Origin: an uncultured Deinococcales bacterium
Lineage (GTDB): Bacteria > Deinococcota > Deinococci > Deinococcales > JAAFIG01
Direction: 5' to 3'
DNA length: 13,511 nucleotides
Assembly: GCA_964247135.1 (NCBI GenBank)
Contig: CAXTTL010000022.1
Location: 1 to 13,511, forward strand
Part shown: piece by piece, positions 1 through 13,511 of the stretch
Position numbering within the stretch: position 1 is the first letter of the stretch
Layout: every line of letters starts with the position of its first letter
Translations under genes and position numbers: made by a program
Notes under the pieces: generated by a model
What the model was told of the DNA's origin: nothing
What the model saw: the letters and a program-made list of their open reading frames with translations, nothing else
The model's database searches: none

Positions 1-1
1 C

Positions 2-202
2 TTGACCGAACGTGACCTCGAGGTGTTGCGCTTGGTGGCGCAAGGGCTTGCCAACAAGGTCATTGCGGATCGGCTCGAGATCAGTGAACGCACGGCTCGG
101 ACGCATGTCAGCAACATCCTCGAGAAATTGCATTTGGCGAACCGCACGCAAGCCACGTTGTATGCGATCAAGATGGGCATTGTTCCAAATTCTTCGGGTT
201 AG
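2..202 (+). CDS. NarL/FixJ-family response regulator, C-terminal LuxR-type HTH (5' end outside the window)
   Basis: LTERDLEVLRLVAQGLANKVIADRLEISERTARTHVSNILEKL..NRTQA matches the LuxR HTH consensus (LTxRExEVLxLxAxGxxNxxIAxxLxISxxTVxxHxxxIxxKL). Stop TAG at 200-202. Confidence 0.93.
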   Translation: MTERDLEVLRLVAQGLANKVIADRLEISERTARTHVSNILEKLHLANRTQATLYAIKMGIVPNSSG

Positions 203-822
203 GGGCGAAACGTTTTTTCGCCCGCCCGAATCGGGACAGCCAATCGATTCTCGAGCGGTGAGAGTGGGCAAACCCAGCGCGGGTTGTAGGCGCACGATGG
301 GTTGTAGGCATAGTTGAAATCGATCACCACAGCATCTTGGTCGCGTCCAAGGTCGGCGTGTTTGATCGTGTCGAGCAGGTAGCGCCCGCCGCCGTAAGTG
401 CTTGTACCGTTGGTCGCGTCGCCAAATGGCAGGAACACGCCGCCGCCATAACCGAGCAACCAGTACAGGCTCAACCGACAATCTTGCCCTTCGAGTTTGA
501 ATTGCACTTGCGCAAAGCGCTCGGCGCGAACCAGACCGTCTTCTGGGAGTTCAAACTCGAGCAGGTTTGGCGCGGCGGTTTCAAGCGGCAATTTCAGACG
601 CAGGGCGGGGTCGTAATCAAAATACTCGAGCTTGCCAAAACTGGCTTTTTGCATCTCATCCAGCGCAGATTGCGGATGACTGAAAAACAATTGATCTCGA
701 GCCGTCCGAAATGCTTGCAATGTTTCTCGAGCCTCAAGCCCACGTTGCTGTGCTTCACGAACTTGACAATAAATTTCATTCACCCAAGCGCGGTAATCCC
801 AAAGGTCGGCAAAACGGTTCAT
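199..822 (-). CDS. DUF1684 domain-containing protein (207 aa)
   Basis: Family motifs RDQLF..HPQS, L.YF.YDP, FLPFGDATNGTSTYGGGRYL and DFNYAYNPSCAYNPRWVCPL.P.EN.L...I.AGEK. ATG at 822 is preceded by a GAGGGAGAG SD-like tract (831-840), so it is preferred over the track start at 888. Confidence 0.9.
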   Translation of the reverse strand: MNRFADLWDYRAWVNEIYCQVREAQQRGLEARETLQAFRTARDQLFFSHPQSALDEMQKASFGKLEYFDYDPALRLKLPLETAAPNLLEFELPEDGLVRAERFAQVQFKLEGQDCRLSLYWLLGYGGGVFLPFGDATNGTSTYGGGRYLLDTIKHADLGRDQDAVVIDFNYAYNPSCAYNPRWVCPLSPLENRLAVPIRAGEKTFRP

Positions 823-843
823 GGTTTTATTCTCTCCCTCGAA

Positions 844-861
844 CCTGAGTTTTGACTCAGG
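844..861. promoter_or_regulatory. Perfect 7-bp inverted repeat in the divergent promoter region (possible operator or 5' UTR hairpin)
   Basis: CCTGAGT-TTTG-ACTCAGG between the divergent starts at 822 (-) and 985 (+). Confidence 0.35.
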
Positions 862-984
862 ACAATTGACGTAGCCACCGCCCCGCAATCTGCCGTTGCA
901 GCCTGGCTTGTAAAGGTTCAGGATAAGCGAAGCACTCGGATTCTCTCATGGCTCGAGTCAAGACTTGATTGTTCGGAGGTCATT

Positions 985-1917
985 ATGAAGCGTTTGAATT
1001 TTGGTATGTTCGGGGCAGTTCTGGCAGTGTTGCTGGTCAGTTTGGCGGCGGCACAAAGCAAAGGTACGATCACGGTCGGTTCAAAACTCGATGCCGAAGG
1101 GCATTTGCTCGGCAGCCTGATCGGGTTGAGGCTCGAGCAGGCGGGTTATCAGGTGGTTGACAAAACTGGCACCGGCACGACCACCATCACGCGCAAGGCA
1201 TTGGTCGAGGGTCAGATTGACATTTACCCCGAGTACACCGGCACGGCGATCAATAATTTTTTCAAAGGGCAGAACATCCCAGCAGGCACTTCCAAAAACG
1301 CTGCCAAGTCCTTCAGGACGGTCAAAAGTCTGGACAAGAAATTGAACGACATCGCCTGGTTGGGTCGTGCGCCAGCCAACAACACCTGGGCGATTTGCAC
1401 GCCAAAAACCCTGGCGCAAAAAGAGGGCATCAAATCCCTTGCCGATTTTGCCAGCTATGTCAACAAGGGCGGCATGGTCAAATTGATTGGCTCACAAGAG
1501 TTTCTCGAGCGTGACGATGCGCTCAAATCCTTTCAAAAAGTCTACGGCTTTACCCTGAAGGCAGAGCAAACCCTGGTGCTGGCTGGGGCGACCACCGCCC
1601 AAACAGAATCTGCCGCCGCCAAAGGCACAGACGGCGTGAATTTTGCGATGGCTTACGGCACGGACGGTTCGCTCTCGGCGCTTGGGCTGGTCGTGCTCTC
1701 CGATCCCAAAGGCGCACAACCCATTTACCAACCCGCACCAACCGTGCGCGGCGAGGTCTTGCGCAAGAACCCAGAATTGCCAAGATTGCTCGACCCGATT
1801 TTTGCCACGCTCGACGAGGCAACCTTGCAAAGCTTGAACGTACAAATTGACCTCGAGGGCAAGAACCCAAAAGATGTGGCTCGAGCGTATCTGATGGCAA
1901 AAGGATTTCTGAAATAA
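985..1917 (+). CDS. osmF: Osmoprotectant (glycine betaine/choline-type) ABC transporter substrate-binding protein, OpuAC/OsmF-YehZ family
   Basis: Sec signal peptide (MKR...AAAQ). Motifs VGSK.DAEG.LLG, IDIYPEYTGT, ANNTWAI, EF.ER.D, AMAYGTDG and QPIYQPAP.VR. SD GGAGGT at 975-980. Confidence 0.88.
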   Translation: MKRLNFGMFGAVLAVLLVSLAAAQSKGTITVGSKLDAEGHLLGSLIGLRLEQAGYQVVDKTGTGTTTITRKALVEGQIDIYPEYTGTAINNFFKGQNIPAGTSKNAAKSFRTVKSLDKKLNDIAWLGRAPANNTWAICTPKTLAQKEGIKSLADFASYVNKGGMVKLIGSQEFLERDDALKSFQKVYGFTLKAEQTLVLAGATTAQTESAAAKGTDGVNFAMAYGTDGSLSALGLVVLSDPKGAQPIYQPAPTVRGEVLRKNPELPRLLDPIFATLDEATLQSLNVQIDLEGKNPKDVARAYLMAKGFLK

Positions 1918-1924
1918 GTGGCTT

Positions 1925-1954
1925 GTGGCTCGGGGGACTGATTCCTCGAGCCGC
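1925..1954 (+). terminator. GC-rich stem-loop just after the binding-protein stop codon (terminator-like or mRNA-stabilising)
   Basis: GTGGCTCGGGGGA-CTGA-TTCCTCGAGCCGC forms a 13-bp stem with three G.U pairs. There is no strong U tract, so intrinsic termination is uncertain. Confidence 0.5.
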
Positions 1955-2061
1955 CGTTGGCGTTTATGGGCAGTTTGAAAAAGCGAATCTCAGATGGTTA
2001 ATGGCAAATATACTTGCAGTCAAGCGCTCACTGCACCATCACACCCATGAGGAGAGGCACG

Positions 2062-3501
2062 ATGAATCAATTTGACATCTTGATTGTTGGCGGCGGACAG
2101 GCGGGCATTCCACTGGCGTTTGCGCTCGCCAAGGCAGGCAAGAAAGTGGCTCTCGCCGAACGCAAACTGCTGGGTGGAAGCTGCGTCAACTTTGGTTGCA
2201 CGCCCACCAAAGCCGCCATCGCCAGTGCCAAACTCGCGCATCAAGCCAGACGAGCCAGCGAGTACGGCATTCAAATCTCAAGTGTCGTTGTGGATTTTGC
2301 GGCGGTGATCGAACGCGCCCGCAAGGTTGCTGCCCACTCGAGACAAGGGCATGATGCACGGCTCGAGCCTTCAGAAAACCCAAAATTGCTGCGCGGTCAT
2401 GCGCGATTTGAAAAACGCGAGGACGTAGGCGGTCAAGGCTTTGTGGTACATGTGGGTGATACCACGGTTCTTGCCAAACAGGTCATTATCAACACGGGCA
2501 CGCGCAGTTTGATTCCGCCGATTCCTGGCTTGATGGATGTCGATGTGGTTCATGCGGGCAACTGGCTCGAGTTGACCCAACTGCCCACGCACTTGGCGGT
2601 GATTGGTGGCGGTTACATCGGTCTGGAGATGGCACAATTTTATGCCCGCATGGGTTCAAAAGTCACCGTGCTTCATGCGGGGCAACGCATCGCAGACCGC
2701 GAAGACGAAGATGTCAGCCGCGAACTGGCAAACTTGCTCGAGCGTGAAGGGCTTGAGATTCTGACCAATGTTCACATCAGCCATGTCAGCAACGACGCTG
2801 GAACAATCAGCATTGCTTTTGAACAGGCTGGAAGTGCTCAAACCCTGAATTGCAGCCATGTCTTTGTCGCCACCGGACGCGTCATGAACAGCGATGACCT
2901 GGGTCTGGAAACCGTCGGCGTCAAAGTCTCCAACCGAGGCGCGGTCGAGGTCAATGAACGCCTCGAGACCAACGTGCCTGGAATTTACGCGGCGGGTGAC
3001 ATCACGGGCGGACCACAATTCACGCACGTCGCTTGGGACGATTACCGCGTGCTCGAGTCGCAATTGGTCGGAGATCGATCCTGGACGACCAAGCGCGTTG
3101 TGCCTTATGGCTTGTTCACCGATCCCGAATTGGGACGCGTCGGCATCACCGAACGCGAGGCGAGTGAACGCAACCTCGAGGTTAAAGTCGTGAAATTTGA
3201 GATGATCAAAAACGGCAAAGCCCGAGAGGTGGGCGAAGAGGACGGCTTTATCAAACTGGTGGTGGACGCCAAAACGGATCGTCTGCTGGGGGCGGCGGTG
3301 CTCTCGAGCGAAGGCGCGGAACTGGTTCACACTTACGTCACCCTGATGAATGCCGACGCGCCGTACACCGTGATTCGTGATGCCGTATTCGCCCACCCGA
3401 CCTTGCAGGAAGCCATTCAGAGCGCAACGGCACTCGTGCCAAAAGCCAATCCATTGCCCACGCTCGAAGTTCCCGCTCGAGCATCGCTTGTGGTTCGGTA
3501 A
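2062..3501 (+). CDS. Class I pyridine nucleotide-disulfide oxidoreductase (RclA/MerA/Lpd-like flavoprotein, 479 aa)
   Basis: FAD motif GGGQAG, redox dithiol GGSCVNFGCTPTK, NAD(P) motif GGGYIG, TNVPGIYAAGD, FTDPELGRVG and C-terminal HPTLQE. ATG at 2062 follows GAGGAGAGG. Confidence 0.9.
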   Translation: MNQFDILIVGGGQAGIPLAFALAKAGKKVALAERKLLGGSCVNFGCTPTKAAIASAKLAHQARRASEYGIQISSVVVDFAAVIERARKVAAHSRQGHDARLEPSENPKLLRGHARFEKREDVGGQGFVVHVGDTTVLAKQVIINTGTRSLIPPIPGLMDVDVVHAGNWLELTQLPTHLAVIGGGYIGLEMAQFYARMGSKVTVLHAGQRIADREDEDVSRELANLLEREGLEILTNVHISHVSNDAGTISIAFEQAGSAQTLNCSHVFVATGRVMNSDDLGLETVGVKVSNRGAVEVNERLETNVPGIYAAGDITGGPQFTHVAWDDYRVLESQLVGDRSWTTKRVVPYGLFTDPELGRVGITEREASERNLEVKVVKFEMIKNGKAREVGEEDGFIKLVVDAKTDRLLGAAVLSSEGAELVHTYVTLMNADAPYTVIRDAVFAHPTLQEAIQSATALVPKANPLPTLEVPARASLVVR

Positions 3502-3594
3502 GGTTATGCGTTTTGAAATTCGTAGGGTGAACTTCATAGCTCAACCCAAAAACTCGAGCCTCAGACCAGAAAATGTACTTGACCTCGCCTGAAG

Positions 3595-3755
3595 CCCTCA
3601 CCCGGCTCGTTCCTCGCCACCCTCTCCCGCTTGCGGGAGAAGGAAAAGACTTCGAGCCACGTGTGTAAAAACCTAAACTCCCTTCTCCCGATGTTGGGAG
3701 AAGCGGTTTCGCCCGTCAGGTGCGTCTTGAAACCAAGAAGGGTTGGGGATGAGGG
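3595..3755. repeat. Inverted pair of CCCTCACCC..CCCTCTCCC..GGGAGA-type REP-like palindromic units (BIME/REPIN-like)
   Basis: Unit A 3595-3643 has hairpin TCTCCCGC-TT-GCGGGAGA. Unit B 3680-3755 is oppositely oriented with hairpin CTTCTCCC-GATGTT-GGGAGAAG and tail GGGTTGGGGATGAGGG. The outer ends CCCTCA and TGAGGG are complementary. Confidence 0.8.
3704..3739. mobile_element. 36-38 bp hairpin mini-insertion, copy 1, inside REP-like unit B
   Basis: C-GGTTTC-GCCCGTCAGGTGCGTCTT-GAAACC-AAGAA. Removing it restores a continuous GGGAGAAGGGGTTGGGGATGAGGG arm. It is related to 9213-9250. Confidence 0.65.
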
Positions 3756-3907
3756 AAGACAGCGCAATCGCTGATCTTCATGTCCGACAAAGTCAATTAA
3801 AACTTGAAGCTCGAGCGATCAAATCAAATTGAGCTTTCTCCGTTCGGGACTGGATTTTGGAAGTGATCTGAGCCACAACTTGGGTCTGCCAAAGAGGTGA
3901 ACACTGT

Positions 3908-5974
3908 ATGAACAACAAGTTACAGAAAACCGAAACTCAAACCACTTCATCGGCGCTTCATCCTGCACGCCCAAAATCCAGCCAGATGCCTCAAGTGAAG
4001 CAAGCCGAACCTCAAGCCCTGACGCTCGAGCGCGAGCAAATCAAGCTCGAGGCTGGGTTGAATCAAGAATGGTTGGTGACCAACGGCATTGGTGGTTACG
4101 GCATGGGTTCGCTGGTTGGTGGCAGAACGCGGCATTATCACGGCTTGCTGGTGGCGGCGCTCGAGCCTCCAACGGGGCGTTTTGTGCTGGTGGCGCAGAT
4201 GATCGAACGGGTGACGCTGGCAGATGGACGCTCTGAAAGTTTGCATGTTCAAGAGTGGGGCGGCGGCAGCACCGACCCGCGCGGCGATGTCTGGCTCGAG
4301 TCGTTTAGCCTCGAGGGTACGATTCCAACCTGGCGTTATGTTTTTGGCGAGACGATCCTCGAGAAGCGCCTTTGGATGGTGCATGGCAAGAACACCAGTT
4401 TCGTGACCTACAGTGTGCTGGCGGGTGATGCCATCACGCTCGAGGTGCAACCGCTTTGCACCTACCGCGACCATCATTCGGGGACAAAGGCGGGTGAAAC
4501 CCCGCAGGTCGAGAGGCTCGAGGACGGTCTGGCAATCGAGTTTCCAAATGCCAAACCATACTTTATTCACACCAACTTGGGCGAGCCTGTTGCGGGCGGT
4601 GAGTGGTGGTTCAACGAATTCTTGCGGGTCGAAGCCGAACGCGGTTTTGATGCGCTTGAAGACCTGTATCGTGCTGGCAGTTTTAACGCCACACTCGAGT
4701 CTGGACAAACCCTGGCGCTCGCGCTCTCGAGCGAAACCGATGCCAGTGCCAGCGACTGGCAGGCGCAACTCGAGGCGGAACAAGCCAGGGCAAAAACCTT
4801 GCTCGAGTTGGCAAAAATCAAAACCGAACCCGTTTGGGTGCAACAACTGGTGCTGGCAGCCGACCAGTTTGTGGTGGCTCGAGGCGCGGGTGACACGGTA
4901 ATCGCAGGTTATCCGTGGTTTGGAGACTGGGGGCGCGACACCATGATTGCACTGCCTGGGCTGGCGCTGTCCACCGGACGCCCCGAACTCGCCTCGAGTT
5001 TGCTGCGCACCTTTGGGCATTTTGTGGATCGCGGCATGATCCCCAACCGTTTTCCTGATGTCGGTGAAACACCCGAGTACAACACGGTGGACGCAACCCT
5101 CTGGTATGTTCACGCCCTGCGTGAGCACGTGAAAACAACGGGAGACGAAGGCTTGGTGGACGAACTTTGGGTGACGCTCGAGGCAATTGTGCGCTGGCAT
5201 TTGAACGGCACACGTTACGGCATTGGGGTCGATCCAAGCGACGGTCTGTTGCGGGCGGGCGAGCCTGGGGTGCAACTGACCTGGATGGATGCCAAGATTG
5301 GTGATTGGGTGGTCACGCCGCGCACCGGCAAACCCGTCGAGATCAATGCGCTCTGGTTCAGCGCCCTGCGCACCCTCGAGGCATGGGCGGCATCGCGCAA
5401 GGCGAACCATGATTACGGTGCGTTGGCGGATCGGGTGGGTGATTCGTTTGCGCGGTATTGGAATAAAAACACGAATTACCTCTACGACGTGATCGATGGT
5501 CCTGACGGTGATGATCCGACCATACGCCCCAACGCCGTGATCGCCGCCAGCTTGCAGCATTCGCCGCTCGAGAACCGTTGGCGCAGGGCGGTGGTGGATG
5601 TCGCCACCGCGCAACTCCTCACGCCTTACGGTTTGCGTTCACTCTCGCCAGAAGATTCGCGCTACGCGCCGCAGTACCGTGGTTCGCCCCTCGAGCGCGA
5701 TGCGGTTTACCATCAGGGAACGGTCTGGGCTTGGTTGCTTGGACCTTTTGCCGAAGCCCATTTGCGCACCTACGCCCATCCACTGTCCGCCAGGGCGTTT
5801 CTCGAGCCGATGGCGCAACATCTCTTGCAGGGCGGTCTGGGTTCGATCTCCGAGATTCTTGACGGTGACGCGCCACATACACCTCGAGGTTGTCCGTGGC
5901 AAGCCTGGAGTGTCGCCGAAATACTGCGAGCTTGGAAACTGACCGCACCACGCTCGAGAAGCCGTCAAAGCTGA
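3908..5974 (+). CDS. Glycogen debranching enzyme, archaeal type (GDE_N plus amylo-alpha-1,6-glucosidase domain)
   Basis: EWLVTNGIGGY, TRHYHGLLVAA, IAGYPWFGDWGRDTMI, GMIPNRF, YNTVDATLW, QLTWMDAK, GKPVEINALW, YHQGTVWAWL, SEI.DGD.P, QAWSVAE. SD GAGGTG at 3894-3899. Confidence 0.93.
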   Translation: MNNKLQKTETQTTSSALHPARPKSSQMPQVKQAEPQALTLEREQIKLEAGLNQEWLVTNGIGGYGMGSLVGGRTRHYHGLLVAALEPPTGRFVLVAQMIERVTLADGRSESLHVQEWGGGSTDPRGDVWLESFSLEGTIPTWRYVFGETILEKRLWMVHGKNTSFVTYSVLAGDAITLEVQPLCTYRDHHSGTKAGETPQVERLEDGLAIEFPNAKPYFIHTNLGEPVAGGEWWFNEFLRVEAERGFDALEDLYRAGSFNATLESGQTLALALSSETDASASDWQAQLEAEQARAKTLLELAKIKTEPVWVQQLVLAADQFVVARGAGDTVIAGYPWFGDWGRDTMIALPGLALSTGRPELASSLLRTFGHFVDRGMIPNRFPDVGETPEYNTVDATLWYVHALREHVKTTGDEGLVDELWVTLEAIVRWHLNGTRYGIGVDPSDGLLRAGEPGVQLTWMDAKIGDWVVTPRTGKPVEINALWFSALRTLEAWAASRKANHDYGALADRVGDSFARYWNKNTNYLYDVIDGPDGDDPTIRPNAVIAASLQHSPLENRWRRAVVDVATAQLLTPYGLRSLSPEDSRYAPQYRGSPLERDAVYHQGTVWAWLLGPFAEAHLRTYAHPLSARAFLEPMAQHLLQGGLGSISEILDGDAPHTPRGCPWQAWSVAEILRAWKLTAPRSRSRQS

Positions 5975-6044
5975 GAGCTGAGAACTTACGCGAACAAGAA
6001 AGCGAATCAAAAACTTGAGTCCGATTCTCAAAAATCCTTGTCCT

Positions 6045-6072
6045 GTAGCGGCGCATGGCTATGCGCCGCTAC
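6045..6072. repeat. GTAG-class REP palindrome
   Basis: Perfect 12-bp inverted repeat GTAGCGGCGCAT-GGCT-ATGCGCCGCTAC, starting with the GTAG tetranucleotide, in the spacer between the two glycosidase genes. Confidence 0.75.
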
Positions 6073-6105
6073 GTTGAAACTCACCGCACACCCAGGAGGT
6101 CAATC

Positions 6106-8760
6106 ATGACAAACACCAACACGCCCGAACACGAACGCCTCGAGCAATACCGGCAGCATATTGGTCACTGGAAACGCTGGGGACCGTATTTGTCTGACCG
6201 CGCCTGGGGTACGGTGCGCGAGGATTACAGCGCCAACGGCACGGCTTGGGAGCACTTCCCGCACGATCAGGCTCGCTCGAGGGCGTACCGTTGGAACGAG
6301 GATGGACTCATGGGCATCAGCGACCACAATGGGCGTTTGTGCTTGGCGTTGGCGCTTTGGAATGGGGTTGACCCGATTTTAAAAGAACGGCTTTTTGGTT
6401 TGACGGGCAACGAGGGCAACCACGGCGAGGATGTCAAGGAGCATTATTTCTACCTCGAGAGTACCCCAACCCATTCGTACATGAAGGGTTTGTACAAGTA
6501 CCCGCAAGCCGAATTTCCGTACTCGAGGTTGGTCGAGGAAAACCGCAGGCGCGGTAAATCTGAACCGGAATTTGAATTGTTTGATACTGGAATATTTAAT
6601 GAGCAAAAATATTGGGATGTCGAAATAGAGTACGCCAAAGCCGATTCTGATGACATCCTGATGCGCGTCACGGTGCACAATCGAGGACCCCAAACCGCAC
6701 GGTTGCATGTCCTGCCAACGCTGTGGTTTCGCAACACCTGGTCTTGGGGTTATGAGGGCACAAAGCATCACACCATTCAACATGAAAGTGCTTTTGCGCT
6801 GTCTGCCGATCATCCCGAACTTGGGAAGCGCCATTTGTACTTTGAAGCCGACGCCGACGCCCTGTTCTGCGAGAACGAAACCAACCTGACCAAACTCTAC
6901 AACGTTCCCAACCACTCGAGCACCGCCAAGGACGGCATCAACGACTTGGTGGTTCACGGACGTCTGGACGCCGCCAACCGCATCGACGGCTCGAAAGCCG
7001 CGATCTGGCATCAACTCGAGGTTGCACCAGGCGCGTCCAAAACCGTGCGGGTGCGTTTTTCGGCGGCGGTGCTCGAGCAAGCTTTTCACGATTTCGACAT
7101 GATCTTCGAGCGCCGCAAACTCGAGAGCGACGAATTTTTTGACACCCTCGAACCCGCAGGACTGAACGACGATCAACGCTTGGTACAACGTCAAGCCTTT
7201 GCGGGGATGCTCTGGAGCAAACAATTTTACCATTACAACATCGAACATTGGCTCGAGGGCGATCCAGCCGGACCACCGCCGCCGGAATCACGCAAAAACG
7301 GGCGCAACCGCGACTGGCGGACGCTCAACACCGCCGAGATCATCTCGATGCCGGACTGTTGGGAATACCCCTGGTTTGCCGCCTGGGATTTGGCGTTTCA
7401 CACCATTCCGCTGGCGCTGCTCGACCCAGAATTTGCCAAGAATCAATTGTTGTTATTAACCAAAGAATGGTATCAACACCCCAACGGTCAACTGCCCGCC
7501 TACGAATGGCAGTTTAGCGATGTCAACCCACCCGTTCACGCCTGGGCGGTCTGGCGGGTTTACCAGACCGAACAAGAACACTGGGGTCGCTCCGACCGAG
7601 CCTTCCTCGAGCGTGCTTTTCACAAGCTGCTCTTGAATTTCACATGGTGGGTCAACCGCAAGGACGCGGAAGGTCGCAACGTCTTTCAGGGCGGGTTTCT
7701 CGGGCTGGACAACATCTCGGTCTTTGACCGCTCACAACCCCTGCCCGGAGGCGGACACCTCGAGCAAGCCGATGGCACCGCCTGGATGGGGATGTTCTGT
7801 CTGAACATGCTCAAAATCGCGCTCGAGCTTTCCCGCGATAACCCCGTGTACGAGGACATTGCCACCAAATTCTTCGAGCATTTCTTGTACATTGCCAACA
7901 GTCTCAACCGCCTGGAACTCTGGGACGAAATGGACGAGTTTTACTACGATGTGCTGCGAATGCCCAACGGCAACGCCGAGAAATTACGCGTGCGCAGCAT
8001 GGTCGGACTGATCCCACTGCTCGCCGTCGAAATCCTCGAGCCAGAAGATCTCAAATCTTTTCCGCAATTTACCGCCCGTTTAAACTGGTTTCTCGAGCAT
8101 CGCCCCGACCTCGCCAGCCTGGTCTCCAGATGGATGGAATCTGGCAAAGACGACCGCCACCTGCTCGCCCTGGCACGTGGACACCGAATGAAACGCGTCC
8201 TCGCCCGAATGCTCGACCAGACCGAATTCCTTTCCGATTACGGCATCCGCGCCCTCTCCAGACACCACCTCGAGCATCCTTACGAGGTCAACGCCGAGGG
8301 TCAAAGTTACCGCATCGCCTACGAACCCGCCGAGAGCAGCAGCGGTTTGTTTGGCGGCAATTCCAACTGGCGCGGACCGATCTGGTTTCCGATCAATTAC
8401 CTCTTGATCGAAAGCCTGCAAAAGTTTCACTTGTATTACACCGAGGATTTCAAAATCGAATGCCCAACCGGTTCTGGCGCGTACCTGAGCCTGCTCGAGG
8501 TTGCGGGTGAACTTTCAAAACGTTTGATCGGCATTTTCACCAAAGACCAGCTCGAGCGCCGCGCCGTGTTTGGCGAGAACCAAACCTTTCAAAACGACCC
8601 GCACTGGCAAGACCTGGTGCCGTTTCACGAGTATTTCAATGGGGATAGCGGCAAAGGCGTGGGCGCGTCACACCAGACGGGCTGGACTGGACTGGTGGCA
8701 ACGTTGTTGCACCAGCAAGGGCAGGTTGAAGTGAAAGAGACGCTCGAGAGCATGATTTGA
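6106..8760 (+). CDS. Large GH63-related (MGH1-like, yeast YMR196W-like) glucosidase, 884 aa
   Basis: WKRWGPYLS.R.WGTVREDYS, EGNHGEDVKE, SMPD.WEYPWFAAWDLAFH, GGFLGLDNI, QADGT.WM, GGNSNWRGPIW and F.EYF.GD.G.G.GASHQTGWT. ATG at 6106 follows SD AGGAGGT, so it is preferred over 6055. Confidence 0.9.
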   Translation: MTNTNTPEHERLEQYRQHIGHWKRWGPYLSDRAWGTVREDYSANGTAWEHFPHDQARSRAYRWNEDGLMGISDHNGRLCLALALWNGVDPILKERLFGLTGNEGNHGEDVKEHYFYLESTPTHSYMKGLYKYPQAEFPYSRLVEENRRRGKSEPEFELFDTGIFNEQKYWDVEIEYAKADSDDILMRVTVHNRGPQTARLHVLPTLWFRNTWSWGYEGTKHHTIQHESAFALSADHPELGKRHLYFEADADALFCENETNLTKLYNVPNHSSTAKDGINDLVVHGRLDAANRIDGSKAAIWHQLEVAPGASKTVRVRFSAAVLEQAFHDFDMIFERRKLESDEFFDTLEPAGLNDDQRLVQRQAFAGMLWSKQFYHYNIEHWLEGDPAGPPPPESRKNGRNRDWRTLNTAEIISMPDCWEYPWFAAWDLAFHTIPLALLDPEFAKNQLLLLTKEWYQHPNGQLPAYEWQFSDVNPPVHAWAVWRVYQTEQEHWGRSDRAFLERAFHKLLLNFTWWVNRKDAEGRNVFQGGFLGLDNISVFDRSQPLPGGGHLEQADGTAWMGMFCLNMLKIALELSRDNPVYEDIATKFFEHFLYIANSLNRLELWDEMDEFYYDVLRMPNGNAEKLRVRSMVGLIPLLAVEILEPEDLKSFPQFTARLNWFLEHRPDLASLVSRWMESGKDDRHLLALARGHRMKRVLARMLDQTEFLSDYGIRALSRHHLEHPYEVNAEGQSYRIAYEPAESSSGLFGGNSNWRGPIWFPINYLLIESLQKFHLYYTEDFKIECPTGSGAYLSLLEVAGELSKRLIGIFTKDQLERRAVFGENQTFQNDPHWQDLVPFHEYFNGDSGKGVGASHQTGWTGLVATLLHQQGQVEVKETLESMI

Positions 8761-8870
8761 GACTGAAGTACCGTCAGGGTTTTTTAACCTGCGGTGATGA
8801 ACTCAAAATCTCTACTTCCGCGTTACATCCACAGGGCAAAAAGGCGAAATCTACAGTAATTTTGGTATTG

Positions 8871-9493
8871 GTTGAGAATGTGCTGGCTCGAGCGTTCAAA
8901 GTGGAGAAACCGAATCAAAAATGGGTGACTGACATCACGTACATTCCAACAACGCAAGGTTGTTTGTATTTGGCTGTGGTGCTGGACTTGTTCTCGAGTA
9001 TGATCGTGGGTTGGGCTTTTTCTTCGAGCCTCGAGACGAAATTGGTGTTGAACGCATTAGAGAGTGCAAGACGAAAGCGTAAACCGAGTGCTGAAGGGGG
9101 TTTGTTGCATCACAGTGATCGTGGGGTGCAATACGCGAGTCTCGAGTACCGATAGGCATTAAATGCGTTGAAAGCGACGTGTAGCGTGAGTCGGAAAGGA
9201 AATTGTTGGGATGGTGACCATGCCCACTAGCTGCGTTTTATGGTCAAGAAAATGCGGTAGCTGAAAGCTTCTTTTCAACGTTGAAACTCGAGTTAGACCT
9301 GAACAAATCGATTGGAACAAAGGATTTCACGAGTGGGAGCGCGTTTTCTTGGATGGAGGGTTGGTATAACCGTGAACGTCGGCACTCGAGCCTGGGGTAT
9401 GTGTCCCCAGTGAAGTTTGAGGAGGAGTTTCTTTCTCAACCTCGAACTAACAAAACCCTTGCAATTCCAGAGTTCAGAGGTTGCTCGGTATGA
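8871..9493 (+). pseudogene. IS3-family transposase OrfB (rve integrase) remnant: 5'-truncated, with an in-frame stop and a 38-bp insertion
   Basis: PNQKWVTDITY, YLAVVLDLFS..IVGW, HHSDRGVQY, then TAG at 9153-9155, SRKGNCWD, insertion, NAVAESFFSTLKLE and WYNRERRHSSLGYVSP. All three DDE positions are recognisable. No OrfA is seen. Confidence 0.93.
9213..9250. mobile_element. 38-bp hairpin mini-insertion, copy 2, inside the IS3 integrase
   Basis: GG-TGACCAT-GCCCACTAGCTGCGTTTT-ATGGTCA-AGAA lies exactly between codons TGG GAT (WD) and AAT GCG (NA). Removing it restores both the frame and the GNCWDNAVAESFF motif. No target duplication. Confidence 0.8.
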
Positions 9494-9736
9494 TCCGTAC
9501 CATCAACATCACAGTATGAAACGATTATTTTCATGAACACTCCGTAAAACCAACACCTCACGGAAAGTCTCTTTTGCTTCAACTCGTGTTGTCAATGGTC
9601 GCAAACCCATGCGGCGGTGGCAAAAGGTAGAGTGATTCACCATGACATCGGTCTTAAATCATTATAATATACACATGATTACGCTCAAGTGTGTCGATTT
9701 TCTATACCTGCACTCGAGAAAGCAATCAAAACCGAC

Positions 9737-9742
9737 TACACT
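9737..9742 (+). promoter_or_regulatory. Probable -10 box (TACACT) for a leaderless or very short-leader mqnA transcript
   Basis: TACACT lies 9 nt upstream of GTG at 9752, and there is no SD sequence. This arrangement is common in Deinococcota. Confidence 0.5.
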
Positions 9743-9751
9743 GTTTTCACC

Positions 9752-10609
9752 GTGACCCGTCTTGGCATCATCAAGTACACCAACGTCGCTCCTTTGCTTC
9801 ATCATCTCGAGCCAGCCTTGACGGATTTTCCAGTCGAGTTTGTACGCGGCGTACCAACCGAAATCAATGCCGCGTTGCTCGAGGGACGCGTGGATTTAGC
9901 CAACATTTCGGTGTTTGAATTCCTTGAACATGCCGATTCTTTACGGGCGTTGCCCGATTTTTCGGTATCGGTGCTGGGTCCGGTTTACAGCGTAAATTTA
10001 TTTCATACCGTGCCGTGGCAAGAATTAAATGGGCGCACGATTGCGGTGACCACCCACAGCGCCACCAGCGTCAAGTTGCTCGAGACGCTTTTAAAACTTG
10101 ATGGGATTAATGCCAAGCTCGAACGCGCGACCCAAAATCTGGAAACTTTGCTCGAGACCTATCCTGCGGTCTTGCTGATCGGTGATGATGCGCTGGTAGA
10201 GTGGTACCGCTTCTGCGGTCCAATCTCTGAAACCACGCAAATGTTTGGGTTGCCCAACACTGGACAATCCTCGAGCGGCAAAACGGTGCAAGTCACAGAC
10301 TTGGCGGAAAGTTGGTACGCGCACACCGGAATGCCGTTTGTCTTCGCGGTTTGGGCTTCCAGGGCGGACAATCCGCCGCCCAAAGAGTTGGTTTTGGCAA
10401 TGCGCAACTCGAGGCGCTGGGGTGTCGGGCATCTGGCAGAGATTGCCGAACTCGAGGCGGCGCGTTTGAAGTTGCCCGTGCGAATTGTGCAACATTACCT
10501 TTGGAATTTCAGGTATCACCTCGAGGCGCCTGATCGGGCTGGTTTGGCAAGGTTTGCGCAGTTGGTGAAGCCTGAAATGGTTGGGAAATTCAGTTTTTGG
10601 AATCTTTAA
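9752..10609 (+). CDS. mqnA: Chorismate dehydratase MqnA (futalosine menaquinone pathway), 285 aa
   Basis: RLG.I.YTNVAP, GVPTEINAALLEG.VD, GPVYSV.LF, SATSV.LL, LLIGDDAL, DL...W...TGMPFVFAVW. The GTG start at 9752 matches the family N-terminus better than the track start at 9689. Confidence 0.92.
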   Translation: MTRLGIIKYTNVAPLLHHLEPALTDFPVEFVRGVPTEINAALLEGRVDLANISVFEFLEHADSLRALPDFSVSVLGPVYSVNLFHTVPWQELNGRTIAVTTHSATSVKLLETLLKLDGINAKLERATQNLETLLETYPAVLLIGDDALVEWYRFCGPISETTQMFGLPNTGQSSSGKTVQVTDLAESWYAHTGMPFVFAVWASRADNPPPKELVLAMRNSRRWGVGHLAEIAELEAARLKLPVRIVQHYLWNFRYHLEAPDRAGLARFAQLVKPEMVGKFSFWNL

Positions 10610-10630
10610 AAGATTGTTTTGAGCATATTT

Positions 10631-10695
10631 CTCGGGTTTTGATCTCGGGTTTTTCTGTTTGAGGCACTGATTATTTGCTTGTCTACTCGGGTTTT
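10631..10695 (+). repeat. Three direct copies of CTCGGGTTTT in the intergenic region
   Basis: Exact copies at 10631-10640, 10644-10653 and 10686-10695. Confidence 0.6.
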
Positions 10696-10716
10696 GTCTG
10701 GATTGCCAGCCTGGAA

Positions 10717-10778
10717 CTTGACATTGTTTAGATAACCATGTATCTTATCAATGTTCAGATATTAAGCAATGTTCAGAT
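10717..10778 (+). promoter_or_regulatory. Sigma70-type promoter overlapped by three operator-like boxes
   Basis: TTGACA (10718-10723), 17 nt, TATCTT (10741-10746). CAATGTTCAGAT occurs exactly twice (10749-10760, 10767-10778), with a variant CATTGTTTAGAT at 10722-10733. Confidence 0.75.
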
Positions 10779-10798
10779 GAAAACTCAAGGAGTAAGCC

Positions 10799-11782
10799 AT
10801 GAACGAGTCAACCCAAGAACTGCACGTGATTTTCGGCACAGGACCCCTCGGTAAATCAACCGCTCGAGAACTGCACACGCTCGGACACCGCGTGCGAATG
10901 GTCAACCGCAGCGGTCAAAGCAGCGACCTGCCCAAAACCATCGAAATTCTTAAAGGCGACGCTTATGACCTCGAGTTCACGCGCCGTGTCAGCCAAGGCG
11001 CGACCAGCGTTTACCAGTGTGCCCAACCCGCTTACCATCAATGGGCTGGGAACTTCCCAAAACTGCAAGCCAGCATTCTCGAGGCTGCCGCCAGCCACAA
11101 CGCCAAATTGATTGTTGCCGACAATTTATACATGTACGGCGCTTCAAACGGGGAAGACTTGCGAGAAACCAATGCGTACAACGCCCACACCAAAAAGGGT
11201 TTGATCCGCGCCGAAATGGCACGCAGCGCACTCGAGGCACATCAAAACGGACGGGTTCGGGTGGCGCTGGTACGTGGCTCGAATTTCTTTGGTCCAGAAG
11301 ATGAAGTCATGTCCGACCTGTTGTTCAAACCTGCACTGCAAGGCAAGCCCATGAACCTGCTCGGACGGCTCGATCAACCACATACCTTCACGTATGCCCC
11401 AGATTTTGGACGCGCCCTAACAACCATTGGCACGGTCAACGCCAAGCTCGAGCCTAGCGTTTTTGGTCGAGCCTGGCACGTTCCCAGCCCAGAATCGGTG
11501 ACGCAAAATCAATTGGTGAAATTGATTGAAGCCCAACTGGGTCACAAGGTTAAAACCCAAGTTGCGGGAGCTTTGATCTTAAACCTGCTGGGTTTGTTCA
11601 ACCCGATCATGCGAGAAGCCATCGAAATGCTTTACGAATGGAATCAGCCGTTTATCATGGACTCGAGCGATTTCCAAAAAACCTTTGGCATTAAACCCAC
11701 CCCGCTCGAGGTTGCCATCAAAGCAACGCTTGCCTGGAATCGTGGGCAAATGGCTTCGGTGGCGCGATTGTCACCTGCCTGA
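10799..11782 (+). CDS. NAD(P)-dependent epimerase/dehydratase family protein (atypical SDR)
   Basis: HVIFGTGPLG Rossmann motif, VNRSG, DNLYMYG, KKGLIRAEM, R.SNFFGP, HTFTY.PD, AWHVPS, EMLYEW..PF..DS. SD AAGGAG upstream. Confidence 0.9.
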   Translation: MNESTQELHVIFGTGPLGKSTARELHTLGHRVRMVNRSGQSSDLPKTIEILKGDAYDLEFTRRVSQGATSVYQCAQPAYHQWAGNFPKLQASILEAAASHNAKLIVADNLYMYGASNGEDLRETNAYNAHTKKGLIRAEMARSALEAHQNGRVRVALVRGSNFFGPEDEVMSDLLFKPALQGKPMNLLGRLDQPHTFTYAPDFGRALTTIGTVNAKLEPSVFGRAWHVPSPESVTQNQLVKLIEAQLGHKVKTQVAGALILNLLGLFNPIMREAIEMLYEWNQPFIMDSSDFQKTFGIKPTPLEVAIKATLAWNRGQMASVARLSPA

Positions 11783-11908
11783 AAAGCGCTAATTCCCCTC
11801 GAGCCACGCCGGCGCAGGATGTGCCACATCCGTTGAATTCTCGAGATTCGTTTTCCAGAACAGGTTATTGTTCACGCCCTTGGTGGGTGATTTTGAATCT
11901 GTCGTACC

Positions 11909-13511
11909 ATGATTGTCATTATGACCACGGCAGTCAAGCCACTCGAGAACCTGTTCAAACCGATTCAGTTGCGGCGTGCTGGTCTGGCGTTGTGCTTGTG
12001 GGGCGAGGCTGGAATTGGTAAAACGCACCTGGCAGGCGTGCTGGCTCGAGATTCTGGGTTGAAAAGCGTTAAGGTTCAGGCAAATGCCAGCCTGCTCGAG
12101 ATGACGCAAGCCTTGCCCATGCCAAAGAAGTTGCCCTTGTGGGCGCAACGTTTACCAGATCAATTGACCAATCTTGGGCATCTCGAGGCGCTTCAGGCGG
12201 CAGAATTGGTTGGGGTGCTGCTGGTGCAAGCTACCCCGATCATTCTTTGGGTTGAAGATGTCCATGAATCCAAACCAGAACGCCTGGAATTCTGGCAGAA
12301 GTTGGCGGGCATTGTCGCGCACAGCAAAGGCGTAGCGCTCCTGACAACCAGCCGTGCGGCGCTGTTAACGCCGTTTGTCTTGCATCGGGTTTTGCCAATG
12401 TCCATCGAAGAAAGCCGTTCGGCACTCGAGACAGAACTTGGTGCAGCAATTCCAGCCGAGGCACTCGAGTGGATTCAAGCTCGAGCAGCAGGCAATCCGT
12501 TGTTTGCCCTGGAATATTTTCGGACTTTGGCACGGGCTGGGTTTTTGTGGAACGATTCAAAACGTTGGCGTTGGCGACCTCCCGAAAACAATTTGATGCC
12601 GACCACCGTCGAAGCCTTGATTTTCCGCAGCTTGCTCGAGGCGTTGGATTCGCCCGCACTGGAAAAAGCGCTCAAAGCAAAAGCCTTGCTGTTTGCGGGG
12701 GCAAACGATCTGTTGTGGGCAAACGTTGCCGAACTCGAGCCGCCAGAGTTGGGGTATCTAAAACTTGAACTCGAGCGGCGCGGAATTTTGGTGGACGGGC
12801 AGTTTGTTCACCCGCTTTTTCGAGAAGTGACCTTGGAAAGTTTGACGCCGCTCGAGCGAAAAACTTTTGCCAGACGAGCCATTCAAGCTTTAGAGATGGA
12901 TGCTGCAGAATTGGCGGCAGAATTGATTCAAGCTGCGGCACTGTTACCCAGCGAAGCTTTTGCCTTGCTGGAACGGGCGGCAACACGAACTGAGAATTCT
13001 TTACAGGCTGCTCGGTTGAAAGCTCGAGCCGTTGAATTTGCTGAACTTGAACGGCGCGGGGCTTTGGCGTTTGAAGCCGCAAATTTGCTCGAGCCTTTTG
13101 ATTTACAGCAAGCAGAACAACTGATGGCACAGGCTGTGCAATTGCAACACGACCTTGAAGCCCATTATGGCTGGATCGTGTTGCTGGTCAGGCTCGGAAA
13201 AATTGAACAGGCAAGTCAAGTATTTTCGCAACTTTCTATAGCAGAACGCGAATCTAGACGTGGTTTAGAGACCCGCTTGTTCTTGCAATACCGCCAAGCC
13301 GACGACGCTGGTGCGGTGAGCATCTGGCGCAACGAACTTCAAGCAGATACCGACATTGACCCGTCAGCCCTCTCGTATCTGACCCATGCGCTGGCAAACA
13401 CGGGTCAGACCGAACTGGCATTTGAGATAGCCCTGAACGCTCTCGAGCGTCCCAACCTGAGTGCTCGGCAACGTGGGCAGTTGCTTGAAGTGTGTGGTAT
13501 TTTCGAGTTCA
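11909..13511 (+). CDS. STAND-class (AAA_16/MalT-like) ATPase with helical TPR-like region; 3' end outside the window; absent from the ORF track
   Basis: Manual translation is open from ATG 11909 (or 11921) to the window end. Walker A GEAGIGKT, Walker B ILWVEDVH, sensor TTSR, GNPLF (GxP) and FVHPLFRE winged-helix motif, then Ala/Leu/Glu-rich helices. In-frame upstream TGA at 11894-11896. Confidence 0.88.
   Translation, partial: MIVIMTTAVKPLENLFKPIQLRRAGLALCLWGEAGIGKTHLAGVLARDSGLKSVKVQANASLLEMTQALPMPKKLPLWAQRLPDQLTNLGHLEALQAAELVGVLLVQATPIILWVEDVHESKPERLEFWQKLAGIVAHSKGVALLTTSRAALLTPFVLHRVLPMSIEESRSALETELGAAIPAEALEWIQARAAGNPLFALEYFRTLARAGFLWNDSKRWRWRPPENNLMPTTVEALIFRSLLEALDSPALEKALKAKALLFAGANDLLWANVAELEPPELGYLKLELERRGILVDGQFVHPLFREVTLESLTPLERKTFARRAIQALEMDAAELAAELIQAAALLPSEAFALLERAATRTENSLQAARLKARAVEFAELERRGALAFEAANLLEPFDLQQAEQLMAQAVQLQHDLEAHYGWIVLLVRLGKIEQASQVFSQLSIAERESRRGLETRLFLQYRQADDAGAVSIWRNELQADTDIDPSALSYLTHALANTGQTELAFEIALNALERPNLSARQRGQLLEVCGIFEF

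Follow-up and report, generated by a model that had tools for sequence, protein, structure and literature searches.

CTCGAG, a HIP-like and position-conserved palindrome in a family of Deinococcales

What could cause a single six-base palindrome to pervade the genes and the intergenic DNA of a bacterium alike? The question is raised by a contig of an uncultured member of the Deinococcales, in which the whole stretch analysed (the window, 13,511 nt) contains 102 copies of CTCGAG, or 7.55 per kb, the first at position 17 and the last at 13442. A first-pass annotation had counted the same number against an expectation of about 4; its count and coordinates are exact, and 200 dinucleotide-preserving shuffles of the window yield a mean of 2.98 sites (sd 1.78, maximum 10), none of them reaching 102. 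The features are listed below, where the array is defined by site count and ORF overlap, every gene or fragment is an ORF supported by Pfam hits, and the single sites lie outside called ORFs.

17..13447, no strand: CTCGAG array, 102 sites
199..888, minus strand: DUF1684 gene, 5 sites
952..957, no strand: non-coding site between the DUF1684 and OpuAC genes
985..1917, plus strand: OpuAC-type substrate-binding protein gene, 4 sites
1945..1950, no strand: non-coding site
2014..3501, plus strand: pyridine nucleotide-disulphide oxidoreductase gene, 9 sites
3553..3558, no strand: non-coding site within a dispersed repeat at about 3540-3800
3810..3815, no strand: non-coding site
3908..5974, plus strand: glycogen debranching enzyme (GDE_N/GDE_C) gene, 21 sites
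6055..8760, plus strand: GH63/MGH1-like glycoside hydrolase gene, 18 sites
8757..9155, plus strand: integrase-core (rve) fragment, 4 sites
9287..9292, no strand: non-coding site 3' of the rve fragment
9385..9390, no strand: non-coding site
9689..10609, plus strand: menaquinone biosynthesis (VitK2_biosynth) gene, 9 sites
10799..11782, plus strand: NAD-dependent epimerase-family gene, 7 sites
11798..11803, no strand: non-coding site
11840..11845, no strand: non-coding site
11909..13510, plus strand: AAA_16 ATPase-domain gene, 14 sites, running off the contig end

Frame-independent excess in the window and the genome

Ninety-one of the sites lie inside the nine ORFs; with frames taken from these, 68 read CTC-GAG (Leu-Glu), 11 xCT-CGA-Gxx (Arg) and 12 xxC-TCG-AGx (Ser). 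The other 11, at 17, 74, 119, 952, 1945, 3553, 3810, 9287, 9385, 11798 and 11840, fall outside called ORFs and include all six positions earlier named as non-coding (952, 1945, 3553, 3810, 11798 and 11840); those at 17, 74 and 119 may belong to an ORF left open where the contig begins. Synonymous shuffling of the nine genes (200 replicates) leaves 14.7 ± 3.6 sites, at most 26, as compared with the 91 present.

Far from being confined to the window, the excess extends over the entire source genome, in which CTCGAG is the hexamer of highest count, with 33,925 copies in 5,091,702 bases (about 6.66 per kb) and a zero-order observed-to-expected ratio (O/E) of 24.75, in agreement with the roughly 25-fold, HIP1-like enrichment first proposed. 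Among the contigs, density is 6.74 ± 1.34 per kb and nowhere below 2.56. Counts by frame are 17,387, 4,172 and 6,321, and a per-gene synonymous shuffle that preserves codons and protein is exceeded 7.1-fold overall and 5.7-, 14.4- and 11.5-fold in the separate frames. The word is denser in 1,931 short intergenic gaps (46% GC; 9.33 per kb) than in genes (6.59 per kb), and 11 of the 20 longest site-free gaps, including 8 of the longest 10, are AT-rich islands of 27-40% GC. The enrichment is thus independent of frame, and neither codon nor dipeptide preference can explain it, as the first-pass annotation had argued.

A by-product of codon, dipeptide or composition bias, or a library or assembly artefact, might be suspected from the share of Leu-Glu sites in the window (68 of 102) and from a maximal-order Markov O/E of just 1.24. 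That null model is uninformative, however, because the 5-mers CTCGA and TCGAG are almost confined to CTCGAG itself. Both shuffles and the high intergenic density refute a by-product, and an artefact is excluded because 18 other genomes of the family, independently assembled, are enriched as well and different species have 81.6% of their sites at matching positions. Explanations of this kind therefore retain a vanishingly small probability.

The word also shapes proteins, a further early claim that is borne out. In the source genome, Leu-Glu pairs are 2.37-fold over-represented, Glu-Leu pairs 1.01-fold, and CTC-GAG encodes 77.5% of the former, where 5.0% would be expected. For arginine, CGA makes up 83% of codons in the context CT_G, 30% after a CT-ending codon if the next codon lacks an initial G, and 11-13% after codons with any other ending; for serine, TCG accounts for 88% of codons in the context C_AG, as compared with 15-24% elsewhere. 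In the GH63-like gene, 17 Leu-Glu pairs are found, while all five trait-negative orthologs have 5-8 and the three from Deinococcus 5-6. These three contain no CTCGAG and the two other trait-negative ones three each, whereas 17 of the 18 sites are position-matched in a trait-positive relative (L001).

Conservation, spacing and distribution

Is the word still being produced, or is it being kept? Across 76 kb aligned between six genomes of the same genus, 85-87% identical, a CTCGAG position is kept in 7,850 of 9,617 comparisons (0.816), as opposed to 0.463 for other hexamers, which places it first among 1,910. Conservation exceeds background whichever frame a site occupies, and likewise outside coding DNA (0.793 versus 0.42 for controls), and silent third positions inside sites are conserved at 0.93 (CTC) and 0.925 (GAG), those elsewhere at 0.633 and 0.604. 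Where the other genomes are unanimous, 8.4% of sites are lost, in contrast to 15.5% of controls. Existing sites are strongly maintained. New sites arise from conserved one-off precursors at a modestly raised rate at best: 4 of 148 were converted with 1.54 expected (P 0.07), an elevation of at most about 6-fold. The initial suggestion that sites are actively created is not supported; the ortholog comparison that it had called for is evidence of maintenance. One-off variants are undepleted in the source genome (O/E 1.17 for CTTGAG/CTCAAG, 1.74 for TTCGAG/CTCGAA), and no single hypermutable cytosine is seen among site losses in the six-genome alignments. On its own, such conservation does not tell selection apart from site-restoring repair.

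Lineage-specific losses exceed gains: the site is present in five of the six genomes at 62 positions and in one at 26, and under stricter criteria there are 91 losses and 17 gains. Such figures could indicate a relic, mass-produced in an ancestor by a since-lost system and now slowly decaying, as could the roughly 2.7-fold spread in GCTCGAGC density among genera of the family and the lack of any trait-tracking enzyme found there. However, purely neutral sites should diverge like their surroundings, which disfavours a neutral relic given silent positions conserved at 93% rather than 60-63% and non-coding sites at 79% rather than 42%; moreover, we reason that a system at equilibrium would show the same excess of five-genome over one-genome sites, provided that having the site is strongly favoured wherever it can be tolerated. 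We consider a relic improbable.

CTCGAG pairs are under-represented below about 20 bp, with a pair correlation of 0.30 at 7-11 bp and 0.56 at 12-20 bp; when only non-coding DNA is considered, it is 0.41 at 7-8 bp and 0.59 at 9-13 bp. The flanks are weakly symmetric, with A at -3 and T at +3 (42% each) and G at -1 and C at +1 (36% each), a preference that persists in non-coding DNA. We count this short-range exclusion and the symmetric flanks as signs of a protein footprint. No flanking base exceeds 42% at any position, so that there is no conserved flank or longer repeat unit of REP or MITE type, and CTCGAG does not form the centre of any longer palindromic word. A dispersed repeat of that type is rejected, the flanks being weak and the sites lying in frame within conserved genes.

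Hyper-abundance of CTCGAG is seen in all 19 genomes of the family (the source and 18 others). In the rest of the phylum it is patchy and differs even within one genus, as in the congeners G149 and G150, with 6.35 and 0.25 sites per kb; such an on/off trait fits a discrete genetic determinant. The similar enrichment in some other Deinococcota that the first-pass annotation had mentioned is thereby substantiated. A literature search found no publication describing this hyper-abundance.

Enzymes that might read or write the word

Methylases for the same word exist in the phylum. In their S3 Table, Blow et al. (2016; PMC4752239) report active m6A enzymes of type II with the target cTcgAg in three of the four Deinococcota studied, namely Meiothermus ruber, Meiothermus chliarophilus and Marinithermus hydrothermalis; no cognate nuclease is listed there, and 94-99.5% of CTCGAG sites were detected as methylated by M.Mru1279II, M.Mch9957IV and M.Mhy14884I. 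The genes of these three enzymes could be assigned to no sequence among those analysed here.

In the source genome, which is 84% complete, no candidate CTCGAG methylase was found, every placeable DNA methylase gene having another context. Its two C5 enzymes adjoin nucleases of the NgoPII and Eco29kI families, those of the beta class resemble M.PvuII (E 1.5e-149) or adjoin MvaI/BcnI- and NotI-like nucleases, its D12 enzyme adjoins a SacI-like nuclease, and the remaining ones are type I, of the MmeI family, or a protein of 1,499 aa encoded on a contig poor in the motif. A further, uncharacterised beta-class fragment (C4:5-253) lies at the edge of a contig. Six of these methylases were profiled over 41 relatives and none tracks the trait; nor does a further methylase cluster (C) match it in distribution, and no C5 methylase that does so was found. 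An orphan-like Eco57I plus TaqI_C family (cluster A), whose nearest solved structures are M.BseCI (ATCGAT) and M.TaqI (TCGA), is present in 16 of 326 genomes of the phylum, all in somewhat enriched genera. It occurs in none of 16 family genomes, however, and is missing from many of the most enriched ones (G019, G027, G149 and genera g39, g49 and g54); genus g13 is equally enriched with or without it, and G031 has an ortholog yet a motif-to-control ratio of just 1.4. A search for the XhoI family (PF04555) gave no match in the source genome, but its control matched no genome at all. Vsr (PF03852) was found in none of 16 family genomes, the same search being positive in Escherichia coli, Bacillus subtilis and Caulobacter (C. 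vibrioides), and its 27 hits among the 326 genomes are mostly in trait-less genera. The link to DNA methylation drawn in the first-pass annotation is thus plausible in view of the enzymes of cultured relatives, but neither the orphan methyltransferase nor the Vsr-like nuclease that it had expected to track the enrichment could be found in the source genome or the family.

Repair bias could make a methylase target commoner, as with Dcm and Vsr at CCWGG in E. coli, where the enrichment is modest. By a comparable, neutral drive, Vsr-type or methyl-directed repair would resolve near-cognate mismatches to CTCGAG, both generating sites and preserving them although they serve no function. The motif indeed overrides codons and amino acids whatever the frame, and its density peaks where sequences are least constrained; frozen silent and non-coding positions would also be expected from restoring repair, the on/off state of congeners could reflect the gain or loss of one enzyme, and a methyl-directed repair model has been proposed for HIP1 (Elhai, 2015; PMC4390886). 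Several observations weigh against it: Vsr was found in none of the 16 family genomes, no cognate C5 methylase tracks the trait, the one-off words, including those derived from T:G mismatches, are undepleted and bear no very-short-patch signature, no hypermutable cytosine stands out, precursors are hardly converted, and short-range exclusion in non-coding DNA would not be expected of a bias that treats each site separately. CTCGAG further differs from the E. coli case in being 25-fold enriched. A very-short-patch bias of Vsr/Dcm type is rejected on these findings, and repair drive as a whole appears rather unlikely.

We tentatively favour an explanation in which CTCGAG is a HIP-type, DNA-level mark, a possibility that we take seriously without counting it as probable. 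The signal would reside in the DNA itself rather than in peptide, codon or RNA, and purifying pressure directed at precisely these 6 bp would retain it throughout resident DNA. We infer a symmetric, probably dimeric, CTCGAG-specific protein as its reader. The likeliest reader or writer would be an N6-adenine methyltransferase (CTCGm6AG) of the kind active in cultured relatives with no nuclease listed; methylation may be involved in the source lineage as well. Selection, rather than repair bias, would then keep existing sites and slowly add others where protein or spacer tolerates them, so that the sites could constitute a dense genome-wide mark.

Comparison with known systems

Uptake sequences (USS in Pasteurellaceae, DUS in Neisseriaceae) are 9-12 nt long, non-palindromic and spaced at about 1 per kb. 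CTCGAG resembles them in being genome-wide, frame-independent, proteome-affecting and scarce in foreign DNA, and by analogy it could have accumulated as a recombination signal through biased uptake and replacement. Its even spread, positional conservation and absence from foreign islands would agree with this, and members of the phylum are naturally transformable. The format is a different one, however, as CTCGAG has exactly 6 bp, is palindromic with weak flanks and, at 6.66 per kb, makes uptake sequences roughly ten-fold sparser by comparison; also, we know of no uptake specificity in Deinococcota. Although HIP1 has been reported to improve transformation in a homology- and methylation-dependent manner (preprint 10.1101/2024.09.10.611283), we regard an uptake signal as quite unlikely here.

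The CTCGAG methylases of cultured Deinococcota share word and phylum, with no restriction partner listed (PMC4752239). By contrast, cluster A, the candidate family, has no homolog in the source genome, and the parts of that work drawn on here do not mention hyper-abundance of CTCGAG.

The closest counterpart is offered by HIP1 (GCGATCGC) and the alternate HIPs of cyanobacteria, which likewise are short GC-rich palindromes, enriched tens-fold in all frames and between genes (Elhai, 2015; PMC4390886), with sites conserved between species beyond background (Xu, Lawrence and Durand, 2018; PMC5861425). They share with CTCGAG a lineage-wide spread with exceptional genomes devoid of the word, and relatives' methylases for the same word that have no listed partner nuclease. 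The differences are as clear: CTCGAG is another word, of 6 rather than 8 nt, in another phylum, its roughly 6,660 copies per Mb exceed the 300-2,700 of HIP1 (Table 2 of Elhai, 2015), and its published methylation is m6A rather than m5C or m4C. HIP1 proper, or any word containing its core CGATCG, is ruled out, as the core is avoided in the source genome (47 copies, O/E 0.03). HIP1 has a long-range periodic distribution at 10-90 kb (Xu et al., 2018); for CTCGAG, distances up to 1.2 kb show a 3-nt period only, on contigs of which the longest is 115 kb and the median far shorter. A word-specific methyltransferase in the genome is a further mark of the HIP class (Elhai, 2015); none was found in the source genome, which is 84% complete, and three cultured members of the phylum have such enzymes. 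On enrichment of at least about 15-fold, occurrence in all frames and non-coding DNA, and conservation beyond background, CTCGAG belongs to that class, and the HIP-like reading holds. In an uncultured relative of Deinococcus, a word that recurs every 150 bases or so, within genes as well as outside them, and is maintained firmly enough to alter proteins, is a counterpart of cyanobacterial HIP1.

Abundance of CTCGAG and its reach into codons and proteins

The enrichment of CTCGAG is real, genome-wide and lineage-wide, and the word shows the behaviour known from the highly iterated palindromes of cyanobacteria. The first-pass annotation had put 102 copies in the window; the count is exact, while dinucleotide-preserving shuffles average 2.98 copies and reach a maximum of only 10. 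Nor is the excess confined to the window, which is one entire contig (C22) of the source assembly, G000 (5,091,702 bases, 386 contigs, 52.65% GC, 84% complete). That genome carries 33,925 copies, one per 150 bases and 24.75-fold above the zero-order expectation, at 6.74 ± 1.34 per kb per contig and at least 2.56 per kb on every contig. Among its 4,096 hexamers CTCGAG is the most abundant, the runners-up being its own overlaps, and 62% of all TCGA lies within it. A maximal-order Markov null returns an observed/expected ratio (O/E) of only 1.24 and is circular, because the 5-mers CTCGA and TCGAG are nearly confined to CTCGAG.

Could a preference for certain codons or dipeptides be the cause? Genes were called by a crude home-made method based on ORFs and codon usage (4,312 genes, 83% of the genome), which in the window recovered eight of the nine analysed ORFs (seven with Pfam domain hits) and missed an open-ended AAA_16 ORF. 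The density is 6.59 per kb in genes and 7.00 per kb outside them, and is highest, at 9.33 per kb, in 1,931 short intergenic gaps of 46% GC (2,138 copies observed, 47 expected). In genes the word is read 17,387 times as CTC-GAG, 4,172 times as xCT-CGA-Gxx and 6,321 times as xxC-TCG-AGx, whereas shuffling synonymous codons within each gene, which leaves the encoded protein unchanged and codon usage as inflated as it already is, predicts 3,064, 289 and 551 copies. This amounts to an excess of 5.7-, 14.4- and 11.5-fold in the respective frames, or 7.1-fold in all; in the window genes alone, 91 copies stand against 14.7 ± 3.6. The shuffle and the intergenic density together rule out codon or dipeptide preference as the cause, which the first reading had already thought unlikely, and the claimed independence of reading frame extends to DNA outside genes. 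Since an excess persists in all frames under tests that preserve codons and dipeptides, the signal does not vanish under the null that the first-pass annotation had named as its refutation. Nor is it a product of library or assembly, as every one of the 18 further genomes in the family shows it too.

The word reaches into the proteins as well, again as anticipated. Leu-Glu pairs are written CTC-GAG in 77.5% of cases (5.0% expected); CGA makes up 83% of arginine codons between ..CT and G.., and 11-13% after codons with an ending other than CT; TCG makes up 88% of serine codons between ..C and AG., and 15-24% elsewhere. Proteome-wide, Leu-Glu is 2.37-fold above expectation and Glu-Leu 1.01-fold, so that the trait more than doubles the frequency of one dipeptide. 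The GH63-like gene of the window illustrates this, with 18 CTCGAG and 17 Leu-Glu pairs; 17 of the 18 site positions are shared with the trait-positive locus L001, from the closest named relative, while three Deinococcus orthologs have no CTCGAG and 5-6 Leu-Glu pairs. The trait-negative orthologs encode a different dipeptide at about 10 (8-11 in individual orthologs) of the 15 sites in the Leu-Glu frame. As CTCGAG skews codon, dipeptide and restriction-site statistics, annotation and binning methods should allow for it.

Anatomy, spacing and conservation of the sites

The unit of the motif is exactly six bases, with no base exceeding 42% at any flanking position. Weak symmetric flanks (A at -3 and T at +3, G at -1 and C at +1) are seen in purely non-coding DNA too. 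A longer true motif is ruled out by the weakness of these flanks, by the presence of GCTCGAGC at only 4,225 of the 33,925 sites, and by arms that lack palindromic extension. Complementary extension of the arms by at least three further pairs occurs at 0.68 (coding) and 0.90 (non-coding) of the shuffled null, at or below that null, so that CTCGAG is not a hairpin core. A role in hairpins or terminator stems is likewise unsupported by the spacing, as fewer pairs of sites than expected, not more, lie 7-20 bp from each other. Along genes the metagene profile stays level at 6-7 CTCGAG per kb apart from a peak directly after stop codons, formed by sites starting at offset +2 (193, against about 45 per position), which arises because the last base of the stop codon falls on the favoured A at -3. 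One-off variants of the word occur near expectation, transitions being the highest, and show no sharp depletion.

Spacing is nearly geometric (mean 148, CV 0.96), and a search of the site positions for periodicity at distances up to 1.2 kb found nothing beyond the 3-nt coding period. At short range the sites avoid each other: their pair correlation falls to 0.30 at 7-11 bp, stands at 0.56 for 12-20 bp and is back at 1 by about 60 bp. The corresponding values for non-coding DNA by itself are 0.41 (7-8 bp) and 0.59 (9-13 bp). At the other extreme, 16 gaps exceed 1.5 kb where 1.4 are expected. AT-rich islands (27-40% GC) account for 11 of the 20 longest gaps, including eight of the ten longest, and most of these islands are probably imported DNA. 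The longest stretches without CTCGAG, 1.7-2.6 kb in length and of 27-33% GC, several of them lacking a called gene, are listed below and were probably imported. In practice, CTCGAG can be used to flag DNA of foreign origin in these genomes.

Longest CTCGAG-free stretches, all AT-rich
C13, 11893-14536
C70, 14168-16418
C13, 4758-6745
C1, 102561-104482
C20, 7986-9673

How stable are the sites between species? Five genomes of the same genus were projected in pieces onto four blocks of G000 that together span 76,243 bases, with 42.7-60.7 kb covered per genome at 85.4-86.6% identity and a nearly star-shaped tree; rpoB and rpoC were not located by motif in G000, and other conserved blocks were taken. 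CTCGAG is retained in position in 7,850 of 9,617 comparisons (0.816), against 0.463 for other hexamers, and ranks first among the 1,910 hexamers with sufficient data. By frame, conservation is 0.82, 0.754 and 0.70, and in non-coding DNA 0.793, with controls at 0.42-0.46. Even the silent third bases of CTC and GAG are 93% conserved within sites, compared with 63% and 60% elsewhere. Where the other genomes are unanimous, 91 of 1,085 sites are lost (8.4%), compared with a 15.5% rate of change for control hexamers. Most losses by a single step are transitions; they fall on all three positions of the half-site and single out no hot cytosine. Gains are rarer: 4 of 148 conserved one-off precursors had become CTCGAG, against 1.54 expected (P 0.07), and in stretches covered by all six genomes 26 positions carry the word in one genome and 62 in five. 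This excess of losses over gains is ambiguous, and we do not take it as erosion, because the same asymmetry is expected at an equilibrium in which the site state is strongly favoured wherever tolerated.

These observations bear on a purely neutral repair drive toward CTCGAG, which we regard as unlikely. Our preference for another reading rests on the positional conservation, the mutual exclusion at short range in non-coding DNA, the weak symmetric flanks and the low conversion of one-off precursors. The Vsr-like nuclease that the first-pass annotation had suggested looking for was not found by family scans in G000 (84% complete) or in any of 16 genomes of its family, which again speaks against such a drive. 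None of these points is decisive. Together, they lead us to favour, tentatively, the possibility that CTCGAG is a maintained DNA mark, read as a 6-bp palindrome and probably tied to adenine methylation.

The window contains two further features with matches in relatives, and an Rfam search of it gave no matches.

3540-3800: intergenic dispersed repeat, probably a REP/REPIN or MITE-type element, matched dozens of times, at 70-100%, in each of the five genomes compared from the genus
3700-3741: core of this repeat, with 98-100% matches
8757-9470: rve integrase-core gene fragment overlapping the end of the GH63-like gene, with scattered matches in relatives; it looks like an IS remnant, probably an old one because its CTCGAG density is normal

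Methylases and the distribution of the trait

Coupling to a DNA methyltransferase had been proposed from the outset, and cultured relatives lend substance to it. For three of four Deinococcota, the entries of Blow et al. (2016; PMC4752239) give active type II enzymes that set m6A in cTcgAg and for which no cognate restriction enzyme appears: 99.5% of CTCGAG sites are detected as methylated in Meiothermus ruber DSM 1279, 94.1% in Meiothermus chliarophilus DSM 9957 and 94.6% in Marinithermus hydrothermalis DSM 14884, such an enzyme being unlisted for Meiothermus silvanus DSM 9946. Main-text passages of that study raise CTCGAG for Nocardia only and make no mention of hyper-abundance. A link between word and methylase is therefore plausible at the level of the phylum; in G000 and its family, no methylase tracking the trait was found.

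Within G000, two C5 enzymes adjoin NgoPII-family and Eco29kI-family nucleases, one beta-class enzyme is M.PvuII-like (match to PDB 1boo, E 1.5e-149), the remaining beta-class enzymes adjoin MvaI/BcnI-like and NotI-like nucleases, and the D12 enzyme adjoins a SacI-like nuclease. The rest comprise two proteins of the MmeI family, one type I HsdM and, on a contig poor in the motif, a protein of 1,499 aa. Consistent with these contexts, GGCC, CCGCGG, CAGCTG and GAGCTC are nearly absent from the genome. Each candidate (on C14, C178, C189, C36, C207, C320, C169, C21, C192 and C112) was examined and set aside. Six of the genes, profiled across 41 relatives, are patchy, and none follows the trait. A scan for XhoI-family nucleases had no match in G000, its control search likewise matching no genome.

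G000 avoids many other palindromes, with O/E of 0.02 for GGCC and 0.07 for CTAG, and with 1 copy of GGGCCC, 3 of CGGCCG, 4 of AGGCCT, 5 of CGTACG, 7 of GGATCC, 11 of CCGCGG, 15 of CAGCTG and 17 of GCATGC. This avoidance agrees with the NgoPII-, Eco29kI- and SacI-like nucleases and the M.PvuII-like methylase encoded in the genome.

An Eco57I-model scan of 36 genomes, followed by clustering, yielded a family named cluster A. It combines Eco57I and TaqI_C domains with an amidase neighbour, is orphan-like and has M.BseCI and M.TaqI as its nearest solved structures. Its orthologs occur in 16 of 326 genomes, a minority of the enriched ones and none in the family, G000 itself lacking a homolog; as it does not track the trait, it is rejected as determinant. 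Cluster C, found in 3 of 41 genomes, is the methylase of a PstI/BsuBI-type pair and is rejected as a CTCGAG methylase. A search of G000 for catalytic motifs returned 39 ORFs, 32 of them new. All but three are unrelated proteins or methyltransferases of the kinds that act on rRNA or protein. The three exceptions, 404-667 aa long, carry the motif [DNS]PP[YFWH] and match no Pfam family at E 1e-5:

C32, 3062-5065
C48, 22564-23778
C51, 9055-10599

Enrichment in other Deinococcota, mentioned in the first-pass annotation, is borne out, in patches. The closest named relative (L001, from a Deinococcales metagenome-assembled genome; 83% protein identity) has 76 CTCGAG in 12,992 bases. The median O/E over 80 fetched loci, mostly from other lineages, is 1.1, and named Deinococcus loci lack the word. 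Genomes were surveyed by copies of GCTCGAGC, with its reversed string as control. The family's other 18 genomes, which span five genera, hold 838-4,448 copies against 0-165 for the control, and in a survey of 326 genomes of the phylum, each at least 80% complete, all 16 from the family are enriched. Near-complete genomes of genera g13 and g26 are 3- to 28-fold enriched, and at least 13 genera of family f2 are 7- to 200-fold enriched, other f2 genera not. None of 104 genomes of genus g7 is comparably enriched (4-199 copies, ratios near 1; one outlier, G133, with 121 against 1). In genus g9 GCTCGAGC is depleted, at 2-56 copies against 14-210 for the control, and all 31 genomes have the TaqI_C domain, which occurs in 6 of 15 genomes of the family of G000. 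The g9 ORFs with this TaqI-like specificity domain are about 400-430 aa long (as at loci L251, L253 and L254). Within genus g23, finally, a sample of only 10 kb from G149 (L220, L239-L241) shows 6.35 CTCGAG per kb, with Leu-Glu at a ratio of 2.45, and its congener G150 0.25 per kb and 1.32 (L242-L244). No conclusion here draws on G295, a genome marked as unpublished. The trait thus offers natural experiments, being on or off between G149 and G150, graded among genera and reversed to depletion in the genus with the TaqI-like domain; the g23 pair is well suited to finding its genetic determinant.

A second highly iterated palindrome?

What might such a density be for? We consider it improbable, though worth stating, that the density itself is functional. 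In this reading CTCGAG, probably as CTCGm6AG, would serve across the genome as a self-mark or an architectural code, and a dimeric protein covering about 20 bp would read it. The cell would then know resident DNA by a mark every ~150 bp, and incoming DNA by its absence. If so, the principle of highly iterated palindromes (HIP) would have been invented a second time beyond cyanobacteria, independently and in denser form, and the HIP question would become directly testable, given the milder form and the known methylase in culturable Meiothermus-type relatives. The m6A methylases for CTCGAG in culturable relatives, with no nuclease listed, already make knock-outs, methylome mapping and reader pull-downs feasible.

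For about 25 years the highly iterated palindromes of cyanobacteria have defied explanation, and our literature search for CTCGAG hyper-abundance turned up no paper describing it. With a second case, found in an unrelated phylum, the HIP phenomenon is shown to be general. The likeness to HIP1 proposed at first reading holds at the level of the class, with which CTCGAG shares strong over-representation, frame independence and positional conservation. A cognate methylase, the fourth feature of the class, is listed for three cultured members of the phylum, and a search of G000 (84% complete) found none. It is not HIP1 itself, however, but a different word in an unrelated phylum, and several times denser.

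Follow-up and report, generated by a model that had tools for sequence, protein, structure and literature searches.

The small dispersed repeats (SDRs) of cyanobacteria appear to be the closest analogue of the mini-element described here, and the comparison seems an apt one. SDR units are reportedly 21-27 nt long and are said to insert into conserved sequence and into each other, with conserved flanks and with compensatory changes that keep the hairpin. The mini-element too nests, inserts into conserved sequence and keeps its hairpin by compensatory changes, as SDRs are said to do. However, it is 36-40 nt long rather than the 21-27 nt reported for SDRs, its consensus is unrelated, and its hosts belong to the phylum Deinococcota. 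Moreover, it has defined ends, an A^G target, one nesting bond and an IS110 element specialised on its loop. One published account describes SDRs as being of some 20 bp, tandemly repeated and possibly mobile (PMC2884548). SDRs and the mini-element are alike in being far smaller than MITEs, non-coding, dispersed and tandem, and in having no known mobiliser.

Larger mobile elements offer further points of comparison. IS200/IS605 elements reportedly carry two end hairpins and use a strict 4-5-nt target, and bridge RNAs are reported for the IS110 family, as in IS621. Helitron and IS91 elements insert between two fixed bases without duplication, lack terminal inverted repeats, have a hairpin a few bases from the 3' end and form tandem arrays. 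The IS200/IS605 family is covered by an overview (PMC6006769), and REP and REPIN sequences are described as short (20-40 nt) intergenic hairpin repeats of high copy number (Bertels and Rainey 2011, PMC3116915; Di Nocera et al. 2013, PMC3733652). REPs and REPINs resemble the mini-element as short, high-copy hairpins proposed to be handled in single-stranded form by an HUH Y1 enzyme.

We analysed a window of 13,511 nt from the MAG of an uncultured Deinococcales bacterium. Two of its segments are best explained as members of a very small, non-coding, non-autonomous family of mobile DNA. That the family inserts precisely, is constrained in structure and is mobile we consider very likely; the explanation as a whole, including its mechanism with an enzyme supplied in trans, has in our judgement about an even chance of being right. 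Both segments were located as units of a 6-bp stem and an 18-nt loop, copy 1 (3703-3739) reading c-GGTTTC-18 nt-GAAACC-aagaa and copy 2 (9213-9250) reading ggt-GACCAT-18 nt-ATGGTC-aagaa. The loops are identical at 13/18 positions, and 5/6 stem pairs differ, all of them still Watson-Crick. An earlier note on this DNA had described the two copies with copy 1 starting at 3704; both copies are real, and the boundaries seen across the family move that start to 3703, giving a 37-nt unit that begins with GCG. The copies and their host sites are as follows.

3630-3646, + strand: ~60 nt upstream of copy 1, a vacant sequence resembling the preferred target (..GCGGGAGAA^GGAAAAG)
3680-3702, + strand: host REP-like hairpin, left part, with CCCTTCTCCC, loop GATGTT, then GGGAGAA
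3703-3739, + strand: mini-element copy 1, 37 nt; GGTTTC/GAAACC stem subfamily, loop GTCA, tail AAGAA; full-length nhmmer match
3740-3758, + strand: host REP-like repeat, right part (GGGTTGGGGATGAGGGAAG), whose first GGG completes the split stem
8757-9493, + strand: degenerate IS3-family orfB remnant (rve integrase core); Pfam rve match, E 2.5e-19
9213-9250, + strand: mini-element copy 2, a 38-nt insertion made of a 37-nt unit (9214-9250) plus 1 base; GACCAT/ATGGTC subfamily

The family consensus is GCG, a variable 6-bp stem, GCCCG(N)NAGGTGCRTYTT, the second stem arm and CAAGAA. In full, a unit spans 36-40 nt. GCG is followed by a 6-bp stem whose sequence is free and then by GCCCG-(N)NA-GGTGC, which forms another short stem, capped by a loop of the GNNA or GNA type; a T-rich 3' bulge (RTYTT) leads on to the 3' arm of the outer stem and finally to CAAGA(N)A. 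The unit is non-coding, and no protein gene lies within it or regularly adjoins its copies. Variation falls on loop positions 14-15, R22, Y24, N37 and the identity of the stem; elsewhere at most 3/78 copies vary, and the GCG start is present in 75/78. The outer stem keeps only its structure, and nearly all unpaired bases are conserved. The mini-element has a conserved loop and a variable stem, the reverse of REPs. Copy 2 has decayed and carries ~4-5 changes relative to the consensus of its GACCAT/ATGGTC subfamily.

The earlier note had proposed a multi-copy family with a conserved loop on the strength of two copies, and the genome that contains the window bears this out far beyond chance. We found 133 full copies with nhmmer, and the core GCCCG-N1-3-AGGTGC matched 191 times, compared with 5 in a reversed-genome control; for the full pattern the counts were 162 and 2. 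A perfect 6-bp stem flanks 105/188 testable cores, with 13 different arm sequences, and 5/6 pairs form at 19 more, whereas a slid-arm control gave 0. Copies number roughly 130-190 per genome in one lineage of uncultured Deinococcus relatives. The loop pattern occurs 63-199 times per genome in 5/5 same-genus genomes and is present in 15/18 genomes of the family, compared with 0/42 genomes of four other families (reversed-pattern control, 0). A covariance model detects the element in 18/18 genomes of the same family and gives a single weak match each in 9/132 genomes of the order beyond it. In G011, a closed genome, only about 10 copies remain, and these are decayed. Copy numbers may be inflated by hitch-hiking inside larger repeats, and array slippage may add more. 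No match to the mini-element was found in the plasmids, phages and viral contigs searched. The Rfam search that the earlier note had suggested returned zero families, in the window at gathering score and in 3560-3800 at E up to 1; with no curated covariance model matching in the window, membership of an Rfam family was rejected.

Conservation of the stem is a matter of pairing. Across the alignment, 95.1% of stem cells are paired, compared with 81.9% in shuffles (0/500 reach the observed value) and only 29-41% in slid alignments, and double changes occur at 5/6 outer-stem pairs. When copies were collected with a regular expression blind to pairing, all five variable pairs were Watson-Crick in 113/124. 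The folding energy of single copies is no better than that of shuffles (z -1.2 to -1.7), and copy 1 has an alternative structure as its minimum-energy fold. Transcribed into RNA, the conserved hairpin with its GNNA-type loop would fold, and the genome has one RVT_1 gene, as would suit spread through an RNA copy by transcription, reverse transcription and insertion of cDNA. We consider this route extremely improbable. RVT_1 is found in 0/5 other same-genus genomes, which hold 63-199 copies each, and in 4/18 family genomes. There is no 5'-truncation series, the partial matches being halves split by nested copies or members of other subfamilies. Moreover, G-T is not in excess among stem mismatches (3/10), and orientation relative to flanking genes is unbiased.

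Filled and empty sites, both paralogous and orthologous, differ by the exact element, as a rule without target duplication. Host REPs are each found empty 14-111 times, and their filled forms are longer by exactly 36 or 37 nt. Two orthologous REPs, with flanks 84-92% identical, are filled in relatives and exactly empty in the genome studied here; similarly, an IS3 orfA site occupied in a relative is vacant in this genome, in the homologous IS3 copy on C78. Nested sites, REPs and the IS3 orfA site showed no target duplication. A few insertions measure 38 nt, and an extra A was gained at the IS3 site. Copy 1 entered after GGGAGAA, within the 3' arm of the 10-bp stem of the REP-like hairpin, and the uninterrupted host hairpin GGAGAAGGGTYGGGGATGA occurs 61 times in the genome. 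The same REP-like site is occupied by other copies too, 9 of which are classed as host a. The surrounding ~3540-3785 has 26-57 counted matches per genome in 5 same-genus genomes (40 candidates scored in each), and so is itself a high-copy repeat.

Copy 2 splits the IS3 orfB remnant between the GNCWD and NA codons; the remnant also has a stop at 9153-9155. With copy 2 removed, the remnant aligns continuously across the junction to empty copies, at 86% over 568 nt to L115 and 81% over 559 nt to C78. Homologues of this site are empty in L115, C78, L123 and L124 and filled in C65, C14 and L122 (C78, C65 and C14 being from the same genome as the window). The IS3 copy in the window is 81-86% identical to the empty copies and only 68% identical to another filled copy, which argues for independent insertions at one site. 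This history bears on passive multiplication, in which a few ancient insertions would be carried in copies of REPs, REPINs and IS elements and expanded locally by slippage or unequal crossing-over. Host repeats are indeed high-copy, many arrays are homogeneous, and all six copies at GGGGATGA^ have one stem type and tail. Nevertheless, we find passive multiplication very improbable: lineages with just 68% identity carry a copy at the same IS3 site although closer relatives have none there, one exact unit distinguishes orthologous REPs, and copies turn up in unrelated unique contexts (three families of IS, intergenic DNA of unique sequence, and CTCGA^G sites). In addition, different stem subfamilies nest in and abut each other, and the per-site conservation of the copies is far above that of their hosts.

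Target preference was computed on 62 distinct sites, leaving out tandem and nested copies. Insertion favours the bond A^G(G/C), AGAA^GG being its commonest form, with A at position -1 in 40/62 sites, G at +1 in 41/62 and G or C at +2 in 54/62; AGAA is the commonest left tetranucleotide (12/62). Among the 133 copies of the genome, 29 are nested and 27 tandem. Nested copies share a single fixed loop bond of the copy that receives them, GCCCG(N)NA^GGTGC, while tandem insertion falls directly after another copy and produces head-to-tail arrays with a period of 36-38. Arrays mix stem subfamilies, and differing subfamilies nest in and abut one another. A CRISPR array was rejected as an explanation, since the units abut without a spacer, the period equals the unit length and most copies are solitary. 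We also rejected a MITE of a DDE transposase, for the ends (GCG.../...CAAGAA) are not terminal inverted repeats and there is no duplication. Helitron and IS91 elements share with the mini-element a non-duplicating two-base site, a hairpin near the 3' end and arrays, but exceed it in size by factors of hundreds to thousands. Y2_Tnp (PF04986) had no match in 31 genomes, a result that is uninformative because control genomes were silent too.

Insertions lie in or beside hairpin-forming repeats, and also in unique intergenic DNA and at CTCGA^G sites, and they disrupt IS3, IS200-type tnpA and IS110 genes. What the earlier note had claimed for two copies agrees with the larger sample: a covarying stem, precise insertion mostly without target duplication, restoration of the host sequence when the segment is taken out, with intact homologous IS3 and REP copies free of the segments, and residence in other selfish DNA (REPs, IS3, IS200, IS110 and the element's own loops). 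Orientation relative to flanking genes is unbiased (29 co-directional and 25 antisense), which, together with the disrupted IS genes, points to a selfish rather than a functional element. The only repeated neighbour genes are ABC ATPases, short-chain dehydrogenases and response regulators, which suggests that the element is non-autonomous. Could the hairpin nonetheless be a module selected by the host, such as a weak terminator, an mRNA stabiliser or a binding site for a protein or the nucleoid, and spread by recombination? With its inner GC stem and the T-run after it, the hairpin looks like a small terminator. Intervals between convergent gene ends hold more copies than those between divergent ones (24 vs 10), a pattern shared with REPs, and the sequence is strongly conserved across genera. 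We regard such a function as highly improbable, however, because both orientations relative to genes are equally common, copies wreck one another by nesting and interrupt transposase genes, G011 keeps about 10 decayed copies only, and there is no Rfam match. As a mobile family with a 36-40-base DNA hairpin as its unit, the mini-element would be one of the smallest mobile elements seen.

Which enzyme might move it? Neither Y1/HUH nor reverse transcriptase nor IS110 genes track the mini-element cleanly across genomes. Our leading candidate, put forward tentatively, is a single-strand transposase of the HUH/Y1 type acting on one hairpin, with an IS110-type recombinase second. A protein supplied in trans would recognise the mini-element as a folded single strand, cut both of its ends and rejoin them at a short target, which would resemble the element's own 3' end; each intact copy could serve as a source. 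The genome encodes four Y1 genes, and Y1_Tnp is present in 14/17 other family genomes, compared with 1/8 genomes outside the family. G015, the sole genome nearly without the mini-element, is also without Y1_Tnp. Like IS200/IS605 elements and PATEs, the mini-element has no inverted terminal repeats, makes no target duplication and depends on a hairpin; like IS200/IS605, it tends to insert 3' of a short sequence resembling its right end.

Several observations fit the Y1 candidate less well. Two copy-rich genomes, G008 (91% complete) and G006 (74%), gave no Y1_Tnp match; G007 holds 73 copies and just a partial Y1 match; and G011 has an intact IS200-type gene yet about 10 decayed copies. Y1 genes therefore do not track copy number. 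No copy flanks any of the four Y1 genes of the genome, the best model match in the 8,414 nt searched having E 0.029. The hairpins at the ends of the IS200-like gene (CCGAAGCTTGCTTCGG-type) are unrelated to the mini-element, which is unlike the ends of this resident element. Unlike IS200/IS605, the mini-element has one compound hairpin rather than two different subterminal ones, and its target is loose, a preference rather than a fixed word (A at -1 in 40/62; AGAA in 12/62), and constrained on both sides of the cut. Orientation follows the replication direction in IS200/IS605 elements; for the mini-element no strand bias was detectable in 76 independent clusters compared with local GC skew (Fisher p 0.46-0.82), a test given little power by the weak skew and the short contigs. 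Two RAYT genes have GTAG REPs of their own on their flanks, of types c and d, whereas the mini-element flanks no Y1 gene. It contains neither GTAG nor CTAC and lacks the GTAG or CGTC tag, and its units stand head-to-tail and insert singly instead of forming inverted doublets. Membership of a REP/REPIN-RAYT system was rejected on these grounds: no GTAG/CGTC foot, no inverted doublet and no cognate RAYT alongside. The true GTAG REPs of this genome are targets of the mini-element, not relatives.

The second candidate, a bridge-RNA-type IS110-family (DEDD) recombinase, would move the mini-elements as small double-stranded circles, recombining at a core AA^G shared by the circle junction CAAGAA^GCG and a similar target core. 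The element's transcript, or its two complementary arms, would replace the donor guide, and the hairpin would matter for that reason. We think this rather unlikely, although the idea has gained some circumstantial evidence. A resident 1.19-kb IS110-family element sits in the mini-element loop in 6/6 full copies from 6 genomes, at GCCCG(N)NA^GGTGC, the very bond used by nested copies, and 12/12 further left-end junctions are preceded by GCACC-TT. In its left non-coding region, the NNA of CCG-NNA-GC equals that of the host copy's loop in 8/8 cases readable on both sides, covering 5 loop variants. The same region also includes the IS right end, ACGGCTGC, repeated in the same sense, and together the two look like putative target and donor guides of a bridge RNA. 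Both elements start with GC and end with AA, lack target duplication, share a short core at both junctions and insert into hairpin repeats, and the target consensus resembles the mini-element circle junction on both sides of the cut. IS110-family elements reportedly target REPs, which also counts in favour.

However, PF01548 was found in only 9/19 family genomes (the MAGs being incomplete) and not in the copy-rich G005 (92% complete), G009 or G013 (both 94%). The target set by a bridge RNA is about 14 nt long, yet the mini-element occupies at least 62 different sites. Its junctions adjoin the variable stem arms, whose changes would escape a donor guide of fixed sequence. Unlike an IS110 element, moreover, it carries no recombinase gene or full bridge RNA. 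As a non-autonomous IS110 partner, the mini-element agrees in insertion bond and junction anatomy, but its ends match those of the IS only in part (6/9 letters on one side, 3/9 on the other), and co-occurrence is limited to those 9/19 genomes. The IS110 element may merely exploit it as a safe multi-copy target.

A bolder reading, which we hold to be distinctly unlikely when its two parts are taken jointly, combines a self-guiding class of 'nano-transposon' with an arms race against the IS110-family element. Almost every base would be a recognition signal and the unit its own guide: because its arms are complementary, an RNA or single-stranded copy could pair with the element's DNA at either end. 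The stem could then have any sequence that preserves pairing, which would explain the covariation. The chemistry would fall to a recombinase supplied in trans, perhaps of the IS110 type or an undescribed enzyme. In the arms race, the target guide of the IS110 bridge RNA would follow the hypervariable loop letters of the mini-element. If true, this would amount to three tiers of parasitism, with IS110 living in the mini-element, the mini-element in REPs, and these in turn in the genome. A further likeness to SDRs is that both host lineages carry a hyper-abundant palindrome, HIP1 in SDR hosts and CTCGAG here.

The gene content of the window is ordinary (a betaine-binding protein, a pyridine-nucleotide disulphide oxidoreductase, a glycogen debranching enzyme, a GH63-like hydrolase and a futalosine-pathway menaquinone enzyme, among others). 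The two mini-element copies lie as follows:

3703-3739: copy 1, in a repeat-rich spacer between the oxidoreductase and debranching genes
9213-9250: copy 2, inside a degenerate IS3 orfB remnant (Pfam rve)

The segments described in the earlier note were reproduced exactly: the stem is GGTTTC/GAAACC in copy 1 and GACCAT/ATGGTC in copy 2, each encloses an 18-nt loop with 13 of 18 letters in common, and both copies end in AAGAA. Five of the six outer-stem pairs differ between the copies yet remain complementary. The proposal that these two copies belong to a multi-copy family also held across the whole home genome, where the core GCCCG-N1-3-AGGTGC occurs 191 times versus 5 times in the reversed genome, and an expression for the full element gives 162 matches versus 2. 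A partial loop look-alike within an ORF at 12019-12039 of the window (minus strand; nhmmer E 0.77) was not counted as a copy.

The home genome is a MAG of 5.09 Mb in 386 contigs. It contains 48 exact matches of the loop pattern, and a profile of 78 clean copies recovers 130 full-length matches. Excising these matches and searching again brought the total to 133 full copies, 11 of which are detectable only once an inner copy has been removed. Most are 37 nt long (83 copies), with 41 of 36 nt and 9 of 38 nt, and they are split 68 to 65 between the strands. Core matches beyond the 133 are longer sister subfamilies of 39-40 nt, for example GCG-ACCCAA-...GGTGCTGCTTT-CAGGGT-CAAGAA. Another sister type, 39 nt long, retains a tandem G.A/A.G mismatch in its outer stem while the adjacent pairs covary (GTA/TAC versus ACA/TGT):

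C6:61346-61470, C47:8367 and C157:4604, contigs of the home genome (loci L144, L145): examples of the 39-nt subfamily with the G.A/A.G mismatch

A unit opens with GCG, followed by a 6-bp outer stem whose sequence is free, GCCCG-(N)NA-GGTGC, the bulge RTYTT, the 3' stem arm and CAAGAA; in some copies the tail reads AAGA-N-A or has its last base substituted. The segment GCCCG-(N)NA-GGTGC can fold into a further short stem, in which GC/GC and CC/GG flank a bulged T, capped by a GNNA or GNA loop, and the T-rich bulge is confined to the 3' side. The covarying stem first noticed in the two window copies is a property of the family. In a 47-row alignment of copies from the window, the home genome and relatives, 95.1% of cells are paired, against 81.9% in shuffles (0 of 500 reach 95.1%) and 29-41% with slid partners, and five of the six outer-stem pairs show double-sided changes. 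Because these rows had been picked for stem diversity, the pairing test was redone without selection. Of the 188 cores in this unselected set, 105 are enclosed by a 6-bp stem without mismatch, drawn from 13 arm sequences, and in 19 more five of the six pairs form; the slid control gave 0. All five variable pairs are Watson-Crick in 113 of 124 distinct copies retrieved with an expression blind to pairing.

The inner stem is invariant, and comparison therefore gives a pairing signal neither for it nor against it. Complementarity between the bulge (TYTT) and the tail (AAGA) gives an alternative fold, but both segments are nearly invariant and so carry no covariation signal. Single-copy thermodynamic folding is unexceptional (z -1.2 to -1.7), and the evidence for structure is therefore comparative rather than energetic. 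Loop positions 14-15 and a few others are highly diverse; elsewhere, variants occur in at most 3 of 78 copies. This pattern is not that of dead copies decaying neutrally and fits many active lineages whose mobility is under selection. Altogether, units of 36-40 nt insert exactly, nearly every unpaired base in them is constrained, and the outer stem is constrained for pairing alone.

Precise insertion without target duplication, as the earlier note had proposed, is directly visible in filled host repeats, which equal the empty form plus exactly one unit, with no duplicated bases. In the home genome, the uninterrupted host repeat GGAGAAGGGTYGGGGATGA occurs 61 times, and three GTAG-tagged REP types are uninterrupted 14-16, 111 and 73 times. 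The IS3 site GNCWD|NA, where the insertion is 38 nt with one A extra, is empty in four IS3 copies (C78 of the home genome and loci L115, L123 and L124) and filled in four (the window, C65 and C14 of the home genome, and L122). At C14 the insert is a cluster of nested and tandem copies; L122 is triple-nested. With copy 2 taken out, the window's IS3 remnant runs straight over the junction in alignments with two empty copies, L115 (86% identity) and C78 (81%), but its identity to the filled C65 is just 68%. As the window remnant is closer to empty copies than to this filled one, the same bond has been hit independently in diverged lineages.

Flanking sequence was also used to find the home-genome counterparts of sites that are filled in relatives. 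Two of these sites, in REPs, are exactly empty in the home genome, with 84-92% identity between the flanks. A third, in IS3 orfA of one relative, has an empty counterpart in the homologous IS3 on C78, and a fourth is empty apart from a loop difference. Genes are interrupted as well. In the closed genome G011, an IS200-type tnpA (L165: C1, about 4193063-4193373) carries one insertion between the YHIV and CPAKYRR codons, and in G017 an IS200-type tnpA (L186: C401:8500-9400) is broken by two separate insertions and by stop codons. Beside these filled and empty sites, purely passive spread of the units is unlikely. The spacer around copy 1 (3540-3785) is itself a high-copy composite repeat, matched many times in all five same-genus genomes (26-57 matches counted per genome, among 40 candidates scored in each). 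A query with the copy-1 intergenic region met only paralogous repeat copies in these five genomes, with no flanking-gene match listed, and so yielded no orthologous copy-1 site for comparison. In public reads, the best-matching runs share at most 0.14 of sampled words, and none of those listed is recorded as RNA; contigs from these reads, representing relatives about 90% identical, break at repeats and cleanly bridge neither copy.

Where do the units insert? Nested copies make up 29 of the 133, always between the loop-final A and GGTGC of another copy, and 27 more adjoin another copy head to tail. By rule, 37 were assigned to named host repeats: 14 to the REP-like hairpin that holds copy 1 (at two sites) and 23 to the three GTAG REP types. 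The majority of the remaining 40 likewise lie at small palindromes. With nested and tandem insertions set aside, 62 distinct sites remain; A stands at position -1 in 40 of them, G at +1 in 41 and G or C at +2 in 54, and AGAA is the most frequent left flank (12 of 62). The likeness of this consensus to the junction AAGAA|GCG of the element itself explains the tandem arrays. Asymmetric targets are always entered in one orientation, whereas palindromic REPs take both orientations at slightly different bonds, a pattern that fits strand-specific target recognition. The idea that bulge base Y24 guides insertion by pairing with target position -3 was rejected: G stands at -3 in 9 of 14 sites with C24 and in 28 of 55 with T24, giving no clear rule, and at nested sites T24 goes with T at -3, which is not a base pair.

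With respect to flanking genes, orientation is unbiased (29 co-directional, 25 antisense), and a test of low power found no signal against GC skew. Intergenic copies lie between convergent gene ends in 24 cases and between divergent ones in 10. That the mini-element is purely a functional motif is an unlikely reading of the family.

The mini-element is concentrated in one taxonomic family. A scan of one genome per species, with a pattern that catches 38-nt variants only, found 98 stretches; among the 80 loci listed, 78 are uncultured Deinococcales or Deinococcota MAG records. The other two are single-copy loop-plus-tail matches in Corynebacterium sp. (L011:6217-6245 and L033:77-105), with identical context, a 5-bp complementary flank and no GCG start. 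They probably lie in a conserved gene, and we take them for chance. The loop pattern has 63-199 matches in each of five same-genus genomes and occurs in 15 of the family's 18 genomes. None of 42 genomes representing four other families in the same order has it, and a control with the reversed pattern also gave nothing. Covariance model R1 finds the mini-element in 18 of 18 family genomes, including a genus that the loop pattern misses, whose bulge is ATGTTT or ACGCTT. Outside the family, 9 of 132 genomes each gave a single weak covariance-model match, and the two inspected (G019 and G116) are unrelated sequence. Searches of Rfam and of plasmids, phages and viral contigs returned no mini-element. 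In total, the 18 related genomes hold more than 1,000 copies, with filled and empty sites.

What moves these units? The mini-element contains no gene, and its recurrent neighbours are only ABC ATPases, short-chain dehydrogenases and response regulators, all ordinary paralogue families. We infer that a trans-acting enzyme would recognise the unit as a folded single strand, cut at A|GCG and AAGAA|G, and join it at A|G sites. An HUH/Y1-type single-strand mechanism is a possible mobiliser, tentatively put forward. Y1_Tnp occurs in 14 of 17 other family genomes versus 1 of 8 outside the family, and G015 lacks Y1_Tnp and has nearly no mini-elements. However, two copy-rich MAGs gave no Y1_Tnp match, and in the closed genome G011 an intact Y1 gene accompanies mini-element copies that are all decayed. 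Of the four Y1_Tnp matches in the home genome, one is an IS200-like element (contig C249) with end hairpins unrelated to the mini-element, two are RAYT genes (C136 and C1), each bordered by its own GTAG REPs, and one is a Y1 fragment (C5); no mini-element lies beside any of the four. A search for IS91-type Y2 (Y2_Tnp) gave no matches, with control genomes equally silent. RNA-mediated spread is unlikely, and none of the five other same-genus genomes has a reverse transcriptase.

An IS110-family element has an unexpected relationship to the mini-element:

C51:14327-15517 (L194:1028-2218): IS110-family element of 1,191 bp, the sole one in the home genome
L188, L189, L190, L192, L193, L196-L201, L206-L209 and L213: loci with IS110-family homologues or junctions

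The C51 element lies within a mini-element loop, and that mini-element lies in turn within a REP loop. Homologues in five other genomes, 66-89% identical, occupy the same place, six of six at the bond used by nested copies, and GCACC-TT precedes 12 of 12 further IS left ends. Two motifs stand in the left non-coding region of the IS: GCACC(C/T)T, which runs in the sense of the left target, and CCG-NNA-GC, in which NNA equals the loop letters of the host mini-element in all eight copies readable on both sides, covering five different loops. In two IS copies from another genus, this region also repeats the IS right end exactly and in the same sense. In the IS621 bridge RNA, target and donor guides have this layout. 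From these sequence matches we conclude that the IS110-family element is apparently programmed for landing in the mini-element loop, and the changing letters look like natural co-variation of a putative bridge-RNA guide with its target. An apparently natural guide change in step with its target is relevant to the retargeting of RNA-guided recombinases.

The IS110-family element shares with mini-elements an identical bond, GC...AA ends and insertion without duplication, and an IS110-type route could thus move them too. However, mini-elements use many target sequences, their variable stem arms adjoin the junction, and the gene is patchy in its presence (PF01548 in 9 of 19 family genomes). We regard this route as less probable than the Y1-type mechanism, and give similar weight to an enzyme of undescribed type.

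The left end of the IS110 element has itself been entered by a degenerate 39-nt mini-element (L194, about 1134-1172), which is in the same place in L192, L188 and L193 and absent from L190 and L189. It occupies the stretch that in two other IS copies is the exact same-sense right-end copy, the putative donor guide; the lineage with this insert continued to spread regardless. Nearby on C51, L194:711-835 (minus strand) gives a sub-threshold Rfam match to a ribosomal protein L10 leader (35.1 bits versus a gathering threshold of 44, E 0.0028).

To our knowledge, mobile DNA below about 100 nt is almost undocumented, and the sole described case we know of is the cyanobacterial small dispersed repeats, whose mechanism has been unknown since 2008. 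These repeats are the nearest known system and the same kind of object, although their units are shorter, have no sequence relationship to the mini-element and belong to a different phylum. REPs are distinct in several respects. When tested for their properties, mini-elements lack the GTAG tag, are not arranged as inverted doublets, do not flank a RAYT gene, and do not combine a conserved stem with a free loop. The mini-element adds a second case of sub-100-nt mobile DNA, independent of the first and resolved in much more detail, with exact ends, a preferred target bond, one fixed self-nesting site, a covarying stem and conserved unpaired bases. Since the ends are exact, the target defined, the copies so numerous and both filled and empty sites available, mobility of a 37-nt sequence is directly testable, and the family is unusually suited to learning how such tiny elements move.

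A literature search found no description of this mini-element family or of a second feature of these genomes, the hyper-abundance of CTCGAG. The hexamer occurs 33,926 times in the 5.09-Mb home genome, about 27 times the random-hexamer expectation; the next 6-nt palindrome occurs 3,273 times and GAGCTC 0 times. Examples in the window are at 3811-3816, 9143-9148 and 9289-9294. All 18 family genomes have 12,028-35,442 copies of CTCGAG and mostly 3-25 of GAGCTC, and in 12 genomes from other families within the order CTCGAG numbers 128-7,001. CTCGAG is, like HIP1, a highly iterated palindrome, and its distribution follows that of the mini-elements.
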